Origin: a virus
Virus record (IMG/VR): IMGVR_UViG_3300025154_000068
Location: 19,035 to 83,034 of that record
Length of the DNA: 64,000 bases
Strand: one strand, 5' to 3'
Position numbers and translations under genes: made by a program. Numbering within the stretch: position 1 is the stretch's first letter; every line of letters starts with the position of its first letter. The notes below the pieces were generated by a model, which did no database searches, was not told the DNA's origin, and was given only the letters and a program-made list of their open reading frames with translations. Below are positions 1-64,000 of this stretch, piece after piece.

Positions 1-222
1 TCCGTCGCAGCATCGAAGCATCCCAGACCCCGCTCTTGTCGGCTTCGGGGTGGACGGCTTCGCGGGGGCGGGGACCGCCTTTCCTGCCAAGGGAAGCCTC
101 TCCACTGTCGCTGTTGCGGCCGGTTGCATCGACTTCGTATCGCTCGACTTCGACTTCCCGCAGCAGCAACCGCCAAGGAAGACGGATGCGCCAACAATCG
201 TTACCGCGAGTCGACAAGTCAT
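1..222 (-). CDS. Putative lipoprotein (partial, runs off window start)
   Basis: Read manually: GGAGG RBS, MTCRLAVTIVGASVFLGGCCCGK lipobox-like signal; not in ORF track. Confidence 0.6.
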   Translation of the reverse strand, partial: MTCRLAVTIVGASVFLGGCCCGKSKSSDTKSMQPAATATVERLPLAGKAVPAPAKPSTPKPTRAGSGMLRCCDG

Positions 223-301
223 CGATACCCCCTCCGCGGCCCAGGTTGACCGTGAGTAGGAGCGTACCAGGATCGGCATCTTCGCGATATCTGGATGTCT
301 C

Positions 302-472
302 TTACGCCTGGCCGGGGCGGGTTCTCCAAGTCGTAGACCCGTCGATCGTCCACAACAGGTCGGTGCCCCGTGGCCCCTGAACAAGCGCGACCATGATGGC
401 GATCTGGCGGTGGGGGAAGTCAACGAGCAGCACGCCGCCGGCGCGGGCGGTATCTTCGAAGGTGATGGTCAT
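302..472 (-). CDS. Small hypothetical protein (56 aa)
   Basis: AGGAGG RBS before ATG at 472; MTITFEDTARAGG...RPGQA-stop. Confidence 0.5.
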   Translation of the reverse strand: MTITFEDTARAGGVLLVDFPHRQIAIMVALVQGPRGTDLLWTIDGSTTWRTRPGQA

Positions 473-494
473 GCCCTCCTATCGGACGGCTGCC

Positions 495-868
495 GGATCG
501 GTTGCGTGAAATCGTCCCAGCGACGATTCTTGCTAGAAGGAGGTGCACCGTGCGATTTGATGACGTCGACGACATGCTGTTGCAGAACCTTACGCTGGGA
601 GAACCCGACGAGGCCGCACCAGGCAAGTACTTGGAAAGGGCCCGCGAGATTCTGGACAAGCGCCAGAGGGCGACCGACCGCTACCACATTTTCGTGGACG
701 ATGGAGTTCTCGTCCTGGCTCGTGACCGTGACCGGCTTGGCCAGATTTCCAATCGCTGGCTTCGGAAAGAGATGGCCGCGTTGGGCTAGTGACATTCGAC
801 GTGCTCGCTGGCGCCGGCACCGCCCTTCATCGCTCGACAGGAGGTCGAGGATCGGTTGCGTGAAATCG
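495..868. repeat. 20-bp direct repeat GGATCGGTTGCGTGAAATCG at 495-514 and 849-868
   Basis: Two identical copies flanking the 550-789 ORF. Confidence 0.85.
550..789 (+). CDS. Hypothetical protein
   Basis: Strong AGAAGGAGGT RBS before GTG at 550. Confidence 0.6.
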   Translation: MRFDDVDDMLLQNLTLGEPDEAAPGKYLERAREILDKRQRATDRYHIFVDDGVLVLARDRDRLGQISNRWLRKEMAALG

Positions 869-906
869 ACCGCCCCTGTGCGCCGCGCCAACTTGCACGC
901 TTCGGC

Positions 907-1335
907 TCAGTATCCCCACTTGTCGTCCTTGCGGATGGGCTGGGCGCAGCTCTGCTGTGGACGGGACCTGCAATCCGTGCCGCAACGTCCCACCGGCCGG
1001 TACCATTCGACCCGCGCGCCGTTGATCAAGAACTGGTGATGACAACACGACTCACCCCCGCCGGAGCAGACCGTGTTTGTTCGACCTGTGAATTGATTGG
1101 GTGCTGTTGTCGAGCATTCGACCGATCGCTTCCGGCACTCGTGGTACGTCCACAGTTCGAAGCCGCCCGCAACATCGGCGGTGGAGCGCGGCATCGTCGA
1201 GAACAGGGGATGAACTTGAAGCGATTGGATGTGCGCGCCGCTCCACGCAACGACGTCGCTGTCTCGCACTTCCATGCGCTTGCCGCCGCACCCAGGCATG
1301 GCCATCGTCAGCAGAGTCAACGCGACCCATCTCAT
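907..1335 (-). CDS. Cys-rich lipoprotein
   Basis: MRWVALTLLTMAMPGC lipobox; multiple Cys. Confidence 0.7.
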   Translation of the reverse strand: MRWVALTLLTMAMPGCGGKRMEVRDSDVVAWSGAHIQSLQVHPLFSTMPRSTADVAGGFELWTYHECRKRSVECSTTAPNQFTGRTNTVCSGGGESCCHHQFLINGARVEWYRPVGRCGTDCRSRPQQSCAQPIRKDDKWGY

Positions 1336-1499
1336 GGTGCGAGGCTACCACGAGCGCGACACGAAAAATTGACGCCCCACCCCGAACTTTCTTTCCCAAA
1401 CTGTTGACACCAACAGTTTCTCGACCTATGTTTCTTCTCGTCGGGGCAACCTGACACCGACCCGGCGGAACCGGGAGGTCCTTGAAAACGGAGCTAGAC

Positions 1500-1808
1500 A
1501 TGGTCGAGGTAACCATCCTCATCCCGGTCGCTGACAATGACGGCGACCACTTCACCCCCAACCACCATGCGGCCTTCGAGAGCTTCATCCTCGAACGGTT
1601 CGGTGGCCTGAGTCGAGAGGCTCAAACAATCGAGGGGGTCTGGGAAGACCAGGGTCGCACCTACCGCGACACCAACCTGGTCTACCGGATCGCCATCAAC
1701 TCGATAACGGAAGGGGGGCTGCTGAAGGAAGTCGCAGACTTCGCCAAGCAGCACTACCGACAGGAAGCCATCTTCCTGCGGTACCTAGGGGTCGCCGAGA
1801 TTGTCTAG
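1500..1808 (+). CDS. Hypothetical protein, DUF3574/GlnB-like fold candidate
   Basis: FGGLS...EGVWED...YRQEAIF pattern; GGAG RBS before ATG 1500. Confidence 0.55.
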   Translation: MVEVTILIPVADNDGDHFTPNHHAAFESFILERFGGLSREAQTIEGVWEDQGRTYRDTNLVYRIAINSITEGGLLKEVADFAKQHYRQEAIFLRYLGVAEIV

Positions 1809-1887
1809 CCCCGAGTGAGATGGGGGCCCGCTCGGAGGGGCGGGCCCCTTCTCTCCCCCTTTCCGGACCCGTACGAAGGAGCGCGTC

Positions 1888-2724
1888 ATGGCAACCAAGA
1901 TCGACAAGCACAACACCATCACCGGCGAAACGCTCGAGTACCCGCGCCCGTCGAAGGCCGTTGCGGCGTTCCTCGCCCGCGTCGTCGATGGTGCCAACGA
2001 TCCGAACGTCTCGGAGGCCGAGCTCACCGCGTTGGTCTACGGCAAGGAGAACCCGCTACTCGACCAGACGATGTTCCCCCACCACGGCGCCGTGACGGTG
2101 GCTGTGTTCGCCGATCCGGTCTACCACGTCATGTTGGACCTGCTCGGGCGCAAGCGCGTTCAGGCGGGCACGCTGGACCTGGGGGCGGTGTCCGCGGCGT
2201 CGACGATGACCATCACCGAAGCGGCCGCCGAGCTCGGCGTCACGTCGTCTGCAGTGCGTCAGGCAATCCACGCTCACCGCCTCCCCGCGATCAAGCGCGG
2301 CGGGAGCTACCTGCTGGACCCTCGCGACGTCGCCAGCTTCCGGGTGATGCGGAGGGGGCCGAAGCCTCGAGGCGAGCGCGAGGAGGCCGTGGGGAAGGCG
2401 CCAGCGCCCGAGGAGCGCGAGCCTGACCTACGCCTCCGGATCGGCAACAAGCCCGGCGGAAGCTTTCGTGTGAAGGTCGACGGGTTCGAGGTGACGGGCA
2501 AGGAGGGGAAGGTCGTGGATGGGGTGGTGCGCGAATTCCGCGGGCGCGCCGCGATCGCGTTCAGCGGGAAGGACTCGAACCGGATGATGGTGCTCGAGCC
2601 GGCCGAGGAGGAGGAGAGCTTCGAGATCGGCGGGTTCTATGTGCGGGGGAAGTTCCGGGTCGTCGAGAAGGTGAACAACCCGCGGGAAGCGGCGGAGCGG
2701 TGGAAGGGGTTCAAGGTGGGGTGA
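1888..2724 (+). CDS. Protein with central excisionase-like (HTH_17) DNA-binding domain
   Basis: MTITEAAAELGVTSSAVRQAIHAHRLPAIKRGGSYLLDPRDV; AAGGAG RBS. Confidence 0.75.
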   Translation: MATKIDKHNTITGETLEYPRPSKAVAAFLARVVDGANDPNVSEAELTALVYGKENPLLDQTMFPHHGAVTVAVFADPVYHVMLDLLGRKRVQAGTLDLGAVSAASTMTITEAAAELGVTSSAVRQAIHAHRLPAIKRGGSYLLDPRDVASFRVMRRGPKPRGEREEAVGKAPAPEEREPDLRLRIGNKPGGSFRVKVDGFEVTGKEGKVVDGVVREFRGRAAIAFSGKDSNRMMVLEPAEEEESFEIGGFYVRGKFRVVEKVNNPREAAERWKGFKVG

Positions 2725-2760
2725 TTTCGCGCTGGTCGGGTTTCTGCTATCCGTTGAATC

Positions 2761-3027
2761 ATGGCTACAGCAACGATCAAAGAAGAATACCGGAAGCAGT
2801 ACGGCAAGGCCTCGTTCTTTGGTAGGGTTGCCAACATCGACGAGACAACTTGGGAGGTCGAGTTCTGGCTGATGGAGGATGGGCAGAAGCCGCCCGAGAA
2901 GATGATGCTACCGCTGGCGCACCTTGAGTCCTGCGTTGAGGTTGGGACAGGCGCCACGCTGGAACTCGCTCGGAAGAACAGGGTTGACTACTTCGAGTTG
3001 GCGAAACAGCAAGGCTGGAGAGGGTAA
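2761..3027 (+). CDS. Hypothetical protein
   Basis: 88-aa ORF with protein-like composition following the HTH gene. Confidence 0.6.
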   Translation: MATATIKEEYRKQYGKASFFGRVANIDETTWEVEFWLMEDGQKPPEKMMLPLAHLESCVEVGTGATLELARKNRVDYFELAKQQGWRG

Positions 3028-3332
3028 CAACCCGTCGCCTCACCTGCGAAGCGCCCAAGCCTCAACCCAAGTCGATGGGTTCCACGTCAAAGGCCGTTCC
3101 GCGTCACTGAACGCCTCCCCACCCTGCCGGCACCGTGATCACCCCTCCCCGGCGCATCATCAAATCCACCGCCCCCATCCCAGCACGTGTCGCCAGGCCC
3201 CGCCGTGCTCCGGCCGCAGGTCGACCAGCCGCACGCGCCCCTGATACAGCTCCCACCGCTGGCGCACTTCCTCGATGCACTCTCCAATCCGCGAACACCG
3301 CGACGTGCCGATCCGGCCAATCTGCTGTTGAG

Positions 3333-4031
3333 TCAGACCTCGACGTTCCGCCACCCCTCCGGAACAGTGACGAGCTCGTCACGGTAGCCAAGCATGTCCA
3401 CCTCGATCCAGCCGTCGACCTTGCACGATCCCAGGTAGCACCCGTCCGACCGCACCTCCCACCGTCGGCGCCGCATCGCGCACGCCTGCAGCCCCTTGCG
3501 GCCCGTCTGCCCACCGTCCGCGGTGATGAGGTCGTCTCCGTCCCACCGAATCGCCACGGCCACGTGCATCGGCTTGACGACCTGAATGATGGCACTGGGA
3601 CCAGGGCGAAGTCCGTGCCCGGGCGTCTGCCACGCCCCGCACGTCTTCGCGTAGTCGATTCCAACGCCGAGGCCGGTGCCGATGTCGTCCGCGTACCCGT
3701 CCAGCCAGTCCTCGCAGTCGACCAGCACACGCCTTCCGAGCCCGAGCGCGGTCATGGAGCAAGTGGAGATACCCTCGGTTCGGAGCCTGCCCTCGTCGTC
3801 GCGCCAGCTGTGATAGGGCACGTCGAGGCACCACGCGCCGGGGCCCAGCAGATCCTCGAAGGCACGGCGGGTCTCCAGGCTGCCGGCCTCGAGCCCAACG
3901 CCTGGGTAGAGCTTGGCCCCCATCGTCGACTCGTCGACCGTCGACAGGGCGTTCGCTACCCAGCACCGCCGGACATCGTCGGCGAGTTCCGGGCGAGGGA
4001 TCTGGATGAGGGGGGTGCGCTGGTTGATCAT
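3333..4031 (-). CDS. Putative NlpC/P60-CHAP-like amidase/peptidase
   Basis: STCSMTALG (Cys), MHVAVA (His), ADGGQ; adjacent to endolysin. Confidence 0.55.
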   Translation of the reverse strand: MINQRTPLIQIPRPELADDVRRCWVANALSTVDESTMGAKLYPGVGLEAGSLETRRAFEDLLGPGAWCLDVPYHSWRDDEGRLRTEGISTCSMTALGLGRRVLVDCEDWLDGYADDIGTGLGVGIDYAKTCGAWQTPGHGLRPGPSAIIQVVKPMHVAVAIRWDGDDLITADGGQTGRKGLQACAMRRRRWEVRSDGCYLGSCKVDGWIEVDMLGYRDELVTVPEGWRNVEV

Positions 4032-4138
4032 CGGACACCTTTCGGCTGTGGAGGGGCCGCCAGAGAGGCGGAGGAAGGGCGAGGCCGGTGGAAGGCTTCG
4101 GCGTTCACCAAGGGCGCTCGGCCGGGTACGATTCGCCG

Positions 4139-4420
4139 ATGACCAAGCACATCAAGCCGATCGCCATCGCCGCAGTCTTCCTGGTGGGGTGCGCCGTGGG
4201 TGGCGCGTCGTCCCATTTCGTTGTGCCGCTGGCGAGCGCGCAGCAGCAGGTGACGATGACGCGGTGGGAGTACCTTTGCGTCAGTACGTCGGCCGAGGAT
4301 GGTGAGGAGGGTGCGCAAGCGAAGGCCAATGCGGCCGGTAGAGAAGGTTGGGAATTGGCTTCGGTGGCATCCATGCACCGCGGCTACCAAATGGTCTGGT
4401 GTTTCAAGCGCCCGCTGTGA
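4139..4420 (+). CDS. DUF4177-like secreted protein (moron, opposite strand)
   Basis: Signal peptide; RWEY...GREGWEL...FKRP motif. Confidence 0.75.
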   Translation: MTKHIKPIAIAAVFLVGCAVGGASSHFVVPLASAQQQVTMTRWEYLCVSTSAEDGEEGAQAKANAAGREGWELASVASMHRGYQMVWCFKRPL

Positions 4421-4435
4421 ATTCACTCCAATCGG

Positions 4436-5083
4436 TCATGCTGTCCCCAAGTCGCAACTTGCCAAGTCGTGCCTCGCCATCCACCGAAGATCGTCGATGC
4501 TGCCGTTGAACACGTTCGTGTCGACGTCGGTGGTGATGCCCGTTACCAGGCCGTCGTTCGATGCCTGCCAGACGATCCAATCGGTCCAGGGCCTCGGAAT
4601 TGCCGGCTTCTGCACGCCCCAGTGAGCGACCCAGAGTGGGTGCCGCGAAAAACGATCGTCAGCACCGATCGCTGGCGTCCACCATCCCGTCGAGGTGTAG
4701 ATCCACGGGCATAGGCCCGTCACGCCTTCGACGGCCTCGAGCCATTCGAGTAGAGCCTCCGGTCCAGGGGCGCCTTCCTCTGCGTCGAGCACTGGCGGGA
4801 GGCAGGGCGAGTACAGGGGGCCACGCGGAAGCCACACGCTGGCGAGCTGCGCCCAGAAGGTGTGCGCCTGCATGTCTGCCGTAGCGCCCGGGTGCTCGTA
4901 GTAGTGGTAGGCGCCGGGAATGATGCCGGCGTCGACTGCACCGCGCCAATTCTCGATGAAGCGCGGGTCATCGGTGTCGCCGTGGCTCGCACGAATGAAG
5001 GCGAACGAGACGCCATCCCGAGCCACGGCGGGCCAGTCGATCTTGCCCTGCCACTTCGAGACGTCGATGCCGCGGGCGCTCAC
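4436..5083 (-). CDS. GH25 muramidase (endolysin)
   Basis: GIDVSKWQGKIDW, FAFIRAS, GAYHY, PPVLDAE, LWVAHW, DVDTNVFNG. Confidence 0.92.
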   Translation of the reverse strand: MSARGIDVSKWQGKIDWPAVARDGVSFAFIRASHGDTDDPRFIENWRGAVDAGIIPGAYHYYEHPGATADMQAHTFWAQLASVWLPRGPLYSPCLPPVLDAEEGAPGPEALLEWLEAVEGVTGLCPWIYTSTGWWTPAIGADDRFSRHPLWVAHWGVQKPAIPRPWTDWIVWQASNDGLVTGITTDVDTNVFNGSIDDLRWMARHDLASCDLGTA

Positions 5084-5445
5084 TGGTGGACCTCGAAGGT
5101 GAAGCGCTTGAAGATGGATGGGAATGCTTCGCGAGCGGCCGCCATTACTTCGTCGAAACAGTGCTCACCGTCGGCCACGAATGCACTGTTGCTGCCAAAG
5201 CGTCTGTCGCCGCTACGATCCCAGAATGCAACGATGGTCAGGCCAGCTACGCGCGTCACCGTGGCGAAGCCCTCCGGTTGCACCGGGGGACCGGATTGGT
5301 ATGGCCGACGGGGCCGTTCCGGCTGTGGGGCCAGGTTTCCATCGATGAGGCGACTGAGACGACGATCGTCCCGATCCAGCCTCCCATCCGCGGTCCACAG
5401 GTAGTGGCCTGGATGGCCCCAAACGCCGAAGTATCGAATCGTCAT
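5080..5445 (-). CDS. Hypothetical phage protein
   Basis: 121-aa ORF overlapping endolysin start (coupled). Confidence 0.65.
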   Translation of the reverse strand: MTIRYFGVWGHPGHYLWTADGRLDRDDRRLSRLIDGNLAPQPERPRRPYQSGPPVQPEGFATVTRVAGLTIVAFWDRSGDRRFGSNSAFVADGEHCFDEVMAAAREAFPSIFKRFTFEVHQ

Positions 5446-5546
5446 ACGGGCTCCACATGCTCACACGTCGGACATCGACGCTTCGCCAGTACGCTCGAAA
5501 TCCAAGTGCGGCCGCAGCGCGAGCAGACCCACCCAGGCCCAGCGGC

Positions 5547-5903
5547 TCAAGTCTGCCTCCTCGGCATCACCGACACGTCGAGGAACAGGTTCCCGTGCGT
5601 GCCGAGATGAATCGTCCAAGCAAGGCGCCCATGCGGCATCTTCGTTGGCGCGTCCCCATGCACCGTTTCCCACTCGCCGTCTTTGCTCCGGCTCCCATCG
5701 GTGAGGTAGCCACCAGTCACGCTTAGCAGGCGCATGATCAGCGCCTCAGCCGACGTGGCCTCCTCGGTCCAGGGGACGGCGATGATGTCGAGGTCACGCG
5801 CCATGCTCCCGTGAGGGGCAATCGCGTAGCCGCAGTCGCGCCCGGCCTGAACGAGGTCCGGGAGGAGGCTGGCGTAGGTTGCTGCGGGAGAGACGTCTTT
5901 CAT
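5547..5903 (-). CDS. Minimal nucleotidyltransferase-like phage protein
   Basis: HGSMARDLDIIAV matches Pol-beta NTase hGS..DxD; start at ATG 5903 overlapping upstream stop. Confidence 0.55.
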   Translation of the reverse strand: MKDVSPAATYASLLPDLVQAGRDCGYAIAPHGSMARDLDIIAVPWTEEATSAEALIMRLLSVTGGYLTDGSRSKDGEWETVHGDAPTKMPHGRLAWTIHLGTHGNLFLDVSVMPRRQT

Positions 5904-6196
5904 CGAATCTGGCCTCCCTGCACGAATCCGTGCCAGCACCCGGCGACGTTGATCGACGGCGCGAGCGTGAGGTCGTCGATCCCTGTCCCGGAGACGGCCC
6001 ACCGGGGAAGCGGCACTTCTTCTTCCGGAGCTCCGCGGCCCTTGAACCACACGATGACCTGGTGGTTGCCGCATTGCGGGCATTCGAAGCGGATGCCCTG
6101 GGCCTCGGCGAGCGCGTCGACGTACCTGTAGCGCTTCCCCGGTTCCTCGATGCGAAGCAGTTGGGGTTCGAGATCGCGGACCTTCACCATAGGCAC
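5900..6196 (-). CDS. DUF6527-like Zn-binding protein
   Basis: FECPQCG...W...LTLAPSI...CWHGFVQGGQI. Confidence 0.6.
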   Translation of the reverse strand: MPMVKVRDLEPQLLRIEEPGKRYRYVDALAEAQGIRFECPQCGNHQVIVWFKGRGAPEEEVPLPRWAVSGTGIDDLTLAPSINVAGCWHGFVQGGQIR

Positions 6197-6226
6197 TATC
6201 CTTCCAGTGTGTTACATGCGCCGATC

Positions 6227-6568
6227 ATGCGGTTCGCTCACTTCATACTGGTCGCCATAGGAGTGTCGCTCATCGCCTGCTCCAGCGACGACGATCCGGC
6301 AGAGAAGCCAGGTCCCTGGGAATGTGTTATCTGGACTGGTGGCATTAGTCCGGGGGGCTGCAGTTGTGCGGAATCGGTCAATGATATCCGCACCGATTTT
6401 GCAGACATCGTGAAGGACACAACCTCGTGCACCGGGGAGTGTTGCGTCCTCTATCCCGGGCATCCAGACGATCCATCGGACCATGACTACTGCGAGTGCC
6501 AGCCCGAACCGTGTCCAGAAAACCTCACGGGGGAAACAGTCGCTGACTGCAACACTAACCCGTTTTGA
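6227..6568 (+). CDS. Cys-rich lipoprotein (moron, opposite strand)
   Basis: MRFAHFILVAIGVSLIAC lipobox; acidic, many Cys; visibly lower GC. Confidence 0.75.
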   Translation: MRFAHFILVAIGVSLIACSSDDDPAEKPGPWECVIWTGGISPGGCSCAESVNDIRTDFADIVKDTTSCTGECCVLYPGHPDDPSDHDYCECQPEPCPENLTGETVADCNTNPF

Positions 6569-6569
6569 C

Positions 6570-6887
6570 CTACCGCTCGCACCGCACGTTGCATCCCCTC
6601 ACGCCGTCGACCGTCCCGTCGCTCGCTAGGACGCACTGAGGCCCCGACTCCGGACCGATCCACACGTAGCCCAGCCGGGACAGCCGCTCGCAGTCGGCCG
6701 TGCACTGCTCGACGTCGTTGCCCTCCCGACACTCGAGCTCGTGCATCATCCCGCACGCAGCGGGGCACGCATCGAGGCCTGGGGAAGGGTGGACGACATG
6801 CGAGGAGCACCCCACGATCGACAGGAGCCAGAGCATGGCGCCCGCGACCGCTGCGAGTCCGAGGTAGTCGAGCCAGGTGTTTTTCAT
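6570..6887 (-). CDS. Cys-rich lipoprotein
   Basis: LWLLSIVGC lipobox; CxxxC repeats; start overlaps protease stop. Confidence 0.7.
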   Translation of the reverse strand: MKNTWLDYLGLAAVAGAMLWLLSIVGCSSHVVHPSPGLDACPAACGMMHELECREGNDVEQCTADCERLSRLGYVWIGPESGPQCVLASDGTVDGVRGCNVRCER

Positions 6888-7699
6888 CGAAGCGCCCCCA
6901 TGAGTTTGAGGTTGTGCACCAGCGCTTCCACGTCGACGTCCACGATCCACGTCTCGGAGTCGTGGTCCTCGCGCACGTTGCGCCAGGACTCGCGCCGGTC
7001 GTAGGTGTCATTCCAGCTCGACACCTTGCCCAATGATTCCGCGTCGTACGTCGCGCACAACTCCGCGTGCCTGCCCTTGGCGCCGTCTTCGTCGAGCGTC
7101 CACGGCGGGTCCCCGGGCATCCAGTCGAGGTAGGGTTGATCGACACGGATGCCACGGATGACTGGACGCGCAGCCCTGCCCGGCGCGGACAGCGTTGCTT
7201 TGATGATGGCCTCGAGCTCGCCGCCGTACGCAAGCACCCGACGGGGGCGTAGCCAGTCGTTGCGCAAGCCCTTCGTGAGTACGTCCCACGGGGGCTCCAC
7301 ACAGACCTTGCTAACCCGAAACGGCCAGTCCGCGTCGATGGCAAACCCAGCCTCGCGAAGCATCGCGGCCATGTCCGGCATGCGGCACCCGAGGTCCACG
7401 ATCTTGCTCTTGTCGCCGTCGTGCGTCTTGGCGAGCGTGAGATAGTACATCCCGAGCACCGACGCCCACACACGCGGCAGACCGAGGATGCCGAGCAGCG
7501 TCCAGATCGCGCCGGCATACGCCCACGCGACGCAGGTCTCCGTGATGCTCTGGTCGCCTCCGCGCCGAACGAAGTTGGTCAGCTCGGTGCACTCGGTGGG
7601 CACAGAACCAGCGCGGTAGGTCGCGACGCCGTAGGGGGCCACGCCGCGGGGCGTGGGGACGAGACCGTTGCACTTCAGCACGCGGGGTTGGCGGGGCAT
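6884..7699 (-). CDS. Papain-like (C1 family) cysteine protease
   Basis: DQSITETCVAWA (Gln, catalytic Cys), GRHAELCATYD (His), VSSW. Confidence 0.7.
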   Translation of the reverse strand: MPRQPRVLKCNGLVPTPRGVAPYGVATYRAGSVPTECTELTNFVRRGGDQSITETCVAWAYAGAIWTLLGILGLPRVWASVLGMYYLTLAKTHDGDKSKIVDLGCRMPDMAAMLREAGFAIDADWPFRVSKVCVEPPWDVLTKGLRNDWLRPRRVLAYGGELEAIIKATLSAPGRAARPVIRGIRVDQPYLDWMPGDPPWTLDEDGAKGRHAELCATYDAESLGKVSSWNDTYDRRESWRNVREDHDSETWIVDVDVEALVHNLKLMGALR

Positions 7700-8115
7700 C
7701 ACTTGCTCATCCCCACCGTGTACGCCTTCGGATCCGGGACGTATCCGCCGGCGCCCCCGGTGTTGCCGACGAACGGCCGCAGCACATCCCACGCCGTCGC
7801 GAAGGCACGGAACACCGCTGCGAGGTCAGGCGTGTTGCACTGCTCCCTGGCGCCGTCGAGCAGCTCTTGGGCAATCCGCAGGCCCATCGACGCATCACGC
7901 AGCGCCTCCAAAGCCCGCGTCTTGGCCGTGCCATCCGGCATGGTCGAGACCATCGCGGACGCCTGGGCGATTGCCGTGTTCGCCTCGGGGAGCATCGCCT
8001 CACCGCGTTCGATGAGTGGCTTTGCGATGTCACACGCGTCCGTGAAGAGCGAGCACGAGGGAAGTGTCACCATCAACGCCAACACCATGAGAATCAGACT
8101 TCGAAACCTCGACAT
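7699..8115 (-). CDS. Helical lipoprotein (spanin-like position)
   Basis: MSRFRSLILMVLALMVTLPSC lipobox; amphipathic helices. Confidence 0.65.
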   Translation of the reverse strand: MSRFRSLILMVLALMVTLPSCSLFTDACDIAKPLIERGEAMLPEANTAIAQASAMVSTMPDGTAKTRALEALRDASMGLRIAQELLDGAREQCNTPDLAAVFRAFATAWDVLRPFVGNTGGAGGYVPDPKAYTVGMSK

Positions 8116-8117
8116 GA

Positions 8118-8711
8118 TCAGCCTCCAAACAGTTGAGCGATCCCAGCACCACTACCGAGCGCCGTGATGATCGCGACGATGACGGCGGCAATGATTGCCC
8201 CGATTTTTTCCCACTTCGTCCACTCGCGTTTCGCAGCCTTGTCCACGCGCTCGGAGTTGCGCCGACGCTCGGCCTCCGTCGCGGTGATGGTCGCTCGAGC
8301 AGCTGCGAGCAGGGCCTGCAGCTCCGCTACCTTGTCGTCCCGGTCTATTGCGCGCGCCCTCCACACGGTGGCCGCGGCCTCGGGCTCGCGACCGCTCAAC
8401 GTCGGCTCGTCGGGATCCCAATCGGGCATCGACACGAGCGGGAGTCGCGGAGCGATCCTCATGTCACGCCTGAGCCCGCGGATCTCGCCCACGACTCCCG
8501 CGACCGCGGCCACCTGGTCGAGCATGTCACCTTCCAGGCCGTGGACCGCTTCCTTCAGGCCTCCGATTTCGGAGTTCTGCGCCCGGAACGCTTCTCGCAA
8601 TTCCTCCCACCAGAGACGCTCGCGGCGCTGTTCAGCTTCGAGAGCTTCGAGTCGGTCGTTCTCGACGCAACCCCTTCCACCGTTCTCTGGGATCCCACAC
8701 TCGGATCGCAT
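8118..8711 (-). CDS. Coiled-coil protein with C-terminal TM helix
   Basis: TAATG coupling to sigma gene; IGAIIAAVIVAIITALG. Confidence 0.6.
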   Translation of the reverse strand: MRSECGIPENGGRGCVENDRLEALEAEQRRERLWWEELREAFRAQNSEIGGLKEAVHGLEGDMLDQVAAVAGVVGEIRGLRRDMRIAPRLPLVSMPDWDPDEPTLSGREPEAAATVWRARAIDRDDKVAELQALLAAARATITATEAERRRNSERVDKAAKREWTKWEKIGAIIAAVIVAIITALGSGAGIAQLFGG

Positions 8712-9442
8712 TATGCAGCCTCGCTCAGCTCTGCGCGCAGACGCTTGAGCGCCCGGTCGCGGATGCGGCTCATACGCATGCGTGCAGCGCGCGGTCCGCA
8801 CGACGTGCGCGAGCCGACGTCAGTTAGGGTCTCGTCGCCAATCACGGTCCGCACGACGACTTCACGCTCATCGGGTGGCAGACGATCCACTGCGGATCGC
8901 ACCAGATGGGCCAGTTCCGCGCGCGCCATCTCGCGCTCCGGATCCGCAGTGCAAGGGATCGGAATGTCGTCGCTGTCGACCGAGGTCATCTTTGCCGCCT
9001 GCACCGCTGCGGTGGCGTGGTCGTGCCGGGGTCGGTGGCCAGTCCTTGCGGCAATGGCGTCCGAGATCGAGCGGTTTGGATCCGGCGTCTGTTGGGCCTC
9101 GTCCCACATCCCAGGCAGCGCCCACCATAACCGTGCAGCGAGCGACGTGCGGCCCACCGTTCCGATTGTGCGCGATGCCCGTACGGCGTCGAGCTGCCGC
9201 AGTCGAATCCAGTACATCGCAGTCGTGGTGTAGGAGGTGTCCCTTTCGGGATCGTGGACCCGGACGGCCTCGAGCAGACCGAGGACACCCTCGGCGACGA
9301 GATCCTCGTGCTCGACTTGGTATCCGGCGAGTCGCGCAGCGCTGCGATGCACCAGGCCGAGGTTGCCCTCGACGAGCTCGGCCGCGGCACGGCGGTCGCC
9401 AGCCTTTGCTCGAGCAACGTGGTCGGCCCAGCGGTCGGTCAT
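8711..9442 (-). CDS. Sigma-70 family RNA polymerase sigma factor (late region)
   Basis: AKAGDRRAAAELVEGNLGLV, EDLVAEGVLGLLEAV..HDPER, region 4 LPPDEREVV...TLTDVG. Confidence 0.85.
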   Translation of the reverse strand: MTDRWADHVARAKAGDRRAAAELVEGNLGLVHRSAARLAGYQVEHEDLVAEGVLGLLEAVRVHDPERDTSYTTTAMYWIRLRQLDAVRASRTIGTVGRTSLAARLWWALPGMWDEAQQTPDPNRSISDAIAARTGHRPRHDHATAAVQAAKMTSVDSDDIPIPCTADPEREMARAELAHLVRSAVDRLPPDEREVVVRTVIGDETLTDVGSRTSCGPRAARMRMSRIRDRALKRLRAELSEAA

Positions 9443-9774
9443 GGCTTCGTCGGCTCTTTCTTGGTCGGGGACTCCTTCGCGATCCACTCGTCGATCGCCT
9501 TCGCGGTGGGGAGCGCTGCCGGCGTGGTGTCGCGCATCTTGCGCACCGATTCGACGAGCTTGATCGCGAGTTCCAGGCGCTCGTCCACGGTAGTGTTGTC
9601 GGCACCGACGAATGCCACGTAGGCCCTGAGCGAGAAGATGATCAGCCCCGTCGCGAGCGGCACGCACGCCGGAATCCACAGCGGCACAGTGATTCCTACG
9701 CCTGCCAGGAACACGACGAGCGCCGCTGTCAGGACGCCGACGGCGGTGATGGTGGTCAGGTCGGTGGTCTTCAT
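9439..9774 (-). CDS. Two-TM membrane protein, holin-like
   Basis: Two hydrophobic segments, charged C-terminus, located after tail genes. Confidence 0.5.
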   Translation of the reverse strand: MKTTDLTTITAVGVLTAALVVFLAGVGITVPLWIPACVPLATGLIIFSLRAYVAFVGADNTTVDERLELAIKLVESVRKMRDTTPAALPTAKAIDEWIAKESPTKKEPTKP

Positions 9775-9777
9775 ATT

Positions 9778-11640
9778 TCACATCTCCGGCTCGTGACCGA
9801 GCCCCATGTAGGTTTGCGTTCCGTTGGCGTTCGTCACCGTCACGACGACGGGCAGTGAGCTGGACCGGATCCGGAGCGGATAGGCCCCCGCTTCCGGCAG
9901 CGTCTCCCCGCATCCCACGGGGCCCTCGAGGGCGAGTTCGGGGAGGATCGAATCGACCCACAAGTCGACGACTGGGCTCGCACCAACGCCGGCTTCCCCG
10001 CCGTCGACGTCCACGCGCAGGCGAGTTGCGGTCTTGAGTCGTCCGAGCCCATCCACCCAGGACTCGGGAAGCGTGGCGCCGGCAAAGCGGGCTTCGTACG
10101 GTCGGTACGTCGGGCAGACCTCGGCGCCAGCATCAGCGGCCGACACGCTGGTCGTGGCGGTCTGTGCGAGGGTCTCGCCGCGGCCTGAGTAGAGCGTCGC
10201 GGTTGAGCCCACGTCTGCGTTCGTGCACGCAACTACCGTGTACTGCGCGCCCGTGGTCCCCAGATCCTCGTCGCGCCGCGGGCCGTTGTTCGCGAGCACG
10301 CGTTTGGCGATGTCTGCGGCCACCTCGAGGCGAGAGCCACCTATCGGATCGATGATCTCAACGCTCGGCCCGGTGACACCCCAGCAGCTCACGGCCTGGA
10401 TCGTCTTGGTGCTGACGTTGCGGACCGCGTCGTACACCGAGACGCGCAGGTCGAACGGTGCAGTCCCCGGGCAGTCGAGCTCGACGCATGCGCCGTTGGG
10501 CGACTGCGTGCTGTCGGTGCACGTCATCTCCGGCGCGCCAGGGCACGGACATGTCAGAGCGCCGTTGCACAGCGAGGTGGCGTCCGGTACCGACGCGTCC
10601 CTGGACGTCCAGTACGCCGACGATCCTCCAGCGGTCATCGCGGCGCACGCTGGAGTGGACGTTCCGAATGCAACGCACAGATTCGACTGAGCGTCTCCGA
10701 GGTCCGCGGAGAGCCCAAGGGCATCGGAGGACGTCGACGACACGCACACGCGGAGCTTGCCGGCGGCCACGTGCACCGTATCTCCAGCCTGGGGCGTCAG
10801 CGTCGTGAGCTGGGGAGGCTTCGTGTCCGTCGCAACGAGGGCGCGCGTCGAGAATCCCACGGAGCCGTCAGTGCCAACGCACTTCAGGTAGACCGTGTGG
10901 TCCCCGTCGTCGGCGCCGATCGGAACGCCGGCGATCTGCATGCGAGTCCCGCCGGTGGGCCGGTAGGCTTCGCCTGTCTTCGTGCCATCGACGTAGACTT
11001 CGACCTTCGACCCCACTCCGACGCCAGTCAAAAGATCAATTTTGTACTGGTAGGGCGACCCCGCCGAGCTCGTCCTGTCTCCACCCTGTGAGGTCCACAC
11101 GGACTCCGGGCTTGCCTCTGCTTCGGCGCCGGCGTCGTAGCCTCGAGGCTGCCCGTTGAGCCCGGGCGTGTCCGGCGACCAGGTCGGGCCAAGCATCCGG
11201 CACGTCGCATGGTCCGCGCAGGCCACGGTGACGACAGACACCGCGCGAGCTCCCGCCACCTTCGCGACGAGCACGTGCTTGCCGCGGGTACCGAGCATCA
11301 CCGACGTGAAGGTGACCGAGCCACCGGAGGCGGAGGCCTCCGCCACGCGCAGACCGTCGGCGGTGAGGATCGCATCGGTGCCGTCTGCAGCGTTGGTGCG
11401 CACGACGACATCGGTGGTGAATCCATTGGAGCACCCGTCGGAATCCGTCGTCTGCGTGCTGTTGTCCGCGGGGCTGGTGATGGACGCCCCGACCGGCCCG
11501 CTGTCCACGCTGGTCACGTAGTACAGGCCAGTGCCAGCGCCCGCCAGGAACAACGTCGCAGCGGCCAACTTGCCGATGTGCTTACCCAGGCGTTGGAACG
11601 GAGTCCGCAGGATACCGTTGAGTCGTGAGCCAAACATCAC
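9778..11640 (-). CDS. Membrane-anchored/secreted Cys-rich Ig-like repeat protein
   Basis: N-terminal hydrophobic helix; ITSPADN, DTKPPQLT, DSILPEL Big-type motifs; many Cys. Confidence 0.65.
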   Translation of the reverse strand: MMFGSRLNGILRTPFQRLGKHIGKLAAATLFLAGAGTGLYYVTSVDSGPVGASITSPADNSTQTTDSDGCSNGFTTDVVVRTNAADGTDAILTADGLRVAEASASGGSVTFTSVMLGTRGKHVLVAKVAGARAVSVVTVACADHATCRMLGPTWSPDTPGLNGQPRGYDAGAEAEASPESVWTSQGGDRTSSAGSPYQYKIDLLTGVGVGSKVEVYVDGTKTGEAYRPTGGTRMQIAGVPIGADDGDHTVYLKCVGTDGSVGFSTRALVATDTKPPQLTTLTPQAGDTVHVAAGKLRVCVSSTSSDALGLSADLGDAQSNLCVAFGTSTPACAAMTAGGSSAYWTSRDASVPDATSLCNGALTCPCPGAPEMTCTDSTQSPNGACVELDCPGTAPFDLRVSVYDAVRNVSTKTIQAVSCWGVTGPSVEIIDPIGGSRLEVAADIAKRVLANNGPRRDEDLGTTGAQYTVVACTNADVGSTATLYSGRGETLAQTATTSVSAADAGAEVCPTYRPYEARFAGATLPESWVDGLGRLKTATRLRVDVDGGEAGVGASPVVDLWVDSILPELALEGPVGCGETLPEAGAYPLRIRSSSLPVVVTVTNANGTQTYMGLGHEPEM

Positions 11641-11897
11641 CAGTACACCGTGATCATTTCGGCGGTGGAGTCGGCCTTGATAACGAATGCCTTGATCGCG
11701 TCGACATCTCCGCTCTGGTAGGTAATCGTGTCCTGAACCTCTCCGGCGTAGACGACGTGCAACGTGCCGCCGGTGCCAATTCGAACCAGGCGCGGGACCT
11801 TGTTTCCGCCTTCTTCGTAGAGGTTGATGTCCTCGGTGAGCGCGCCCGCCGAGGCGAATGTCTTCGAGAATTCCGCAGCGTCAAGCTGAGTGATCAT
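11637..11897 (-). CDS. Small virion (spike-base-like) protein
   Basis: 86-aa beta-rich ORF, GGAGG RBS, tail region. Confidence 0.5.
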   Translation of the reverse strand: MITQLDAAEFSKTFASAGALTEDINLYEEGGNKVPRLVRIGTGGTLHVVYAGEVQDTITYQSGDVDAIKAFVIKADSTAEMITVYW

Positions 11898-11909
11898 GGT
11901 GTCCTCCGA

Positions 11910-12473
11910 TCAGGCGTCGTCGGCCTTACGTCGCTCGACGATGGGCAGAATGGTTGCGCCGGACGCGATGTTCGCCTGAACCGTTGTGTGCGAGTTCTTC
12001 GTCTGAAGCGTGATGGTGACCGTTCCGGTGGCGTTGATCTGCCGTTGCCCAATCAGCGTGAAGTTGGCGAAGCTCGCGCCGGCGGCTGGTGCATCGATCG
12101 CCGCTTCTCGAGACGTGGTCGTCGCCCCGTCCGTGATCTTGATTCGGAAGTAGGCGTATTGGTCGGCGGCATCACCTGCAACAATCGCCTCGAAGCTGGC
12201 CCAGACCGTGAGGATGTCCCCGGCGGTGATGGTGAGCGTGGTCTCGATCGCGGTGTCCTGCCAGGAGTCGGAGCCGGCTCCGTTGTACGTGGTTGCGTCG
12301 GTGTCGTTGACCAGGTCCTTGATCCGCGTCGCACGCTCTTGCAGCCACTTGGCCGCGTTGGCCTGCGCCTGCGCGACAGCTTCGTCATCGGCTGCGTCGT
12401 AGGTCTCGAGGTTCTTGACGGACTTGAACGTCGGCCAAGTTGTACCGACAGGAGTGATGTCTTTGGTCGCCAT
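11910..12473 (-). CDS. Short tail fibre/receptor-binding-like protein
   Basis: WLQERATRIK N-terminal motif then beta-sandwich-like C-terminus. Confidence 0.55.
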   Translation of the reverse strand: MATKDITPVGTTWPTFKSVKNLETYDAADDEAVAQAQANAAKWLQERATRIKDLVNDTDATTYNGAGSDSWQDTAIETTLTITAGDILTVWASFEAIVAGDAADQYAYFRIKITDGATTTSREAAIDAPAAGASFANFTLIGQRQINATGTVTITLQTKNSHTTVQANIASGATILPIVERRKADDA

Positions 12474-12481
12474 TCAACGCC

Positions 12482-12991
12482 TCACGCCGCGACCACGTAC
12501 TGGTCGGGAATCAGTTGGAGGGTGCCGCCAAGGTTCGCGCGGCCAAGGATGTAGTTGGTGCCTTCCGCTGTACCGCGCAGCGCTGTTGCGTCAGCCGTGT
12601 CGACACGGACGAGCTCGCCCGCGTCGCCGGATCCGAGCCCAGTGATGGTGTACGGGATCAAGCCAGCAATCGCGACTGGCACAACGCTCCCGTCTGCCGT
12701 GCCACACACGATGCCGAGAGGGAGCCCGGCCTGGGCCAGTGCGGCCGCGACGGCGCGGGTCACCACTTCGTTGTTCGACGCCCCCATGCAGACCGCTTCG
12801 CCGAGCTGCGGAGTGTCGCCACTGAAGTAGTACGGCAGCCAGAGGTAGGTGCCGCTCAGTCGCGCCTTCAGATAGCCAGTTCTCCTCGTAAGGTCGCCGG
12901 CTGGGCCATCAATGACGTGCGGCCCGTAGGGGTCCGATGCGGGCTCATAGACGACTACGTCGACCCAGTCCTCGCCAGTGAGGATTCTCAT
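12482..12991 (-). CDS. Short tail fibre-like protein
   Basis: DLTRRTGYLK resembles the LANRTxYLK fibre N-terminus; follows baseplate wedge. Confidence 0.6.
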   Translation of the reverse strand: MRILTGEDWVDVVVYEPASDPYGPHVIDGPAGDLTRRTGYLKARLSGTYLWLPYYFSGDTPQLGEAVCMGASNNEVVTRAVAAALAQAGLPLGIVCGTADGSVVPVAIAGLIPYTITGLGSGDAGELVRVDTADATALRGTAEGTNYILGRANLGGTLQLIPDQYVVAA

Positions 12992-13770
12992 GATTCGGTG
13001 TATCCTTCCTCGCCGACGGTCCCCCGCACGAGGCGGGCTCCTCGAGTTGGCCCAGCGACTCCCCGGCGCCACCACGGCCCGCGGACGTCGTAGATGCCTC
13101 CATCCGAGCAGATGAAGATGGCCTCGAAACAGGTCTCGCCAGCTCCGCGCCACTTGCGGATCGAGCGCTTCAGAGTCTGCCACTCACCAGCCGACAGCTT
13201 GGTACCCCTCGCCCCCCAGGCAGTCCCGTAGCGGCTGTCTCCGCGGATGAAGGTCGGGTCGTCTCGGACGTGGGCGACATCGCCGCCGGTGTGGGCGTAG
13301 TAGTCGATGATGACCCAGAACCGTGACCACTGCGATGGGTCGCCATCGTCGGGCGGGGTCGCAAAGATTCGGACTGGAGCGAGCCAGACGTGGCCCTCGG
13401 ATGTCTCGGGCCAGTTGGTCGGCCAGTCGTCGAGGTTCCAGCGCGGAGCCGCGAAGCCGCACGAGGCGACGCCAGCCAGGATCCCAGGGCCAGTGCCCGC
13501 CCAGGTCCACGTCACCCAGGCATCGCGGAGGCGCACGGCGTAGAGCACCGAGGACTCGCCTGGGGCACGCTGGATCTGGCGCTCCCAGCCAATCAGCGCC
13601 AGCGCGTCCGACGGGGCGTACTCCGGATATCGCACCAGCACGCTCTGAGTCAGGCGCTTCTTCTGCCAGTCGTACTCGGCCGCAAACGCGGTGACCCACT
13701 TCGTCCCCCACGGGCCGCGGAGCCGGGGAGGGGAGAGCACCTCGGTTGCGTATTCGACGAAGGTCGACAT
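12988..13770 (-). CDS. Baseplate wedge protein (P2 gpI/Mu gp48-like)
   Basis: APSDALALIGWERQIQRAPGES..YAVRL; follows J-like gene. Confidence 0.75.
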   Translation of the reverse strand: MSTFVEYATEVLSPPRLRGPWGTKWVTAFAAEYDWQKKRLTQSVLVRYPEYAPSDALALIGWERQIQRAPGESSVLYAVRLRDAWVTWTWAGTGPGILAGVASCGFAAPRWNLDDWPTNWPETSEGHVWLAPVRIFATPPDDGDPSQWSRFWVIIDYYAHTGGDVAHVRDDPTFIRGDSRYGTAWGARGTKLSAGEWQTLKRSIRKWRGAGETCFEAIFICSDGGIYDVRGPWWRRGVAGPTRGARLVRGTVGEEGYTES

Positions 13771-14897
13771 CAGACCTCGGTGACCGTCAGCCCGGCGGAC
13801 GTGCCAACGACGCAAACGAAGCCGCTGGTGGGCACCACGTCAGCCGCCGGGGCGGTTAGATCGGTATTGCGTACCTTGGCGGTGTTGTACTGCAGAGCGT
13901 CGACGAGCTGGGTGAGGTAGGCCGTTCCGTTGATCGATAGGGTGCGGAGGTACGTTTGGAGCTCCGCGAGGGCTTCGGCCTTCGCGGTGCCGCCGAAGCC
14001 GGCGAACGCGAAGATGGTTCCGGTCAGGTCGATTGTCTGGTTGCCGGCGCTCTGGACGGTGACGCTGGTGCAGAGCGGCTTGCGCGCCTGGATCCAGCTG
14101 TTGACGACGCCCACCACTGTTCCGCTCAGCGCACCGTCCGGACCTGCAATGGTCACAATGACGTTACCGTTGCCGTACGGGTCAGTCTCGACCAGGACGC
14201 GGGTGACTTGGGCGGCGTAAGGATGCTCGTTGCGGCACCAGTATAGGTACCAGTCGGAGTTGGCTCCGATCCCAAGCACTGCCCAGCGCGAGCGACAGCG
14301 CTGCTTGAGTAGGGGGTCGGACTCCTCGTCGGTCCCCTGCGTGGTCGCCCACGTTCCCGACCCGTTGTCGATATTCGTCGCGGTGACGCCAACCAGCGTC
14401 GTGAGCATCGACGTGATGGTGCCGATGGCAACGTTGTAGTCGGCTCCCGGGCTCTCGGCTCGGATGGTCAGGTCGAGCGTGCCACCGGATGCGAGCGTGC
14501 CGCCGGTGGTGTTCCAGTATCTCCGAACGCCGTCCGTGAACCAGAGCTGCCCAGCGAGGATGGTGAACGGGCCCTCTCCGGGCGCGCACGTCAGCCGCTC
14601 CTTGCCCTCGGAGTAGGTCGCGGCGTAGCGGGTCAGGCCGTAGACCTCTCGAGCGTAGAGCGTGAGCCAATCGCCGAGCGCGGTCGAGAGGAAGCCGGAT
14701 TTGGCGACCTCGACCTGGGTCTCGGAGTACATCCGAGACTCCTCCGCATCCATCTCGACCATGGTGCGGGCCACACCGCCATCGTTCCAGTCGGTGACGG
14801 GGAAGCTGGCCGCTCCGAGCCTGGCGAGCAGCCGCGCCTTGGCCTCGTCGTTGGTCGAGGAGGTGATCAGGCTTTCGAGCGTGATTGTGACCGTCAT
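13770..14897 (-). CDS. Baseplate J-like protein (Mu gp47-like)
   Basis: TALGDWLTL, AESPGADYN, GTDEESDPLLKQRC motifs. Confidence 0.88.
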   Translation of the reverse strand: MTVTITLESLITSSTNDEAKARLLARLGAASFPVTDWNDGGVARTMVEMDAEESRMYSETQVEVAKSGFLSTALGDWLTLYAREVYGLTRYAATYSEGKERLTCAPGEGPFTILAGQLWFTDGVRRYWNTTGGTLASGGTLDLTIRAESPGADYNVAIGTITSMLTTLVGVTATNIDNGSGTWATTQGTDEESDPLLKQRCRSRWAVLGIGANSDWYLYWCRNEHPYAAQVTRVLVETDPYGNGNVIVTIAGPDGALSGTVVGVVNSWIQARKPLCTSVTVQSAGNQTIDLTGTIFAFAGFGGTAKAEALAELQTYLRTLSINGTAYLTQLVDALQYNTAKVRNTDLTAPAADVVPTSGFVCVVGTSAGLTVTEV

Positions 14898-15349
14898 CCT
14901 TGCACCGTGACGAGTTCAGTCGTTGCGCCTGTGACGTTGGTGACGAGCTTCCACGGGCCGGCCGCGCTGCGCCCCTCGAGCTGCGTGCGCAGCGTGCGTG
15001 TGGCGGGTGTCCACTGGACGCTGGCCTTTGCGCTCTTGGCCCGAGGGTCTTTCAGCGCCTCGGACTCGAGCCCGGATCGGCACGAGTGCAGGTCCTGGCG
15101 ATCGATCTCGCTGTGACAGTAGCCGTTCAGGCTTCGACCGTAGTCGAGGCAGTAGAACAACGAACCGCGGGGAGACATCGTTCGCCATGCCAGCGCCCAC
15201 GCTACGTTGCGCGTTCCCGACGTGAGGCGCAGGTAAGGATCGAGATCCTCCTCGCACATGATATCCACGCCGAGGTCGACCTGGGTGGTGGACGCAGCTC
15301 GGCCCGGCGCGACCGGTGTGGGCGCCAGCGGGAACACGAATGTGGGCAT
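14894..15349 (-). CDS. Baseplate wedge protein (gp25/GpW/Mu gp46-like)
   Basis: SPRGSLFYCLDYG, EALKDPR; directly upstream of J. Confidence 0.75.
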   Translation of the reverse strand: MPTFVFPLAPTPVAPGRAASTTQVDLGVDIMCEEDLDPYLRLTSGTRNVAWALAWRTMSPRGSLFYCLDYGRSLNGYCHSEIDRQDLHSCRSGLESEALKDPRAKSAKASVQWTPATRTLRTQLEGRSAAGPWKLVTNVTGATTELVTVQG

Positions 15350-16858
15350 CTAGATGGCCTTGTTTCCTGACGTGTCGATGGCGTCGACTTCAAGGGCGAG
15401 GGCCTGGATCCAGCCGCCGTTGCGCTGAACGGTGAAGCGGTATCCAGTGGCGGTTTCGACGCGGGACGACGAGGTGTACGGGCCGACGAAGCCTGTGCCG
15501 TCCCAGATCGTTTCGACCGCGTCCCCTTGGGGGGCGCGCACTTCGATGTGCCTGAGCGCGGTCGGCCCGCCGTCGTCGTCGACGTCGAAGACAACGGTGT
15601 CCGTAGGGCGAAGCGGAGTGCCCTCTGGCGGGGAAACCACGGTCACGGTTGGAGGGGTGGTGTCACCCGCTGCCGACGTCAGTTGCTCTGGCCCGAACAC
15701 GTACGCGGCTCCGGTGTCGGACGCGCTGTACCGAGGGGCTGCTACGATGAGTGTGGTGCCATCGTACGCTAGGGCTTGGCCGAAATACTCGTTGCCAGCG
15801 ATGGCAGCTGGCAACGCAAACCAATGCTTGTAGCCAGTGGCCCAATCCGGGTCCGGCAGAAAGGCGATGACCATCCCGGCGTTCGCTGCACCAATGTCAA
15901 CGGCTCCAGCGCCAACCACAACAGTATCGCCGACCACTGCGAGTGACCCGTGATACTGCCCAAACTCGTCCGATGTGCTTTGGAACCTAGCCACGTAGCA
16001 CTCGTGCCTAAATGTCCAGGTGCCTCCTACAAGTTCGTACACGTGCACAGTGCCCGCAAAATACGTAGGAGTATTGTCTCCGTAGGAAGCAACTGCGAGT
16101 AGATCTCCATCGATCGCGACTGCGGAACCGAAGTAGCCGCTATTCTGAGCACCAGCGATCTTGACGGTTTGCGACCAAGCGGCCCCGTCGTAATCAAACA
16201 CGTAGGCCGATCCGCTATCGGTGGCGCCAGAGTCGTCCGTGATTGACCCGACTACGATCGTGGTACCGCTGATTGCGACGGCGCGTCCGTAGATGTCGTT
16301 GCCAGACTGACCAACGCCAGCGAGATTCTTGCTCGCTCCCCACGTCGATCCGGTGCGGTGGAAGGCATACGCCCATCCCGAGTTGCCAGACATGCCGCCC
16401 TCGCCACCTGCGGCGATGATGTCGCCGTCGATAGCGACAGCCCAACCGAGGCCCCCAGTATCATGCGGGGTTGCAGAGACTAGCTTTTGCTCAAACCCCC
16501 ATGTGCCCGCGACCTTGCGATAGACGTGCACCGCGCCTTCATAAATGACCGTCGTTGTCTCTTGTGGCGCGCCTACCACAATAGTGTCTCCGCTGATTGC
16601 TACGGAGTAACCGTATCGGCTAAAGGCGATATTGTTGGTCAGCTTGGCGACCTGCGTCCACGTGCCAGCGACGTTCTCGAACACGTACGCGGCACCACTC
16701 TGCGCACCGGCGCCGCTGTTTTGCCACGGCGTCCCGATGACCATGACATCGCCATCGACAGCGCACGACCAACCAAATGCGTCGCTGGCAACGACGTCGG
16801 CGGGCAGCAATAGCTGCGAGTCGTGCGTCGTCTGTCCGTATTCGTAAAGGTCAGTCAT
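15350..16858 (-). CDS. Seven-bladed FG-GAP beta-propeller with C-terminal Ig-like domain
   Basis: Seven FGxsVAIdGdxxVVGAP repeats; DTTPPTVTVVSP...DTSGN tail. Confidence 0.85.
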   Translation of the reverse strand: MTDLYEYGQTTHDSQLLLPADVVASDAFGWSCAVDGDVMVIGTPWQNSGAGAQSGAAYVFENVAGTWTQVAKLTNNIAFSRYGYSVAISGDTIVVGAPQETTTVIYEGAVHVYRKVAGTWGFEQKLVSATPHDTGGLGWAVAIDGDIIAAGGEGGMSGNSGWAYAFHRTGSTWGASKNLAGVGQSGNDIYGRAVAISGTTIVVGSITDDSGATDSGSAYVFDYDGAAWSQTVKIAGAQNSGYFGSAVAIDGDLLAVASYGDNTPTYFAGTVHVYELVGGTWTFRHECYVARFQSTSDEFGQYHGSLAVVGDTVVVGAGAVDIGAANAGMVIAFLPDPDWATGYKHWFALPAAIAGNEYFGQALAYDGTTLIVAAPRYSASDTGAAYVFGPEQLTSAAGDTTPPTVTVVSPPEGTPLRPTDTVVFDVDDDGGPTALRHIEVRAPQGDAVETIWDGTGFVGPYTSSSRVETATGYRFTVQRNGGWIQALALEVDAIDTSGNKAI

Positions 16859-17139
16859 CGGATCGGGATCGTCTGCTCGATGGGCGCGGGTGGAGCCGTT
16901 GGGGATCCGACGGCCGTGGACGTCTGGAGAGCGCCGGTTGTCAGCGAGATGACGGCCTCGGCGTTGGCCTGGATCTCATCGACGACGGCGGTCGCGATTG
17001 CGTAGCAATCGGCCTTGAGCGGGACGTGGCCGTTGGGGTCCGTCGCGATTCCAATGACCTCGGCCATCGCGACGCGAGCGTCGTAGATGCGTTTCGACAG
17101 CCCCTCGGTGCACAGCACGTTCCCGGCCTGGAGTGTCAT
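16855..17139 (-). CDS. Small baseplate-associated protein
   Basis: Coupled to spike gene; AIATAVVDEIQANAE motif. Confidence 0.55.
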   Translation of the reverse strand: MTLQAGNVLCTEGLSKRIYDARVAMAEVIGIATDPNGHVPLKADCYAIATAVVDEIQANAEAVISLTTGALQTSTAVGSPTAPPAPIEQTIPIR

Positions 17140-17558
17140 TCTGCGAGCACCTTTGTAGAAGCGGAGGTGATGAGGTAGGGGCCTGCGGTGTCGCCGTGCC
17201 TAGCCACGCCCTTCAGCGCGTTCTTACCGAACTTGATCGTGGTCGAGGCGTCGAAGGTGACGGTGATGGGGGTGCCGCTCGCCCAGATCTCAGCGCGGGG
17301 CTCCGACGGGTCGCCGCCCTCGAACATTAGCAGCACACGGGCGCCTGGCGGGACTGTCATCTCGAGACCCGGGACGCCGACCAGGATCGGGACACCTTTG
17401 ATGCCAGGGATGCGCGGGTCGTCGGGGAGTAGCTCAAGCTTGTTGCCGGTCTGCGAGACGACGCGCGCTGGGTAGCGAGCGAGGTAGTCGAGGCGCGCGC
17501 CGACGAGCTGCTCGAGCACGGACTCGATGCTCGCCTTGAATCGGTCCCAGAGGCTCAT
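17136..17558 (-). CDS. Baseplate spike (gpV/gp45-like)
   Basis: YPARVVSQ, VPPGARVLLMFEGGDPSEP, GVARHGD. Confidence 0.75.
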   Translation of the reverse strand: MSLWDRFKASIESVLEQLVGARLDYLARYPARVVSQTGNKLELLPDDPRIPGIKGVPILVGVPGLEMTVPPGARVLLMFEGGDPSEPRAEIWASGTPITVTFDASTTIKFGKNALKGVARHGDTAGPYLITSASTKVLAE

Positions 17559-18193
17559 CCGAACCAGACCTTCGCGCGGGACGCGTGGGGGAACGCGGCA
17601 ACTCGTTCGACGTGGCGCCCCTGCAGCGTTGTACCTGGCAGGATGAGGCCGTCGGTGGCAACGAAGACGGCGTCTTGCTCGGGGAACTGTTCCATCACTT
17701 CGTAGGTGACCGTGGACGCAGGCCAGGTCTCATCTCCGAACCAGAACGTCCCATCGGGGAGGAAGCGCCACGCGAATCCGGCCGTGCGCGCCAGCATTCC
17801 GAGGCACTGTGCGGCTGGTCGCTGGGTCCGAATCCAGTGGGTGAGCACGAGGTCGAGCCCGCCCGTCGCGGTATCCGAAAGCTCCTCGCCGGCTTCTTCG
17901 ATGACGTCGCGGATGGGGAGGCGAATCGGGGCGCCCTGGTACGACTTCGCGGGGAGCTCCTCGCCGAGCCGGCCGGCGCCGCCCGCCATGCGCAGGGGGA
18001 TGCGACCGTGCTTCGACTCGCCGCCGTCAGCCACCGTGCCGACGAGCGGCTCTGCCCATCCGGCGTAGGAGAGCGTGGCAGTGCCGACGAGCGACACGTC
18101 GCCGTCGAGCACGATGTCAGCCCACAGCACACCGATCCTCGGCATGTGCAGCGATGTCTCGAGCACGGTAATGCCGTTGAGGGTGCCTGCCAT
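17555..18193 (-). CDS. Baseplate hub protein
   Basis: Position; WRFLPDGTFWFG motif. Confidence 0.65.
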   Translation of the reverse strand: MAGTLNGITVLETSLHMPRIGVLWADIVLDGDVSLVGTATLSYAGWAEPLVGTVADGGESKHGRIPLRMAGGAGRLGEELPAKSYQGAPIRLPIRDVIEEAGEELSDTATGGLDLVLTHWIRTQRPAAQCLGMLARTAGFAWRFLPDGTFWFGDETWPASTVTYEVMEQFPEQDAVFVATDGLILPGTTLQGRHVERVAAFPHASRAKVWFG

Positions 18194-18196
18194 CTG

Positions 18197-19018
18197 TCAC
18201 TCGTAGGTGCGCTCGTCCTCTTCCCAGTACCCGTCCGTGTCCCAGTTATCGCCAGTGTCTGGCGGGATGGGCGGCGGCGGCCCAGGAGGCTCGAGTCCGT
18301 TCGCTCTCGCGATGTCCTCCCAGGCGACGTCTGCGCCCGCGGCGACGAGAGCCAGCCACGCAGCCTCTGCGTCTGTCCGGGCCTTGCTGGGGGCGGTATC
18401 TTCAGCGCTCTTCGCGCCTGTGGGCGTGCCGGTGCCGACATCTTTGACTTCAGCGGCCCATTCGACCGCTTCGATCTTCACGCTCTTCGTACCCACGATG
18501 CGACCGTCCTCAAGTCCACCGATCCGCTTGACCATGATCGCGCGGATGTTCGAGTCCTCGGTGACTGGATGGATGATCTCCATCGGGTCGGACTCGGCGT
18601 CGTCGTTCGGATCGCGAAGGTCCGCGCGGACCCTGCGCCACTCGCTCAGGTGAGGAGGCGTCCACAGAAGCAGCGTGATTTCGACTTCTGCCGAATCCCA
18701 TCCCTTGACCGTGAGCTTCGCCTTCGCCTTGCCGTCGGGGCTCTTGTCGTCGATCTTCCGCTCTGCCGGCTTCGAAATCGACACGTGCACCAGGCCGGGG
18801 AGTTGGTGCGCACCAAGCGTGCAGCGGTCCCACGGAGCTCGCTCGCCTGTGTCGAGGATGCCAAGCGTACTCGAGACCCAGAACGGGACACTGTCGACAA
18901 CGATCGCCGGTGTCGTCGGCTCGCCGTCTCCTGCCGTGCCGCCTGGCACGTCTTCGGGCGGACGTCCGTTGTCTCCCGGGGGTGTCCAGGGTCCGAAGGT
19001 GTCGTTGTCGTAGGGCAT
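18197..19018 (-). CDS. Tail tube initiator-like protein with LysM-like C-terminus
   Basis: WEDIARANGL; lies between tape measure and hub. Confidence 0.6.
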   Translation of the reverse strand: MPYDNDTFGPWTPPGDNGRPPEDVPGGTAGDGEPTTPAIVVDSVPFWVSSTLGILDTGERAPWDRCTLGAHQLPGLVHVSISKPAERKIDDKSPDGKAKAKLTVKGWDSAEVEITLLLWTPPHLSEWRRVRADLRDPNDDAESDPMEIIHPVTEDSNIRAIMVKRIGGLEDGRIVGTKSVKIEAVEWAAEVKDVGTGTPTGAKSAEDTAPSKARTDAEAAWLALVAAGADVAWEDIARANGLEPPGPPPPIPPDTGDNWDTDGYWEEDERTYE

Positions 19019-19027
19019 GGGACTAGC

Positions 19028-19741
19028 TCAATTGAGCTTGAGCAATTCTTGAGTGTGAGTCTTTGCCGCATGACGAGCGAGCGAGCGACGCAAAGACGCG
19101 TCCTCCGCTTCCATCTCATCGAGTGCAAGAAAAACGTCTCCCAACCGATGGCGAGGAAACGACTCCCACCTATGTCCGTTGCCCACCTGAAACTGGACGC
19201 GGCCTCGCAATTCGTTGTCGACCCGGCGGAACGCCACAAGCCTGGACAGACGCTCGTCGGAGTTGCGGACAGCAGCAATGGTATTGACCCGATGTCGGAT
19301 CTTGACCGCCTCGCACTTTCGAAGCTGCGGGCTGTCCAGCTCGACGATTCGCTCCAAGAGCCCGGCGACTTGGGCGCGTAGAAGGTTCTCCGTGCGGTGC
19401 TTCACAACGAGGTAGACGTCGATGACCTCGTTCGTGATCTTGTACGCCGTCTTGGTTCGCGACTTGGCGATGACCTGGAGGGCTTCCCGCTCGGTCAGGT
19501 AGTAGGCCGGCACGACCCGTTCCTGTGGCCCTTTCCCTCGGAGATTCCCCGAGGCGACAGTTCTGTCGGCTCGTAAAACACCGGGCAATTCACCATCCGC
19601 CACGAGCCCCTCGATAACGCGTTGAACCTTCAACGGGTCCGCGTACCCGAGCCGCTCACCAAGTTCCACGTCCAGGATACGCCGCACTTCGGACGCGTCC
19701 ACCTTCACCAGATTCCAGCCGTTGACCGTGATCGATTGCAT
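19028..19741 (-). CDS. Antirepressor-like DNA-binding protein (Bro-N/Rha-type)
   Basis: DVELGERLGY...YYLTEREALQVIAKSRT; GAGGA RBS. Confidence 0.65.
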   Translation of the reverse strand: MQSITVNGWNLVKVDASEVRRILDVELGERLGYADPLKVQRVIEGLVADGELPGVLRADRTVASGNLRGKGPQERVVPAYYLTEREALQVIAKSRTKTAYKITNEVIDVYLVVKHRTENLLRAQVAGLLERIVELDSPQLRKCEAVKIRHRVNTIAAVRNSDERLSRLVAFRRVDNELRGRVQFQVGNGHRWESFPRHRLGDVFLALDEMEAEDASLRRSLARHAAKTHTQELLKLN

Positions 19742-19742
19742 G

Positions 19743-19815
19743 GTTCCTCTTTCCGCATGCACAAAACGCCAGCGCGCCACCCAACCCGGAAAGAGGAACG
19801 GGTCAGACAGCGCGC
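19743..19815 (-). promoter_or_regulatory. Structured 5' leader: hairpin with anti-SD loop complementary to RBS of antirepressor-like gene
   Basis: Perfect 13-bp inverted repeat 19743-19755/19787-19799; alternative hairpin 19772-19815. Confidence 0.65.
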
Positions 19816-19877
19816 TCGCGCATCGTGCAGATCAGCTTGGCGTTGCGCGGAGGTCCGTTGTCTGCGAAAATCCGGAC

Positions 19878-20384
19878 ATGTACCAAGGTCCGCAAGGAAA
19901 CTGGCAGCCTCCGCAAGCCCCACAGAAGAGATTCAGCGAGACTACTTGGATCATCCTAGCGGTTGCGGCTGTCGCCGTTCTCGGCGTGCTCGCAGGTGGT
20001 GGCTTGGTGTGCGCTGGTTTCGTCGCCAGGGCTGTGAGCCCACCGGCGGCCGCGGCAAAGGCGAAGCCCGCAGCCCCAGCTGCAGCCGAGACAAAGCCAG
20101 AGCCGCGCGCAACATGCACGGTTGGCTCAGACTGTTATCTGCGCTCCGTTGCTGGGGATAGCGGTGTGCCCGTGTTCGCCACGGAAGAAGCTTTCGATCG
20201 GGCCGCGGAGGCCGCGTCAAAAGATGATCCTCTCGGGTTCGCCATGAACACTGCATTCTTTGCGCCTGACAGAACCAAGTGTCGAGTGCTGGAATATGGA
20301 TGGGACAAGCGCAAGGTCCGCATCTACTCGGGTCAGTTCATGGGGCGTACCGGCTGGGTTCTAGCCGAGAGCCTCAAGCCGTAG
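19878..20384 (+). CDS. Membrane-anchored protein (moron, opposite strand)
   Basis: TM WIILAVAAVAVLGVLAGG; SH3-like C-terminus GRTGWVLAE. Confidence 0.7.
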   Translation: MYQGPQGNWQPPQAPQKRFSETTWIILAVAAVAVLGVLAGGGLVCAGFVARAVSPPAAAAKAKPAAPAAAETKPEPRATCTVGSDCYLRSVAGDSGVPVFATEEAFDRAAEAASKDDPLGFAMNTAFFAPDRTKCRVLEYGWDKRKVRIYSGQFMGRTGWVLAESLKP

Positions 20385-20757
20385 CCTCCCACGCATCGAG
20401 CGCGGCGAACTTCGACGCAGCCATGTTGCTCGCGAGTGCCACGAGTTCCTCGAGGATGGGATCGCGACCCATCTTGGCGCGGACGTTGTCACCAACGGCC
20501 AGTTTGAGGTACCCGATCGCAAGTTCGATCGACGCCCGCATGCTCGTGGAACCCTGGACGTGAACCGGGTACATCGGCGTTGGCAACGGCGCACCGGACA
20601 CCGGGTCGCTCGCCTTCACAAAGCCCGTGTCGGCGGATGTCACGAGCCGGGCCGTGCCTCCGAGGAAGTCCGCCCCGTCAATGACTACGTCGTAGACGCC
20701 GACCGCCGGCTCCGTCATCGTGAAGCGCGGTCCATTGCTTGTCTGTGAGATTGCCAT
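20374..20757 (-). CDS. Hypothetical protein
   Basis: 127-aa ORF in late-strand orientation. Confidence 0.55.
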   Translation of the reverse strand: MAISQTSNGPRFTMTEPAVGVYDVVIDGADFLGGTARLVTSADTGFVKASDPVSGAPLPTPMYPVHVQGSTSMRASIELAIGYLKLAVGDNVRAKMGRDPILEELVALASNMAASKFAALDAWEATA

Positions 20758-20828
20758 GCTTTATGCCTCAGACCATCCTGGATCCAACTTGGCTTGCGCA
20801 TCCTTCCAGATTCTGCGAACGTCTGGAC

Positions 20829-21365
20829 ATGCGACGGTTGTTGGTCCTGTTGATCTCCGTGGCGTTCGCGGCGGGATGCTGCAAGACGAAGGGTTCGTTA
20901 GGCTCGTCCAAGGCCGTCGCATCCTCCGTCGGGCCAGCGAAAGCGAAGGTATGGGCGCACAACATCGCTCGCGTCGCGAGGACCCCGCTCGCGATCGACC
21001 CGAGCACCATCGACAAAAACGGCGAACGCTCGGTCATCTACTCCTACGACATCAGCAAGATGGGAATGCGCGATGGGATGCCAAGTCTTGCGATCCTGAG
21101 GTCTGACAAGGATGCATGGTCATTCAGAATCGGTTCATCGAAGTACGTGGAGTTGTCTGACTTCGGAGAGACCGAGTTCGTCACGATGGGCTTGGGTAGC
21201 AATAGATGGTTCAAGATCAGGAGCGGCCCGCTTGCGGGTCATTATGTTGAGAAGATATCCCTCTTTGGAGACGATGAACGCGCCACCTGGTTGGTTGTAA
21301 ACAGCGCTTTCGCCTGCACCTCTCTCAATCCACAGGAGCGAAGACTCGAGTGTTGCGGCTACTGA
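20829..21365 (+). CDS. Lipoprotein (moron, opposite strand)
   Basis: MRRLLVLLISVAFAAGC lipobox; lower GC. Confidence 0.75.
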   Translation: MRRLLVLLISVAFAAGCCKTKGSLGSSKAVASSVGPAKAKVWAHNIARVARTPLAIDPSTIDKNGERSVIYSYDISKMGMRDGMPSLAILRSDKDAWSFRIGSSKYVELSDFGETEFVTMGLGSNRWFKIRSGPLAGHYVEKISLFGDDERATWLVVNSAFACTSLNPQERRLECCGY

Positions 21366-23449
21366 CCAAACTCGAGCGCAATTTCCTCGAACGCCTCGAG
21401 GATGCCGCTCTTGATCTCCGCACGGTCGCCGGTGCCGTTGATGACGATGGCGTTGCTGCCGAGGTGGAACACCACCGACTTGCCACCGCTCGCCCCGTCA
21501 CCCGAGGACCTGGACCTGGACGACATGCCGGCCGCCGGGAGTTGCCTGGGAGTGGGCGGCGTGACCATGTCGTAGACGGATGCCTTCACCCGAGGAGCGC
21601 TCGCATCCATTCCGCCGGCAAGGCCCTCACCAGCGAACATTCCAAGCTCGTGGAACTTCCTCGATGGTGAGTGCGAATCATGAGCCACTCTTGTCGCGTT
21701 GAGCACAGCGTTCGCCATCTCGGTGGCCGCAGATACAGCCATTCCAATGCCAGCTCGAATGCCGTCGGCTAGCCCTAAGGGGACACTGATACCGGCTGCA
21801 AACATCTGCCCGGCCAAGCCCATGACTACGCCAAGAACCTGGCTTGGCATACCTGTCACGGTGTCGACCAATTCGGAGGCAAACACCGTGATGCGTCCTG
21901 GCAGGTAGGCAATCTGGGCAACCACCGAAACGAACGCGGCGGAGATGGTGGCACCGGCGCCCACAACGAACCCCAGCGCTTCTCCCAAGATCCTGAACGC
22001 CTCGGCGGTCTTTTCAATGTCGCTCGCCTTCTTTCCGTCGATGGAGTCGAAGGCTTTCATGAGCGGCCCGAGGCCCGAGAGCAAGCCTTCCTTGAAGCCT
22101 TTGCCGAAGCTTTCGATGAGAGGAAGAACGGTTTCGACGATGGTCAGAACCCTGTCGAACGACGCGCTCGCTTCTTTCGCGTCGAACTTGCCAAGCATGT
22201 CCGACAGCGCCTTTCCGATGCTGTTGATGATCGCTACCACTCGCTGCCCCGAATCCGACTTTGGATCCAGCGCGTCTCCCAGCCACTTCCCTGCGTCCTT
22301 GAACGCGTTGAAGTAGGTTGCCAGTCCGCCCTTCACGTTCTTGCCAGCGGCCTCGAAAAGCTCCTGCGGACGAGAGGTGGCCGTGGACCAAATACCAGTC
22401 CACATGCTGGAGAACTTCTCCATCGCCATGCCCAAGGTGCCGCCGGAGTACGTGGTGCGAATGACCTCGATGATAGCCTTCTCGGCCATGGCCGAGTCGA
22501 TCTTGCCATCCGACATCGCCTTGCGGACGGCGTCCACGGACTTGCCGCCCATGTCCTTGCCGAGCTGCTCGTAGATCTTGCCTGCGATGCCCTGGAACGA
22601 CTCCATCTCCATGACCCCTCCGGTGAGCTTCCCCATGCCGCGGAGCTTGGCAAAGCCGCGAATCATCTCATCCATCTTGGAGGCGTCGAACCCCTTCATC
22701 GCCGCGACATCGCCCACGGCCTTCATAATCGTCTCGAGCTCGTTGGTCTTGAACCCGCCCACCAGTAGCTTCTGGTAGGCGCCGACGATTTGGTCCGTGC
22801 GAAAGGGCGTCTTCGCGGCAAAGTCCACCGCTTTGCCGTACAGCCGATCGGCCGCGTCGGCCGTGCCCAGCATCGTCTCGAAGGCGACCATGGCGTTCTC
22901 TCGGAATGAGAGAGACTGCATACCAAACTTCGTGAACGCAATCACTGCCTTGGCGCCAAAGTAGACGACCGCCGCTGCCGCTGCGGCGAGAGCAGCTGTG
23001 ACAGCCGCAATGGCGCCCACAAAGGCCATCGCTCCAGCACTGGCGACGCCGCCCAGTTTGGAACCAACTCCGCCGACCGAAGTGCCAAAGATGCCCAGCA
23101 CGCCGTTGGCCTTACCGACCGCGCTGTCGACGGACACCAGCGCGCGCGACAGAGACATTGCCGCGTTGACGGCACTGGGGCCGCCAATGCTTCCAATGCC
23201 CTGAATCATGCGCTGGAACATGCTCAGCTTGGCAACTGCACCACCAGGAACGGTCGGAACGAGGGCGTCCCCACCCTTGACGAACCTTCCGTTAGCATCC
23301 CGAGCTCGCCCCTGTGACGCCTCGAACTTCTTCGTTGCCTTATCGGCCTTCTGCAGAGACGCCGTGACCTTGTCTACGCCCTTGGCCGCGGACGCAGCGG
23401 GGCCGCTCATCCGGTCGCTGATAGCGAATGCCCAGCTGAGAGCGCCCAT
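21359..23449 (-). CDS. Tape measure protein
   Basis: 696 aa, Ala/Gly-rich, RARDANGRFVK, FAAKTPF, HSPSRKF. Confidence 0.9.
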   Translation of the reverse strand: MGALSWAFAISDRMSGPAASAAKGVDKVTASLQKADKATKKFEASQGRARDANGRFVKGGDALVPTVPGGAVAKLSMFQRMIQGIGSIGGPSAVNAAMSLSRALVSVDSAVGKANGVLGIFGTSVGGVGSKLGGVASAGAMAFVGAIAAVTAALAAAAAAVVYFGAKAVIAFTKFGMQSLSFRENAMVAFETMLGTADAADRLYGKAVDFAAKTPFRTDQIVGAYQKLLVGGFKTNELETIMKAVGDVAAMKGFDASKMDEMIRGFAKLRGMGKLTGGVMEMESFQGIAGKIYEQLGKDMGGKSVDAVRKAMSDGKIDSAMAEKAIIEVIRTTYSGGTLGMAMEKFSSMWTGIWSTATSRPQELFEAAGKNVKGGLATYFNAFKDAGKWLGDALDPKSDSGQRVVAIINSIGKALSDMLGKFDAKEASASFDRVLTIVETVLPLIESFGKGFKEGLLSGLGPLMKAFDSIDGKKASDIEKTAEAFRILGEALGFVVGAGATISAAFVSVVAQIAYLPGRITVFASELVDTVTGMPSQVLGVVMGLAGQMFAAGISVPLGLADGIRAGIGMAVSAATEMANAVLNATRVAHDSHSPSRKFHELGMFAGEGLAGGMDASAPRVKASVYDMVTPPTPRQLPAAGMSSRSRSSGDGASGGKSVVFHLGSNAIVINGTGDRAEIKSGILEAFEEIALEFGQ

Positions 23450-23451
23450 TG

Positions 23452-23616
23452 TCAGTCTTCGAGTAGGTTGATCCGAACGGCGTGAAAGAACTCAGCGACG
23501 AGCAGATATCCGACGTCAGCGTCCATCGTGTCCTCGTCGCGACGTGCGGCGCGCAGACATCGAGCGGCAACTCCCGGCTTCCACCGCGCCTCGTGGAACC
23601 GGTTCAGAGTTTTTTT
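23452..23616 (-). CDS. Tail assembly chaperone frameshift extension (GT-like)
   Basis: -1 frame open from A7 slippery site to stop at 23452, just before the tape measure gene. Confidence 0.75.
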   Translation of the reverse strand, partial: KKTLNRFHEARWKPGVAARCLRAARRDEDTMDADVGYLLVAEFFHAVRINLLED

Positions 23617-23924
23617 GCCTTCACCTTCTCGTGGAGCTTGGCGAGCTCGGCGAGCTTGTTGCCGAGGGTGACGACGATGAACGGGTAGTCGACCACGACT
23701 TGATCGAAGTCCTCCGGCCACACGATGCACGTCGCGGCAAGGCCTTTGAAGGCGTCGAGCTTGTTGCCGTCCTTGTTCCCGCCGTCCTGCAGGAACCGCT
23801 CCACCTCCGGCTCGGTGGGCGCCTTGGCGACGTAGTCGTCGCCGTCCTCGTCGGTCAGAAGGTAGAGACGGCCGCCGAACTTCTTCTTCAGCTCAACGAT
23901 GGTTGTTTCTTCGATTTTCGGCAT
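23604..23924 (-). CDS. Tail assembly chaperone (G-like)
   Basis: Between tube and tape measure; ends GCA AAA AAA CTC TGA. Confidence 0.8.
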   Translation of the reverse strand: MPKIEETTIVELKKKFGGRLYLLTDEDGDDYVAKAPTEPEVERFLQDGGNKDGNKLDAFKGLAATCIVWPEDFDQVVVDYPFIVVTLGNKLAELAKLHEKVKAKKL

Positions 23925-23931
23925 GGTTTCC

Positions 23932-24381
23932 TCAGACCCGCTTGCTGACGCCGGGCTTTCCGTTCCAGAGAATGACGCCGGCAACGAGGAGCTCGACCTT
24001 GACCGGGATTGCCTCGTTGCTGCCCTTTGCCGCGCTCACGGAGGGCTTCTTGATGCGGCACCGGGGGATGGTGTCAGTGATGACAGGCGAGACGTTCTTT
24101 TCGCTGTACGAGTTGGTGAGCGTGAAGAACTGCTCGTACGGGGCATCGCCAAGTGAATCGAAGAACTCCTGGTAGTGGGAGCGAGTGTGGAACTCGATCG
24201 AGCACGTGCCTTCGTACTCCCCCTTCGTTGCCCCGACCGGGTTGCCATCGCTGTCCTTGATGACGGCACCATCCAGGCCGTCGTCGTAGTCGATGCTGGA
24301 AATGTAGTCGCCGCGCAGCTTGCCTACCGAGGTCCGGAGCGACGAGAAGCTGTACTCGTGACCGTTGGTGTTGAATCCCAT
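23932..24381 (-). CDS. Tail tube protein
   Basis: 149 aa after sheath; NGHEYSFSS, GEYEGTCSIE. Confidence 0.8.
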   Translation of the reverse strand: MGFNTNGHEYSFSSLRTSVGKLRGDYISSIDYDDGLDGAVIKDSDGNPVGATKGEYEGTCSIEFHTRSHYQEFFDSLGDAPYEQFFTLTNSYSEKNVSPVITDTIPRCRIKKPSVSAAKGSNEAIPVKVELLVAGVILWNGKPGVSKRV

Positions 24382-24393
24382 GGTGTCCTCCGA

Positions 24394-25782
24394 TCACTCG
24401 CTCACGGTGCGGGTGAAGCCGATATCGTGCTCGATCCACTTCGCATCGGGCTTGATCTGGATGCGCGTCTTGCAGCGGAGCGTGCGGTTCGTGTAGACGC
24501 GGTTCACCACGAACGCGACGGCGCTGGCGTTCTTGTCCGCGACGACGCCGTCCTCGAGCATCTGCTTGATGAACTCCTCGATGCCCTTCGCCTCGTGCTC
24601 AGCAAGGGCGCCGGATGCCGCGAGTTCGAAGTCGTCGTGGAGATACTCCCAGAGGCCGGCATCGGAGATGCGCAGAGCCTTGTCCATCACCCGACCGTTT
24701 CGGAGCTGGGAGAAGTCCGAACCCTGCGCGGCAAGCGTGTAGTCGTCCTCGACGAAGTACCCGGCACCCGCCTTCTCGACGTAGGTCCGAAGGACGCAGA
24801 ATCGGCCAGTGTCGGTGCCGAGTCCGGGCGTCTTGCGCTCGTCCCGATGCAGGCTCGTGATGCCGAGAAGCGTCCCGTCCTTGGTGCGACCGATGTGGGT
24901 GTTCGGCTTTGTCTGGAGCGCCCGCCGAGCCATCACCCACGCCGCACTGCGCTTGTAGTAGCGTCCGTCGACGTCGCTGAACAGCTCGACGAATCCTGCG
25001 CCGCACACAACGCGCTTCGCGTCGGTGTTGATCGTGGCGGTGAGCAAGTTCGTGTCGGTGTCGTCCGCCGCCTCGATGAAGAACCGCATGTAGCGCTTCG
25101 ATGTTTCGGCGGAGGCAAGCTTGACCTGCAATGCCGCGGCGAGGGCTGCAGTCGCAGCCCCGTCGGCGGGGGTCCCGACGACCAGGCCAAGCGATGCCTG
25201 GTGGGGAGTGAGCAGGAACGCGTCGATGGCATCGTTGAGCTCAGAGGTGGAGAAGCCAGGCGCGGTGCACGGCCAGGTGTAAGTCTCGTCGAGAACGTAC
25301 GTGCCGGCCGAGAATGTGAGCGTCATGTTGCTGTCCGGGATCGCGTAGGTCCCTCCGACCGGCACCTGAATGACGCCCGACCAGGTGTCGCCTCCGTCGA
25401 GGGTAACCTGGAATTCCGCCACCCCGAGTGCGCCGGCCTTCGTGATCTTCGCCGTCGGCTGGTAGGCGTCATACGGAGCGCCTGCCACCGTGACCGCTGG
25501 GCCAGTTCCGGACTGCGTCACGGCCCCCACTGTCCCCACTACGTCCTTGTTGACCGGCACGAGGAGAATCGGGCCGGAGCCGAGCAAGTACGACGCAGCG
25601 TGCACAAGCGGGCCGAAGCCCTGCGCAGCCTTCATGTCGTCCTTGTCGGAGTACGAGTAGACCTCGTCGTCAGTGCCGCCGGAGCATGCCCCGAACACCA
25701 CCATCACGTTTTCGACGCTGGCCGGGACAGTGCCCAGCGCACCGTCGCGAACCGTATTGCGCACGCCTGTCTGCTGTGTCAT
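24394..25782 (-). CDS. Tail sheath protein (DUF2586-like)
   Basis: 462 aa; VRDGALG N-terminus, SDFSQLRNGRVMDKA. Confidence 0.85.
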   Translation of the reverse strand: MTQQTGVRNTVRDGALGTVPASVENVMVVFGACSGGTDDEVYSYSDKDDMKAAQGFGPLVHAASYLLGSGPILLVPVNKDVVGTVGAVTQSGTGPAVTVAGAPYDAYQPTAKITKAGALGVAEFQVTLDGGDTWSGVIQVPVGGTYAIPDSNMTLTFSAGTYVLDETYTWPCTAPGFSTSELNDAIDAFLLTPHQASLGLVVGTPADGAATAALAAALQVKLASAETSKRYMRFFIEAADDTDTNLLTATINTDAKRVVCGAGFVELFSDVDGRYYKRSAAWVMARRALQTKPNTHIGRTKDGTLLGITSLHRDERKTPGLGTDTGRFCVLRTYVEKAGAGYFVEDDYTLAAQGSDFSQLRNGRVMDKALRISDAGLWEYLHDDFELAASGALAEHEAKGIEEFIKQMLEDGVVADKNASAVAFVVNRVYTNRTLRCKTRIQIKPDAKWIEHDIGFTRTVSE

Positions 25783-25790
25783 CGGTTACC

Positions 25791-26003
25791 TCAACGGATC
25801 GGCATGGATTTGGCGGCATTGATCGCCTTGTCGTATTCGGCTTCAGTGAGCTGGACACCGGATCGGATCCAGCGGTGGAGAGCCTCGGCCGCGGCGAAGA
25901 GCCAGGCCGGGGTCGGCTTCGTGTTGCGCCATTCCTCTGGCGACTTGCGCACTGGTGCCTTCGCGTCACGCTCGGCGACGCGCGTCTCGGTCTTCTCTTC
26001 CAT
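25791..26003 (-). CDS. Small tail-associated protein
   Basis: WLFAAAEALHRW...LTEAEYDKAI; between terminator and sheath. Confidence 0.6.
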   Translation of the reverse strand: MEEKTETRVAERDAKAPVRKSPEEWRNTKPTPAWLFAAAEALHRWIRSGVQLTEAEYDKAINAAKSMPIR

Positions 26004-26005
26004 GA

Positions 26006-26494
26006 TCAGGGTTCTCCGTGCTCGATCCAGCCGTCGCCGGAGGTCGAGTCGCTTTCGTACACCCAGCCGTCGAGCGTCGTTGTCTCGACGAGCTCGTCGC
26101 GGATGGGCCAGTTGATCGTTATCGTCAGCACCGTGGCCTCGCCGCGACTGAGCCATTCCTGGGACTCGGCGACAGGCATGCTCCGCCGCGGGGTCATCGA
26201 CGTAGACGCGTGCCGCTGCAGCGCGACCATCTCGTTGTTCCGAATCGCCCGGAGCGTCTCTTCGTCTTTCGCCCAGCAGTGAATCTCGACGAGCTGGCTC
26301 TCGACCCACAGCTTGCGCGGATTGCCCCCCGCGATGTCCGGCCCAGTGAACTCGGAATCGGCCGCGATCCAGCAGACGTAGGGCGGCGACTTGTGCTTGT
26401 TCAGCTCCTTGCGCCCGAAGCCGTGTGGCGGGGCATTCACGCCCAACTCGACCACGACAGCGTCCATAAGCTGCTCGAGTTCGCACTTGGCCAT
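26006..26494 (-). CDS. Tail terminator/neck protein
   Basis: Position upstream of sheath; PPYVCW, VEIHCWAKD. Confidence 0.6.
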   Translation of the reverse strand: MAKCELEQLMDAVVVELGVNAPPHGFGRKELNKHKSPPYVCWIAADSEFTGPDIAGGNPRKLWVESQLVEIHCWAKDEETLRAIRNNEMVALQRHASTSMTPRRSMPVAESQEWLSRGEATVLTITINWPIRDELVETTTLDGWVYESDSTSGDGWIEHGEP

Positions 26495-26497
26495 TGC

Positions 26498-26746
26498 TCA
26501 CGCCTGCTTCAGCCACATGTACACGCCTGCAGCCAGCATCCCCAGCGCCAGCATGCCCCAGAGCGCCTCCCGCGTCGGATGCAAGTAGACGATGACCCAG
26601 CCGACGATGATAAGCAGCAGTCTGGCAACACGCCAAGCCCAAGTGTGCCACGGCTGAGGCACCTTCGGAGGCGGCTCGTAGGGCGGCTCTCCGAGCTTGC
26701 GATATCGCGTTCGCCCGTGGCTGTAGTACTCGATTTCGACGCCCAT
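26498..26746 (-). CDS. Small two-TM membrane protein
   Basis: Two hydrophobic helices; inserted in neck module. Confidence 0.55.
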   Translation of the reverse strand: MGVEIEYYSHGRTRYRKLGEPPYEPPPKVPQPWHTWAWRVARLLLIIVGWVIVYLHPTREALWGMLALGMLAAGVYMWLKQA

Positions 26747-26749
26747 ATG

Positions 26750-27316
26750 TCACTCCCCGAAGTGTGCACGCATGAAGTCGTCGGCCGCCTCGAGCGCACG
26801 GGCGTCGAGCTCGGCAGGCATGCCATTGAGGGGAGCGAACGGGCGAGCGGGGATGACCACCTTCTTGACGAAGACGAATCCGCCGCCCTTGCGACTGGCG
26901 CCTTGCCGTCGCGTTCCCCTGCCGCTCTGCTTGAACGACACGCCCTGGAACCGCAGGGCCTTGGCCTTCTTCGGACGGATCGTCGCACCGTACTGGTGAG
27001 TCGTGGCGTACTTGACCCCGACGCTGACGCTGAATCCGGTGGCCGAGACGCCAATCGGCGTGATCGCGCCGCGCATGATGCCGGAGTTGAGCAGCGGCTT
27101 CTGACCCCGGCCGTTCGCGGAGCTCCGGAACTTCAGCGGTGCCCACCGATCGCCGTAGGGGCTCTCTCCTCGGCGAAAGCAGTCGGTCATGAAGTCGCGG
27201 TATTCCTCAGCGAGGTTCTGAACGAAGGCCTTCTTCCACGACGCGGTGCTCAGCTTGGAGAACTGGGCGCTGAGCTTCCGTGCCTTGCCGAAGTCTCCGA
27301 CTACGCCGCCCATCAC
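26750..27316 (-). CDS. Virion morphogenesis protein (Mu gpG/P2 gpS-like)
   Basis: SPYGDRWAPL, KPLLNSG, YATTHQYGATI, IPARPF. Confidence 0.88.
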   Translation of the reverse strand: MMGGVVGDFGKARKLSAQFSKLSTASWKKAFVQNLAEEYRDFMTDCFRRGESPYGDRWAPLKFRSSANGRGQKPLLNSGIMRGAITPIGVSATGFSVSVGVKYATTHQYGATIRPKKAKALRFQGVSFKQSGRGTRRQGASRKGGGFVFVKKVVIPARPFAPLNGMPAELDARALEAADDFMRAHFGE

Positions 27317-28020
27317 CAGCCTCGCAGTGGTTTTGTGACAACGAACGCACCACCGTCCTCAACTGTTGGAGTCGAGTCCACGATGTCATCGGGTTTGATC
27401 TTGCCCTGACTCACCTTCTCGAACCAACGAATGGCATCCTCGTAGTTCATTCGGATGAGTTCGTCTTTGCCTTCCGGGGCATATCCGGTGGACACCATGA
27501 ACCGATACGCCGCGATCGAGGCGGTGTGGCTGGTGACGTCTTCGCCCCAGCTCACCAGGGGCAGCTCGTATTGGTTGCTGAGATAGCCGGTGGCCGTCCC
27601 GCTCGCCGCAATCAGAGCACGGTTGAGCTTCTGCGTGTCGGCGCCGTCCAGCGCGTCGCCGAGAGACAGCGCCTCGAGGTCGGCTTCCGTGGCGAAGAGC
27701 TGCTGTGCGGCACCGGTCACCAGCAGCGTCGCCGATGTGCCGACGAGCGTGTAGGTGACTCGCACGTAGCGGTCGAGGCCGACCAGCGCGAGTTCCTCGG
27801 TGCCAGCGGCGACCGACGTGGTGAAGGAAACGACCGTGCGCCAGGACGTCTCGTTCGGAGACGTCTGGACAGCGACACCCACGGACGTGCCGACGAGTGC
27901 TGCCACGACCAGCATGAGCTTCGCCGCGGATCGGTGCTCGCCGATGTCGGCGGACGCACCTTCCCCGCTCGCGTCGATCGTCGTCAGAGCGAGCGGGGTG
28001 ATGGCAAGCTTATTGGCCAT
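27313..28020 (-). CDS. Head-tail adaptor (Mu gp36/DUF1320-like) with extra N-terminal domain
   Basis: GYLSNQYELPL, YEDAIRWFEKVSQGKI. Confidence 0.8.
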   Translation of the reverse strand: MANKLAITPLALTTIDASGEGASADIGEHRSAAKLMLVVAALVGTSVGVAVQTSPNETSWRTVVSFTTSVAAGTEELALVGLDRYVRVTYTLVGTSATLLVTGAAQQLFATEADLEALSLGDALDGADTQKLNRALIAASGTATGYLSNQYELPLVSWGEDVTSHTASIAAYRFMVSTGYAPEGKDELIRMNYEDAIRWFEKVSQGKIKPDDIVDSTPTVEDGGAFVVTKPLRGW

Positions 28021-28032
28021 GATCGGCTATGG

Positions 28033-28986
28033 TCACGGGCTGACGTAGGCGTTCGCGTACCAGGCCGTGCCGACCTTGAGACAGAACACGCACAGCCGCT
28101 TGGACGCCGTAAGCGCCGTGGTCAGGTTGGTCGGTCCCGTCGCGTCGCGCACGGTCACGGCCTGATCGTTGAGGGTCCCATCGCCGATGATCCAGCAGTA
28201 GGTCCCCGACAATGCATCCGCGGGAAGCGTGATGGTCGACCCAGCGTCGAGCGCGGGAATCGTGTAGATGCCACCGCTCACGATTGCCGGCGGAATGACA
28301 TCGTTTGCAGCGTGTGCGGGAAGGGCCGCTACGGGACCTCCCATCGCGGCGCCCCACTCGGGCAACGTCGCGCCCGCGTTCATTCGCAGGAGCTGGTACG
28401 CGGTGCCCTTGGCGAGGTCGTCGATCGTGTCGTCGGCGCTCGCGATGAGTACGCCGCCAGCATCCACGGTCGCGAGGCCCGTGCCGCCGTTGACGACGGG
28501 AACGGCGCCAGTCAGCGCCACGGTTGCGTCGATGTCGCCACCGTTCGCCGCGTCAGAGTGGTCGTGGTCGGCGTTGGAGAAGTCTTCGATCGTGGGCGCG
28601 GACGAGATCTGACTGACCGCTGCGAACGTGAGACTCGTCGTTCCGATCACGATCGAGCCGGTGGTCGTCAGCTGGTACTCCAGGTTCGCACTGACGCTGC
28701 CCTTGCGAACGGAGACACGCAGTCCGCCGCCGTTGCTCATGACGTTGTCGGGCTTCTCGACGCGGGTGAGAGGTGCCTCGGACGAAGCCACCTTCCCAAC
28801 CCTGTACACGCCGTTCTCGGCGCCCGTGGTCTGGTTCTTGAGCAGGACAAGGTCACCCTCGACGAGGGTGATGCCGTCCATGGTCGTAGAGCACGCGGTC
28901 AGGTCCGCGACGTTGGCCGTGCTGGCCGCCGCGACGGCGAGGACCAGCAGCGCCCCGGGCATGGGGAGTCCATACGGAGAGAACAT
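28033..28986 (-). CDS. Head fibre/decoration-like protein
   Basis: ASTANV, DGITLVEGDLVLLKNQTTGAENGVY, VPVVNGGTG. Confidence 0.7.
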   Translation of the reverse strand: MFSPYGLPMPGALLVLAVAAASTANVADLTACSTTMDGITLVEGDLVLLKNQTTGAENGVYRVGKVASSEAPLTRVEKPDNVMSNGGGLRVSVRKGSVSANLEYQLTTTGSIVIGTTSLTFAAVSQISSAPTIEDFSNADHDHSDAANGGDIDATVALTGAVPVVNGGTGLATVDAGGVLIASADDTIDDLAKGTAYQLLRMNAGATLPEWGAAMGGPVAALPAHAANDVIPPAIVSGGIYTIPALDAGSTITLPADALSGTYCWIIGDGTLNDQAVTVRDATGPTNLTTALTASKRLCVFCLKVGTAWYANAYVSP

Positions 28987-29045
28987 GTTTCTGTGCCTTT
29001 CAGCCGCGAGGCGGCCGTGAATTGTCGATGTGCTTCAGCGTACGG

Positions 29046-29408
29046 TCAGACGGCTTCGCCGCTGACGGAGTAAGTGGCAGTCGTGGTGCCGCCAGCGAGT
29101 GCCCAGTTGGCCCGGGCGTACCGGTCGCAGCCGGGGAACGACTTGCGCTCGGTGCCGGCTTCGGTCTGGGCTGTGAAGGCGGCAAGCGTTCGCCAGGTCG
29201 TCCCGTCTTTCGACGTCTGGACCGTGACGGTGAGCGCGGTATTGGCTCCCACCGCGGTGGAGGTGAGGTCGAGCAGCAGGGTGCCCTTCGTGCCCACCTC
29301 GACGGTGTCTCCGTTGCCACTGGCCCCGCTCACGGACTTGGCGGACGCCAGGGCGATTTCGTCGTAGTGCTCCATGCGGTGGAGCCGTTCGTTCTTGTAC
29401 GAGCCCAT
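29046..29408 (-). CDS. Capsid decoration/cement-like protein
   Basis: LTVTVQTSKDGTTW..., RYARANW; after capsid gene. Confidence 0.55.
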   Translation of the reverse strand: MGSYKNERLHRMEHYDEIALASAKSVSGASGNGDTVEVGTKGTLLLDLTSTAVGANTALTVTVQTSKDGTTWRTLAAFTAQTEAGTERKSFPGCDRYARANWALAGGTTTATYSVSGEAV

Positions 29409-29410
29409 GA

Positions 29411-29698
29411 TCAGGTCTCCAGTGCCGCAAGGGCGGTGAGAACGGCGCGTGCCGCCCGGCGCGACAATCCGCGCCCGGCGAGCTCGGCCTCGGTGACGTC
29501 CTGCAGGTCCTCGACCGCGCCGTAGCCGGCCGTGATGAGGTCCGCACGACGGGGGAAGTCGTCGGGGATGGGAGTGCCGGAGATGTCGTCGCGCACCTTA
29601 CGGTACACGCCGCCGAGCTCCGACTCCTCCTCATCCGCGGCCAGCGCCTGCATCGTCAGCACCCGCCGGTGATGCAGGATCATCGATTCGTTGCCCAT
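29411..29698 (-). CDS. Small protein with HhH-like C-terminus
   Basis: LITAGYGAVEDL..EAELAGRGLSRRAA. Confidence 0.5.
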   Translation of the reverse strand: MGNESMILHHRRVLTMQALAADEEESELGGVYRKVRDDISGTPIPDDFPRRADLITAGYGAVEDLQDVTEAELAGRGLSRRAARAVLTALAALET

Positions 29699-29710
29699 GT
29701 GACGACGGAC

Positions 29711-30574
29711 TCAGTTGTGGGTGAGCAGAGCGATGCCGGGCTTGGTCTTCCCGGGCATACGCTTGTAGCGATGCACAACCGCGTAGGTCGAGACCACCAC
29801 GATGTCAGAAGTGCCGAGGATGTCGCGCCCCACCTCGACAACGGGTTTGCCGTTGTACCAGAGCGCGATGGCGTTCTTCTTGGCGATGATCGTGGTGTAC
29901 TTCGGAGGGGTCGCGCTCGATGCGGAGACGCGGTCGCTCTTGCCCCACGGGATGCCGGCGAACTTCGACAGACCGCCGTTGGCGGCGTCGGTGACGAGCG
30001 GGCGCCCCGTCGCGTCCTTGAGCTTGAGCACGTCGGACTCGACCTTGGAGTGCGAAACCATGAGCGCAATATCGTCGCTCTCGTCGCCCCACTTGGCGCG
30101 AGCATCGACAACCGCGTCGTAGTCGAGCGTGCGAGGAGTCGTCGCGCTGTAGATGTCCGTCAGCATCGCGGGCAGCGACGCCACGCCGCCAGTGATGGCG
30201 AGCCGATCGACGGCCGCGCCGAAGCCACCCAGCAGCTGCTTGGCCGCCTCGACGTAGGGGTCGCCAGCGCCGGCGAAGCGGGCCCAGTCCGTGGACGAGA
30301 ACGCCTTGCCGATCTTGACGACGGTCCCCTTCTCGTCTTCCTGCGTGATCTTCTGCGGGGTGAAGGCGGCTCCGTCGGAGATGGTCTCCCACTCGCCGAT
30401 GCTCCCGAAGTACGGCACGGTCACTTCCGTGCCGACTTCGTTGATTCCCCCTGGGAACGTGTTGTTGACGGCCACCGCCCCGGTTCCCCAGAGCGCATTA
30501 AGCCCGCCGGCGAACGTGGCCTCAACGGCTTCCACGAGCACCTCGGGCACGACGAGATCAATAAGCTTCGTCAT
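29711..30574 (-). CDS. Major capsid protein (HK97 fold)
   Basis: 287 aa after protease/scaffold; MTKLIDLVVPEV, VTVPYF, VEVGRDIL. Confidence 0.88.
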   Translation of the reverse strand: MTKLIDLVVPEVLVEAVEATFAGGLNALWGTGAVAVNNTFPGGINEVGTEVTVPYFGSIGEWETISDGAAFTPQKITQEDEKGTVVKIGKAFSSTDWARFAGAGDPYVEAAKQLLGGFGAAVDRLAITGGVASLPAMLTDIYSATTPRTLDYDAVVDARAKWGDESDDIALMVSHSKVESDVLKLKDATGRPLVTDAANGGLSKFAGIPWGKSDRVSASSATPPKYTTIIAKKNAIALWYNGKPVVEVGRDILGTSDIVVVSTYAVVHRYKRMPGKTKPGIALLTHN

Positions 30575-30591
30575 CTGTCTTCAATCCCTTC

Positions 30592-32040
30592 TCAGGCCGT
30601 GTGCGCCTGGTGTTCGGCCTTGAGAGCCTCGTAGGTCTTCCGATCGGTCCGGTAGAGATCGGCCTTCTGCTTGTAGGTGAGCTCCGCCCACTTCTTGCCC
30701 GCGATCGTGGCGGCGACGCTCTGACCGGTGGCGCTCTCGTCGGTGTTGTTGGTCTTGGAGGCGAGAGCCTGTTGGACGGGCATGGTCTCGATGTGACCCT
30801 TCAGCCACTCAGGATCGCCCAGCCCCTTGTCGCGAAGGGAATTCTCCATCGCCGGGGTGATCTTCTTGTCGGCGATTCCCTTGGCGATGAGACCGGCGAC
30901 CTTCGACTCGTTCACGGCCGCCTCGAGCTTGACGATGTCCTTCTGGGCTTCCTCGAGCTTCTTGGCGGACTCGCTCCAGCCTTCGAGCTTGCCAATGGCC
31001 TCGCTGTCGGTCTTGGCTCCGGTCGCATCGAGCACACGCTTGCGCGTCTGCAGTGCGAGGGAGACCTCGGACACTGCCTCGTCGAGCGAGGCGGTATGGG
31101 TCATCGTCTCGAGCGTCTTGAGCACGCTCAACCGGGAGTTGAGCGCGTCGGACACGTCCTTGTCGGTGGCAGTGGCCATGAGGCCGAGTGCCAAGATGAG
31201 AGCGGTGCGTTCCATGGTGGAACCGGCTTTCTCCGTCGCTTGGACGGTGTTGTCTTCCGTGGCACTCCGCACACGGATCGAATGCGTTCGTTCGTCGCGT
31301 GGAGCTGGCCGGCGCGACATGGTGATTGGCTCGTAGGTGCGGTGGACTTCCTCCACCTCGTCAGCGAGCGTGGCTTCGAGTCCGGTGAGCGAGTAGCCCC
31401 GCCGGTACATCTTGCCGTTGAGCTCGTACACGAATACGTCGTCGTAGACCGCCTCGATGTACGGCCACTCGTCCGCCACCTTGATCGAGAGCGCCTTGCG
31501 GATCGCTCGGCTGATGTCCTCAAAGGACAGACTGGCCTGCAGCTTCACCGAGCGCCGGTCGGCCACCAGCGGTTCGATGCCCAGCATTGCCGGGTCATTC
31601 GTCAGCGCGATGTTCCGGAGCTCGACGACGCGGCCCGTCTCGACCTCGGCCATGCACCATGGGGAGAAGTAGCCCCACTCCTTGTCTTCGATTGCCTTGT
31701 AAGCAGCAGGTGTCCACTCGATGTTGACGGCCCAGAGTTCGGGCCCGTCGTCGGTTTCGCGAACCTCGAGGTCGAACCATCCCGCCGCCTTCTGGTGCTG
31801 CGGATCCGGGTCCTCGACATCCAACGCGTGCGGCCGAGCGTGGGCGTAGTCGAAGTGCAGCCGAATCCCTCGCGCGGTGAATTCCGACATCACCGCTTCG
31901 GCCGCCTCGGCGTCGAACACAATGGGGCCGGTATACGATGGATTCACGCCGGCCTTGAAGATGCGAATCTCCGAGGGCGGCTTGCCTGCCAGCTTCTTCG
32001 CCAGCAAGTAGCGTCGCTTTAGCATTGCAACTCCGGGCAT
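30592..32040 (-). CDS. Mu gpI-like prohead protease/scaffold (start may be ATG 32025)
   Basis: FDYAH, AAGWF, EWTPAA, YFSP, ALTNDPA then coiled-coil scaffold. Confidence 0.88.
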   Translation of the reverse strand: MPGVAMLKRRYLLAKKLAGKPPSEIRIFKAGVNPSYTGPIVFDAEAAEAVMSEFTARGIRLHFDYAHARPHALDVEDPDPQHQKAAGWFDLEVRETDDGPELWAVNIEWTPAAYKAIEDKEWGYFSPWCMAEVETGRVVELRNIALTNDPAMLGIEPLVADRRSVKLQASLSFEDISRAIRKALSIKVADEWPYIEAVYDDVFVYELNGKMYRRGYSLTGLEATLADEVEEVHRTYEPITMSRRPAPRDERTHSIRVRSATEDNTVQATEKAGSTMERTALILALGLMATATDKDVSDALNSRLSVLKTLETMTHTASLDEAVSEVSLALQTRKRVLDATGAKTDSEAIGKLEGWSESAKKLEEAQKDIVKLEAAVNESKVAGLIAKGIADKKITPAMENSLRDKGLGDPEWLKGHIETMPVQQALASKTNNTDESATGQSVAATIAGKKWAELTYKQKADLYRTDRKTYEALKAEHQAHTA

Positions 32041-32041
32041 G

Positions 32042-32068
32042 AAAAAGCCCGCCGGGTCGGGGCGGGCT
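32042..32068 (-). terminator. Rho-independent terminator-like hairpin
   Basis: AGCCCGCC-7nt-GGCGGGCT followed by TTTT on minus strand. Confidence 0.7.
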
Positions 32069-32091
32069 CTCAGCGTCAGTTCGTCAGGTGG

Positions 32092-32439
32092 TCAGTAGAT
32101 GGCGTCGGGGTCGGGCTCTTCTTCAGCCCAGGCCGCGTCTCTCGCGATGATCGCTACGGCATCCGCAGGGATGTCGGCGTCGGTCGGAGCGTATGTCGAG
32201 GTTTCGAGCTGGACTCCGACTCGCCGGGCATGCTGGTCGAGGAAGCGGTGCATGAGCCATGCGCTCAGCAGGTCGAGTGGGACATCGCCACCGGGCGCCA
32301 TTCCGACGTCGACCGGAGAGCCGAGCTCCACGCCCGCCCTGACCCGCTCAGCGAGAGGAGTCCGGCCGGTCACGAGGACGGAACCCTTGTCCGTCCAGCG
32401 CACCGTCGTGCCGTCCTCGAACTCCCACTTGTGGATCAC
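32092..32439 (-). CDS. Hypothetical protein, candidate immunity partner of MuF C-terminal domain
   Basis: GTGA overlap with MuF stop; followed by terminator. Confidence 0.55.
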   Translation of the reverse strand: MIHKWEFEDGTTVRWTDKGSVLVTGRTPLAERVRAGVELGSPVDVGMAPGGDVPLDLLSAWLMHRFLDQHARRVGVQLETSTYAPTDADIPADAVAIIARDAAWAEEEPDPDAIY

Positions 32440-34940
32440 GCGTAGCCTCCAAGACAACCGAGCACCCACCAGAAGTGCTCGCTGTCTTCACGGTAAGTCC
32501 AGAACGGGTCGGTCGCCACTTTTTCTGCTCCCATCGAGAGCAGTTCGGTCGCGTCGGCCTGGTAGATCTTCCCGCAGTAGGCGGAGAAGAACTTGTCGGG
32601 CTTGGCAACTTCGCTCCACCCGTACGGGATCCCCGTGAGCGCGCTCAGCGGCTTGGCAACCTCGCCGGCGGTCCGCTTTCCGAGGAATGCAACTGCGGCC
32701 TTATGCACCGAAGCGTTGAGCGTCTCGATGGCGTGCCCCCATTCGTGAATCAGGGACCGCAGGTCGTTGGCGTTGACCCGAGGCGGGGACATCCGGATAT
32801 CGCAGTAGGCCCGTCCGTTGACGAACCGGATCTGGGCCCGGCCGTCGAGCTTCTTGCTCATCATCGCGTCGTAGAACGCCTTGGCTCGATCGAGTCCAGG
32901 CATCTTGCGGGGCCGATTCGTGACCTTGGCTGTGCCCTTTGCTGAGTCGATGTTCGCGATGTGCCCAAGGATCGATGCGACTGCGTTGCCATCGTCGCCC
33001 TTGAGAAGCTCGCGCACGGACTTGTCCGGGTGGGTCTTGGCCGCTTCGACTACCGCTCTGACGCGATCGACGAGAGCCCCGGTCATCGGGCCGTCGTACT
33101 TGTCGAGGGCGTGCTTCTTGGCGATTGCCCCGACTTGCTTCGCGGTCATGTCGAGGCCCCGTTCCTGGGCCGCTCTCCCCCACGCCATCGCACGCGCAGC
33201 GTCGCCGTACTTCGAGAATTCCTTCTCCCAGTGCTCGACGGTGTGCTCAGGCTTCGGCCCCGCGCCCGACTTGGGCTTCGGCCTGGCTTCCGCCTTCTCG
33301 GGCTTCGGTGTCCGCTGAACCGGGCGCTTGTCGAGTCGCTTGAGCCTCGCCTCCAGCTCCTTGCGAATTTCCGGCGGATACTTCTTCGTGTCCGGCTTCC
33401 ACTCTGCAGCATCCGGAGTCAGACCGAACCCATCTTGCGACGGTTCCGTCGAGGGAGTCTTGGTGATGCCCTTGCGCTCGGCCTGTGACTTGCGGATCGA
33501 GCGAACTACACTGCGGCACCCAAAATGCCGAGGGGGGTAGTTCGTCTGCCACCAAGGGTGTTCGGCCGGAAGGATCGTTCCGTCGGCCTGCTCGCACATC
33601 AGCGTCACGCGATTGTCGAGGATCGCGTCGAATTGCCAGAAGGGCCGGACCTTCAGGAGCGCTGGCTCCGTCATCTGCTGGTGCCGACCTGCGTTGTACG
33701 CGAGTTGCACGTTCGTCCGGTAGATGGTATTACCTGTGTACAGACCGTTGATGGTGAAGTAGCCGTGCGCGGTAGAGAGGTTGAACACATGTCCGCGAAA
33801 TGGAACGAAGCGACGCGAGGCAACGTGATCGAACTCTATATTTCTGGCCTCAGCATCAAGCGCGTTGCATTGGAGGTTGGCGCCTCCACTGGATGGGTAG
33901 CCTCCGTGATCTCCTCCGAGGGGCTCACACGATCGCTGCGCGATGCCAGAAGACTGCACTTCGCGCGAGGTGGCAGGCCCTCGCGAGAACGAACCGACCT
34001 GCCTAGAGAACAGATCGTTCAGCGATACGTCTCCGGCGAAAGCGCCAACAGTCTTTGCGGCGCGTTCGGTGTTCACCAGGATACCATCCGGCGCATCGTT
34101 GTGTCTACGGGACTCCACTGGCGCAGCGTCGCAGAAGCCGCAACGCTTCGTGACCACGATCAGATGGCCGCACGCGGCGCAGAATCTAGGAGTCGTAAGG
34201 TTGGCCGGTTCGAAGACGTGATCGCTGATTGGATCTCGCAGCGCGGCGAATTGCCCGAAGCTCAGGTTCCTTGCAGGACGCGCAACATCGACATCGCAAT
34301 TCCCCCCGTCGCCGTGGAAGTCGTCACTGCGTCCGTGAATCCGTTCAACGTTGCCTACCTGCGCAATCGCACCGAAGATCTGCGAGATGGTGGATGGTGG
34401 TGCTGTTACGTGATTATCTCCCAGCGTACCAAGGTGCTGTTGCCCACGGTAGCCGATCAGATCGTCGCCCTCGCGAAGTTGGCCCGCGGCAACCCATCCA
34501 CGGCGCGTGAGCATTGGGTGATTCGGGGTTGCGGAGAACTTGCGGCCCGACGCGGTGACGACCTCGACAAGGGCCCCCTCGAACCACCGTCGATGAGCTG
34601 CCCTTATCACCCCTCCGCTCACAAGGGTGTCCCCGGGTAGGCACTCCACCCGCCACGCCGGATTCACGACGCTCCCAGCCCAGGCATCGAGGAGCTGCTG
34701 ACCCACACGTTTCTTGAAGTCGTCCAGCGTCTCGCCGTTGGCAACGGCCCGGTCGAGAGCGAGCAGGACATCTCGAATCACGTCGGCTTGGGCCACGCCG
34801 GCCACGGTGAACGCCTTGCGCTGAGCCCGTTCGTCGAGCAGGTCCCAAACCTTCTTTCGGACCGGAGTTCGACCGAGCAGCCAAGACGCCGCGGGAGTGA
34901 ACTCCTCGACGTCGGTGGGTGCGGCCCAGGGTGCGTTCAC
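32436..34940 (-). CDS. MuF (SPP1 gp7-like) minor head protein with intein and C-terminal HExxH metallopeptidase-like domain
   Basis: AFTVAGV, TIYRTN..AYNAGR, HPWWQTNYPPRHFGCRS; LIHEWGHAIE...ELLSMG; GTG start overlaps portal stop. Confidence 0.88.
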   Translation of the reverse strand: MNAPWAAPTDVEEFTPAASWLLGRTPVRKKVWDLLDERAQRKAFTVAGVAQADVIRDVLLALDRAVANGETLDDFKKRVGQQLLDAWAGSVVNPAWRVECLPGDTLVSGGVIRAAHRRWFEGALVEVVTASGRKFSATPNHPMLTRRGWVAAGQLREGDDLIGYRGQQHLGTLGDNHVTAPPSTISQIFGAIAQVGNVERIHGRSDDFHGDGGNCDVDVARPARNLSFGQFAALRDPISDHVFEPANLTTPRFCAACGHLIVVTKRCGFCDAAPVESRRHNDAPDGILVNTERAAKTVGAFAGDVSLNDLFSRQVGSFSRGPATSREVQSSGIAQRSCEPLGGDHGGYPSSGGANLQCNALDAEARNIEFDHVASRRFVPFRGHVFNLSTAHGYFTINGLYTGNTIYRTNVQLAYNAGRHQQMTEPALLKVRPFWQFDAILDNRVTLMCEQADGTILPAEHPWWQTNYPPRHFGCRSVVRSIRKSQAERKGITKTPSTEPSQDGFGLTPDAAEWKPDTKKYPPEIRKELEARLKRLDKRPVQRTPKPEKAEARPKPKSGAGPKPEHTVEHWEKEFSKYGDAARAMAWGRAAQERGLDMTAKQVGAIAKKHALDKYDGPMTGALVDRVRAVVEAAKTHPDKSVRELLKGDDGNAVASILGHIANIDSAKGTAKVTNRPRKMPGLDRAKAFYDAMMSKKLDGRAQIRFVNGRAYCDIRMSPPRVNANDLRSLIHEWGHAIETLNASVHKAAVAFLGKRTAGEVAKPLSALTGIPYGWSEVAKPDKFFSAYCGKIYQADATELLSMGAEKVATDPFWTYREDSEHFWWVLGCLGGYA
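33729..34643 (-). mobile_element. Intein in MuF (305 aa; Cys1 ... Gly-Asn / Thr+1)
   Basis: CLPGDTLV block A, ATPNHPMLTRRGW block B, VFNLST..YFTINGLYTGN blocks F/G; removal restores WRVE-TIYRTN. Confidence 0.9.
33789..34640 (+). CDS. Antisense-nested HTH + PD-(D/E)xK/Vsr-like putative homing endonuclease (283 aa)
   Basis: GAGAGG RBS 8 nt before ATG; two HTH-like repeats; EDVIADW..NIDIAIPPVAVEV..LRDGGW; wholly inside intein. Confidence 0.75.
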   Translation: MSAKWNEATRGNVIELYISGLSIKRVALEVGASTGWVASVISSEGLTRSLRDARRLHFARGGRPSRERTDLPREQIVQRYVSGESANSLCGAFGVHQDTIRRIVVSTGLHWRSVAEAATLRDHDQMAARGAESRSRKVGRFEDVIADWISQRGELPEAQVPCRTRNIDIAIPPVAVEVVTASVNPFNVAYLRNRTEDLRDGGWWCCYVIISQRTKVLLPTVADQIVALAKLARGNPSTAREHWVIRGCGELAARRGDDLDKGPLEPPSMSCPYHPSAHKGVPG

Positions 34941-36799
34941 AGGTCCTCGACGACAGCGACGCGTCCCGCGAGCTCCGCCAAGATGGTCGCCTTGTGGGCG
35001 AGTTGCTCGAATGCGGCGTTGTCCTTGACCTGCCCATAGTGCTCGGCGAGCTGCGTCCGAAGACGCTCCGGCCAATCGTCCCCGTCCTCGAGGTCGTCGA
35101 TGAGCTCGAGCAGCTTCGCCACGTCGGGCTCGATGGCGCGGGCGGTCACCTGGGCAGCGTCGGTTGCGATGTCGTCAACGAACTGCTGGCCGTTGATGAC
35201 GCCGGACGCCTTGGCTGGGTCGTCGCCAGAGGCGAGGGTGATAGAGCGCGCCGACAGCTTCGCCTCAATGATGGGTCCGACGATGCGTGGCACTTCGGCT
35301 TGCAGCACCTGGTGGAGCCTTCGCTCAGTTTCCGCCATAGCGTCAGCGACAACCGCGTCCCAGACGGGACGCCGACGGCTCGCCTTGACGTCTTCCGCAT
35401 CGTCCTGTGGCTCTGCGTCGTCCCCTTCGTTCGACGCATCCTCGTCACCTCCGAACTGCGGCGGAACCGGCGCTGGCTCCGACTCCTCCCACTCTGCCCC
35501 TTCCTCAAGAGGCATCCCGAACGTCCGTGCGTACTCGTTCTTGTCCACCGGAGCGCCCAACCCGAGCCACTTCTTCAGCGCGTCAGCGGCCTTGTCCCAC
35601 GTGGTGGCGAGTGCTGCAGTGTCCGCCGGCGGTGTCGTGTCGCGCTTCGGCCAAGGGGCCTTGCGTCCATCGCCGAAGTTGAACGCCGCCCACCACCAGA
35701 TGAGCTGCGACCGAATCGTCGTGGCGCTGGTCTCGTCGTCGGCGCGGATGATGGCCGCCGCCACCGCCGAGTGCACCTGCGCAGCGGCGTAGCTCCCGCC
35801 CTGAACCTCGGTGGAGAGGTTCTGTCCGAGGATGCGAATCGCGATGGCCGCGTTGGCCATGTTGATCTGCGCCTGGAACGTCTCCCAGGTGTCGGCGACA
35901 GCTTCGACGAGCTTCAGATCGTAGCCTGGCGGCGTAACGATCGTTGTGTCCCGCCCGAGGTCGGAGATGTCGCTCGCGAGCTCGTCGCGGTGCTCCCTGG
36001 TCGACCCCTCGTCGGTCGGGAATCCGACGAGCGTGCCCTGCCCGTGGCGCTCCGAATAGCGCCCCCAGTCGTCCCGGCCGTACTCCTTCAGGAGCCACCA
36101 GCGCGATACTGACCGCCACGCTCCTCGCGCCCACGGACGCTTGCTGCCGTACGGCGTGTACAGCAGCCACGTTCCGTCACCGGGGGTGACCTCGAGCTCG
36201 GAGCCGTCCTTCTGCCGAGCGAACCACTTGCGCTTGTCCTGGTCGTACCGAAGCGACGATGGGTGGATGACGTCGAAGCCGGGAGTCCCGTCCTCCCGGT
36301 GGGGGATGAGTCGGATTCCGCTCGGCTGCTCGACGCGCTCCCACGACGCAATCCGACCGACGCCCACACCGAGGATGATGCCCCACTCCATCCACTCGGA
36401 GAGGACGTCCTCGGGGACCATGTCCCACCAGTCCTCCTCGAGCTCCTCGAGCGGGGCGTTGGTATCCTGCTTCGGCGGCTGGAACTCGAGAGGCAGCCCC
36501 AGCAAGCCCCGGACGCGCACCTCGCGCAGACACCCGCTCACTCGGTCGTCGGCGAGAATCTCATCGCACAGCAGAGCGGCAAGCCGGAGGTTGCCGGTGT
36601 CCGCCATCGCCTCCGCACGCTTGATGAGCGTGGGCGACCACTCGATTGACGACGAACGGACGGACGACTCGATGAACGGCGCAGGTTTCGGGATGCGCGG
36701 CACAACAGTCGCAGCGAGCGACACGGCACTGGCGATAGCGAGCACACGCCTCCCCACTTGCGTGAGAGTCGTCGATGCTCTGGTTCGCCAGTGGGTCAT
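34937..36799 (-). CDS. Portal protein (Mu gp29/DUF935-like)
   Basis: WGRYSERHG, ILGQNLSTE..GSYAAAQVH. Confidence 0.9.
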   Translation of the reverse strand: MTHWRTRASTTLTQVGRRVLAIASAVSLAATVVPRIPKPAPFIESSVRSSSIEWSPTLIKRAEAMADTGNLRLAALLCDEILADDRVSGCLREVRVRGLLGLPLEFQPPKQDTNAPLEELEEDWWDMVPEDVLSEWMEWGIILGVGVGRIASWERVEQPSGIRLIPHREDGTPGFDVIHPSSLRYDQDKRKWFARQKDGSELEVTPGDGTWLLYTPYGSKRPWARGAWRSVSRWWLLKEYGRDDWGRYSERHGQGTLVGFPTDEGSTREHRDELASDISDLGRDTTIVTPPGYDLKLVEAVADTWETFQAQINMANAAIAIRILGQNLSTEVQGGSYAAAQVHSAVAAAIIRADDETSATTIRSQLIWWWAAFNFGDGRKAPWPKRDTTPPADTAALATTWDKAADALKKWLGLGAPVDKNEYARTFGMPLEEGAEWEESEPAPVPPQFGGDEDASNEGDDAEPQDDAEDVKASRRRPVWDAVVADAMAETERRLHQVLQAEVPRIVGPIIEAKLSARSITLASGDDPAKASGVINGQQFVDDIATDAAQVTARAIEPDVAKLLELIDDLEDGDDWPERLRTQLAEHYGQVKDNAAFEQLAHKATILAELAGRVAVVEDL

Positions 36800-36803
36800 T
36801 CGG

Positions 36804-38936
36804 TTACCGTCTGCTTCCGCCTCGCGCTGACCTGCTCGATGGTCGGCCCCGCCGGAGTCCGTCGTAGTCCTGGAGCTTCTTGTTCAGGTCGAGGGCAGTG
36901 ATGCCCCACACGAGAGCGTCGACCCTGTCTGGCGATGTCTCATCGTTCGCTGGGTCCCATCCGCACTGCTGGTCCTCGAGCTTCGGCAGCGTTCCCACGT
37001 GGTGGACTCTTCCCTTCTCGTAAAGGGTCGAGATCGGGTCTGCCCGGGTTGCCTTGCCCCGCGACGCGTGAACGGCCTTGAACGGCACACCCTGGCGCTC
37101 GGCTTGGACGTTGCGCTCGACAAGGTCTCCACCGTTGTTGACCTCGCCGATGATGTAGTCCGCTTCCCAGCGGTCGAAGGCCTCGAGAGCTCGCGCTGCC
37201 CATTGCGCTGGCGAGAAGACCCCGGAGAGGTCATCGAGAACGTAGGCGTGCCCGTCCTCGCCCAGGCCGACGACGATGATGCCGGTCTCGTTGCTCTTCG
37301 GGTTGGTCGATACCGCCGGGTCGATGGCGACGACCACCCGCCGCATGGGCGGGAGCGCGGGCGAGTACGACCCATCGTCATTGACCCTGAGTCGAAGGTC
37401 ATCAATCCGAGTGCGCTGCCAGAGCGCGTTCGGGTTGTCCTCGAGAATCTCGGCATCGATTTCCTGCCTGCCGAGCCTCGTCCCCTCGTACTCGGTGAGG
37501 ATGGAGGCGAAGAACGGCTTAGCGAGGTTCGACCGATTCTCGTAGGTCGAGCCCTTCGTAAGGGCGACATCCGCGCCTGCACGCTTGACGAGCTTCTTGA
37601 TCGTCGCGATCGGCCTGGGCGTCGTCGTGACGATGCCTTGCGGATTCGTTCCGAGCCGGAACCCGAACTGCAGCTGCGTCCACGCTTCCTGGAAGCGCCA
37701 GGCCGCAACTTCGTCCGCCCAAAACGTGTCGCAGTTGTGAACGAGAATCCCGTTGGCGAAGTACTCCGGCAGGCCCTCAACCGTGAGGTTGAACACCCGT
37801 CGAACGCCAACGTGCTCCCAGGTTGACGCAACGCTGACTGCAGTACCGTCCGCGCCTTGACACGAACTCTCGCCCGCAGTGCTCGCACTTCCGGGTGCTC
37901 CTTCTGGCCTCGTCCGCGCGCTTCTGTTGGCACGCAGGGCACGCCGATGTGAAGCCGCCCCGCTTCCTGGGGAATGGCTTGCCGCAGTCCGAACAATCGA
38001 TGTCGAACACCTCTCGTGACTCGACGTGCCTGTCGTAGTGCGTTCTGGGTGGCACGCACTCGAGGTTCTCGATCGCGTTGTTCGCCCGGTTGCCGTCCTT
38101 GTGATGGATGTGCCAACCAGGCGGGATCGGCCCGAGTTCCTGCTCCCAGATGACCCGGTGTTGGATGTAGTGGCGACCGTTCGCGTAGCCGATGACGTAT
38201 CCGTTCGCTCCAACGCGCCAACGAATACCCTCAAGCCCTTCGTCAGCTTGCCGAGTGGTACCCATTGTTCGCAAGATAAGACCGGATGATCGGCTGTGCC
38301 AGTGAGAGAAGCCCCGTTTGAGAAGCTGACGACGCCTACCTCGGCATCGTTCGAACCCGTTGCTACAACCGGTCGAAGACCATGTCTCGTTACGACCAAA
38401 TCGCCAACGGCAATGGCCTCGATCGGTCTGGGCCCCGCCTCGGTCTCGACAAGCGTTCCAGCGACGAAGCACTGCGGACCGCGCAGTCGATCGGGTCGGT
38501 CGGCCGACAGGATGGTGGCAACAGCCCCGTTGGGCCATGTCAGCCGCCGCTTCGATGGCTCGTAGTGCGGCTTGAACCACGGAGGCGAGATCGTCAGAAG
38601 TCCCGACTCGCCCTCGAGCATGACGTCGCGCGCATCCGCGGACGTCGCTGCGATCAGGGTGATTCGCTTGGACTCACCTGATTCAACCTTGCCTCGGATC
38701 CACTCGGCGCCAGTGCGGGTTTTCCCGAACCCGCGGCCCGCGAGGATGACCCAGATGACCCACGCCCACACGGGCGGGAGCTGCTTGTCGCGAGCCCAGA
38801 GACCTTGCCAGTCATACAGAAGCGTCCGAGCCGCTTCGTCCGGCAGCGTCGCTATCGCTTGCCGTACCTGGCTCGGACTCATCTGGCGGAGCAAGCTTCG
38901 CAATCGCTTCTGCGAGCTGGCTCCTTGCATCATCAA
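36804..38936 (-). CDS. terL: Terminase large subunit with intein (start may be ATG 38882)
   Basis: Walker A AGRGFGKT, Walker B FWADE, nuclease VAIDPA, SPDRVDAL. Confidence 0.95.
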   Translation of the reverse strand: MMMQGASSQKRLRSLLRQMSPSQVRQAIATLPDEAARTLLYDWQGLWARDKQLPPVWAWVIWVILAGRGFGKTRTGAEWIRGKVESGESKRITLIAATSADARDVMLEGESGLLTISPPWFKPHYEPSKRRLTWPNGAVATILSADRPDRLRGPQCFVAGTLVETEAGPRPIEAIAVGDLVVTRHGLRPVVATGSNDAEVGVVSFSNGASLTGTADHPVLSCEQWVPLGKLTKGLRVFVGALERTDTSSATRTVATTSNTGSSGSRNSGRSRLVGTSITRTATGRTTRSRTSSACHPERTTTGTSSHERCSTSIVRTAASHSPGSGAASHRRALRANRSARTRPEGAPGSASTAGESSCQGADGTAVSVASTWEHVGVRRVFNLTVEGLPEYFANGILVHNCDTFWADEVAAWRFQEAWTQLQFGFRLGTNPQGIVTTTPRPIATIKKLVKRAGADVALTKGSTYENRSNLAKPFFASILTEYEGTRLGRQEIDAEILEDNPNALWQRTRIDDLRLRVNDDGSYSPALPPMRRVVVAIDPAVSTNPKSNETGIIVVGLGEDGHAYVLDDLSGVFSPAQWAARALEAFDRWEADYIIGEVNNGGDLVERNVQAERQGVPFKAVHASRGKATRADPISTLYEKGRVHHVGTLPKLEDQQCGWDPANDETSPDRVDALVWGITALDLNKKLQDYDGLRRGRPSSRSARGGSRR
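37734..38471 (-). mobile_element. Intein in TerL (246 aa; Cys1 ... His-Asn / Cys+1)
   Basis: CFVAGTLV, GTADHPV, VFNLTVEGLPEYFANGILVHN; removal restores LRGPQ-CDTFWADE. Confidence 0.93.
37777..38265 (-). CDS. Frame-shifted nested HNH endonuclease with C-terminal Zn fingers (162 aa)
   Basis: QHRVIWEQELGPIPPGWHIHHKDGNRANNAIENLECV; four CxxC/CxxxC motifs; different frame from intein, wholly inside it. Confidence 0.85.
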   Translation of the reverse strand: MGTTRQADEGLEGIRWRVGANGYVIGYANGRHYIQHRVIWEQELGPIPPGWHIHHKDGNRANNAIENLECVPPRTHYDRHVESREVFDIDCSDCGKPFPRKRGGFTSACPACQQKRADEARRSTRKCEHCGREFVSRRGRYCSQRCVNLGARWRSTGVQPHG

Positions 38937-39348
38937 TCTCGATTGCTCCGCCGTCTGGACCGCTCACCTCGGAGCGGGATGGCGCATCCGTGCCGAGCAG
39001 TCGAGCTCGCCGCTCCTCGATCCGGAGGGCTGTGTCGATGGCCCTCGGGTCTCCACGCCTCACCTTGCCGCGCAGTGCCCAGAGCATTCCGTCGAGGCGG
39101 ATGAGCATCAGGTCCCGGACGTCCTCTGCGGACTCCTCCGTCTGCTCCCGAAGCTCAGCGAACTGCTTCTGGACAAGCTTCCAGGCCGCTTGCTTGGAGA
39201 TGCCGAGCGCCTTGCCGATCGCGGGATAACTCGCGCCAGTGCGCTTCAAGTCGAGTGCCTTGGCGGCTCGGTCGATCGTGCGCACCTTCCGCGGCGTGAC
39301 CTTGGTCGTCTTCGCCTTGGCCTTCGCCGTCTTCTTCTGCATCGTCAA
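38812..39348 (-). CDS. Terminase small subunit
   Basis: HTH (GASYPAIGKALGIS), RRARLLGTDAP, EVSGPDGGAIE; upstream of TerL. Confidence 0.8.
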   Translation of the reverse strand: MTMQKKTAKAKAKTTKVTPRKVRTIDRAAKALDLKRTGASYPAIGKALGISKQAAWKLVQKQFAELREQTEESAEDVRDLMLIRLDGMLWALRGKVRRGDPRAIDTALRIEERRARLLGTDAPSRSEVSGPDGGAIEIDDARSQLAEAIAKLAPPDESEPGTASDSDAAGRSGSDASV

Positions 39349-39360
39349 CCAGTCCGTACG

Positions 39361-39579
39361 TCAACCCCACGACCACCGAAACGAGAACCGGCGGCTCCCA
39401 CACTTGCACGCTGCCAAGGGGTCGGGCACCTCGAGCTCGAACACCGTTCGGCCGTCCACCTTCACCTCGCGCGAGATCTTCGCGCCGGCTTCCTTGAGCC
39501 GGTCGAGGTCGGCCTCAGCTCCGCAACGAATGCACCGGCACCCGATGTCCACGCCGATTCCGTGCTCGAGCTCGGCCAT
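39361..39579 (-). CDS. Small Zn-ribbon protein
   Basis: CIRCG...CKCG. Confidence 0.5.
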   Translation of the reverse strand: MAELEHGIGVDIGCRCIRCGAEADLDRLKEAGAKISREVKVDGRTVFELEVPDPLAACKCGSRRFSFRWSWG

Positions 39580-39827
39580 CTGGTGATGGTAGCTCCGGAT
39601 AAGTGCGCTCGCCAGGTCCCACACGAAGGAGGCACATGTGAGACCTGGCTCGCGCTGGGGAGGAAGGAGGCGATGGCCCGACACGAGGTCGGGGCAGGCG
39701 TCCGACTCAAGCGCCGCACCCACGAAGTGGTGAAGCTCGTCGTTCGTCTGCCTCGGCCCCGCCTCGCGCGTCTATCGTCTGTGGAAGAGGTTGACGCCGT
39801 TCCGCTCTCGGCTGCGCCGGTCGCGAG

Positions 39828-40283
39828 TTACTCGGTTCGGGCTTCGCCCTCCCGTCCCACCCCCTGTTGTCCCCCTCCCAGAGACAACTCCTCCCTCTGT
39901 TCGTAGTGCGAACGAATTATCCCGGACTTCTGTCGCCTCCTGTTCCGTTTTCTCGCTGCATCCTCGCACCTCTTGCAGCAGAATCGCTTGGGCTGCCCGC
40001 CGGCTGGCACAAGGACGACAAACACCTTCCGGAACCCATCTTCTCCGCAACAGCACCTCGGGTTTTGGCAGATCCGTTTTTCAGCGCGCCGCTCTTTCAC
40101 CCGATCCTCAGCGCGGCGCGCCTCCATTCTGTGCCTTGCCTTCTCCCTTCTCTGATCGATTCGCACTTCGAGATACATTGCCTCAATGAAGTCGACGTCA
40201 GAGTCGAATCCGCCCGCCTCGTCGACGAAGTTCTCTGCAAGCTGTACAAACATCGGCACGGTTTCATCCCAAGCCATGGTCAC
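39828..40283 (-). CDS. Zn-finger protein (CGNR-like)
   Basis: CQNPRC...KRFCCKRC. Confidence 0.55.
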   Translation of the reverse strand: MTMAWDETVPMFVQLAENFVDEAGGFDSDVDFIEAMYLEVRIDQRREKARHRMEARRAEDRVKERRAEKRICQNPRCCCGEDGFRKVFVVLVPAGGQPKRFCCKRCEDAARKRNRRRQKSGIIRSHYEQREELSLGGGQQGVGREGEARTE

Positions 40284-40501
40284 TCACCAGCCTTTGGTAC
40301 CGGGCGTCGACCAGATCGCCACCTGCGACGAACGACCGGCACACCACATAGATTCGCATCACAACCGGCGCGTACGGCACCGTGTACATCGACGACAGCA
40401 AGCACCACGGAAGGGCCTACGTCGAGCAGCACTTCCGGCGATATCACACCGATGTACACCCAAGGGCCCCGCCACAGCATCATTGCCCCAATCGCACCCA
40501 T
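40280..40501 (-). CDS. Hypothetical protein
   Basis: GGAGGA RBS before ATG 40501; coupled to next gene. Confidence 0.4.
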   Translation of the reverse strand: MGAIGAMMLWRGPWVYIGVISPEVLLDVGPSVVLAVVDVHGAVRAGCDANLCGVPVVRRRWRSGRRPVPKAGE

Positions 40502-40514
40502 TGTTCCTCCCACG

Positions 40515-41048
40515 TCATCGACTCGCCTCGTAGTCGGCGTGCGCGGCATTCAGCGCCGCGATTGCCTCGTTCAGCACCTTGTCGAGAATCGCTTGTGCAG
40601 CCTCGCCATCCCGCTTCTGGGCCTGCATCGAGATCCAGAGCAACCACATCCGGCTCGTGGCGAGCGCGCGTGATCGCGCCGTGTCGCTCTTGCGTCCCCG
40701 CATTGCCGAGGACGCGGCCTTGTACCCACTCCGCGCGGTCGGCGTCCAGCATGCGAGCGCCAGCGACACTCCGGCCGACCCGAGTTGCCCATCAACTCCG
40801 TGGTGCAGTTCGAGCACCAATTGGCTTCGCTCCGAGCACCGTCGCAGGCGAGCGGCAACCTTGTTCGCGCGATCGCCCGCCATGGCGACGTATTCGTTGA
40901 TGTCCGCGCTCACCCGTCGCTCGTTCTTACCGGGCAGCGTGCCTTGCCTGAGCATCTCGAGTTGGGGGCCAAGGCACGAGCGAACCCCGCAGTCGCCTCG
41001 AGCTTCCACGAAGTACCATCGCAGGTCGGCCTCGTCGTCAGGTAGCAT
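40515..41048 (-). CDS. Hypothetical protein (late-regulator position)
   Basis: 177-aa ORF overlapping sigma gene end. Confidence 0.6.
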   Translation of the reverse strand: MLPDDEADLRWYFVEARGDCGVRSCLGPQLEMLRQGTLPGKNERRVSADINEYVAMAGDRANKVAARLRRCSERSQLVLELHHGVDGQLGSAGVSLALACWTPTARSGYKAASSAMRGRKSDTARSRALATSRMWLLWISMQAQKRDGEAAQAILDKVLNEAIAALNAAHADYEASR

Positions 41049-41817
41049 TCACGCCTCCAAGCCTCACCCGGAGCTTGCCGAGTGCTTCAATCTCGAGTTG
41101 CTGCGCGCGTTGCCGCGTCACGCCGAACTGCTGCCCGATCGCCTCAAACGACATCGGGTGGCGAGACATGTGACGCCAGATGATGGTCAGGCGCATCTTC
41201 TCTGGCAGGCTGTCCACCGCGATGCGTACGGCCTTGTCCCGGGCCCTCCGGCCCAGCGCTTGATCGACGGGTTCGCGAGGATCTGCCAGGACGTTCTCCA
41301 GCGTTCGCCCATCCTCGTCCGAAGCAGCTGCGTCCAGCGATGCAATCCTGTGGTGCATGGCAATGAACGCCTCCGCAACATCGCGCCGGGAGTTCGACCG
41401 CCTCATCAGCCCTTCAACGGGATCGTCATCCGCCAGCGCAGCCTCCATGTGCCTTCGCATGGTGTAGTATCGGGTGAACAGAATCGATTTGACCCCGCTG
41501 CGCCCCGCGGCGAACTGGAGCTTTGACTCGCGCCGGATGTGCTGCGTCCACCAGTGTTGTGCGTACGTCGAGAACCGGACTCCGACGGCGGGATCGAACT
41601 TTCCGATCGCATGGACGGTGCCCATCAGCGCGAGCTGCATCAGGTCCTCAGCGTCCTGTTCGGTCGCCTGCCCCCGGCTCCATCGCTTCACGTCGATGTT
41701 GATCAGCCTCACGAGCGAGGACAAGATCCGAACGATCGCAGCATCGTCGCCGGCCTTCGCCCGGACGAGAAGGTCAAGCTCCTCGGCTGGCGTCATTGGC
41801 GGGGTTGGCAAAATCAT
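41038..41817 (-). CDS. Sigma-70 family sigma factor (RpoH/RpoD-like), likely late-gene activator
   Basis: EDLMQLALMG..AIGKFDP..GVRFSTYAQHW; SFEAIGQQFGVTRQRAQQLEIEALGKLR. Confidence 0.9.
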   Translation of the reverse strand: MILPTPPMTPAEELDLLVRAKAGDDAAIVRILSSLVRLINIDVKRWSRGQATEQDAEDLMQLALMGTVHAIGKFDPAVGVRFSTYAQHWWTQHIRRESKLQFAAGRSGVKSILFTRYYTMRRHMEAALADDDPVEGLMRRSNSRRDVAEAFIAMHHRIASLDAAASDEDGRTLENVLADPREPVDQALGRRARDKAVRIAVDSLPEKMRLTIIWRHMSRHPMSFEAIGQQFGVTRQRAQQLEIEALGKLRVRLGGVNAT

Positions 41818-42116
41818 CGCATGGCTCCCAACAGCTTCAGGCCCCTTTTGCGAGCCTTGCCCCGCCAGTACCGGCGGATGTGCAGCGTCTTCCTGGGAGC
41901 CCACCATGCCGTGGACATGCGCACCCAATCCAGGTACCGCCGAATGGCTCGATTGGACATCTTCAGCGTGAACGTGCACTCGTAGGTTCGTGGCGCGTAC
42001 CTTCGAATCGGGTCGCTTTGCGGGGTAGCTGTTTCCCAGGTCACGCCTTTTACTGGGTATTCGACCCCATCGATCCACATCTGCGTTATGCGCGCGCCCT
42101 GGATCTCACCCGGCAT
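41814..42116 (-). CDS. Hypothetical protein
   Basis: Coupled ORF in operon. Confidence 0.5.
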   Translation of the reverse strand: MPGEIQGARITQMWIDGVEYPVKGVTWETATPQSDPIRRYAPRTYECTFTLKMSNRAIRRYLDWVRMSTAWWAPRKTLHIRRYWRGKARKRGLKLLGAMR

Positions 42117-42348
42117 TCGACACCTCCGCGCTTTCCTGTTCGAGCAGCTCGACAATCGCCCCCGCCTCCCGTTCCAGCTTGGCGAGACGCTTCTCGGTCA
42201 ACACGCCCTTCGTCGCCCGGACGACAAGCGCCCCATCCTTTGCGACAGAGAGCGCACATCCCGCGTTACGAGCTCGCTGCAGGAGAGTCCGGGTGGCCTC
42301 GGTTACCGATGCCGCTCTGCGAACATGGATGAAGACCGTCTCCGTCAC
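42106..42348 (-). CDS. Small protein, TubC N-terminal docking-domain-like
   Basis: GGAGG RBS; LSVAKDGALVVRATKGVLTEKRLAKL..AIVELL. Confidence 0.5.
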   Translation of the reverse strand: MTETVFIHVRRAASVTEATRTLLQRARNAGCALSVAKDGALVVRATKGVLTEKRLAKLEREAGAIVELLEQESAEVSNAG

Positions 42349-42487
42349 CCGCACCTCCGGTGCTCTTCGATCCACTCCCAGGGGTAACCGCACAGCCCCC
42401 ACCAGATCGCTCCGCAAACCGCGCAGCCCCATCCCCAGGATCGCGCCATGATGTTCGGCAGCGGTTCCACGATCGAATCCTCCCGCT

Positions 42488-42943
42488 TCACGCTGCCATC
42501 CTTTCTCGAACGCTTCGCTCCACCGCCTTGGCGTCACCCACGCTGCGGACTACGGCGTAGACACCACCCGCCGCCTCGTGCATGGCCTGCCACTCTCGCT
42601 GCTCCGGGGTCTGGTCCTCGTCGTCGTCGCGCTTCACCTCTAGCGCGACCGACACCCCGCACACCACGCCGAGGATGTCCGCGGTGCCCTTCGGTGCGGC
42701 CTTGAACAACCCGCGGCCGGCCTCCCCGGCCTTCGTCGTGTACTCGTATACGCGCCTGCCGCTATTCGCGCGCCACCAGTACGCCTTGCCGTCGCGCGAG
42801 ACGTACAGACCTGTCCGGACCCACTTGCCCTTGCCGGTCTTCTTCGAGATCTCGTAACGGCGCCTTTCGACGCCGAGCGATGCCAGGATCCAATCCTGCA
42901 CGCTGTGCTCGAGCGGGCCTCGGAGTTGGAATCTACGCGGCAT
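42488..42943 (-). CDS. VRR-NUC domain nuclease/resolvase
   Basis: EHSVQ, GTADIL, LEVK, QTPEQREWQ..GGVYAVVRS. Confidence 0.85.
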   Translation of the reverse strand: MPRRFQLRGPLEHSVQDWILASLGVERRRYEISKKTGKGKWVRTGLYVSRDGKAYWWRANSGRRVYEYTTKAGEAGRGLFKAAPKGTADILGVVCGVSVALEVKRDDDEDQTPEQREWQAMHEAAGGVYAVVRSVGDAKAVERSVRERMAA

Positions 42944-44283
42944 CACCACCCTCCTCCGCGCGGACCGGGTTCGTCGTAGTCCGCCAGATCGTCGAACCGG
43001 GTGTAGACCTTCTGCCACGCAACCTTCGTCGAGCCGGTTGCGCCGTTCCGGTTTTTCGCGACGATGATGTGCTGGACTGTTTCGCTGTCCGAGCTCGGGT
43101 GAATGAAGATCACCTCGTCGGCGTCCTGTTCGATGTTTCCGCTCTCGCGAAGGTCGGAGAGCTGCGGGCGCGCGGACTTGCCGCGCTTCTCGACGTCCCG
43201 GTTGAGCTGCGAAAGGCACAGCACGACCACCCCGAGGTCCTTCGCCAGCGCTTTCAGTCCCTTGGAGTTCTCGCCCACCTTCTCGTCCCGACTCTTGAGC
43301 TTCGGGTCGGTCGCCATCAGCTGCAGGTAGTCGATGACCACGAGACCAAGCGGCGTTCCCTGGCGCTTGAACCCGGCCGCCATCCGCCGTGCCTTGGCCC
43401 GAAGTGACGCGAGGGAGATCGAGGACTCGTCGTCAACATCGATCGGGAGCTTCCCGAGCCGCTGGCATTCGGTGGACAACCTGGACCACCCCTCTGCGTC
43501 CAGCTTGTTGGTGCGCAGGAGTTGCGAATCCACGCGGGCTCCGGAGCACGTCACACGGTCAACGAGCTGCTCTCGCGGCATCTCGAGCGAGAACACGCCA
43601 ACGCCGATGTTTCTCTCGGCCGTGCTCACCGCCATGTTGTTGAGCGCGAGCGATGTCTTGCCCTTCCCCGGGCGAGCAGCGAGGTAGCACAGGTCTCCCG
43701 GTTGCAGCCCGGCCAGGATGGCGTCCACGTCGAGCAGCCCGGTGCGCACCGCGGATGTTTGCGCGAGGCCGGATTGCAGCGCCTTGAAACGCTCCCGAAT
43801 CACGTCCTTGAGCCGAGCCGGCTTGATAACCTCGTAGCGCTGGGTCGCCGCCAGAATTTCACGCTCCGCCCCGTCGATGAACTCGTCCGGGTCGCTCACG
43901 TTCTCGTTCTGCGCTTCCACTGCGACTTTGCGACACGTGGTAATGATCTGGCGAAGCCGCCACTTGTCGCGAACGCGCAGCGCGAGCTGCTCGACGTTGG
44001 CCTGCATCGGCACCTCGTTCACGAACTCGGCGATGGTCTTCGCTCCGCCAATCCGCTGGAGCTTACCGCGGTCCTCCAGCCATCCTTTCACGACCACCGC
44101 GTCGTACTCCACTCCAGCCTCCCGGAGCGAACGCAATGCCTCATAGACCTGTTTCGTCACGTCGCTGTAAAACTGCTCCGGCGTGACGATGGGAATGACC
44201 CGATCGAGGAAGTCGACCGATATCAGCGCTGCGCCCACGATGGCCTGCTCCGCGCTCACGTCGCGTGGAAACAGCTCGTTCAC
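42943..44283 (-). CDS. dnaB: Replicative DNA helicase DnaB
   Basis: AARPGKGKT, FSLEM, VIDYLQLM, LSQLNR, DLRESGNIEQDAD, AKNRNG. Confidence 0.97.
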   Translation of the reverse strand: MNELFPRDVSAEQAIVGAALISVDFLDRVIPIVTPEQFYSDVTKQVYEALRSLREAGVEYDAVVVKGWLEDRGKLQRIGGAKTIAEFVNEVPMQANVEQLALRVRDKWRLRQIITTCRKVAVEAQNENVSDPDEFIDGAEREILAATQRYEVIKPARLKDVIRERFKALQSGLAQTSAVRTGLLDVDAILAGLQPGDLCYLAARPGKGKTSLALNNMAVSTAERNIGVGVFSLEMPREQLVDRVTCSGARVDSQLLRTNKLDAEGWSRLSTECQRLGKLPIDVDDESSISLASLRAKARRMAAGFKRQGTPLGLVVIDYLQLMATDPKLKSRDEKVGENSKGLKALAKDLGVVVLCLSQLNRDVEKRGKSARPQLSDLRESGNIEQDADEVIFIHPSSDSETVQHIIVAKNRNGATGSTKVAWQKVYTRFDDLADYDEPGPRGGGW

Positions 44284-45428
44284 GACGCACCTCCAAACAT
44301 GGCTTGACGCTGCCGCTGGTAGTCCGCCTGAGCCTTCGCTGGATCAACGGCCGCATCACGCGACCACGGCGTGCCGTACGTCGAGAGACTCTTGAGAATG
44401 AACCGGATCGGGTGACGGGCATCCACGAGAAATCCATCTCGCCCGTCGTCCCGTAGGTACGCCGCGAACCAGTGCTCAAGCACCTCCTGCACAACCGGCT
44501 CGACCGGATCGCCCGGCTTGCCGCGTGCCTGCAGCTCCGAGATCGCCTCGGACAGCGCTCGCTCAGCGACCTTGCCCATCGTGCCCCTACAGTCGCCGTT
44601 CTCGACGTACTTGCCGTACTTGCGCCGACTGGTCGCGTACATCTTGCGCCAGATCGAGAACGCTTGGCCCACCGGGGCCTTGGGCTTCAGTTCAGGTTGC
44701 TTGGCCTTCCGGCGCTTCGACTCTGGGGGCGAGTCCGGGACAAGGGCCAACAGCTCAGGCTTCAGGTCCGGGTCCGGGTCCGGCAACGCCACCGGCGCTT
44801 GGGGCGGGACCGGATCGGTCTCGCCCGTACCGTAGGTACGTATCTCTTCTCTCTCTTCTCTTCTCTTCTCTTCTCTACGTGACGCCGTGTGACCGCGCGT
44901 GACGGTGGCATCACAGTTTGTGACTGTTGAGTCACGTGGCGTGACGGCGCCGTCACGTGGCGTGATGACGCTGGATTGTCTGGACCCATCACACGGCGTT
45001 GCGTCTACTGTGGGCCCATTGGGGGGGTCGAATGAGCCTCGTGACGAGGTGTCACGTGGCGTGACAGGCTCATCGAACGCTCGGGCCCGGGCGCGTCGCT
45101 TCTGTTGGCGCACTCTGTCGCTCTGCTTCGACTCCTGGGCCTCCACAAAGTTCGGGACTTGCAACAGGGTCTCGTCACTGAGGAAGTGAATGGCGCCGTC
45201 TTCCTCGAGAACCCCGACCATCTCCGCGAGGTCAGCGTCCCAGGTTGCAGAGAGCGCCGCGGCGATGGCCTTGCGACCAGCTTTCCCAAGACGCATCACC
45301 CCAGCGGGGTCCAAGCGCTTCAGAATCTCGTCGAACAATCCCCGCGCCTTCCACGGGAGCACGAGCCATTCCGGCTCGTCGCGCGTGTAGAGCTTGATCC
45401 ATCGCTCATCTTGCCAGTCACGCGACAT
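44280..45428 (-). CDS. Phage replication initiator (O-like)
   Basis: WIKLY N-terminus, central repeats, REEKRREE linker; directly upstream of DnaB. Confidence 0.75.
   Translation of the reverse strand: MSRDWQDERWIKLYTRDEPEWLVLPWKARGLFDEILKRLDPAGVMRLGKAGRKAIAAALSATWDADLAEMVGVLEEDGAIHFLSDETLLQVPNFVEAQESKQSDRVRQQKRRARARAFDEPVTPRDTSSRGSFDPPNGPTVDATPCDGSRQSSVITPRDGAVTPRDSTVTNCDATVTRGHTASRREEKRREEREEIRTYGTGETDPVPPQAPVALPDPDPDLKPELLALVPDSPPESKRRKAKQPELKPKAPVGQAFSIWRKMYATSRRKYGKYVENGDCRGTMGKVAERALSEAISELQARGKPGDPVEPVVQEVLEHWFAAYLRDDGRDGFLVDARHPIRFILKSLSTYGTPWSRDAAVDPAKAQADYQRQRQAMFGGAS
44843..45065. repeat. Iteron-like repeats RTCAC-N5-GTGAY and CT-rich tract: probable replication origin
   Basis: GTCACGTGGCGTGAC at 44931 and 45051, variants at 44910 and 44952; CT-rich tract 44843-44876. 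Confidence 0.7.
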
Positions 45429-45999
45429 CTCGGCTCCATGCTTCTGCGATTTCGATTGCCTCAAACGCGCACATCTCGGGCGATTCGAAGACCTCGGTCG
45501 CCATGAATCGAAGCGTCAGGATTCCAAGCGCTGCCATCGATCGGTCGCGTCGCCGGTCCGTGACCATCCGTTCGAATGTGCTGTGGTGGCGAATACTGTC
45601 CACTTCGACCACCACGCGAGACCTGCCCCCACCGTTCAGAATGAAGTCCGCTCGGTAGGCGGCACGGCCGGTCTTGATGACTACCTGCTGCTCGAGGGTC
45701 ATGCCGCGAGGAAGCAACGCAGTCAGCGCGGCGAGAAGGAGCTCTTCTGGCGGACTCTCGGACCGGTCCTCGACCGGCTTGGGAGGAGCGACGGCGCGAA
45801 CGGCGATGGCCTCTTCGGTGATGATGTGCCCGCCTTCCGTCGATTCCCACAGGCCGAGCTCCTTGAACCGGTCGTGGAACCGATCTGCCAGGTCGAACTG
45901 GACCGTCCGGCTGCGACTGAACCTGGCGCGCGCCGCCACCGCCGCCCAAACGAGGCGCTCGTCATCAGAGAGCTTCGCGAGCTTCTCGTCGTACGTCAC
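45418..45999 (-). CDS. DUF559/Vsr-like endonuclease domain protein
   Basis: ESPPEELL, YRADF, VVVEVDSIRHH, DRRRDR..LRF. Confidence 0.8.
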   Translation of the reverse strand: MTYDEKLAKLSDDERLVWAAVAARARFSRSRTVQFDLADRFHDRFKELGLWESTEGGHIITEEAIAVRAVAPPKPVEDRSESPPEELLLAALTALLPRGMTLEQQVVIKTGRAAYRADFILNGGGRSRVVVEVDSIRHHSTFERMVTDRRRDRSMAALGILTLRFMATEVFESPEMCAFEAIEIAEAWSRDVA

Positions 46000-46835
46000 T
46001 CGCACACCTCCGGCACTTCGGCCCACACGCGCCCATCCAGCTCCGGGAGCTCCACGAGCCGACCGTCCACCGGGCCTTGCTTGTACAGAAACGGCACTCC
46101 AGCCTCTGCGCATTGGTCCCGAAGGCTCCGCACCCAATCGAGCTCAAGAGGACGCCCGAGGCGTTTTCCTGGGGCGCTCTCGCAGCCGCAGATGACCCAA
46201 CCAACGGGCCACTCCCACGTCCCACCCGTCGACGGGACGCGAGGGTCAGGGTGCTGTAGCCGCTCTCCGCTATTCGATATCAGAGTCGGCCTCAAATGAC
46301 GTCGAAAGTCAATCGCCCCCAACATCGGCTCGACGGACACCATCGTCTTGCACCTCAGTGCGAGCAGCTTCACCACATCGCGATCGGCCGCACCCTGGTC
46401 TTCGACCGTGATGCCCACACGGACGTGATCCGGGAATTCGCCGGGCTTCCACGGCAACAAGTGCGCGTTCTCGATCCTCTTCGTGAGAATCAACCACTCA
46501 AGATTCGTGGTCTCCTCGATGATGGAGCACGCCCGCTTGCGGGGCTCCACGAGCTCCGGTCGGTCCTCGAGGAAGTCGCCCATCGACATGCAGAACACCC
46601 GTGGCCGAACCCCAGAATCCGCGGCCTGCCGATTCCACACCAGCGGGTCAGACCAAACCTTGGGGGAGGCAATGCGCCGCTGGACGCCGTGCCCGAAGAC
46701 GTTCTTCCCCACTCGCTTTGCGAAGGCGTGGGCATAACACGCATCGCACGCTCGCCGGTCGGGAAGCTTCGCGCAACCCCACCAGAAGTTTTGCGTGGAA
46801 TCACACCAAGCTATGCCGGTTTTCGCTCCCATCAC
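45996..46835 (-). CDS. Phage Gp37/Gp68 (DUF5131) protein
   Basis: TGIAWCDSTQNFWWGC, CDACYA, LTKR, SVEPMLG, WVICGCES. Confidence 0.88.
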   Translation of the reverse strand: MMGAKTGIAWCDSTQNFWWGCAKLPDRRACDACYAHAFAKRVGKNVFGHGVQRRIASPKVWSDPLVWNRQAADSGVRPRVFCMSMGDFLEDRPELVEPRKRACSIIEETTNLEWLILTKRIENAHLLPWKPGEFPDHVRVGITVEDQGAADRDVVKLLALRCKTMVSVEPMLGAIDFRRHLRPTLISNSGERLQHPDPRVPSTGGTWEWPVGWVICGCESAPGKRLGRPLELDWVRSLRDQCAEAGVPFLYKQGPVDGRLVELPELDGRVWAEVPEVCE

Positions 46836-47410
46836 ATTGCCTCACTTCCAAACAGTCCAAACCCAATCTCCACCCCAAGCTCGTTGCCCCAGCACTCCCA
46901 CCCAGGCCGGTGACGCCTGGCGAAGAGCTCGACGCGTGGCCCCGCTCCGCCCGTCAGTCGCTCGATCAACTCGTATGTGGCCGCCGGCTTCTCCGAATGG
47001 GAGAGGCGAGGCGCACACACGACCGATCGAACAGCGTGGTCAACAACGAGCTTGAGCCCGTGGCCCCGCGATCCGATCAAACACACCTCGTGCTCGTGCC
47101 GCACGTACCGGCCCATCCCGAGGCGTCGAGGGGGTTCGCGGTCGCTACCCGTTTTCACCCACACAAATTCACTCTTCGGTTCGAATCCCCAGCACCGCAT
47201 GATGTCGAGAGCGTCCTGCTGCATTGCCGACACGCGCCACATGAACAGCAGCGCATCGGTCGCGATCGGCGGGAGTCGCAGAATGCGAAGGTCCGAAGAC
47301 GACATCACCCGGTAGTTTTTCGCCGCACCCCGCTTCTTGCCGGGGAGTCGATCGGAGAAGCGCCACGGGGGGTCGGCGAGGACGATGCGGGCGGGTTGGG
47401 ACAACATCAC
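46832..47410 (-). CDS. MT-A70 family adenine methyltransferase
   Basis: LADPPW, WVK, HSEKP, VELFAR..GWECWGNE. Confidence 0.9.
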   Translation of the reverse strand: MMLSQPARIVLADPPWRFSDRLPGKKRGAAKNYRVMSSSDLRILRLPPIATDALLFMWRVSAMQQDALDIMRCWGFEPKSEFVWVKTGSDREPPRRLGMGRYVRHEHEVCLIGSRGHGLKLVVDHAVRSVVCAPRLSHSEKPAATYELIERLTGGAGPRVELFARRHRPGWECWGNELGVEIGFGLFGSEAM

Positions 47411-48465
47411 CCGACCCCCGCGAAGAGCGTCCGTTGCTCGTCAATTGGCAGGCAGTGGGGCGAAAACCAGATCCGCTCGAGCTCGCGATTCGTGTTGGCC
47501 TCCGCGGCGTACCCTCGTGCCGCCTTCCACGCATGCTCGGCCCAGCTCGTCGGCATCTCGTGCTCGCCGGCATACCCACACAGCGCGATTCGGAGGTCCG
47601 GATCATCTCCGTGTTCGAGCGCCCACTCACGAACCAACGCGGAGATATTCGCGTCATCCTCAGAGTACATACCAGGGTCACGGAACTCGTGGCTGTATGG
47701 CGGGTCCAGGAACACGGCGCACGGGCGGCGTCCACCAACGTTCTTGCCCTTTCCCAGGACCGATGGGCTGACCACGCGCTTCCAGTCGCCGCACGCCACT
47801 CGCACCCGTCGGAGTCGGGCTTGGAGTTCGAGAAACCAGTCGGTGCATGGCGGAGCAGACACGCCGTGGAGTCCTCGGTCATTGCCTAGCGATGGAAGAT
47901 GGGTGCCTTGGGCAAGGCGTTGATGGCTGTGCACCCCGCGACCGGCGCAGGAGTCGGTGACGGACAGGTGAGGCAGTTGCTGGCTGAGGTGCGCCGCGTT
48001 CGCATGCACGCCCTTGCCGATGCCATCAAACTTTGGATGCTTGTGGTTGTTTGGTTCGACGCACCACCCGTCACCGATCCACTGGCAGATACCCCACACC
48101 CAGAACCCCGCGATTTTCACATCAAAGAAGTCGGGGTCGACGTGCATCTGCTCTCGGAGGTACGGGAGTTGGTCCACGAGCCACCTGTGACGGGCGTGTA
48201 GATCGGCTTCGTTCACCGGCCAGTCCGCATGACGGGCGACATCGGCTGGATCGGCGGATACCGCGCGCCAGAAGTTGGCGAGGTAGCGATCACGATCGTT
48301 GACCGTTTCGATCTTGCCCGGACCGCCTGGACGACCAAGGAGCACGGCAAGGCTTCCTGCGAATGGCTCGACGTAGTTTGGAACGTCGGGCCCAAACGCT
48401 CGCCAGACGACGTCAGCAACGCGGCGCTTGCCACCGAACCAGGGGAACGGAGCCTTGACGGTCAT
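47407..48465 (-). CDS. D12-class (Dam-like) DNA adenine methyltransferase
   Basis: PFPWFGGK, YVEPFAGS, ETVND, FLDPPY. Confidence 0.9.
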   Translation of the reverse strand: MTVKAPFPWFGGKRRVADVVWRAFGPDVPNYVEPFAGSLAVLLGRPGGPGKIETVNDRDRYLANFWRAVSADPADVARHADWPVNEADLHARHRWLVDQLPYLREQMHVDPDFFDVKIAGFWVWGICQWIGDGWCVEPNNHKHPKFDGIGKGVHANAAHLSQQLPHLSVTDSCAGRGVHSHQRLAQGTHLPSLGNDRGLHGVSAPPCTDWFLELQARLRRVRVACGDWKRVVSPSVLGKGKNVGGRRPCAVFLDPPYSHEFRDPGMYSEDDANISALVREWALEHGDDPDLRIALCGYAGEHEMPTSWAEHAWKAARGYAAEANTNRELERIWFSPHCLPIDEQRTLFAGVG

Positions 48466-48962
48466 GGCGCCTCCCAAGGAACCAGCTCCGCGGTCTTCCG
48501 CAGGTAGAGCGGGTGGCGTGGATGGCCGCACACTGTGGTCCCTAGGCACATTGGAGGACGGCCGCCGCATCCGAGCACTGCCGCAACCGCCCTCGCTCGT
48601 TCCCGCGCCTCTGGAAATGCGCCCCACCCAACAACGAGCACATTCGCGCGATCCGCCGCCGCGAATATCGCCTCGTCGTTACCCTCACCAACTGGGTCCG
48701 GATCGGTCAGCAACACCTTCGGATCCGGCGACACGATCGCGAAGAGATTGACGACCTCGAGGCCACCGCATCCCCACGCACGCGCAAACCCAACGCACCT
48801 GCGCAACGTCGGATCGAGCTCCGTCTCATTCGCGGTTGACGGGTTCAACATGCAGAAGCACGCGGGCTTCGCGTCGCTCCACCGTCGCCAGAGTCGGTAC
48901 CGGTACCGGCGATCGGCGGAGAAGTCAGCGCCAGCGTCTGTGCCGAACAGGGGGAGCGTCAT
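48462..48962 (-). CDS. DUF1643 family protein
   Basis: YRYRLWRRW, MLNPSTA, DPTLRRC, VVNLFA, PRHPLY. Confidence 0.88.
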   Translation of the reverse strand: MTLPLFGTDAGADFSADRRYRYRLWRRWSDAKPACFCMLNPSTANETELDPTLRRCVGFARAWGCGGLEVVNLFAIVSPDPKVLLTDPDPVGEGNDEAIFAAADRANVLVVGWGAFPEARERARAVAAVLGCGGRPPMCLGTTVCGHPRHPLYLRKTAELVPWEAP

Positions 48963-50572
48963 CGTTCCCCCAACGACGCGACGACTTCGGCCGGAGCAAC
49001 CCAGACCTGTCCGGTCCCGGATAGTGCCCACGTCTCAAGCGACGCCTGCGTCAGCGCGACGAGCATCTGCTCCGCGATCGCGCGCGCAGCTCCGACCGGC
49101 ACAGCATTCCCGATGCGCTCACGCCACGCGCTGGTCTTCGATCCCGCGAGCTGCAGCGGCCGGCCCTTCCATTCGGCGGGGAGGCCTTGGAGCACGGCGA
49201 GCTCGAGCGTGGTGAGCGGCCGATGCCACGTGCCGTCCGCAGCCACGATGAGAGGGGGCGGCGGTGGCTTGCGAGCGTCCTCAACCTTGAGCGAGAGCGC
49301 CTCCTGCCAGGTCATCACCCCACGGCGACGGGGGTCGGCCACGGAGTAGGCGCCCTGCCCTGGATGCGACCCGCCCGCAACCGTCGGACTCGATTCGTTC
49401 CAGCGAAGAACGCCGTAGCCGTGGTCGTACGCGGTACGGACTCGGGGGTCGGCCACGGCGCCAGCGGAGCAATGCCCCACCCGGCCCGACTGCCCCGTCA
49501 CGGCTGGGCTTGGGTCGGACCAGCGCACCACGCCCATCGTTCCGCGCCGCGGCGTGTGGTCGAGGGTGACGCGTGGATCGGCAACCGCGAACCTGCCGTT
49601 GTCCACGCATGCACTGCCCGTTACCGTTCCCGCGGGCTCATCCCATAACGAGACGCCGTACGATCCGCTCCGCGGTTCACACCCCAACCGAGGATCGGCG
49701 ACCGCGGTCGGGCCGTTGCTACCGCTCCCGGCGACTGTCGCTGAGGGTTCGTCCCACCGGCCCACATGGTGGCGGCGGAAGACCTCGCGGCGTGGTTGCC
49801 CGTCCTCCAGCACTCCCTCGAGGTCGCGCCAGTCTCCACCGGCTGGGATGAGCGCAAGGCGGAGCCAGTTCAACCACGAGAGTCGTGGCAGCTTGTGCAT
49901 CGGACCGCCTTCGTCGCCGCCTGGAATGGGGAGCTGCTCGAGCACCTCGCCGCATGCGCGCACCCGCAGCTTCGGAGGTTGGTAGAGCAGCGGGGGTACC
50001 TTCCCCGGGTGTCGCGCGACGAGCAGGTACCGACGACGATGTTGGGCGAGGCCGCCGAGCTCGCCGCAGTCATGCGACCCGGCGTGGAAGACGTAACCCG
50101 CGGCCCGTAGCATCTTGCGAACGCGACGGAGAAGGCCAGCGCCCCGGGTGGCGATGCGGGGGACGTTCTCGAGCAGGACGAGTCCCGGGGGATCGGCGCC
50201 CCACGCGTCGAGCATGAGCTTGACGAACTGGACCACCAGCCGGTTCATCGCCTGGTACTTCGACGACCGAGCCGCGGCCTTCGACAGAAGCCCCGAGAAG
50301 CCCTTGCACGGCGGACTCATGAACACGACGTCGGGCGCGCGCTCCCCCGCGAAGTCGCGGAGCTGCTCGACGGTCATGGTCGCGATGTCCGTGCACAGCG
50401 CTGGCGAATCGGTGAGGTAGACGAAGTCCTTGCAGCTCGAAGGGTCGTTGTCGATCCCGCCGATGGCTCGGAACTGGGCATCGACACCGAGCAGCTTGAC
50501 TTGCGCATCGAGGAACCCGCGGGCGCCACCACCCAACCCGCAGAACGGAAACAGCGCGGTGAAGGTCAGCAT
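48959..50572 (-). CDS. C5 cytosine DNA methyltransferase with repeated variable region
   Basis: FCGLGG, SPPCKGFS, LENVP, QHRRR, IGNAVP. Confidence 0.9.
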   Translation of the reverse strand: MLTFTALFPFCGLGGGARGFLDAQVKLLGVDAQFRAIGGIDNDPSSCKDFVYLTDSPALCTDIATMTVEQLRDFAGERAPDVVFMSPPCKGFSGLLSKAAARSSKYQAMNRLVVQFVKLMLDAWGADPPGLVLLENVPRIATRGAGLLRRVRKMLRAAGYVFHAGSHDCGELGGLAQHRRRYLLVARHPGKVPPLLYQPPKLRVRACGEVLEQLPIPGGDEGGPMHKLPRLSWLNWLRLALIPAGGDWRDLEGVLEDGQPRREVFRRHHVGRWDEPSATVAGSGSNGPTAVADPRLGCEPRSGSYGVSLWDEPAGTVTGSACVDNGRFAVADPRVTLDHTPRRGTMGVVRWSDPSPAVTGQSGRVGHCSAGAVADPRVRTAYDHGYGVLRWNESSPTVAGGSHPGQGAYSVADPRRRGVMTWQEALSLKVEDARKPPPPPLIVAADGTWHRPLTTLELAVLQGLPAEWKGRPLQLAGSKTSAWRERIGNAVPVGAARAIAEQMLVALTQASLETWALSGTGQVWVAPAEVVASLGER

Positions 50573-51945
50573 CGCCCCTCCGCCGCCCTGAGCTGCTCGG
50601 ACATGTTCCGCGGGTCGCCGATGAGCTGAGGCATGCGCGGCCCCCAGGGCGTCCAGGCCCTGGCTATCTCCAGATCCAGAAGCGCATCGTGGCCCACGTG
50701 AGTGGGCCGGACGTCGTCGAAATCATCAACGATGACAACCGCATACAAGTCGTGGCAATCTATGCCGCCCTTGCATTGCCGATCGTCGGATACGCCGGCC
50801 AGTAAAGCGGATTCGTTCGCGGCTTGAACCACGAGCGGCAGGAGTTGACCCAACGTGTCCACGCTCTCCAGGGCCATGCGATCGAGATGCCCTTCGGCGA
50901 GGTGGGCGTAGCGCTCCGTCTGCTTCAACGACGAGTGCCCGAGAAAGTCCCGGACCTCGATCATGGTGGGCGGCTTGCCGAAGTACCCGCTAACGAGCGC
51001 CGACGCCGCGGTGTGCCTCAGGTCATGCGGGCGAACGCGTCGGGTGATGCCGGCCTTCTCGAGCACCGTACGCCACACGCGGTCAAACCACTTGCCGTAG
51101 TAGCCGCCGAATGGGCCTGGGAAGGCGAGACCCTTGGGGTTGCGGCTAGTGTGCTCGGGCATCACCAAAGTCGTCCACACCTCCCATCCACGCGCCGCAA
51201 GCGGCATCCACGGCAGGATGCGCACCTTCTTGTTCTTCGTGGGCCCGTCGTTCTCCGACCCGAAGCGGATGACGATCCCGTCTGGCCTGACATCGGCCAG
51301 GTGGAGCGCCAGCCATTCCCATCGACGCAGGCCGGTGCCGACGAGAAAGGCTACGATCGCACGGTCGCGCGCCATGATGCTGTCGTTGCCGATGATGGAT
51401 CGCAGCTCGCCCATCGTGAGAAACGTCCACGCGTCGTCAGCCTTCCACCCTCGAGGCATGCTGACACGATGGGTCGGGTCGACCTGAATCATCTCGCGGT
51501 CGAGCGCGTACCGAAACACCTGCGTTACGACGGACAGATCAAGAGCTGTGGTGTTGCGCGAATACCCGTCGCCGTCGCTCCACTGCGCAAAGCGCGTATC
51601 CAGCCACAGCAGCAGATCGCGGCGAGCGATGGTGTCGATGGGCAGACGCGTCCACCGTTCCTTCGACACGCGCCCCACTGCTCCGCCGTAGGACCGAGAG
51701 AGACGGTCCTTGTTTGGGAGCGAATCGAACCACCGGTGCGCCACGGTCGACCACGTGTCACCGTCGATGGGCAGGATGCCGTCCTGCTGGTGGACGGCAA
51801 TTGCGGCGTCCAGGATGCGCTCTGCGGCCTCGTAGGTCGGCTGCGGGTCGAGGGGCTTTCGCCCCATGCAACGAGGCATCCTGGGGCGATAGACTCCGCG
51901 GTCCAGTACGATCGTTCCGGTCCCCGGCTTCCTCCTGCTGGTCAT
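50566..51945 (-). CDS. int: Tyrosine integrase with long C-terminal extension
   Basis: TGLRRWE, TKNKK, HDLRHT, FLGHSS, RYAH. Confidence 0.93.
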   Translation of the reverse strand: MTSRRKPGTGTIVLDRGVYRPRMPRCMGRKPLDPQPTYEAAERILDAAIAVHQQDGILPIDGDTWSTVAHRWFDSLPNKDRLSRSYGGAVGRVSKERWTRLPIDTIARRDLLLWLDTRFAQWSDGDGYSRNTTALDLSVVTQVFRYALDREMIQVDPTHRVSMPRGWKADDAWTFLTMGELRSIIGNDSIMARDRAIVAFLVGTGLRRWEWLALHLADVRPDGIVIRFGSENDGPTKNKKVRILPWMPLAARGWEVWTTLVMPEHTSRNPKGLAFPGPFGGYYGKWFDRVWRTVLEKAGITRRVRPHDLRHTAASALVSGYFGKPPTMIEVRDFLGHSSLKQTERYAHLAEGHLDRMALESVDTLGQLLPLVVQAANESALLAGVSDDRQCKGGIDCHDLYAVVIVDDFDDVRPTHVGHDALLDLEIARAWTPWGPRMPQLIGDPRNMSEQLRAAEGRC

Positions 51946-52130
51946 CCGAGCTTCCTCCTTCGCATCATGCTGCGGGCTTCCTGCATCGCCTCTTCCGACG
52001 CTTCGACCTTCGCCGAACGCGGCTTGCGGGGGCCAGGCGCCTTGGCCGACTCCTCGATGATGTCGGCGAGCTCGTCGGCGAATGCGGCCGCGGCACGACG
52101 AATCCTGGTCCTCATCTCCTGGCGGTTCAC
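51942..52130 (-). CDS. Small basic protein upstream of int (excisionase position)
   Basis: Coupled on both sides; basic. Confidence 0.45.
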   Translation of the reverse strand: MNRQEMRTRIRRAAAAFADELADIIEESAKAPGPRKPRSAKVEASEEAMQEARSMMRRRKLG

Positions 52131-52507
52131 CACATCACCTCGTCCGGGCCGTCCGGGTCGTGGTCTACGACCTCGAGCGTCTCTGGAAACACCCACCGCA
52201 CAGGCTTGCCGCACTTACGAGCGTAGGCGACCTCCTTCGTGACGCCATCGGACCCGCGCCATCCGTCGAGCATGCACACCCAGACCTCAGCGCATCCGTC
52301 GATGAGCGCGTGGTCGTACGCTTGCCACCATCCGAAGCCGCCTGGCAATCCGCCGCGGACCGCGATCGGGTGGGTGTGAGCGATCGGTGACAGCACGTGA
52401 TGCCCTGCCAGCAGAAGGCGGCCGGCCACGTCGCAGACGGCTTCGAAGCGTTGCACTTCGACGGCGGGATCGTCGTGCGTGTAGGGGCTTGCGAGGTAGG
52501 CTAACAC
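52127..52507 (-). CDS. DUF1937 family protein
   Basis: YLASPY, SPIAHTH, LDGWRGSDGV..E. Confidence 0.8.
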   Translation of the reverse strand: MLAYLASPYTHDDPAVEVQRFEAVCDVAGRLLLAGHHVLSPIAHTHPIAVRGGLPGGFGWWQAYDHALIDGCAEVWVCMLDGWRGSDGVTKEVAYARKCGKPVRWVFPETLEVVDHDPDGPDEVMW

Positions 52508-52791
52508 TGGGTCGCCTCCGCAATTGCAGCCTTGAGCCCACGAATCTCTCGCACCACATCGGTGAGCGTCATCGAGCCTTCAAGCCCAGCGACGTGGTGG
52601 TCGACGGCGCGGTGCAGCGCGGACTCCAGCGAACCGAAGTATCCGACCGCGCGCCACACCTCTTCCCCGGCGCGAACCGAAGGCTTGCCAGAAACGCTGG
52701 TCTCGCCGATGGTGTGTAGACGCTGCAGGATAAACTCAGCCTTGCCCGGGCTGGTCTCGACCCGCAGGTCCTTGGTGAGCGTCAGTATCAC
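52501..52791 (-). CDS. Hypothetical phage protein
   Basis: FILQR...GYFGSLESAL; coupled. Confidence 0.6.
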   Translation of the reverse strand: MILTLTKDLRVETSPGKAEFILQRLHTIGETSVSGKPSVRAGEEVWRAVGYFGSLESALHRAVDHHVAGLEGSMTLTDVVREIRGLKAAIAEATQC

Positions 52792-53048
52792 TTCGCCCTC
52801 CGAATCTTCGTAACGACGCCGCTTGAATCCGTGGCAGCGGCAACCGCGCGCTCGACGTCCTCGTCTCCGAGGTCCGCAACCATCGAGGCGATTTCATCGT
52901 CGATCGTGTCGATCGCTTCCTTCTCCTCGGTCATGACGCGCTTGCGCTCGGACTTGTGCCAGGCGCGGAGCTGGAGCTTCTGCACGAGCTGAGCGAACCG
53001 ATCGGCACGCTCTTCGTCGGTGAGGTGGAATAGTCGCATTTGTGCCAT
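52788..53048 (-). CDS. Hypothetical protein
   Basis: Coiled-coil 86 aa; coupled. Confidence 0.55.
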   Translation of the reverse strand: MAQMRLFHLTDEERADRFAQLVQKLQLRAWHKSERKRVMTEEKEAIDTIDDEIASMVADLGDEDVERAVAAATDSSGVVTKIRRAK

Positions 53049-53059
53049 CTAGATAAGCC

Positions 53060-53227
53060 TCATGCATGGTCGAGAATGCGGAAAATGCTGAACTCGGTGA
53101 GCGTCGCGAGCAGGGCGCCGTCGCTCACTCGGCGCATCTCCGAACCGACCGGGCACTGACGCAGCCTGGAGAACCCGTCGCGGCCGCAGATCGCGAGGCG
53201 CTTGCCTTCGTGGACGATGATGTACAT
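53060..53227 (-). CDS. Small hypothetical protein
   Basis: TGATG coupling with upstream gene. Confidence 0.45.
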   Translation of the reverse strand: MYIIVHEGKRLAICGRDGFSRLRQCPVGSEMRRVSDGALLATLTEFSIFRILDHA

Positions 53228-53802
53228 CAGCCTTCCTCCCTGGCAAGCTCGTGGCGAAGCGATGCCAGCGCCATCTCGACGTCCGCCAGCTTCTCGGAGA
53301 GGGACTTGCGTTCTTCGGCATCGATGGACCCATCGAGCATGGCAGTGCGCCACTCGGCGGCAACGTCGCCAACCTCCGCGTGCAGGTCGTCCATTAGGTC
53401 ACGCAGCGAGCGAGACCGGTCCGTGATGTGCGAGGCGTACTGAACATGGGACAGGGCCGCCGTCAGCGTTGCCAAGGCCACGTCACGTCCCCTGCGGCTG
53501 GACTCGGCCATGGTCAGCAATCGCCCAAGCGGCACGGTGCGCGGGTGGTCAGCGTCACTCCACCAGGTGGCGAGGTTGCGCGACACGCCAGCAGCGTCAG
53601 CAGCTGCACGCTGGCTCATTCCAGCTGCGCCCAGGGCGATCGCAAACGCCCTCGACGCAACGCCTTTGCACTGGGCTACCGCGTAGTCAGACGCACGCCT
53701 CGGCTTGGCCACTGACGGGCCTGGCGCCTGGGTCGTATCCTTTCCAGCATGGTTGGCGTTGCATTCATCCCGAATCGTTGCTACGTTCTGCATTGCAATC
53801 AA
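53227..53802 (-). CDS. CII-like phage regulatory protein
   Basis: HTH MSQRAAADAAGVS; EVGDVAAEWRTAMLDGSIDAEER C-terminus. Confidence 0.65.
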   Translation of the reverse strand: MIAMQNVATIRDECNANHAGKDTTQAPGPSVAKPRRASDYAVAQCKGVASRAFAIALGAAGMSQRAAADAAGVSRNLATWWSDADHPRTVPLGRLLTMAESSRRGRDVALATLTAALSHVQYASHITDRSRSLRDLMDDLHAEVGDVAAEWRTAMLDGSIDAEERKSLSEKLADVEMALASLRHELAREEG

Positions 53803-53844
53803 CCTCCGTGTGTGCCCGGGTACCAGCCGGGCACATTCGTTTTG

Positions 53845-54216
53845 TCAGGCGACCTCGGTCGGCGTGATCCAGAGCCTCGCTGGTCCGAAGTCGAAGCCTC
53901 GATCCGATGCGAAGGTTGCGAACTCCGCCCATGTCTTTTCGGCGTGCGCGATGCTCGACTTGAACGGCTCCGACGACTCGATCTCATCGAGAGGCATGGC
54001 CGTCTCGAGGAAGTCAGGGCACCCCAGCGCGTAGAACCCTACAAGGAAGCGCCCGTCCTCGTAGGGGAACTCAACACATTCGGCCTGCCCCCATCCTCGA
54101 TTCTTGCCCGACTTTCGCCACGCCTCGGAGAGGTCTTCCATCTTCTCCCATGCGGCTTCGGGGTCGGCATCCGCGTACTCAACCCCAACCAACAACGCCA
54201 ACGTCATCTGTCCCAT
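53845..54216 (-). CDS. Hypothetical protein
   Basis: GGAGG RBS; 123 aa. Confidence 0.6.
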   Translation of the reverse strand: MGQMTLALLVGVEYADADPEAAWEKMEDLSEAWRKSGKNRGWGQAECVEFPYEDGRFLVGFYALGCPDFLETAMPLDEIESSEPFKSSIAHAEKTWAEFATFASDRGFDFGPARLWITPTEVA

Positions 54217-54228
54217 CGTGTTCCTCCC

Positions 54229-54396
54229 TCAGTTCTCGCGGCCAGCCAGCGGCCTACGCAGCTCCCACTGCACCAGAGTCATCGCGAGCACCAAGCCCCA
54301 CCGAGTGACCGGGATGCGGCCGTGGTAGAGGATGTTCTGCGACATCACGAGCACGACCTCAGCGTGGGTGGGCAGGTGGCGATCGGTGGCGAGCAT
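54229..54396 (-). CDS. Small hypothetical protein (55 aa)
   Basis: Read manually; GGAGGA RBS, GC3-rich codons. Confidence 0.45.
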   Translation of the reverse strand: MLATDRHLPTHAEVVLVMSQNILYHGRIPVTRWGLVLAMTLVQWELRRPLAGREN

Positions 54397-54479
54397 TCAG
54401 ACGTGTCCTCCGAATGCCGTCTCTCCGGCTGTCACGCCTGGTCTGTTGCCCCGGCGTTCGGGATTCTCTGTAGAGCCTG

Positions 54480-54618
54480 CGGGGTGCCCAGGAGTCGAAC
54501 CTGGCTTGCTCCGCCGTCGGCACTGACTCCCTGGGGTCAGAGAGCCGAGCAGCATGCTGTGAGCCTCCCGTCCGGTGTCTTGCGGCAACGCCCATGTTCC
54601 ACCGGGTGGTTGCACCCC
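54480..54618 (-). ncRNA. tRNA-like structured RNA (139 nt)
   Basis: GGGGTGC/GCACCCC acceptor stem, CCAGG-TTCGACT-CCTGG T arm, two long internal stems, no canonical anticodon arm. Confidence 0.6.
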
Positions 54619-54864
54619 TACCGTGCTTCCCAGGCAACATTGGGCGGTGTCAGCCGTCGTCCTGGGCCCGTCGTTCAGTCTGGCCGACGGGAAGCGCGTA
54701 GGGTCTACACGCGTCGCGGGCTGTGCTGTGCGACACTGATCACCTCCGTTCTGGTAGATTGTGGATGGCATCGTTGTTTCGCGGTTGATCTCATCGGCCG
54801 TGTGGCCGGCACCTCGAAAGCCCCGGGCCTGGTGGCTGCGGGGCTGGTACGGACGCTGGGGAGG

Positions 54865-55104
54865 TTAGGGAGGACTCTTTCTCATCTCCGCATGCGCGGG
54901 GCAGTAGTCACGGTCGGGGCCCACGTTCGTTGCGCATCGCGAGCACATCGGGCGGTCGCAAGTCTGGCCCTCCTTTGGCCCGCGCAACGGCCAGTCACAC
55001 AGCAGGGTTGCGACTCGGCCGCACTTGCATCGCGTCTTGGGGCCTCGACTGCACGCGATACCAATCACGGAACCATCAGCGGACTTGAATGGGACACAGG
55101 GCAT
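54865..55104 (-). CDS. Small Zn-finger protein
   Basis: CKCG..LCDW..TCDRPMCSRC..DYCPAH. Confidence 0.65.
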   Translation of the reverse strand: MPCVPFKSADGSVIGIACSRGPKTRCKCGRVATLLCDWPLRGPKEGQTCDRPMCSRCATNVGPDRDYCPAHAEMRKSPP

Positions 55105-55290
55105 CTACTTGTCCTCCGCGCACACGATCGACCAGCCGCACGACTGGACGGGGTTCGGATCACACGCGGCCTTGCAGTCGCTGGCGCGGTAGGTGCCAAC
55201 AACCACTGCCGCAACGGCAGCCACTACGACGATAAGCACCACGCCGATGAGTCCGGGCCCAACGTCAAACTGGGTATCCCGAAGATGCAT
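55105..55290 (-). CDS. Small membrane protein with Cys-rich tail
   Basis: TM helix then CKAAC..C..C. Confidence 0.45.
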   Translation of the reverse strand: MHLRDTQFDVGPGLIGVVLIVVVAAVAAVVVGTYRASDCKAACDPNPVQSCGWSIVCAEDK

Positions 55291-55401
55291 CTACACAGCC
55301 CTCCGAAGCCAGAACAGGCGCCCCACAAGGCGGCACCAATCGCCTCGAGCGTCGAGAAAGACCGGGTGGCGGTAGCCCTTGGGCATGAGGCGGAGTCGCA
55401 T

Positions 55402-55731
55402 TCAGGCACCTACCGATCGGATTGGTCTGTCCAGCCATGCCAACAGGTCATCGGTTTTCACGGTGTACCGGCTTCCAGGCTTCCGTTCGCCAGCCTCAAG
55501 CGGTCCTGGTCCCCACGCGTCAGAGAGGATCTGGCCCACGGTACGACCGGAGGTTGCGGACTCGACGGCGAGCACGCGCTGTGCGCGACGCTGGAAGCGC
55601 TCGATGGTGCCGCGCGCTACCGGGTTGCCCACTTCATCGAGGTCCAGTTCCGCGAACCAACTGAGCATCGCCGAGATGTTCATGCACAGCTCGCCCTCGA
55701 CCTCGAAGATTTTCTCTGGTTCGGATGGCAT
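55402..55731 (-). CDS. Hypothetical protein
   Basis: Directly downstream of ATPase gene. Confidence 0.55.
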   Translation of the reverse strand: MPSEPEKIFEVEGELCMNISAMLSWFAELDLDEVGNPVARGTIERFQRRAQRVLAVESATSGRTVGQILSDAWGPGPLEAGERKPGSRYTVKTDDLLAWLDRPIRSVGA

Positions 55732-55734
55732 GGT

Positions 55735-57252
55735 TCAGCCTTCTGTTCCTGCACTGGCCGCAACGACAGCCTTGGCAGCCTCAAGAATCGACTTGCCATC
55801 GACCACCGCCGACAAGAGAGCGCGCCCGTAGAAGAGCGCAAACTGCTCGACCATGTCGCCGTTTCGATCCATACGAAGCAGTCCTTGCCCTCGGTTGTCC
55901 AATGGGTGAACGGCGTGCCACGAGCCGACCAACGCAAGAACAACCTGCACGAGTCCCATATCGTTCTGAGCGTCGAGAATCCCTTGAATGGCTGGGTGCG
56001 ACTTGTTGACGAGAACGGACCCGCCGAGTTCGTAGTGCCCGATGCGCTCGTCGTTGGGCCATTCGATCAGTTCGATGCGAACGTTCCCGCGAAGTCCCTT
56101 CGTGAACGTGTGACCGGGCTGCGTCTGTTTTGCATTCTTGTGCTTGGCACCGTCTCCAGTGGGCCGCTTGGTCCCGTGTGTGCTGCCCTTGTCTCGCTTT
56201 GCCTTGGTGTTCGGCGGGGCAAGTACATTGTTCACGAACGACTCAGCCCGATTCAGGAGCGCTGCCGATTCGAGTTGCTGCGTCCTGCATTCAGCCCGTT
56301 CAAGAACCGACTTGCAAGCGTCGAACACAGCTCCGTACAACGCGTTCTCGTCCTTGGCGACACCGTCCTTGTTCTTGTTCAGCGTCCACTCTCGACTGAG
56401 CCTCACGGAACCAGAAATGCGGCGGACGCCATACGGGGCACAACCTCGACTCGACGCCGCTTGGATGACGCGGAACCCGTGAAAGTAGGTGATGCCTGGC
56501 CGTTCGTTGGGAACGCCGTCTGCGACGATGCCAACGCAGACTTGAGCGCGCTTGCCGTTGACATCGATCGTTTCGTTGACGTACCCCGGCTCGAGTTCCG
56601 GTCTGTGCCACTGCGTCAGAGGGGTTGGGAGCTGCCCACGCCTTCCGTTGACCAACACGATCTGCTTGCCATCGTTGATCGCTGGTGTGTAGATGTACCC
56701 GAGCAATTCGAGCAACTTGTCCCACTCTTTGCCTTCCGGAACGCGGCGAATCACCGGTTTGACCATAACGTGCGTTCCGATGTCTCCAGGCGCCGACGGC
56801 TTGTCTGGCCGGAGAATGTCCGAAGCCTTGACGGTCCAAGAACTGGACTTGCACAAGTCTGCCCATCTGAGGTTGAGGCGTCTGACCACACCCCCATGTA
56901 CGCTCTTGACAGATGCGCAAGAATCGACGCCGCCGAGCCAAAGCATCGCATCCTTTGCGCCAATACCGTAACGGCCGAGAATGTTCCGCTTCTTATCGTG
57001 CGGCTCATGGCTGCCGAAGCGCACAAGCGGCACGAGAGACTTGCACCCTTCGCCGTTGTCGGACACGAGGATGTGTTGCGCTCCGTCCTTGCGAGGCTTC
57101 CCAAATTCGATCGTGACCGTCGTTGCGCCAGCGTCGAGAGAATTGTCAATCATCTCGCACAGTGCCTTGCTGTAGGTGAGACTTTGCGTCGCAAGGCTCT
57201 GAATCAGATGGGTGCTAGGACTGATATCAAGCGTTTCCAACTCGTCGCTCAT
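55735..57252 (-). CDS. GHKL (MORC/HATPase_c_3-like) ATPase
   Basis: EMIDNSLDA, SDNGEG, GRYGIGAK, GTHV Bergerat motifs. Confidence 0.85.
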   Translation of the reverse strand: MSDELETLDISPSTHLIQSLATQSLTYSKALCEMIDNSLDAGATTVTIEFGKPRKDGAQHILVSDNGEGCKSLVPLVRFGSHEPHDKKRNILGRYGIGAKDAMLWLGGVDSCASVKSVHGGVVRRLNLRWADLCKSSSWTVKASDILRPDKPSAPGDIGTHVMVKPVIRRVPEGKEWDKLLELLGYIYTPAINDGKQIVLVNGRRGQLPTPLTQWHRPELEPGYVNETIDVNGKRAQVCVGIVADGVPNERPGITYFHGFRVIQAASSRGCAPYGVRRISGSVRLSREWTLNKNKDGVAKDENALYGAVFDACKSVLERAECRTQQLESAALLNRAESFVNNVLAPPNTKAKRDKGSTHGTKRPTGDGAKHKNAKQTQPGHTFTKGLRGNVRIELIEWPNDERIGHYELGGSVLVNKSHPAIQGILDAQNDMGLVQVVLALVGSWHAVHPLDNRGQGLLRMDRNGDMVEQFALFYGRALLSAVVDGKSILEAAKAVVAASAGTEG

Positions 57253-58063
57253 TGCACATGTTCTCCAATCGTGTGGCCCATCCGCCAACCATTGCTTCCA
57301 GTTCATCAAGTTGCGACAGCGGGAAGTCGGCCAGCGTCTTTCGAATGCAGTCGTCGACTTCCCAGATCAGCCGCATCGACTTTGCGATGTCGGTTTCCTC
57401 TTCGTCCTCTTCGTCATCGGCAGGGGGCTCTTCGATGACTTCCTCATCGTCTTCCACCAGCGCCAGCTTGGGGCGCTTCTCGCTGGCAGGCTCGGTCGCT
57501 TCGACCGGCTCTGTCTCCGGCTCCGCTTCGCTCGGCTCCGGTGCAGGCTTGCGCGACTTGGGCTTGCGCTTGGCGGGGTATTCCCGCCCGTCGCTCGTGG
57601 TGCGGGTGGGCTCCGTTGGGCATTGCGGAAGTTCCGCAATGATTGACTTGCGCACTGATGCGACGGTCTTGTCCGACACGCCGCACTGCGTAGCAATCCA
57701 GCGGTCGGAACGGTGGGACCATTCCTCATCGGTCAACAGGACAGTGACCGCGCGGCGCATGTCAGCCCGTGTGCGCTTGAGTCCGTGCGCCGCGTTGGCC
57801 CCTACCGAAAACAGGATAGCGTCACGACGAGTCCCCTGCCGGACGTCCACCTGTATCGACTTCTTGCCGACGGACACCGCAGCATCAACACGATGGAAGC
57901 CATCAGCAAGCCAATGGTCCGTCCCATCGTGGAAGACGACGACGGGTGGGAACGTCGCATTGCCGCGCATCGCCTCCGCGTACTCCGCGACTGTTTCTTC
58001 GTCGCGTGACTCGCGTGTTTGCGTTCCGCCGTCGAGGCGAATCTTCGCAATGGACAGTTGCAT
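57227..58063 (-). CDS. ParB/Srx-like N-terminal domain protein with HTH
   Basis: GGTQTR, FPPVVVF, LADGFHR, SDRWIATQCGVSDKTV. Confidence 0.85.
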   Translation of the reverse strand: MQLSIAKIRLDGGTQTRESRDEETVAEYAEAMRGNATFPPVVVFHDGTDHWLADGFHRVDAAVSVGKKSIQVDVRQGTRRDAILFSVGANAAHGLKRTRADMRRAVTVLLTDEEWSHRSDRWIATQCGVSDKTVASVRKSIIAELPQCPTEPTRTTSDGREYPAKRKPKSRKPAPEPSEAEPETEPVEATEPASEKRPKLALVEDDEEVIEEPPADDEEDEEETDIAKSMRLIWEVDDCIRKTLADFPLSQLDELEAMVGGWATRLENMCNERRVGNA

Positions 58064-58064
58064 C

Positions 58065-58373
58065 TCAGCCCTCCGTCCCGCTCTTCGCCTTCTCGCAGTC
58101 GCACCGGTGGAAGGTGCCCGTGTCGTCGGGTTTGGCAGCCACCGCAATCTGATCGATGCGCGCCTGCTCTTCCTCGGTCCGCCACCACTCGCGAGGGATG
58201 CTCAGGACCAAGGCGAGAATGTCGCGCTGTTCCGTGTCCGGTCGACTATCCCCGCTCAGCCAAGCGGACACCGACGGTTGTTTCACCCCAACCAAATCGG
58301 CCAAACCGCCCTGCGACAACTCGAGGGCCCTCATATGGTCTTGCAAAGCCTCTCGGCCCTTCGTGTTCACCAT
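58065..58373 (-). CDS. Cro-like XRE HTH protein
   Basis: LSQGGLADLVGVKQPSVSAWLSGDSRP; divergent from repressor. Confidence 0.85.
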   Translation of the reverse strand: MVNTKGREALQDHMRALELSQGGLADLVGVKQPSVSAWLSGDSRPDTEQRDILALVLSIPREWWRTEEEQARIDQIAVAAKPDDTGTFHRCDCEKAKSGTEG

Positions 58374-58381
58374 GGCCCATA

Positions 58382-58409
58382 GGTATAGGGATAGCTATGC
58401 CAGAGTCAA
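58382..58409 (-). promoter_or_regulatory. Early promoter/operator for Cro operon
   Basis: TTGACT-16nt-TATACC with ATAGCTAT palindrome in spacer. Confidence 0.6.
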
Positions 58410-58468
58410 GAGCAAATCGTGTCTCGAACATAACCTTCCCTATCGGCACTCGTTCTACCATCAGGTCC

Positions 58469-59005
58469 ATGGCGGACTTGGCGCATGACGAAAACGAGCG
58501 GCTCCGGGATGCGATGCGCTTGGCGAAGGACGAGTTGTTCGGCGGAAACGTCACCAGCATGGCCAAGGCTATCGGCCGGTCGCAGCCGTCGATTTCGGAC
58601 TTCCTGAACGGCGTGGGCGGCGCGAGCCTCGAGACCGCCCGCCGGTTCGCCAAGGTGACGGGGCAGCCGCTCTGGAAGATTCTCGGCGCTGAGACCTCGA
58701 CGGTGCCAACGCGCCCAGTTCGAGACAGTCTTCACTTCCTTCCAGACACGATTCACCTCGACGAGTCCGAGCGTGCACACGTGGTCGCCGCGATGACGCG
58801 CGGAGTCTCCGAGGGCACCGTACTGGATGTGGTGTCGACGCTCGCGAGCGGAGCGGAGCGGCCTACGCCAGAGGAGCTCTACCAGATGCTTCGAGGGACG
58901 CAGCAGCTCAAGCGCGGCGCGGCAGTTGGCGCCACCATGGAAGAGGAAACGCTTCCGTCTGTTGAATCGGTCAAGCGTGGCCCAAAGCGGAAGGGGGCTC
59001 GATGA
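58469..59005 (+). CDS. CI/ImmR-like repressor (XRE HTH, no S24 peptidase domain)
   Basis: NVTSMAKAIGRSQPSISDFLNG; divergent from Cro. Confidence 0.8.
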   Translation: MADLAHDENERLRDAMRLAKDELFGGNVTSMAKAIGRSQPSISDFLNGVGGASLETARRFAKVTGQPLWKILGAETSTVPTRPVRDSLHFLPDTIHLDESERAHVVAAMTRGVSEGTVLDVVSTLASGAERPTPEELYQMLRGTQQLKRGAAVGATMEEETLPSVESVKRGPKRKGAR

Positions 59006-59387
59006 CAGGCGAGGAGACGGACCTGTTCGTGGATCGCTCCGTTCGCGTGACAACCCATCGCATCGTGATCAACAGCACCACTTATGCGCTGGCCAACGTG
59101 ACGAGCGTGTCATCGTACGTCCAGCCAAGGCCACTCCTCATCGTTCTTTGGTCTGCTGCTGGCGCTCGCCGCCGGCTCTTGCATCTTGGTCGATTGCTCA
59201 AGCAGCCGGGTTATCGGATTCGTCGAGCTGTTCGTTGCGGTATTTTTGGTCGCGATGTACGTGAAGTGGCCCAGGTCGTACTGGGTTCGTATAGGCACAG
59301 CCGGCGCTGAGACCAATGCCGTGTCTGGACCGAGGGAATGGGTAGGGCGTCGTTCTGGCCATCAACACGGCCATCACCAGAAGGTGA
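59002..59387 (+). pseudogene. DUF6232-like membrane protein with two apparent frameshifts
   Basis: VRVTTHRIVINSTTYALANVTSV start; TM segment and AINTAI end lie in different frames (shifts near 59145 and 59345). Confidence 0.65.
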
Positions 59388-59389
59388 GG

Positions 59390-60055
59390 CTACGCCACAG
59401 CTTCGTCGTCCAGCAGTAGCGCCACCCGCTGCCGATCGTCCGTGAGTCTTGCGCGTCGGACCCCTGGGCCGGCTACCCGACGCACGTCGCGGATTCGAGC
59501 CGTCGCCAGGCGTCGGATGTCTGACTCTGGCGGCAACGAGACCTCCGAGAGCGACCGCACGCGGACCAACTGTGGTGAGACGACGATGACGGCAGGAAGA
59601 GCCCCCGCTTCCCCGAGTCGAAGAGCCACCGCGGTCTGTGAGGCTTGGAACACTTCGGCCAGCCCGGCGATATCGTCCCCGAGTTCCCGCCTCGCGTCTC
59701 GTAGTGCTCGATGAGGGATGACGAGACACGCCGCGACGTAGTCCGCCTCGAGCTCCAGCAAGGGCGACCGTTCCTCCCGGTGATGGTCGAGGATGTGGTG
59801 CCCGAGTTCGTGAGCGATGGCGAAGCGCTCCTCGATGGGTGACAACCCGCGCCGAAGGTAGATGCGCACCTGCCCATCGAGCCTCGAAAGCGTGGCCGAT
59901 GCTCCGCGTGGCAGAGCTGAGGCTGGCACCCTTCGAACAGCGTCCGAGCCGAGCACCCGGCGCGCCACCATCAGCATCGACACGGCTGATGTTCCGTCGA
60001 CCCCAGCCGATCGGAGCGCATGTTCCGCGGCTCCCTCCAGGTTCGATTGGTCCAC
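59390..60055 (-). CDS. ImmA/IrrE family metallopeptidase
   Basis: RFAIAHELGH, ELEADYVAACLVIP, LAEVFQAS. Confidence 0.85.
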   Translation of the reverse strand: MDQSNLEGAAEHALRSAGVDGTSAVSMLMVARRVLGSDAVRRVPASALPRGASATLSRLDGQVRIYLRRGLSPIEERFAIAHELGHHILDHHREERSPLLELEADYVAACLVIPHRALRDARRELGDDIAGLAEVFQASQTAVALRLGEAGALPAVIVVSPQLVRVRSLSEVSLPPESDIRRLATARIRDVRRVAGPGVRRARLTDDRQRVALLLDDEAVA

Positions 60056-60156
60056 AGGCGAACGGTAGCTCCATTCCCGGAGCGCGTCTCGACGTATCGA
60101 TGTCGCACACGTAACCACCCGAATCAGAAAAACGACATGGGTCATAGCCAAGCCTA

Positions 60157-60185
60157 TTGACTCCGCACATAGGAATAGCTATATC
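60157..60185 (+). promoter_or_regulatory. Early rightward promoter/operator
   Basis: TTGACT-17nt-TATATC with ATAGGAATAGCTAT, matching ATAGGGATAGCTAT at 58385-58398. Confidence 0.65.
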
Positions 60186-60206
60186 TATCAAACCACGGAG
60201 GAACCC

Positions 60207-60419
60207 ATGCTCGACCAAACCGCCACCCTCGATTCCCTGGACTTCTCCTGCGAAGGCATGCGCCCCACTGAGAAGCGCACCGGGCGCCTGGCCCGCGCTG
60301 GCGAGAAGACCTTCCTGGTCCGCCTCCCCCGCGGCAAGGTCATCGGCAAGGCTCACACGGAGGCTCTCGCCGTGTCGCTGGCGGAGTCCGTGGGCGGAAC
60401 GGTCGAGGTGGCAGCGTGA
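60207..60419 (+). CDS. Hypothetical early protein
   Basis: GGAGGA RBS; first gene of operon. Confidence 0.7.
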   Translation: MLDQTATLDSLDFSCEGMRPTEKRTGRLARAGEKTFLVRLPRGKVIGKAHTEALAVSLAESVGGTVEVAA

Positions 60420-60640
60420 GCCCGCAGAAGGCAGTCGAGCGGCTGGCCGCCGTCGGCCTGGACGCCCACGTGACGGTCGGCCGCGTCTTCTCGTCGGACC
60501 GCGGCGTCCGATTCGAGGCCTGCGTGTACCGGCGCACCGAGGGGCGACTCGGCGCTCCGCTGGCGACTGGCTCGCATCCCACGAGCCGGGCGAAGGCGGT
60601 GGATGCCGCGGTGGCCGATATGGCGTGGTGGCAGTCGTGA
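60416..60640 (+). CDS. Hypothetical protein
   Basis: GTGA coupling. Confidence 0.6.
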   Translation: MSPQKAVERLAAVGLDAHVTVGRVFSSDRGVRFEACVYRRTEGRLGAPLATGSHPTSRAKAVDAAVADMAWWQS

Positions 60641-60909
60641 GGCCCATCTGCTGTCAGTGTCATGACCTCGGCTGCCCAGCCTGCGGCATGGCCGTCCAGA
60701 ACCCCACGGTCGCGGCCTGGGAAGCGGCCCATGCCGAGCTCGAGACGGCGCTCCAGGGCGTCGCTGTCGGGCTGGCCTACGGCGAGACGTGGGCCCGCGT
60801 CACGGTCGGCGGCAGGCGGATTGCGATGGTCGAGGCGGTCGATGCCATCACCGCCATCCGCGAAGTCACCGCTCTGGTGCTTCGGTACGCGGCGGAGGAT
60901 GCAGCATGA
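60637..60909 (+). CDS. Hypothetical protein with N-terminal CxxC..CxxC
   Basis: GTGA coupling. Confidence 0.55.
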   Translation: MRPICCQCHDLGCPACGMAVQNPTVAAWEAAHAELETALQGVAVGLAYGETWARVTVGGRRIAMVEAVDAITAIREVTALVLRYAAEDAA

Positions 60910-61709
60910 CCACCGACCTCGCCCGCCGGGCCACTGTCGTGGAACTCGTCCGCGTCTACCAGCAGGCCGTGGATGACATCCAAGCAGCGTTCCTCGTGAT
61001 CGATGCCGCGGAGAAGCGTCTGAGCACGGCGTTCACGTTCAACGGCGAGTACCGGCACATCAATATCCGTGACCGCCAATTCCACTGCATGAGCTTCGAC
61101 GACCCGACGTCAACGCTCGAAGCCCTCAAGCGGGACACGTGGAAGGCGTTCGTGGAGCGCCTTGAGATCCGGGCCATGCTCTCGGTGGCCAGGGCCAAGG
61201 AACTGGACACCCAGCTCGAGCGCGGTGAGCTACCCGAGATCACTGAGGCCAGCGTGTTCGCCTTCGCCCGGGGCTACGCCGAGCAGTTGGACACGATGCT
61301 GCGAGAGGCGGTGGAAGAGGTGTTCGACTTCCTGCGGCCCCGCGGGTCGCAGTACAAGACCAACACGGAGTTCGCGCTCGGCAAGAAGTGCATCCTCGAA
61401 TACAGGGTCGACTCGGACTGGCTCACATGCTTTCGCGTAAACCACTACCGAGAGGCGGAGTTGACCGCGCTTGAGAATGTGTTCAGCGCACTCGACGGCA
61501 AGGGTCAGGTCCACAAGAACCACAGGGCCGACATCGTCAACGCGATCAACGCCACGCGGCTTGATAGCGATGGGCGATGGTCGACCGACTACTTCGAAGG
61601 CCGATGCTTCCGCAATCGCAATCTGCATCTGTCCTTCAAACGTCCTGATCTGGTCGCCAGGCTGAACCGAATTGCTGGCGGCAAGCGCCTCGGGAAGGCG
61701 GCAGCATGA
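60906..61709 (+). CDS. DUF4942-like protein
   Basis: VEEVFDFLRP..YKTN..GKKCIL, DYFEGRCFRNRNLHLSFKRPDLV. Confidence 0.75.
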   Translation: MTTDLARRATVVELVRVYQQAVDDIQAAFLVIDAAEKRLSTAFTFNGEYRHINIRDRQFHCMSFDDPTSTLEALKRDTWKAFVERLEIRAMLSVARAKELDTQLERGELPEITEASVFAFARGYAEQLDTMLREAVEEVFDFLRPRGSQYKTNTEFALGKKCILEYRVDSDWLTCFRVNHYREAELTALENVFSALDGKGQVHKNHRADIVNAINATRLDSDGRWSTDYFEGRCFRNRNLHLSFKRPDLVARLNRIAGGKRLGKAAA

Positions 61710-61945
61710 GCACCAAGCCAACGCGGTGTGTCCGCCTGACAATGAACCTGGTCATTCAGCTTGAGGCTGCGGTGGATTCGGTGCCCAGCGTCGACTTCGA
61801 CGCGCTGCAAGAGGCCGTACTTGAGGAGGTGGATTCGCAATGGGATGGCGTCGAGGCCATCCTGCCGGGTGCCAGGATGAAGGTGTCCTTGGCCTACCCC
61901 AAGTGTGAATTGCTTGTCATCGAGCACTCGTTGGGGGAGCCATGA
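61706..61945 (+). CDS. Hypothetical protein
   Basis: ATGA coupling. Confidence 0.55.
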   Translation: MSTKPTRCVRLTMNLVIQLEAAVDSVPSVDFDALQEAVLEEVDSQWDGVEAILPGARMKVSLAYPKCELLVIEHSLGEP

Positions 61946-62175
61946 ATCCCATCTGCGTCTGCTCATGCGGCCGTGTCTACACCGCTCTTACGTGGGCTCT
62001 GCTCCCGCTCGCTGGCACGCAGGAGATGCCGTGGGCCGAGATATTGGAGCTTCGGACGTGCGTCTGCGGGTCAACTCGGGCGGTTACGATCCAGCCTGGC
62101 GAATGGGATGAGAGCGAGCTTGACCCGAGAGACCCGGACCTGGCGGTGCGGGCTTTGATGCGGAGGGTGGCGTGA
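61942..62175 (+). CDS. Small Zn-ribbon protein
   Basis: CSCG...CVCG; coupled. Confidence 0.55.
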   Translation: MNPICVCSCGRVYTALTWALLPLAGTQEMPWAEILELRTCVCGSTRAVTIQPGEWDESELDPRDPDLAVRALMRRVA

Positions 62176-62585
62176 GCCTACACGTTTTCAAGAGCGAGTG
62201 TGATTGGGTCGTTGCCGAAAGCCCAGACGACGCGTGGGCGGCGTGGCGCGAGTTCACCGGGGAGAGTCGGGAGGACTACGAAGACGAGATCGAATTCGAG
62301 GCCGAACCCGACGACAATTTGCTCACGATCTGGAACGACGATACCGACTTCAACCACTGCGAGTGTAGGGCAAAGATCGAAGCCCACAAGGCGACCGTCG
62401 ACAAACAGGTAAAGGCTATTGAGGCACAGCCTGCGGTTGCTAGGGCGGTGCTGTGGGGGGTCGAGAAGTCTCCACCCGCTCACCCAAACGGGCACCTGGT
62501 GGGCTGCGACGTCGGCCAAGAGCGAAAGACATGCGGGCAGTGGGCCGCTGAAGGGCGTGGATTCCTGTGCTCCACGGAGTATTGA
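62172..62585 (+). CDS. Hypothetical protein
   Basis: Coupled; GRGFLCSTEY end. Confidence 0.6.
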   Translation: MSLHVFKSECDWVVAESPDDAWAAWREFTGESREDYEDEIEFEAEPDDNLLTIWNDDTDFNHCECRAKIEAHKATVDKQVKAIEAQPAVARAVLWGVEKSPPAHPNGHLVGCDVGQERKTCGQWAAEGRGFLCSTEY

Positions 62586-62690
62586 CATGAGCAAGAATAC
62601 GGTGCACGCAGGCTTCCGCCGCAAGCGGGACGCGGAAGCGTTCCTGCTCCGTCTGCCCGTTGAGGCTCGGGGGATACTTCGGAGGATGCC

Positions 62691-63083
62691 GTGAAAATTA
62701 TCCAAGTGACGCCCAGTTGGCACACCACGATTCAGCTTGGCGGAGGCTTGCCATCCGGGATTGCACCAGTGTTCTATCTGTCGGAAACGATCCTCGTGTC
62801 AGTCCGCGAGTTGCCAGATGGCACCAAAGCCTACCTGCCAAGGTTCGTTGCCCGCTTTGCGCTGTCGCACACCGAGGCTCACCAGGCGGTGCTCGACAAG
62901 CTTTGGACGTGGAACGATCGAGAATGGGGAGGAGAGGCCATCGAACTCCCGTCTCGGATTGCCGAACGTTGGATGATGGCATGGGTCAGTGACCTGCACA
63001 TCCTCAGTGCCCAGGGACTGTTGGAGTACCGATACTATACGTCGGTCACAGAGGGATGGCGTGCGGAGTCTTACCCGTCATGA
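62691..63083 (+). CDS. Hypothetical protein
   Basis: GGAGG RBS before GTG. Confidence 0.55.
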   Translation: MKIIQVTPSWHTTIQLGGGLPSGIAPVFYLSETILVSVRELPDGTKAYLPRFVARFALSHTEAHQAVLDKLWTWNDREWGGEAIELPSRIAERWMMAWVSDLHILSAQGLLEYRYYTSVTEGWRAESYPS

Positions 63084-63337
63084 CCCGCGAAGAGTGGCTG
63101 ATGGCGCTGTCCTTCCTCGCCTCGTGCGAGGCAGACGCGGCGGCGCTCCGGGGCGAGTCGGAGCTTCAGCAGTACATGTTCGCGCTGTCGGATGAGGCGT
63201 CGAGCATGGCCGGCCCCGACCCGGACTCTGCATGGGAAGGCATGCGCCGATGGATCGAGTCTCGACCACCGCGTGCGACTGGGGTGCTCGACGGGTGTCC
63301 GCCCGTTCCTCAGACACACGCGGTGTTGGGGATTTGA
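63080..63337 (+). CDS. Hypothetical protein
   Basis: ATGA coupling. Confidence 0.5.
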   Translation: MTREEWLMALSFLASCEADAAALRGESELQQYMFALSDEASSMAGPDPDSAWEGMRRWIESRPPRATGVLDGCPPVPQTHAVLGI

Positions 63338-63350
63338 GAAGGAGGTATTT

Positions 63351-63821
63351 GTGGAAGCTAAGGCAATGCCAAGGAATGCAGAAGTCGACCGGGTAGCCAA
63401 GGTAATCAAACGCGCCCGAAGCGAGGGAGAAGCCTGGCCTCTCCTCGTGTGCGATGAGGTTTTGATACTTTGGGACAGGTGGCCGATGCTGCGAAACTCG
63501 GTTGATGGTCGGCCCACGTTCGCCGCGTGGCTGCGAAAGCACTGCACTGGACGCTCGTGGACGCCTGGCAAGTTCAAGAGCGTCAAGGCTGTCGTGGAGC
63601 GCCTCGGGGAGTCGTGCCGTCGAACGTGGACCTGGCCTGCGGCGCAGTGGGCCAACAACGCCTTGTCCGATGAGGAGTTGTTCCTCGTTCGAAGGCGATA
63701 CCCCGATTGGCTGGCAGGCAACGACGGGCACCCTTTGAGCAAGGGGCAAGTGCAGGCTCGCGTGAAGGCGATGCGTGGTGATGACAACGGAAGAACGAAA
63801 GCGAGTGAGGAGCTTGGATGA
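63351..63821 (+). CDS. Hypothetical protein
   Basis: AAGGAGGT RBS before GTG 63351. Confidence 0.6.
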   Translation: MEAKAMPRNAEVDRVAKVIKRARSEGEAWPLLVCDEVLILWDRWPMLRNSVDGRPTFAAWLRKHCTGRSWTPGKFKSVKAVVERLGESCRRTWTWPAAQWANNALSDEELFLVRRRYPDWLAGNDGHPLSKGQVQARVKAMRGDDNGRTKASEELG

Positions 63822-63873
63822 CAACGAAGGGCCCCGAGCGCGACGCGATGGAGAATGGCAACGATAACGATCA

Positions 63874-63952
63874 AGCGATTGCAGCGGATGCCAACGACCT
63901 GGACAGAGCGAGCGATTGCAGCGGATGCCAACGACCTGGACAGAGCGAGCGA
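63874..63952. repeat. 37-bp perfect tandem duplication
   Basis: AGCGATTGCAGCGGATGCCAACGACCTGGACAGAGCG x2 plus AGCGA. Confidence 0.9.
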
Positions 63953-64000
63953 CGACGGGGAATGACAACGAGGCTCCGGAAGCGAGCGTTACAGCGCAAT

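Follow-up and report, generated by a model that had tools for sequence, protein, structure and literature searches.

Two inteins of a phage packaging module each enclose a putative homing-endonuclease gene, out of frame in one and antisense in the other

Results

A TerL intein with an HNH gene in its -1 frame

The window (the whole stretch of 64,000 nucleotides that we analysed) carries on its minus strand a run of genes for the terminase large subunit (TerL), the portal protein and a MuF-like protein, an order that is the same in relatives. The portal gene (34937..36799, from the list of open reading frames) lies between two genes that bear inteins. TerL (36804..38936, minus strand) encodes a precursor of 710 residues, intein included, that matches Pfam Terminase_6N (1.4e-22) and Terminase_6C (2.9e-12). 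Intein-free TerL homologues align to it by tblastn in two pieces, and the intervening 246 residues (TerL residues 156-401; 37734..38471, minus strand) are recognised as an intein both by Pfam Hint_2 (1.5e-9; 38.8 bits against a cut-off of 28.4) and by the empty sites of these homologues. The intein ends read CFVAGT...ILVHN, followed by a +1 Cys, and the class 1 motifs are all present: Cys156, the block B sequence TADHP, the C-terminal VHN and the +1 Cys. Insertion is immediately N-terminal to a Walker B-type ADEV motif. The TerL of a Brevundimonas phage is an exact empty site with the flanks joined: residues 26-155 and 403-691 of the window's protein align to its residues 36-164 and 166-471. 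The blocks of this intein type are shared with 50 distinct relatives.

Nested within this intein is a complete open reading frame for a putative HNH endonuclease of 162 residues (37777..38265, minus strand; ATG at 38265, stop ending at 37777), in a frame that is offset by 2 (i.e., -1) from that of TerL. Its product matches Pfam HNH_3 (PF13392; 4.7e-18; 65 bits against a cut-off of 24.8) and 22 PHROG families, nearly all of which are named HNH endonuclease (PHROG 15471 at 1.3e-18). The HNH motif (about 38041-38160) reads HIHHKDGNRANNAIENLE...H and is followed by four Cys pairs. A phmmer search of the PDB returned only I-HmuI (1u3e), at an E value of 0.57. We looked for a Shine-Dalgarno-like motif upstream of the window's ATG, and it is absent; the HNH frame is open for 136 codons 5' of this ATG. 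Most HNH relatives have an ATG with an upstream AGGAGG-like motif.

The TerL reading frame passes through the HNH gene without stops (about 37830..38215, minus strand), and what it encodes there is a linker rich in Ser (21%), Thr (18%), Arg (15%), Ala (12%) and Gly (9%). Between the window and one relative (L013), differences at the three codon positions of the HNH frame are 0.33/0.20/0.51, and BLOSUM scores in the HNH frame are 3-10 times those of the intein frame. Position 2 is the most variable position of the intein frame, a pattern that no selected protein shows, and the linker therefore appears to be under no selection at the protein level. The arrangement recurs among HNH relatives: at 72 of 85 loci (GC 0.30-0.67) the gene is enclosed in a longer open reading frame, the HNH gene occupies the -1 frame in every one of these, and all of the enclosing reading frames show intein blocks. 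Tetrasphaera phage TJE1 and Clostridium phage phiCDHM19 are cultured representatives of this -1 HNH type.

A MuF intein with a gene on the opposite strand

The MuF-like head morphogenesis gene (32436..35075, minus strand; Pfam Phage_Mu_F, 2.5e-15) is given here as its longest open reading frame, of 879 residues; the true start is probably further downstream, because homology begins near residue 47. Motifs, structure prediction with AlphaFold2 and Foldseek, and empty sites delimit an intein of 305 residues within it (residues 145-449; 33729..34643, minus strand), the ends of which read CLPGDT...LYTGN, followed by a +1 Thr. Cys145, the block B sequence TPNHP, the terminal Asn449 and the +1 Thr are kept in 27 aligned relatives. 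The penultimate residue is Gly (YTGN), not His, and it is Gly, Ser or Ala in 27/27 of the subfamily relatives aligned; a penultimate His is not present in every intein. The match to Pfam Intein_splicing is sub-threshold only. In the AlphaFold2 model the two lobes (intein residues 1-66 and 268-305) have pLDDT values of 84-95 and residues 140-267 have values of 30-53; in Foldseek the best matches of the lobes are all intein splicing domains, among them that of Mtu RecA (2imz_A; probability 1.00, rmsd 2.5 Å). The intein is exactly absent from the MuF of Meiothermus phage MMP7 and from that of the window's two closest relatives (G001 and G002), in which NPAWRLE runs directly into TIFRTN. Inteins of this type are nearly constant in length (303-309 residues in most relatives). 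Among the matches listed, the stretch that encodes the MuF intein is present in 16 sequencing runs from 7 studies, all of them groundwater or soil DNA metagenomes, some of which may be the source sample.

Opposite this intein, in exact codon register, runs a putative homing-endonuclease gene that encodes 283 residues (33789..34640, plus strand). The predicted protein has two HTH domains (residues ~7-135; Pfam HTH_28, HTH_23 and HTH_58) and a predicted nuclease core (residues ~142-234) with Asp168 and Glu177, both invariant. The AlphaFold2 model (pLDDT 83.6) gives this core an alpha-beta-beta-beta-alpha-beta topology. Foldseek matched it to the catalytic domain of I-Bth0305I (3r3p_B) at a probability of 0.91, although the match is weak (E 0.096), and Pfam MTES_1575, a PD-(D/E)xK family, was matched by 8 of 15 members of the antisense family, all below cut-off. 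On the evidence of these structural and Pfam matches we regard the protein as a candidate PD-(D/E)xK-like nuclease. An EDxHD motif was not evident in it, and phmmer and profile searches of PDB sequences returned HTH proteins or repeats only.

The putative signals for translating the antisense gene are written into conserved codons of the intein. A GAGAGG ribosome-binding motif stands 8 nt before the ATG (33775..33791, plus strand), and the ATG itself lies opposite the CAT that encodes the block F His; 22/27 relatives use CAT for this His, compared with 15% of the window's His codons. The TAG stop (34638..34640, plus strand) lies opposite the CTA of intein codon 2 (Leu); in 25/27 relatives this Leu is encoded by CTA or TTA, which make up 1% of the Leu codons across the genes of the window. 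A search for a plus-strand sigma-70-like promoter upstream of the gene found none, a model that may not be of the host's type.

Over ~64 codons (34446..34637) both strands encode predicted folded structure: helix 3 and a beta-hairpin (WVIRG) from the C-terminal part of the predicted nuclease lie opposite Hint blocks A-B (TPNHP) of the N-lobe. Differences between the window and one relative (L010) at positions 1/2/3 of the antisense codons are here 0.27/0.06/0.19, with position 2 nearly frozen, so that the sense frame dominates. The codon signature changes strand near sense residues 52-66 (27 sequences), and the middle of the MuF intein has the signature of the antisense frame. Among relatives of the antisense protein, 66/66 distinct IMG/VR loci are antisense in codon register (register 0) inside an intein, in a sample that is skewed towards nested copies because two patterns were used for the search and one of them was block B of the intein in reverse complement. 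Gordonia, Vibrio and E. coli phages have the same layout, and a Salmonella phage carries the MuF intein as well.

Chance and selection in the doubly open frames

In the window taken alone, the open frames are compatible with chance. Its GC content is 61-65%; the probability that the TerL frame would stay open is 0.21 by synonymous shuffling of the HNH gene, and for the antisense register it is ~0.54, given that TTA, CTA and TCA make up 0.2% of codons in the window's other genes. It is the comparison across families that makes the case. The enclosing frame is open at 51/60 distinct HNH loci versus 14.8 expected, while a control frame is open in 2 versus 0.9 expected, and free-standing HNH relatives have 5-12 stops in the frame that corresponds to the intein. 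For the antisense layout, both strands are open in a Vibrio phage relative in which TTA, CTA and TCA account for 4.5% of codons elsewhere, an outcome with a chance probability of ~6e-6. At the level of the families, chance is excluded.

The codon-position signatures establish, at the level of sequence, that selection in the middles of the inteins acts on the nuclease frames, the intein frame there being merely kept free of stops, and that at the ends it acts on the Hint frame. In several relatives (Pseudomonas BR313c, Cronobacter ES2 and loci L020-L023) the nuclease reading frame has decayed and the intein frame is still open, which is the pattern that a homing cycle predicts.

Independent occurrence and missing annotation

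The two closest relatives of the window carry the TerL intein (their TerL is 65% identical overall) and have an exactly empty MuF site, from which we conclude that the two elements are independent; in addition, 10 records have the MuF intein without a nested HNH relative. Because they occur independently, we reject the possibility that the two inteins are functionally linked. Presence and absence among close relatives at an exact site, the mark of a homing element, is seen for the MuF intein in the same pair. A megablast comparison of the whole stretch with a phage collection gave no match.

The nested genes are unannotated in every GenBank record that we examined, including that of E. coli phage Snoke, in which the intein is annotated. 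Besides the 72 enclosed HNH loci, the families comprise 299 IMG/VR stretches of the antisense type, confirmed by tblastn, and 383 protein clusters at E <=1e-30.

Discussion

We consider it highly probable that the window contains two unrelated mobile inteins, each of which combines a splicing domain with a separately translated homing-endonuclease gene. We hypothesize the following course of events. The intein frames would be translated within the TerL and MuF precursors, and protein splicing would then remove each intein together with a linker of 120-200 residues of indifferent sequence, which is the nuclease gene read in the wrong frame (TerL) or on the wrong strand (MuF). Translation of the HNH enzyme would begin within the terL message, at an ATG in its -1 frame, and the HTH-HTH-PD-(D/E)xK enzyme would be made from an antisense transcript, its ribosome-binding site, ATG and stop being supplied by intein block F and codon 2. 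In a co-infecting phage, each nuclease would presumably cleave the allele that has no intein, and repair would copy the intein and the nuclease gene together. Selection acts on the Hint frame at either end and on the nuclease frame between them; on the intein frame of this middle stretch it acts only against stops.

This reading keeps much of a preliminary description of the same DNA, made from the sequence alone, which had placed two inteins and both nested reading frames where we find them, with one nuclease in a shifted frame and the other antisense, and with different C-termini (HN/C and GN/T). Its view that the inteins are independent agrees with the empty MuF site of relatives that have the TerL intein. 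Its treatment of the nucleases as genes in their own right, not intein domains, fits the complete reading frames in another frame or strand across an open host frame, and the codon-position signatures bear out its description of the in-frame middle as an unconstrained linker that predicted splicing would discard. It had also anticipated that standard annotation would miss the nested genes, as it did in the GenBank records examined, and that the class might prove widespread, which the counts of 72/85 HNH and 66/66 antisense loci support. We part from it on two points: its suggestion that nucleases invade in any frame, and the possible novelty of the class, which had already been described in a preprint (Gosselin, Arsenault and Gogarten, bioRxiv 10.1101/2025.01.02.630785).

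The first of these points concerns how the layouts arose. According to the preliminary description, free-standing nuclease genes can invade mini-inteins in any frame that happens to be open, which we read as a model of frequent invasion, and the preprint proposes the same origin (bioRxiv 10.1101/2025.01.02.630785). At least four kinds of nuclease occur out of frame or antisense in inteins, namely HNH_3 (the window), endonuclease VII-like (Gordonia phage Affeca) and, according to the preprint, VSR-like and LAGLIDADG. However, only a single geometry occurs within a family (-1 at the 72 enclosed HNH loci; antisense in register 0 at 66/66), which points to a few old captures that spread as units and not to frequent invasion of arbitrary frames, and the near-constant length of the MuF-type inteins likewise fits rare capture followed by spread as a unit; we judge frequent invasion to be unlikely. 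Less likely again is that the inteins are fixed, vertically inherited passengers, with nuclease genes that have stayed intact and ceased to drive homing, as relics of a transition to mini-inteins. Such an account could draw on the relatives that have lost the nuclease reading frame and kept the intein frame, on the window's HNH start without a ribosome-binding motif, on the failure to find a sigma-70-like promoter for the antisense gene, and on some groups of VSR-like inteins that look vertically inherited (bioRxiv 10.1101/2025.01.02.630785). Against it, both of the window's nuclease reading frames are full length with catalytic motifs, these frames retain a coding signature over deep divergence, the choices of start and stop codon are held against codon bias, and close relatives differ in the MuF intein at an exact empty site.

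Two further explanations address how the nested reading frames are to be read at all. If the HNH domain were expressed by -1 ribosomal frameshifting, it would be made fused to the N-extein and to the N-lobe of the intein instead of as a free protein. The constant -1 offset in all enclosed relatives would suit this mechanism, as would the same offset for the unrelated endonuclease VII-like gene of Affeca and, in the window, the 136 open codons upstream of an ATG that has no Shine-Dalgarno motif. Yet the window has no visible slippery heptamer from block B to the ATG, several relatives (L019 and L030) have an HNH frame that is open for no more than 2-3 codons ahead of the homologous part, and most relatives have an ATG preceded by an AGGAGG-like motif; we reject frameshifting as a general route, and for the window it seems very improbable. 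That the nested reading frames are chance open frames of GC-rich DNA, or products of assembly frameshifts, is scarcely credible: the window-only probabilities given above would allow it, but the domain matches are strong, homologues at GC 0.30-0.47 keep the layout, the codon-position signatures are those of coding sequence, and the MuF intein stretch recurs across the listed sequencing runs and studies, even if some of these may represent the source sample. The comparative data refute this explanation.

The mobile inteins that we propose for the window are two more members of layouts described in 2025, and the class itself is not new. Both fit its non-canonical definition, in which the intein contains a complete nuclease reading frame, out of frame or antisense, and the host frame has no stop over that length. 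The preprint describes antisense VSR-like nucleases in inteins of actinobacteriophage minor capsid (MuF-like) proteins, as well as TerL inteins with an endonuclease VII-like nuclease 'in reading frame 3', for example in Gordonia phage Affeca, and it traces reports of antisense LAGLIDADG inteins to 1998 and 2002 (bioRxiv 10.1101/2025.01.02.630785). Our tblastn searches matched Gordonia phages of its data set (Vivi2, Affeca, Angelicage and Malisha). With the actinophage VSR-like inteins the window's MuF intein shares a MuF-like host gene, an antisense nuclease gene and an open host frame, and the nearest structure is the same, 3R3P (I-Bth0305I), by HHpred in the preprint and by Foldseek here. 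It differs in belonging to a groundwater metagenome virus and not an actinophage isolate, in its insertion before a T-I-Y-R-T-N motif (Vivi2, Malisha, the Vibrio phage and Snoke have theirs at an N-C-R/K-C motif), in a subfamily that ends in YTGN followed by Thr, and in an antisense reading frame that extends across block B to intein codon 2. The TerL intein resembles that of Affeca in having its nuclease gene on the same strand at an offset of 2, with the intein frame open across it, and Affeca also carries an antisense MuF intein, a double occupancy as in the window. The nucleases, by contrast, are of different types, HNH_3 (an I-HmuI-like motif plus Cys pairs) in the window and endonuclease VII with CxxC...DHDH in Affeca, and the TerL family and the insertion site differ too. 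In the papers that we consulted, we found no description of an out-of-frame HNH_3 gene inside an intein.

Other known systems share parts of this design. In the fractured genes of Dassa et al. 2009 (PMC2677866), the halves of a split intein flank a free-standing gene for a Vsr-like or GIY-YIG endonuclease, which can overlap the intein coding sequence by a short distance. These have in common with the window a nuclease gene at the endonuclease slot, a phage context and a nuclease of the Vsr-like or PD-(D/E)xK superfamily, but their host gene and intein are broken into two reading frames and spliced in trans (PMC2677866), whereas the window's inteins are in one piece, as they can be because the nuclease gene has no stops in the intein frame. 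The ShiLan domain of a mycobacteriophage DNA methylase (Arsenault et al. 2025, PMC11855218) also has an out-of-frame HNH gene in an insertion across which the host frame is open, and its translation start, like that of the window's HNH gene, is without a clear ribosome-binding site. Since ShiLan has no splicing domain, its read-through stays in the mature protein, while that of the window would leave with the intein. Canonical inteins with an in-frame LAGLIDADG or HNH nuclease share the Hint domain with those of the window, as well as the position of the endonuclease (from block B to block F) and presumably the homing logic; there the nuclease is a domain of the intein polypeptide, and in the window it would be a separate polypeptide from another frame or strand.

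We further propose, tentatively and with slightly less than even confidence, that the putative VSR-like nuclease is an obligate antisense resident of its intein and not a recent invader. This idea comes from the location of its ribosome-binding site, ATG and stop in conserved codons of the intein, from the ~64 codons that encode parts of two folds, and from the long spread of the unit, whose hosts range from Actinobacteria to Enterobacteria and which occupies at least two MuF sites. If this is true, it would be a long, conserved antiparallel overprint, and a late structural operon would have to contain an antisense promoter.

The inteins of the window indicate that the homing nuclease of an intein can be a polypeptide of its own: because splicing discards the host-frame reading, the nuclease gene can sit in another frame or strand of the intein DNA. 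They support the view of intein origins in which splicing came first and the nuclease was captured later, and they are the unbroken counterpart to the split-intein fractured genes. Annotation pipelines overlook such nested genes and label the inteins endonuclease-free. E. coli phage Snoke offers a tractable system for studying expression and homing, and the sizes of the families suggest that the layout is common in phages well beyond actinophages.

Two inteins in packaging genes enclose an HNH gene and a probable nuclease gene

The window comes from a groundwater metagenome virus for which no RNA runs are listed. The genes for the terminase large subunit (TerL; 36804-38936; Pfam Terminase_6N and Terminase_6C, plus Hint_2 and Intein_splicing), the portal (34937-36799) and a MuF-like head morphogenesis protein (32436-35075; Phage_Mu_F, plus a weak Intein_splicing match) follow one another in that order on the minus strand. 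The TerL intein occupies residues 156-401 (37734-38471, minus strand; CFVAGT...ILVHN, then Cys), and it is exactly missing from the TerL of a Brevundimonas phage, which aligns, ungapped in the phage sequence, to window residues 26-155 and 403-691. The MuF intein (residues 145-449; 33729-34643, minus strand; CLPGDT...LYTGN, then Thr) is likewise exactly missing from the MuF protein of Meiothermus phage MMP7, in an alignment around residues 144/450. Nested in the TerL intein, on the same strand at offset 2 (i.e., -1), is a 162-aa HNH gene (ATG 38265 to stop 37777; Pfam HNH_3, 4.7e-18) that matches many PHROGs HNH families; opposite the MuF intein, on the plus strand and sharing its codon triplets, lies a 283-aa antisense gene (33789-34640). 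These ORF positions, Pfam domains and exact empty sites confirm the preliminary description of two inteins with out-of-frame or antisense nuclease genes.

We also noted that the first ~140 nt of the longest MuF ORF (TTG 35075) lie over the end of the portal gene (34937-35075), and that homology to relatives starts near residue 47; the true start is probably further downstream. Past the Mu F domain there is a C-terminal extension of ~300 residues (32436-33400, minus strand) with an HExxH-type motif, LIHEWGHAIE, reminiscent of MuF proteins that carry a toxin or metallopeptidase domain as a fusion. A small ORF (32092-32469) comes after this gene.

Open frames exceed chance among relatives

In the window alone, the open frames are no more than chance would provide: with the HNH protein and codon usage fixed, the TerL frame remains open in 21% of synonymous shuffles, and since TTA, CTA and TCA, the sole codons that close a codon-aligned antisense frame, account for 0.2% of codons across the other genes of the window, 283 antisense codons would be open about half the time. 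It is the comparison with relatives that settles the question. We assembled 85 HNH loci (80 from IMG/VR, four phage records and the window); in 72 of them, at GC 0.30 to 0.67, the HNH ORF is enclosed, in the identical relative frame, by an ORF that is 300 aa or longer. All 50 distinct enclosing proteins carry intein blocks (Cys1 and T-x-x-H, with a C-terminal (H/S)N then C/S/T in nearly all). The enclosing frame is open in 51 of 60 distinct HNH sequences (14.8 expected), whereas the other same-strand frame, our control, is open in 2 (0.9 expected); HNH relatives that are not enclosed have 5-12 stops in the enclosing-type frame. For the antisense layout, Vibrio phage vB_VaM_H2 (GC 0.45) is open on both strands across 262 codons, with TTA/CTA/TCA at 4.5% in neighbouring genes; the chance of this is ~6e-6.

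All 66 distinct IMG/VR loci have the antisense gene in register 0 within an ORF of 400 aa or longer, and nearly all carry block B (TPNHP); this sample leans to nested copies, since the complement of block B served as one of the two search patterns. By tblastn, antisense relatives also lie inside the annotated head morphogenesis gene of Gordonia, Vibrio, Pseudomonas and Cronobacter phages. In these samples each nuclease family keeps to a single geometry, and the idea that nucleases invade mini-inteins in any open frame is not supported.

The HNH gene and its expression

Across the middle of the TerL intein, the HNH frame yields alignment scores three to ten times those of the intein frame. Compared with one relative, L013, the window differs by 0.33/0.20/0.51 at HNH codon positions 1/2/3; seen from the intein frame, position 2 is therefore the most variable, unlike any protein under selection. 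Ser, Thr, Arg, Ala and Gly make up 75% of the in-frame linker. As to how the HNH protein is produced, the AGGAGG-like motif that precedes the ATG in most relatives argues, together with that ATG, for internal initiation, although the window's own ATG has no such motif. Expression by -1 frameshifting is unlikely: we saw no slippery heptamer upstream of the window's HNH ATG, and the HNH frame of some relatives opens just two or three codons ahead of homology.

In Vibrio phage 1.245.O (NC_055736.1; 1-3449), the annotated TerL CDS stops at 2597, an HNH relative (2501-2983) has no longer enclosing ORF, and a separate 'hedgehog/hint domain protein' lies at 3132-3449; the locus may represent the same arrangement in fractured (split-intein) form.

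The antisense gene is fitted into the MuF intein

HTH_28, HTH_23 and HTH_58 match the first half of the antisense protein. An AlphaFold2 model built on ten relatives (mean pLDDT 83.6) has two DNA-binding domains of three helices each and, after them, an alpha-beta-beta-beta-alpha-beta core. Among catalytic domains, Foldseek ranks I-Bth0305I highest (3r3p_B; probability 0.91, although E is 0.096). Pfam MTES_1575, a PD-(D/E)xK family, is matched below threshold by eight of 15 family members. Given that E value and the sub-threshold matches, a PD-(D/E)xK-like nuclease is likely but not proven.

Read on the other strand, the His codon of block F supplies the antisense ATG: 22 of 27 relatives use CAT there and three use CAC (yielding GTG), although CAT accounts for only 15% of His codons in the window. 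Intein codon 2 supplies the stop by its complement; in 25 of 27 relatives it is CTA or TTA for Leu, two triplets that account for 1% of Leu codons in genes of the window. A GAGAGG motif lies 8 nt upstream of the ATG, within block F codons for N-L-S-T, so that the mobile DNA itself contains the start, the stop and the ribosome-binding site. Intein length is near-constant (303-309 aa in most relatives), and the Hint N-lobe faces ~64 codons of the C-terminal part of the nuclease.

Codon-position comparison of 27 aligned MuF inteins (351 pairs) divides the sense frame between the two proteins. Hint dominates at residues 1-51, opposite the nuclease tail (sense position 1, 0.34; sense position 3, 0.47), and at 268-305, opposite the nuclease gene start (0.38; 0.58); the antisense gene dominates at 67-144, opposite the nuclease core (0.52; 0.42), and at 145-267, opposite the HTH domains (0.67; 0.57); residues 52-66, opposite nuclease helix 3, are balanced (0.50; 0.51). 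The predicted sense-frame structure agrees with this pattern: in the AlphaFold2 model the two Hint lobes reach pLDDT 84-95 and residues 140-267 only 30-53, and the top Foldseek matches are all intein splicing domains. The middle of the sense frame has a single conserved island, DFHGD, which is simply the nuclease AVEV strand read as its complement.

Independence, mobility and origin

In G001 and G002, the window's closest relatives, TerL (65% identical overall) has the intein with its HNH gene, and MuF reads through an exact empty site, ...NPAWRLE|TIFRTN... No nested relative of the window's HNH gene was found in ten virus records with the MuF intein. The two inteins are thus independent, as had been proposed. 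Pseudomonas BR313c and Cronobacter ES2 have lost the antisense ORF with the intein frame still open, and four IMG/VR contigs (L020-L023) have a stop codon in the HNH frame within the matched stretch and an open 745-aa intein-bearing TerL frame, as if the nuclease had decayed and the intein had been kept. Such patterns of presence, absence and decay are what one would expect if two independent homing elements had reached different stages of a putative homing cycle. Double occupancy of TerL and MuF is not unique to the window: Gordonia phage Affeca combines a MuF intein of the antisense type with a TerL intein whose endonuclease VII-like gene is also at offset 2.

The MuF intein and its antisense nuclease family occur at two or more sites (L001, L002, L005 and L174 versus the window, L010 and L012): before a T-I-Y-R-T-N motif in the window type, at an N-C-(R/K)-C motif in Vivi2, Malisha, Vibrio H2 and Snoke, and in yet another context in L012; the unit has therefore switched sites. 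In G004 (IMGVR_UViG_3300031576_000014, 94.6 kb), a 1048-aa ORF matches the N-lobe alone of the window's TerL intein (~13764-13988; E 7e-5), so that this record has another intein, in a different protein, besides its MuF intein.

The preliminary description had raised possible novelty; however, the window's two inteins belong to an already described class. A survey of actinophage inteins (Gosselin, Arsenault and Gogarten, bioRxiv 10.1101/2025.01.02.630785) reports LAGLIDADG and VSR-like nucleases encoded antisense, and one resembling endonuclease VII 'in reading frame 3'; the host genes include minor capsid and TerL. Its authors refer to antisense LAGLIDADG inteins published in 1998 and 2002, and propose an origin by capture of free-standing nucleases. 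Apart from invasion in any frame, the mechanism first proposed for the window, with putative splicing and homing, is the best supported of those considered. Out-of-frame HNH insertion without an intein (Arsenault et al. 2025, PMC11855218) and Vsr-like nucleases between split-intein halves (Dassa et al. 2009, PMC2677866) have been reported as well. In these three papers we did not find the HNH_3 type for an out-of-frame TerL nuclease, spread far outside actinophages, a single geometry per nuclease family, or a hard-wired antisense start and stop.

Escherichia phage Snoke (L174; MK931441.1) has a 269-aa antisense ORF (1504-2313, minus strand of the locus) inside a MuF-type intein, with HTH regions and a ...NLDFAVGSVAVEV... 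nuclease motif; in its record the intein is annotated as a mature peptide and the nested ORF is unannotated. As a cultured E. coli phage, Snoke offers a test bed for the antisense layout.

Follow-up and report, generated by a model that had tools for sequence, protein, structure and literature searches.

The 915-bp insert in the MuF gene of this phage is probably a composite selfish element, made up of a splicing intein and of a homing nuclease gene lying antisense to it, whose product would be expressed, cleave intein-free MuF alleles and drive homing. The window analysed is a 64,000-nucleotide stretch (positions 19,035 to 83,034) of the uncultured virus record IMGVR_UViG_3300025154_000068 of IMG/VR. 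Sequence comparison shows the antisense gene to be genuine, conserved and subject to purifying selection of its own.

The host gene encodes a MuF-like head morphogenesis (minor capsid) protein and occupies positions 32436..34940 of the minus strand, as assigned from the ORF list and a match to Pfam Phage_Mu_F (PF04233, E 2.5e-15, 57.6 bits versus a cut-off of 29.6). It comes after a 620-aa ORF in portal position. The MuF ORF is open as far as 35075, and its start is probably the GTG at 34940, directly past the portal gene stop, as suggested by the N-termini of intein-free relatives (MTAPWAAS...). Upstream of MuF, a large-terminase-like ORF carries its own intein, which is a second, non-canonical intein of the same phage.

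The MuF intein (class-1-type, 305 aa, 33729..34643, minus strand) is inserted at WRVE|TIYRTN. It starts with CLPGD and ends with LYTGN, followed by the +1 Thr. The splicing blocks were described as intact in the first-pass annotation, and indeed C1, block B TPNHP (T39-P-N-H42), block F GHVFNL, the terminal Asn (N305) and the Thr are all present. The residue before the terminal Asn is Gly instead of His; most other copies at this site (site a) likewise end in TGN or SGN, and a few in AN or SN. Pfam returned only weak intein matches on the sense frame (Intein_splicing, 21.9 bits versus a cut-off of 35.8). In the AF2 model, residues 1-66 and 268-305 were predicted with high confidence (pLDDT 86-95 at residues 1-60 and 85-96 at residues 271-305), all as beta-strand. 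From the conserved blocks, together with the sense-frame purifying selection reported below, the intein is expected to splice. Its middle had been called featureless, which is correct for residues 166-264 (pLDDT < 40) and not for residues 81-165, where AF2 confidence was moderate and the predicted elements mirrored those of the antisense protein.

This antisense protein is encoded on the plus strand by an ORF of 283 codons and a TAG stop (33789..34640), located wholly within the intein, as first annotated, and codon-aligned to the opposite strand. Its translation signals coincide with intein codons. Opposite the ATG lies the His codon (CAT) of block F. The Shine-Dalgarno-like GAGAGG (33775..33780, plus strand) is placed 8 nt 5' of the ATG and is complementary to the block-F codons for N-L-S(-T). 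The TAG (34638-34640) is the complement of the second intein codon, CTA. Both the ribosome-binding site and the stop had been noticed before and are borne out by the sequence. An equivalent (G/A)AGGTT was found at the same distance from the ATG in most of 32 non-redundant related loci, and the block-F His codon was CAT in 29 of 31.

In the window, the open frame by itself represents no more than chance: the probability of an open codon-aligned antisense frame is P0 = 0.25, because a GC content of 64% makes the codons TTA, CTA and TCA scarce. GC3 was uninformative in the window as well, being ~0.65 for both frames inside the intein. In GC-rich genes, codon-aligned antisense frames frequently remain open, and the plus-strand ORF might be a by-product of high GC, with the real, unrecognised endonuclease encoded in the sense frame, for example around DFHGD. 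We consider this most improbable. An invariant sense motif FHGDG and the moderate AF2 confidence of residues 81-165 might speak for such an enzyme; however, FHGDG is the complement of VAVEV in the plus frame, and sense elements 86-130 mirror a helix and strands of the plus-frame protein (residue i + j = 286). The significance of the antisense ORF comes instead from its Pfam matches, its homologues and the pattern of substitutions.

As for the homologues, we compared 45 related MuF-intein loci with GC contents of 0.43-0.70, 32 of them non-redundant. Locus contexts were taken from these loci and from the phage collection, the metagenomic homologues P0002-P0156 not being included. A homologue was present at every one of the 45 loci, within a long opposite-strand ORF that was always codon-aligned, and at every locus examined the antisense ORF stayed within the intein boundaries. 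It was open in 43 of the 45. In some lineages, the intein was intact while the ORF either contained two internal stops (L018) or had lost its ATG (L014). Contrary to what a GC by-product would give, the frame was also open at loci of 0.43-0.47 GC, where chance openness has a probability in the range of 1e-7 to 1e-9 (1.8e-7 for L010 and 1.4e-9 for L002).

The substitutions point in the same direction. In intein residues 1-60 and 286-305, variability was highest at the sense third codon position, while across residues 61-270 the antisense third position was the most variable in most 15-residue bins. Likewise, in the locus pair L020/L024, pN/pS was 0.12 for the sense and 0.83 for the antisense frame in the N-terminal splicing part, 1.00 and 0.20 in the middle, and 0.07 and 1.31 in the C-terminal splicing part. 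By these measures, it is the sense frame that is under purifying selection in the splicing blocks and the antisense frame in the middle, and so the frame being selected changes along the intein. A short segment (34506..34535, both strands) is doubly constrained. It encodes block B (SATPNHPMLT) in the sense frame and a beta-hairpin of the nuclease (REHWVIRGCGE) in the antisense frame, and its variability was low at all three codon positions. The block-B codons were ACC for T, AAT for N and CAC for H in 32 of 32 inteins, with P encoded by CCG or CCT, also in 32 of 32. Since these frozen synonymous sites preserve the antisense V-I-R-G, it can be concluded that the segment codes on both strands. 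Some of the conservation in the plus frame, such as VIRG.GE, is an automatic consequence of the conserved block B of the intein. Given the open frames at low GC, the frame-specific substitutions and the frozen block-B sites, a GC artefact or a sense-frame nuclease was rejected.

The product of the antisense gene is a putative homing endonuclease with two HTH motifs and a nuclease domain of Vsr-like or PD-(D/E)xK-like type. Both HTH-like repeats reported in the first-pass annotation exceeded the Pfam cut-offs. The first (residues 6-41, 33804..33911, plus strand) matched HTH_23 with 25.4 bits (cut-off 24.6) and corresponds to AF2 helices at 7-43, and the second (residues 73-104, 34005..34100, plus strand) matched HTH_28 with 31.4 bits (cut-off 25) and corresponds to helices at 73-106. 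The nuclease domain spans approximately residues 139-262 (34203..34574, plus strand), as delimited by the alignment, AF2 (pLDDT 90-97), hhalign and Foldseek against BFVD. When structures were predicted for both frames, only the plus frame gave a confident fold through the overlap, with two HTH units of three helices each and an alpha/beta domain resembling a nuclease (mean pLDDT 88 on the plus-frame alignment). The topology of the latter was alpha-beta-beta-beta-alpha-beta-alpha-beta-beta.

Fold and profile comparisons both back the nuclease-like nature of the C-terminal part. In hhalign, the family profile matched I-Bth0305I, which is gp29 of Bacillus phage 0305phi8-36, with a probability of 92.5% (E 4.9e-7); the alignment extends over 181 columns and includes both the HTH region and the E...NxD...E core. 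Foldseek searches of BFVD retrieved, among others, phage proteins annotated as 'DNA mismatch endonuclease', 'DUF559' and NUMOD endonucleases (E 5e-13 to 1e-3). The match to the solved catalytic domain of I-Bth0305I (3r3p_B) was weak (prob 0.87, TMt 0.57, E 0.25), and the whole two-part model retrieved nothing from PDB at E <= 0.001. A HMMER profile search against PDB sequences detected the HTH part only, leaving 3R3P unmatched. The Pfam family PF18741 (REase_MTES_1575, gathering cut-off 38.2 bits) gave sub-threshold matches in 10 of the 32 family members, with a best E of 8.6e-7, and did not match the window protein even at E <= 1.

Within the nuclease domain, E142, N166, D168 and R194 were invariant among the 32 proteins, and Q159 and E177 nearly so (>= 90%). 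The hhalign alignment pairs E170, D196 and E206 of I-Bth0305I with E142, D168 and E177. From the EDxHD motif of I-Bth0305I (E170, D196, N208, H213, D222), the antisense family keeps only the Glu and the first Asp. The positions of H213 and D222 are occupied by N184 and L190 in the window protein and are variable across the family. Because the equivalents of His213 and Asp222 are not conserved, the catalytic mechanism, and even activity, are not assured.

With these two residues missing, the gene, though real and selected, might not be the homing nuclease of the intein, or might have ceased to be so. It might instead encode a DNA-binding regulator or a nuclease with another role in competition between phages, or it might be a free-standing endonuclease gene that moves independently and for which the intein is only a harmless place to land. 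Persistence of the intein in L018 and L014 indicates that its maintenance is independent of the ORF, and several VSR-like groups were reported to be inherited mostly vertically (bioRxiv 10.1101/2025.01.02.630785); both would suit this alternative. We nevertheless regard it as unlikely. The near-complete conservation of the six residues above argues against it, as does the confinement of the ORF to the intein. Moreover, its genomic location is consistent. In tblastn searches, the protein matched antisense to MuF/head-morphogenesis genes of Gordonia, Vibrio, Pseudomonas and Cronobacter phages, including the Gordonia phages Vivi2, Fosterous, Affeca and Angelicage (E 1e-21 to 1e-25). With a relative as the query, 130 phage records were retrieved, among them Salmonella Jerseyvirus and E. 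coli Kagunavirus. The wider family comprises roughly 1,000 distant representatives. All matches in the phage database fell in MuF-type genes, and at the loci examined closely the match was always antisense inside a MuF intein. Comparing the region with phage records by megablast gave no match.

Intein-free alleles also stand against a role other than homing. Locus L049 lacks exactly the 915 bp, while its C-extein protein is 97% identical and its flanking DNA ~91% identical; five more relatives (L050-L054) are intein-free, and the six share the junction WR(I/L)E|TI(H/F)RTN. Near-identical phages differ in whether they carry the element. Mismatches in L049 crowd in the 30 nt next to the junction (8 and 6 per 30 nt) and drop to 0-2 per 30 nt across the next 270 nt of the C-extein. 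This clustering could reflect divergence of the target site rather than co-conversion. Inspected by eye for a palindrome, the intein-free junction showed arms of 4 bp only (ATCG-AGA-CGAT in L049). On the whole, the earlier proposal that a separate antisense gene serves as the homing nuclease of the MuF intein gains support from the 45 codon-aligned loci, the frame switch and the frozen block B, and further from the I-Bth0305I profile match and the precise intein-free allele.

We propose the following model for the composite element. On the minus strand, the insert would be translated within MuF, and its HINT domain (approximately the first 66 and last 40 residues) would excise the whole insert, most of the sense-frame middle acting as a stop-free passenger linker. 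The plus strand encodes, in exact codon register, the 283-aa bipartite HTH and Vsr-like/PD-(D/E)xK-fold nuclease related to I-Bth0305I. Its start and ribosome-binding site are borrowed from block F (ATG from CAT, GAGG from the Asn-Leu codons) and its stop from Leu codon 2 (CTA or TTA), and splicing block B lies across from the codons of its C-terminal beta-hairpin. In cells infected by both types of phage, MuF alleles free of the intein would be cut by the nuclease at or near WR(I/V)E|TI(H/Y)RTN, and repair from the intein-bearing copy would transfer the whole element along with short flanking tracts. A separate antisense gene might, as first suggested, uncouple homing from late-gene expression. 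Upstream of the plus-strand ORF, scans for a sigma-70-like promoter detected nothing in the window or in Salmonella phage PK2, and Vibrio phage H2 had one sigma-70 consensus match there, at chance frequency.

Canonical bifunctional inteins carry an in-frame LAGLIDADG or HNH endonuclease within the intein polypeptide. The MuF intein resembles them in that its HINT domain is interrupted, at the same topological point, by DNA coding for a mobility enzyme, and differs in that the nuclease is a protein of its own, encoded on the opposite strand. This layout is not new, contrary to what the first-pass annotation had implied: actinobacteriophages were described as having full inteins whose VSR-like homing endonuclease is anti-sense, in four named types of host protein including the minor capsid (Gosselin, Arsenault and Gogarten, bioRxiv 10.1101/2025.01.02.630785), and the MuF intein is a new example of it. 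The two share a contiguous intein, an opposite-strand endonuclease and a sense middle devoid of recognisable fold or in-frame endonuclease, and in the preprint HHpred also led to 3R3P (I-Bth0305I); the copy presented here is from an uncultured virus record of 83 kb, and the sequencing runs listed for the stretch were groundwater metagenomes. Beyond the accessible part of the preprint, we observed the codon-aligned register in all 45 loci, the overlap of the ORF with blocks A, B and F, the derivation of start, RBS and stop from intein codons, the frozen synonymous sites of block B, and a wide distribution of the element in phages of Proteobacteria.

Three other systems are comparable. I-Bth0305I is a proven EDxHD (Vsr-like) homing endonuclease encoded on the sense strand of a group I intron (Taylor et al. 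2011, PMC3239194). It has the same architecture as the antisense protein, in which a bipartite HTH/NUMOD region for DNA binding at the N-terminus is followed by a Vsr-like nuclease at the C-terminus, whereas the antisense protein is encoded opposite an intein and is devoid of the His213 and Asp222 equivalents. In 'fractured genes' (Dassa et al. 2009), a free-standing Vsr-like endonuclease gene is placed between the halves of a split intein. There too an intein-associated Vsr-like endonuclease forms a separate gene, but both intein and host gene are split, whereas the MuF intein is contiguous and overlapped antisense by the endonuclease gene over ~850 bp. Finally, anti-sense LAGLIDADG endonuclease ORFs are known in inteins (Gorbalenya 1998; Gogarten et al. 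2002). These also lie opposite a functional intein, as ours is predicted to be; they belong to another nuclease family and to other host genes (dnaX, SpoVR-like and some actinophage minor capsid genes).

Annotation pipelines largely overlook the antisense gene. Among five phage records inspected, it was left unannotated in Vivi2, Vibrio H2, Pseudomonas BR313c and E. coli Snoke, and was annotated as 'hypothetical protein' in Salmonella phage PK2. For the window, the corrected annotation is a MuF gene with an intein and a putative endonuclease gene nested within it. The element is present in easily grown phages of Salmonella, E. coli, Pseudomonas, Vibrio and Gordonia, and provides a natural case, ~850 bp long, of two proteins encoded on opposite strands, with switching of the selected frame and with block B constrained on both. 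A bolder and rather doubtful reading is that the overlap is a genetic interlock and not mere accident, and that the E-D-E core without His and Asp represents a new catalytic variant of Vsr-like homing enzymes. Start, RBS, stop and beta-hairpin of the nuclease all lie in the complement of essential splicing-block codons, and the sense frame has to remain open across the entire nuclease gene; in such an interlock, a frameshift in the intein or in the nuclease, as well as many a deletion, would therefore be lethal to MuF. Decay of the endonuclease after fixation would then be slowed, and the intein and its nuclease would form one inseparable unit.

On the minus strand of the window, genes for the large terminase, an ORF at the portal position and a MuF-like head-morphogenesis gene follow one another, the last identified by its Pfam Phage_Mu_F match (E 2.5e-15). 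An intein of 305 aa (34643 to 33729, minus strand) splits the MuF frame at WRVE|TIYRTN; its first residue is Cys1, its blocks B and F read TPNHP and GHVFNL, and its last residue is Asn, with Thr following. Entirely within it lies an ORF of 283 aa on the plus strand (33789-34640). Its ATG is complementary to CAT, the His codon of block F; the GAGAGG 8 nt upstream of the ATG is complementary to Asn-Leu-Ser codons, and its TAG stop to CTA, the second codon of the intein. As all these elements were present when the sequence was re-read, the layout described in the first-pass annotation is accurate to the base. The source of the window is an 83-kb virus record; the runs listed with it come from groundwater metagenomes and include no RNA run.

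Because the two frames are codon-aligned, the antisense frame can be closed solely by sense TTA, CTA or TCA. These make up 0.5% of extein codons in the window, so that an open antisense frame of such length is expected by chance about one time in four; the openness of this ORF in the window is thus not, on its own, more than chance. A comparison of GC3 in the window did not separate the two frames either. The antisense product matched HTH_23 and HTH_28, both above Pfam curated cut-offs, in agreement with the two HTH-like repeats noticed earlier, while the sense-frame intein gave weak splicing-domain matches at most. Searching with the antisense product (tblastn) returned matches of 23-35% identity located antisense to MuF in phages of Gordonia, Vibrio and Pseudomonas; another 42 loci came from scanning viral contigs and genomes. 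In each of the resulting 45 loci (locus GC 0.43-0.70), the homologue lies within a long opposite-strand ORF and in the same codon register, which answers the proposal of the first-pass annotation to collect homologous MuF inteins. For low-GC loci, the chance of an open antisense frame is 1.8e-7 (L010) and 1.4e-9 (Vibrio phage vB_VaM_H2). The host ORF, where its two ends could be fixed, is in every case a MuF intein; lengths run from 269 to 317 aa, with 35 of 40 at 301-311 aa. Among 1.84 billion representative proteins, 1,030 matched the family profile at E <= 1e-30, and the intein with its antisense gene is spread widely in phages of Proteobacteria.

Two MuF insertion sites were found among the loci, RTE|C...TGN|T, as in the window, and xIN|C...xN|C(K/R)C. 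The second (motif xIN|C(K/R)C) is situated near the C-terminal end of the MuF domain and is occupied in Gordonia, Vibrio and Pseudomonas phages and two metagenomic viruses (loci L001-L003, L041 and L043). The same unit at two MuF sites implies a past change of insertion site.

Codon alignment also pairs each third position in one frame with a first position in the other. Among 28 non-redundant inteins inserted at the same site as that in the window, the sense third position was most variable in intein residues 1-60 and 286-305, and the antisense third position in most 15-residue bins of residues 61-270; bins 31-45 (block B), 76-90, 106-120 and 151-165 showed no preference. Between L020 and L024, two loci 87% identical, pN/pS for the sense and antisense frames was 0.12 and 0.83 in the N-terminal splicing part, 1.00 and 0.20 in the middle, and 0.07 and 1.31 in the C-terminal splicing part. 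A second pair and the mean of 18 pairs pointed in the same direction, more weakly. Both measures favour the antisense frame in the middle and the sense frame at the ends. The synonymous sites of block B are frozen (Thr ACC, Asn AAT and His CAC in 32/32 inteins, Pro CCG or CCT in 32/32), so that antisense V-I-R-G is kept. Nearby block-F codons are free at synonymous sites, except His, which is CAT in 29/31. From this, the middle of the intein is selected as a plus-strand protein and its ends as intein, block B being constrained on both strands.

Structure prediction, proposed at first pass, was run for both frames. The AlphaFold2 model of the antisense protein (mean pLDDT 88, 32 family members) consists of two HTH units of three helices each and, after them, a domain with the order alpha-beta-beta-beta-alpha-beta-alpha-beta-beta. 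The sense-frame intein was modelled confidently for residues 1-66 and 268-305 only, with pLDDT < 40 at 166-264. Its residues 81-165 reached moderate confidence; the elements at 86-130 lie exactly opposite a helix and strands of the antisense protein (residue i + j = 286), and we read them as its echo. A passenger frame can apparently acquire a partly folded look through covariation that stems from the other strand.

Across the family, E142, N166, D168 and R194 do not vary, and Q159 and E177 hardly do. Foldseek retrieved phage endonucleases of like build from viral models ('DNA mismatch endonuclease', 'DUF559', 'NUMOD'; E 5e-13 to 1e-3) and, weakly, from the PDB, the catalytic domain of I-Bth0305I (gp29, encoded within the recombinase intron of Bacillus phage 0305phi8-36). 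Aligned with I-Bth0305I by hhalign (92.5%, E 4.9e-7), the family profile pairs E142/D168/E177 with E170/D196/E206. His213 and Asp222 of I-Bth0305I, which belong to the EDxHD motif (PMC3239194), have no conserved counterpart in the antisense family. Several relatives also give DUF559-type REase_MTES_1575 matches, below threshold. The antisense protein, a putative nuclease, is therefore related to the Vsr-like homing endonucleases but has diverged at the active site; the C-terminal nuclease pattern originally proposed is supported by these fold and profile comparisons.

Among extein relatives, L049 comes closest: its C-extein is 97% identical at the protein level and the DNA on either side ~91% identical. 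Exactly the 915 bp are absent from it, its junction reading WRIE|TIHRTN; five more relatives are likewise intein-free. Mismatches between the window and L049 are bunched within 30 nt of the junction (8 and 6 per 30 nt); further into the C-extein, the next 270 nt have 0-2 per 30 nt. Such a cluster would be expected from either co-conversion during homing or divergence of the target site. At the portal gene end and portal-MuF boundary (window 34937-35485, L049 1198-2204), these near-identical phages also differ by stretches that do not align: some 281 additional bases precede MuF in L049, and window 35306-35485 has no aligned counterpart there. Elsewhere, the sense frame is open in L018 (1116-2024), where the antisense gene has two internal stops, and in L014 (2941-3861), where Tyr (TAT) replaces the block-F His and the antisense ATG is therefore lost; in L040, both frames are truncated. 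The three loci look like stages of endonuclease decay.

Inteins with an antisense Vsr-like endonuclease are already a known kind, as the available passages of an earlier preprint report (Gosselin, Arsenault and Gogarten, bioRxiv 10.1101/2025.01.02.630785). There, minor capsid is one of four host protein types with non-canonical intein architectures, predicted structures and an HHpred link to 3R3P are given, and earlier reports are cited of LAGLIDADG ORFs placed antisense in inteins and of split inteins accompanied by Vsr-like endonucleases (Dassa et al. 2009). As for existing annotation, the record of E. coli phage Snoke names the intein, and that of Salmonella phage PK2 calls the antisense ORF hypothetical. 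Several features seen here were not found in those passages of the preprint: the invariable codon register, translation signals made of intein codons, a block B constrained on both strands, the absence of the EDxHD His and Asp, and the wide spread in Proteobacteria phages. A second intein, in the large terminase (37734-38471, minus strand; 246 aa, CFVAGT...ILVHN|C; Pfam Hint_2 and Intein_splicing), has Ser/Thr/Arg-rich junk as its sense-frame middle and overlaps an HNH_3 endonuclease ORF in frame 3 of the same strand (37780-38265; 162 aa; PF13392, E 2e-18), resembling the 'out-of-frame' architecture of that preprint. Relatives occur in other phages, some free-standing and some under terL genes.

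As for expression, a promoter scan of the window and of Salmonella phage PK2 detected no plus-strand promoter-like site upstream of the antisense ORF. In vB_VaM_H2 (L002 2393-2422, plus strand), TTGACT-18-TATTAT occurs 46 nt upstream of the antisense ATG and straddles the junction, with its -35 in the C-extein complement and its -10 inside the intein; as a single consensus match at chance frequency, this candidate promoter is only a lead.

The antisense ORF itself is confirmed, and the conserved ORF, the selection that switches frame and the match to I-Bth0305I support, at the level of sequence evolution, its reading as a separate homing-nuclease gene. Decay of the nuclease gene in an intact intein, in a few lineages (L018, L014), fits a homing cycle, and antisense coding may, as the first-pass annotation suggests, uncouple homing from late expression.

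Follow-up and report, generated by a model that had tools for sequence, protein, structure and literature searches.

A terminase (TerL) gene of viral metagenomic origin carries an intein whose endonuclease slot is occupied by a second gene, read in another frame of the same strand. We consider it highly likely that this arrangement is a composite selfish element, combining a splicing-competent mini-intein in TerL with a separate I-HmuI-like HNH homing gene at +2. The element lies in a window of 64,000 nucleotides (IMG/VR record IMGVR_UViG_3300025154_000068, positions 19,035 to 83,034), and all features described below are on the minus strand of this window. The first-pass annotation had proposed an HNH endonuclease nested in a shifted frame of the TerL intein, at the position of the usual endonuclease. 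Independent assemblies free of indels, the recurrence of the register in relatives, purifying selection on the nested frame, its confidently predicted HNH fold and the predicted disorder of the overlying intein linker between intact splicing domains support this proposal.

The TerL precursor is encoded by an ORF of 710 codons including the intein (36804-38936) and matches the Pfam families Terminase_6N (1.4e-22), Terminase_6C (2.9e-12) and Hint_2 (1.5e-9), as well as Intein_splicing. The N-extein (38472-38936) ends with DRPDRLRGPQ and the C-extein (36804-37733) starts with CDTFWADE, the ATPase Walker B. Between them lies a class-1 intein of 246 codons or 738 bp (37734-38471; TerL residues 156-401). 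Its landmarks follow in the order C1 (CFVAG), TADH (block B), VFNLTVEG (block F) and GILVHN (block G), and both class-1 splice residues, C1 and C+1 of CDTFWADE, are present. The C-terminus of the intein reads VHN. Among 34 relatives, C1, H62 and N246 are invariant and T59 of TADH is nearly so, in an alignment (A2) leaving out about 15 of 52 loci where pattern-based intein boundaries failed or were off. The N-terminal splicing domain (38208-38471; intein residues 1-88) and the C-terminal splicing domain with blocks F and G (37734-37847; residues 209-246) flank a linker rich in S, T, R, A and G (37848-38207; residues 89-208). The AlphaFold2 model of the N-terminal domain is all beta, with a pLDDT of 95-98 at residues 1-80 and 74 at residues 81-90. 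The C-terminal domain reaches 93-98, and the linker stays at 42-52 without secondary structure. In Foldseek, the two splicing domains together (residues 1-88 and 209-246) match the gp41-1 intein (6qaz; E 7.5e-7, target TM 0.86). The intein frame is hence modelled as a mini-intein fold with a disordered linker of about 120 residues, which fits the earlier description of an intein middle that remains open as an S/T/R-rich stretch. We infer that the intein splices out and restores the terminase, as TerL is an essential protein whose Walker-B region is interrupted by the insert.

The nested HNH gene comprises 162 codons plus a TGA (37777-38265) and is offset by +2 (equal to -1) relative to the TerL frame. 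Its ATG at 38265 spans the CAA-TGG (Gln-Trp) codons after block B, and its TGA (37777-37779) spans GTT-GAG within block F (NLTVEG). The nested ORF matches HNH_3 with 66.1 bits against a gathering cut-off of 24.8 (E 2e-18). Between 38186 and 37812, the HNH frame has a GC3 of about 0.8, and outside this region the bias reverts to the TerL frame. The catalytic core (38026-38106) consists of H54, H55, N63, N67, H76 and H80, which are all invariant in 50 nested homologues. Two predicted zinc ribbons (37828-37995) pair C91/C94 with C109/C112 and C127/C130 with C142/C146. C91, C94 and C109 are invariant among nested homologues, the model places strand pairs at 86-101 and 123-136, and matches to Pfam Zn_ribbon families are weak. 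Both ribbons are presumed to bind DNA. The first-pass annotation had already recognized the start across Gln-Trp codons, the stop within block F, the four Cys pairs and the GC3 bias towards the HNH frame, and each was recovered at the positions given here. The AlphaFold2 model of the HNH protein has a mean pLDDT of 89.9, with values above 90 in the catalytic core. Its top PDB match is I-HmuI (1U3E) with a probability of 1.0, though the E value of 1.9e-3 is borderline and the TM score is 0.44. At both ends the two genes are dual-coding. In the 5' overlap (38208-38265), the DNA for the last strands of the N-terminal splicing domain is also read as HNH codons 1-19. The 3' overlap (37777-37847) places the HNH C-terminus YCSQRCVNLGARW over the intein sequence AVSVASTWEHVGVRRVFNLTV, and both readings are kept in the relatives L003, L005 and L008-L016.

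The nested layout is real and widespread. Contigs from four independent metagenome studies reproduce positions 37500-38700 with 0 gaps and without a mismatch across both frame-switch points, so the compensating indels that had been raised as a possibility are absent from these contigs. The same offset is found in about 52 of 61 distinct HNH relatives in IMG/VR, located inside ORFs of 600-1150 aa at 33-66% GC. The ORFs that host these nested genes encode TerL with Hint/intein domains. The layout recurs in three phage records, those of TJE1, LS06-2018-MD07 and phiCDHM19 (30% GC), and the frame offset is conserved among homologues. A DNA-level search of phage records with the intein produced a sole match of 85 nt, to TJE1, and the relatives were only reached by protein-level searches. 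None of the 80 nearest loci has the HNH in frame with the intein, and no in-frame fusion was found among longer proteins (285-2000 aa), a search that amounts to weak evidence. Close homologues with an in-frame HNH had been named beforehand as the sign of an artefact or of a recent double frameshift. The outcome was the opposite.

Taken by itself, the open intein frame of this copy could be due to chance. At the GC content of about 63-64%, the intein frame stays open in 21% of permutations that shuffle synonymous codons of the HNH ORF (P = 0.21). The significance of the open frame stems from the family as a whole instead, because the host frame has zero stops in 52 of 52 nested relatives (joint probability ~1e-70). 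The third frame contains 2-31 stops. In shuffled sequences, 1-3 stops are expected in the +2-offset host frame compared to 5-26 in the other frame. Substitutions between eight distinct pairs of relatives concentrate at HNH codon position 3 within the HNH region (e.g., 16 of 27 and 22 of 32) and at host position 3 outside of it. Compared to L003, the linker DNA has 36% identity when read in the host frame and 65% in the HNH frame, and the N- and C-terminal splicing domains are 51% and 79% identical, respectively. These patterns support purifying selection on the HNH frame and selection on both readings. The linker itself is not conserved as a protein. About 40 codons at the two ends are constrained in both frames, with about 120 more constrained in one frame and merely stop-free in the other. 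The element is a clear-cut case of natural overprinting in a phage.

Intein-free alleles of closely related TerL genes are present in the dataset. The TerL of L085 lacks exactly the 738 bp, with a C-extein 96% identical at the amino acid level and about 90-93% nucleotide identity over TerL. Its N- and C-exteins are joined directly, and the empty-site junction reads CGTGGCCCTCAA followed by TGCGACGCGTTTTGG. Upstream of the junction, the window and L085 differ at 10 of 37 nt (Fisher p = 7e-4), and each of these differences is synonymous. The intein-bearing L087 likewise has two relatives free of the intein, L086 and L113. No co-conversion tract was visible near the junction between L087 and L086, a pair that is too diverged (80% nucleotide identity). 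The HNH tree tracks the insertion site. Nearly identical TerL genes with and without the element point to its recent mobility, and the intein-free allele could also reflect a precise loss rather than a gain. Loose-end contigs at 37732-37763, found in two runs, were considered as intein-free alleles and rejected because the shared part is only the 32 nt of block G.

How the HNH protein would be produced can be addressed from the surroundings of its start codon. None of the sequencing runs listed as containing this sequence is an RNA run. The first-pass annotation noted the lack of a strong ribosome binding site and an upstream HNH frame open to 38580, and suggested either weak internal initiation or ribosomal frameshifting. 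No SD-like motif precedes the ATG at 38265 in this copy, as is the case for about a third of the long ORFs in the window. Upstream of the ATG, the HNH frame is stop-free to 38673 (about 135 codons), with the GTG at 38580 being the first start codon. In 14 relatives, GGAGG, AGGAG or AGGAGG is located 4-9 nt before the start, often just past a stop in the HNH frame. The homologous start in L003 is a GTG with GGAGG 6 nt before. Judging from these motifs, internal initiation at its own start codon is the favoured route for the HNH, and of the two earlier suggestions this one gains support. A programmed -1 frameshift would instead produce a fusion of the N-extein, the intein N-domain and the HNH, terminated by the TGA of block F. 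The +2 offset equals a -1 shift, the long open frame upstream would permit such a fusion and the ATG has no SD of its own. The whole TerL ORF, however, has no -1 slippery heptamer X_XXY_YYZ in its frame, many relatives have an HNH-frame stop 2-15 codons before the start followed by a strong SD, and at 64% GC a long upstream stretch without stops is to be expected. We regard the frameshift product as unlikely.

Other explanations question whether the nested frame is a functional homing gene at all. The HNH frame might be the silent relic of a former in-frame HNH intein, in which two compensating frameshifts left a mini-intein with a junk linker. Two frameshifts could in principle create the layout and this copy lacks an SD, yet register, start and stop have been kept across lineages with only 27-65% identity. 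The invariant catalytic residues, the mostly synonymous substitutions in the HNH frame, the lack of in-frame relatives among nearest loci or longer proteins and the suggested recent mobility all make a relic quite improbable. The location of the HNH in the packaging module raises a different scenario, as HNH proteins adjoining terminase genes can be packaging factors (PMC11855218). The nested protein would then be a terminase packaging cofactor, like the HNH proteins aiding cos cleavage in HK97-like phages, rather than a homing enzyme. The HNH is dispensable, though, because the TerL of L085 with its nearly identical C-extein has neither the intein nor the HNH. In predicted fold and modular arrangement the protein appears closest to I-HmuI, a homing nickase, and the phylogeny follows the insertion site, leaving a packaging role very improbable. 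The window is a metagenome-assembled viral contig, and an assembly or sequencing artefact could in principle have displaced an HNH that is truly in frame. Both switch points are free of indels and mismatches in the contigs of four studies, and the same offset recurs in more than 50 independent contigs and three phage records. We consider an artefact next to inconceivable.

As a composite element of mini-intein and homing gene, the locus would operate as follows. Ribosomes translating TerL would read through the HNH DNA as a stop-free, disordered linker of about 120 residues, and the linker would leave with the intein by protein splicing, restoring the terminase. The HNH protein would be made separately by internal initiation at the ATG at 38265 and end at its own TGA in block F. 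It would presumably nick or cut intein-free TerL alleles at LRGPQ/CDxFWADE (the slash marks the junction), and repair would copy in the whole element. The fixed +2 register is probably the result of a filter, as it is the reading of the coding sequence with the fewest stop codons. The same register would hide the stop of the endonuclease from the host frame.

Several known systems share parts of this design. I-HmuI, from Bacillus phage SPO1 (PDB 1U3E), is a nicking homing endonuclease of the HNH type that an intron encodes. It is the best structural match of the window HNH, aligned over 160 columns at 18% sequence identity, with an N-terminal beta sheet, the HNH core and an extended C-terminal DNA-binding region in this order. 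The I-HmuI gene belongs to a group I intron and its product has a helix-turn-helix at the end, whereas the window HNH resides in an intein and ends in two zinc ribbons. The ShiLan domain is inserted in a DNA methylase of a mycobacteriophage and contains an HNH in another frame (Arsenault et al., Genes 2025, PMC11855218); the authors discuss SD-less initiation. Both cases have an HNH in an alternative frame of the insertion, an open host ORF and no obvious ribosome binding site. The ShiLan insertion lacks splicing domains and is thought to stay in the host protein, in contrast to the complete intein of the window, which should splice out. A cyanobacterial dnaX intein contains an antisense LAGLIDADG homing endonuclease (bioRxiv 10.64898/2026.09.14.751524), for which a later source credits an earlier description to Gorbalenya 1998. 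This endonuclease is likewise an overlapping and separately read ORF, but on the opposite strand and of another nuclease family. In fractured genes, a free-standing endonuclease gene separates the two halves of a split intein (Dassa et al., NAR 2009, PMC2677866). There as here, a free-standing homing-endonuclease gene fills the endonuclease slot of the intein. Unlike in fractured genes, the TerL frame of the window is open through the whole intein, and we take the intein to be contiguous and cis-splicing because its host frame is uninterrupted. In Vibrio phage 1.245.O the intein is split in exactly this manner, and its HNH is homologous and in the same register. For one nuclease family, three states are on record: an allele free of the intein, a contiguous intein with the overprint and a split intein. 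The layout supports a "splicing first" view, where mini-inteins are colonized by free-standing endonuclease genes, which may merge with them or split them at a later stage. A compact mini-intein and a candidate site-specific HNH nickase also have potential as tools.

The general design is already known from out-of-frame nucleases in inteins of actinophages, which are endonuclease VII-like (IPR004211 / PF02945; Gosselin et al., bioRxiv 2025), as exemplified by Gordonia phage Keitabear (MN329677). New here is the HNH_3 nuclease, a family absent among the out-of-frame endonucleases described in that preprint. In Keitabear, too, the TerL intein is contiguous, its splicing blocks enclose a nuclease ORF read from the same strand at +2, and the host frame is open with an unstructured middle. 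The Keitabear ORF belongs to Pfam Endonuclease_7 (1.1e-19), while the window encodes an HNH_3 nuclease with two zinc ribbons, and both the TerL family and the insertion site differ. Membership of the window HNH in endonuclease VII was considered and rejected, with no Endonuclease_7 match at E <= 10; BLASTP against the Keitabear ORF gave E = 1.3. The HNH_3 nested group is far larger than the Keitabear type, covers 30-66% GC and extends well beyond actinophages. Taken together, we think it likely that these loci form an old, cross-phylum family of I-HmuI-like HNH genes, overprinted at a fixed +2 in phage-terminase mini-inteins, a register that the stop-poor frame of coding DNA would dictate. These loci would represent a surviving transitional form between a mini-intein with a free-standing endonuclease and split inteins, with a nuclease hidden by current annotations. 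Situated within a "terminase" CDS, the nuclease escapes gene callers, as in the published genomes of TJE1 and phiCDHM19. Keitabear additionally has a MuF intein with an antisense nuclease, and the window seems to carry one too.

The large terminase gene (TerL) of the window occupies 36804-38936 on the minus strand (710 codons; Pfam Terminase_6N, Terminase_6C, Hint_2 and Intein_splicing). TerL residues 156-401 form an intein (38471-37734, minus strand) that starts with CFVAGTLVE, carries block B TADHP, block F VFNLTVEG and block G GILVHN, and is followed by the Cys+1 of CDTFWADE. The intein middle is rich in S, T, R, A and G and free of stops in the TerL frame. The same strand read at a +2 offset encodes a 162-codon HNH nuclease ORF with four Cys pairs, from ATG 38265 to TGA 37777-37779, which matches Pfam HNH_3 at 66 bits (cut-off 24.8). 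The ATG straddles CAA-TGG (Gln-Trp) and the TGA straddles GTT-GAG of block F. GC3 is about 0.8 in the HNH frame over 38186-37812; on either side the bias is that of the TerL frame again. The first-pass annotation had described the stop-free linker, the offset ORF with its cysteines and boundary codons, the GC3 shift and the lack of a strong ribosome-binding site, and every one of these factual statements is correct.

A pair of compensating indels could have produced such an offset artificially. The window belongs to an 83-kb IMG/VR virus record, and the region 37500-38700 is present in groundwater and soil metagenomes from eight studies. Contigs from four runs of four studies span this region, including both frame-switch points, with zero indels and zero mismatches, which speaks for a genuine offset. 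Chance is a separate matter. When the codons of the window's HNH ORF (63% GC) are permuted synonymously, the TerL frame remains open in 21% of cases. As the open frame of this copy is by itself unremarkable at such GC content, the evidential weight rests on relatives.

Searching IMG/VR with the HNH protein as query retrieved 80 loci, 61 of them distinct, with GC contents of 33 to 66%. The frame offset, whose conservation among homologous TerL inteins had been proposed as a check, was found in about 52 of the 61 distinct loci, with the HNH nested inside ORFs of 600-1150 aa; eight others are free-standing HNH genes. The remaining locus (L080, 534-2594) carries the HNH at the other offset, and its host frame has 0 stops and the alternative frame 12. 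Host-frame stops are absent from 52/52 nested loci and the third frame contains 2-31 stops per ORF. The chance of an open host frame has a median of 0.05 per locus and is jointly about 1e-70. Intein (Hint) domains were recovered in 10/10 sampled host ORFs, with terminase-domain matches in 8. The inteins of these relatives are inserted at two adjacent points of the Walker-B region and at several points of the nuclease domain. None of the 80 IMG/VR loci has an in-frame HNH, and a search among longer proteins returned no in-frame fusion, which is weak evidence. Two of the ten sampled host ORFs, the TerL ORFs L032 1689-5129 (1146 aa) and L052 60-3233 (1057 aa), contain two inteins each, with the nested HNH in one of the two.

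The same offset recurs in phage records. A protein-level search located the HNH within the annotated TerL of Tetrasphaera phage TJE1 and Rhodobacteraceae phage LS06-2018-MD07, at +2 with the TerL frame open, the ATG over an xxA-TGG pair and the stop inside or just ahead of block F. Clostridium phage phiCDHM19 (30% GC) shares this layout. The region is annotated solely as terminase large subunit in TJE1 (HQ225832), OP947163 and phiCDHM19 (LK985322), leaving the nested HNH unannotated.

Across eight distinct pairs of relatives, most substitutions within the HNH region hit the second position of host codons, equivalent to the third position of HNH codons (e.g., 16/27, 22/32 and 79/135), and outside it they hit host position 3. 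Over the same 360 nt, the window shares with L003, its nearest relative, 65% identity read as HNH protein but only 36% read as intein-frame protein, with 51% and 79% in the flanking splicing domains. Residues H54, H55, N63, N67, L68, H76, H80, C91, C94 and C109 are invariant among 50 nested HNH proteins. Among 34 inteins, C1, H62 and N246 do not vary, and no meaningful consensus emerges for the intein middle. The HNH model built from the 50-sequence alignment (mean pLDDT 89.9) has an N-terminal sheet, an HNH core and two ribbon-plus-helix modules in order; the top-ranking PDB entry for it is I-HmuI, a nickase encoded in an intron (probability 1.0, E 1.9e-3, 160 columns). Modelled in the TerL frame, intein residues 1-88 and 209-246 are mostly at pLDDT 93-98 and, with target TM up to 0.87, match mini-inteins that include gp41-1, Ssp DnaB and Mtu RecA. 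Residues 89-208 are at pLDDT 42-52, without secondary structure in the model. The HNH ORF is therefore predicted to overlap the structured intein by about 19 and 23 codons at its ends, with a disordered linker between.

Expression of the nested gene had been proposed to involve either weak internal initiation or ribosomal frameshifting. GGAGG, AGGAG or AGGAGG lies 4-9 nt 5' of the nested start in 14 relatives, a 4-nt core does so in about 12 more, and low-GC members have an HNH-frame stop just a few codons ahead of the start. The nearest relative has a GTG homologous to ATG 38265 with GGAGG 6 nt before it. No SD-like motif was found before the window's own ATG 38265, as is the case for about a third of the window's long ORFs. 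An X_XXY_YYZ heptamer occurs nowhere in the TerL frame, which speaks against frameshifting. Given the SD motifs and near-start stops of relatives and the lack of a heptamer, internal initiation appears the best-supported route, though judging from sequence it is probably weak in the window's copy.

Shuffles give 1-3 expected host-frame stops per HNH ORF at +2 and 5-26 in the other register. An in-frame insertion would truncate TerL at the nuclease's own stop, and the unrelated nuclease of Gordonia phage Keitabear shares the register. A filter on viable insertions thus suffices to explain the +2 register; shared ancestry of the HNH_3 family members is likely as well.

TerL relatives retrieved by a scan with the C-extein include intein-free alleles. 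One of these (L085), with 96% protein identity in the C-extein and TerL DNA ~90-93% identical, reads LRGPQ|CDAFWADE and is missing precisely the 738 bp. Intein-free L086 and L113 are kin of intein-bearing L087 and L088. Directly upstream of the junction (window 38472-38508; around 1785 in L085), 10/37 nt differ, all at synonymous third positions, versus 32/428 in the rest of the N-extein (Fisher p = 7e-4). These dense differences could be a co-conversion tract or divergence of the target or cleavage site. The maximum-likelihood HNH tree splits ATPase-site from nuclease-site elements (support 94/86) and places the window and L003, which share a site, in a 98/90 clade nested in a 100/99 clade of ten ATPase-site HNHs. 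The grouping by insertion site indicates that the nuclease was kept with its site and intein over long times. Both adjacent insertion sites of the HNH clade lie directly ahead of a Cys acting as +1 nucleophile. The contrast of L092-L095, L101 and L103 with L085 and L089-L091 shows two kinds of empty TerL allele, Q-CDTFWADE or Q-xxxxW-CDE. Two metagenome runs hold other contigs sharing just the 32 nt at 37732-37763 (block G ANGILVHN plus the two leading nt of the Cys+1 codon), with different sequence on either side. The same communities seem to harbour further inteins whose block-G DNA is nearly the same (one mismatch).

Comparable arrangements are known. For actinophage inteins, Gosselin, Arsenault and Gogarten (bioRxiv 10.1101/2025.01.02.630785) described a nuclease of endonuclease VII-like type "in reading frame 3", an arrangement stated as not previously reported. 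Their example Keitabear has the layout and offset of the window; its nested ORF is Pfam Endonuclease_7 (1.1e-19), without detectable similarity to the window's HNH. The same group reported the ShiLan domain, an out-of-frame HNH without any intein (PMC11855218), as well as an endonuclease overlapping a dnaX intein (bioRxiv 10.64898/2026.09.14.751524). Split inteins whose halves flank a free-standing endonuclease gene were described by Dassa et al. 2009 (PMC2677866). Vibrio phage 1.245.O (NC_055736, 1899-3460) carries a homologue of the window's HNH at the same +2 register, with several TerL-frame stops inside the HNH region and the C-terminal intein part plus C-extein annotated separately as "hint domain protein"; from its sequence it appears to be a fractured TerL or split intein of the kind that Dassa et al. 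described. Among the papers listed by full-text literature searches, those cited above appear to be the only ones on overlapping or out-of-frame intein endonucleases. The layout is real, conserved and well explained, does not constitute a new category, and is of interest to intein and overlapping-gene specialists. A MuF-like ORF (32436-35075, minus strand) contains a second intein (CLPGDTLVSGG ... NGLYTGN|T), crossed by a 371-aa antisense ORF (33525-34640, plus strand) with Pfam matches to HTH_28, HTH_23 and HTH_58 only. The same pairing occurs in Gordonia DE1 phages such as Keitabear, where the out-of-frame nuclease lies in a TerL intein and the MuF intein carries an antisense VSR-like nuclease.
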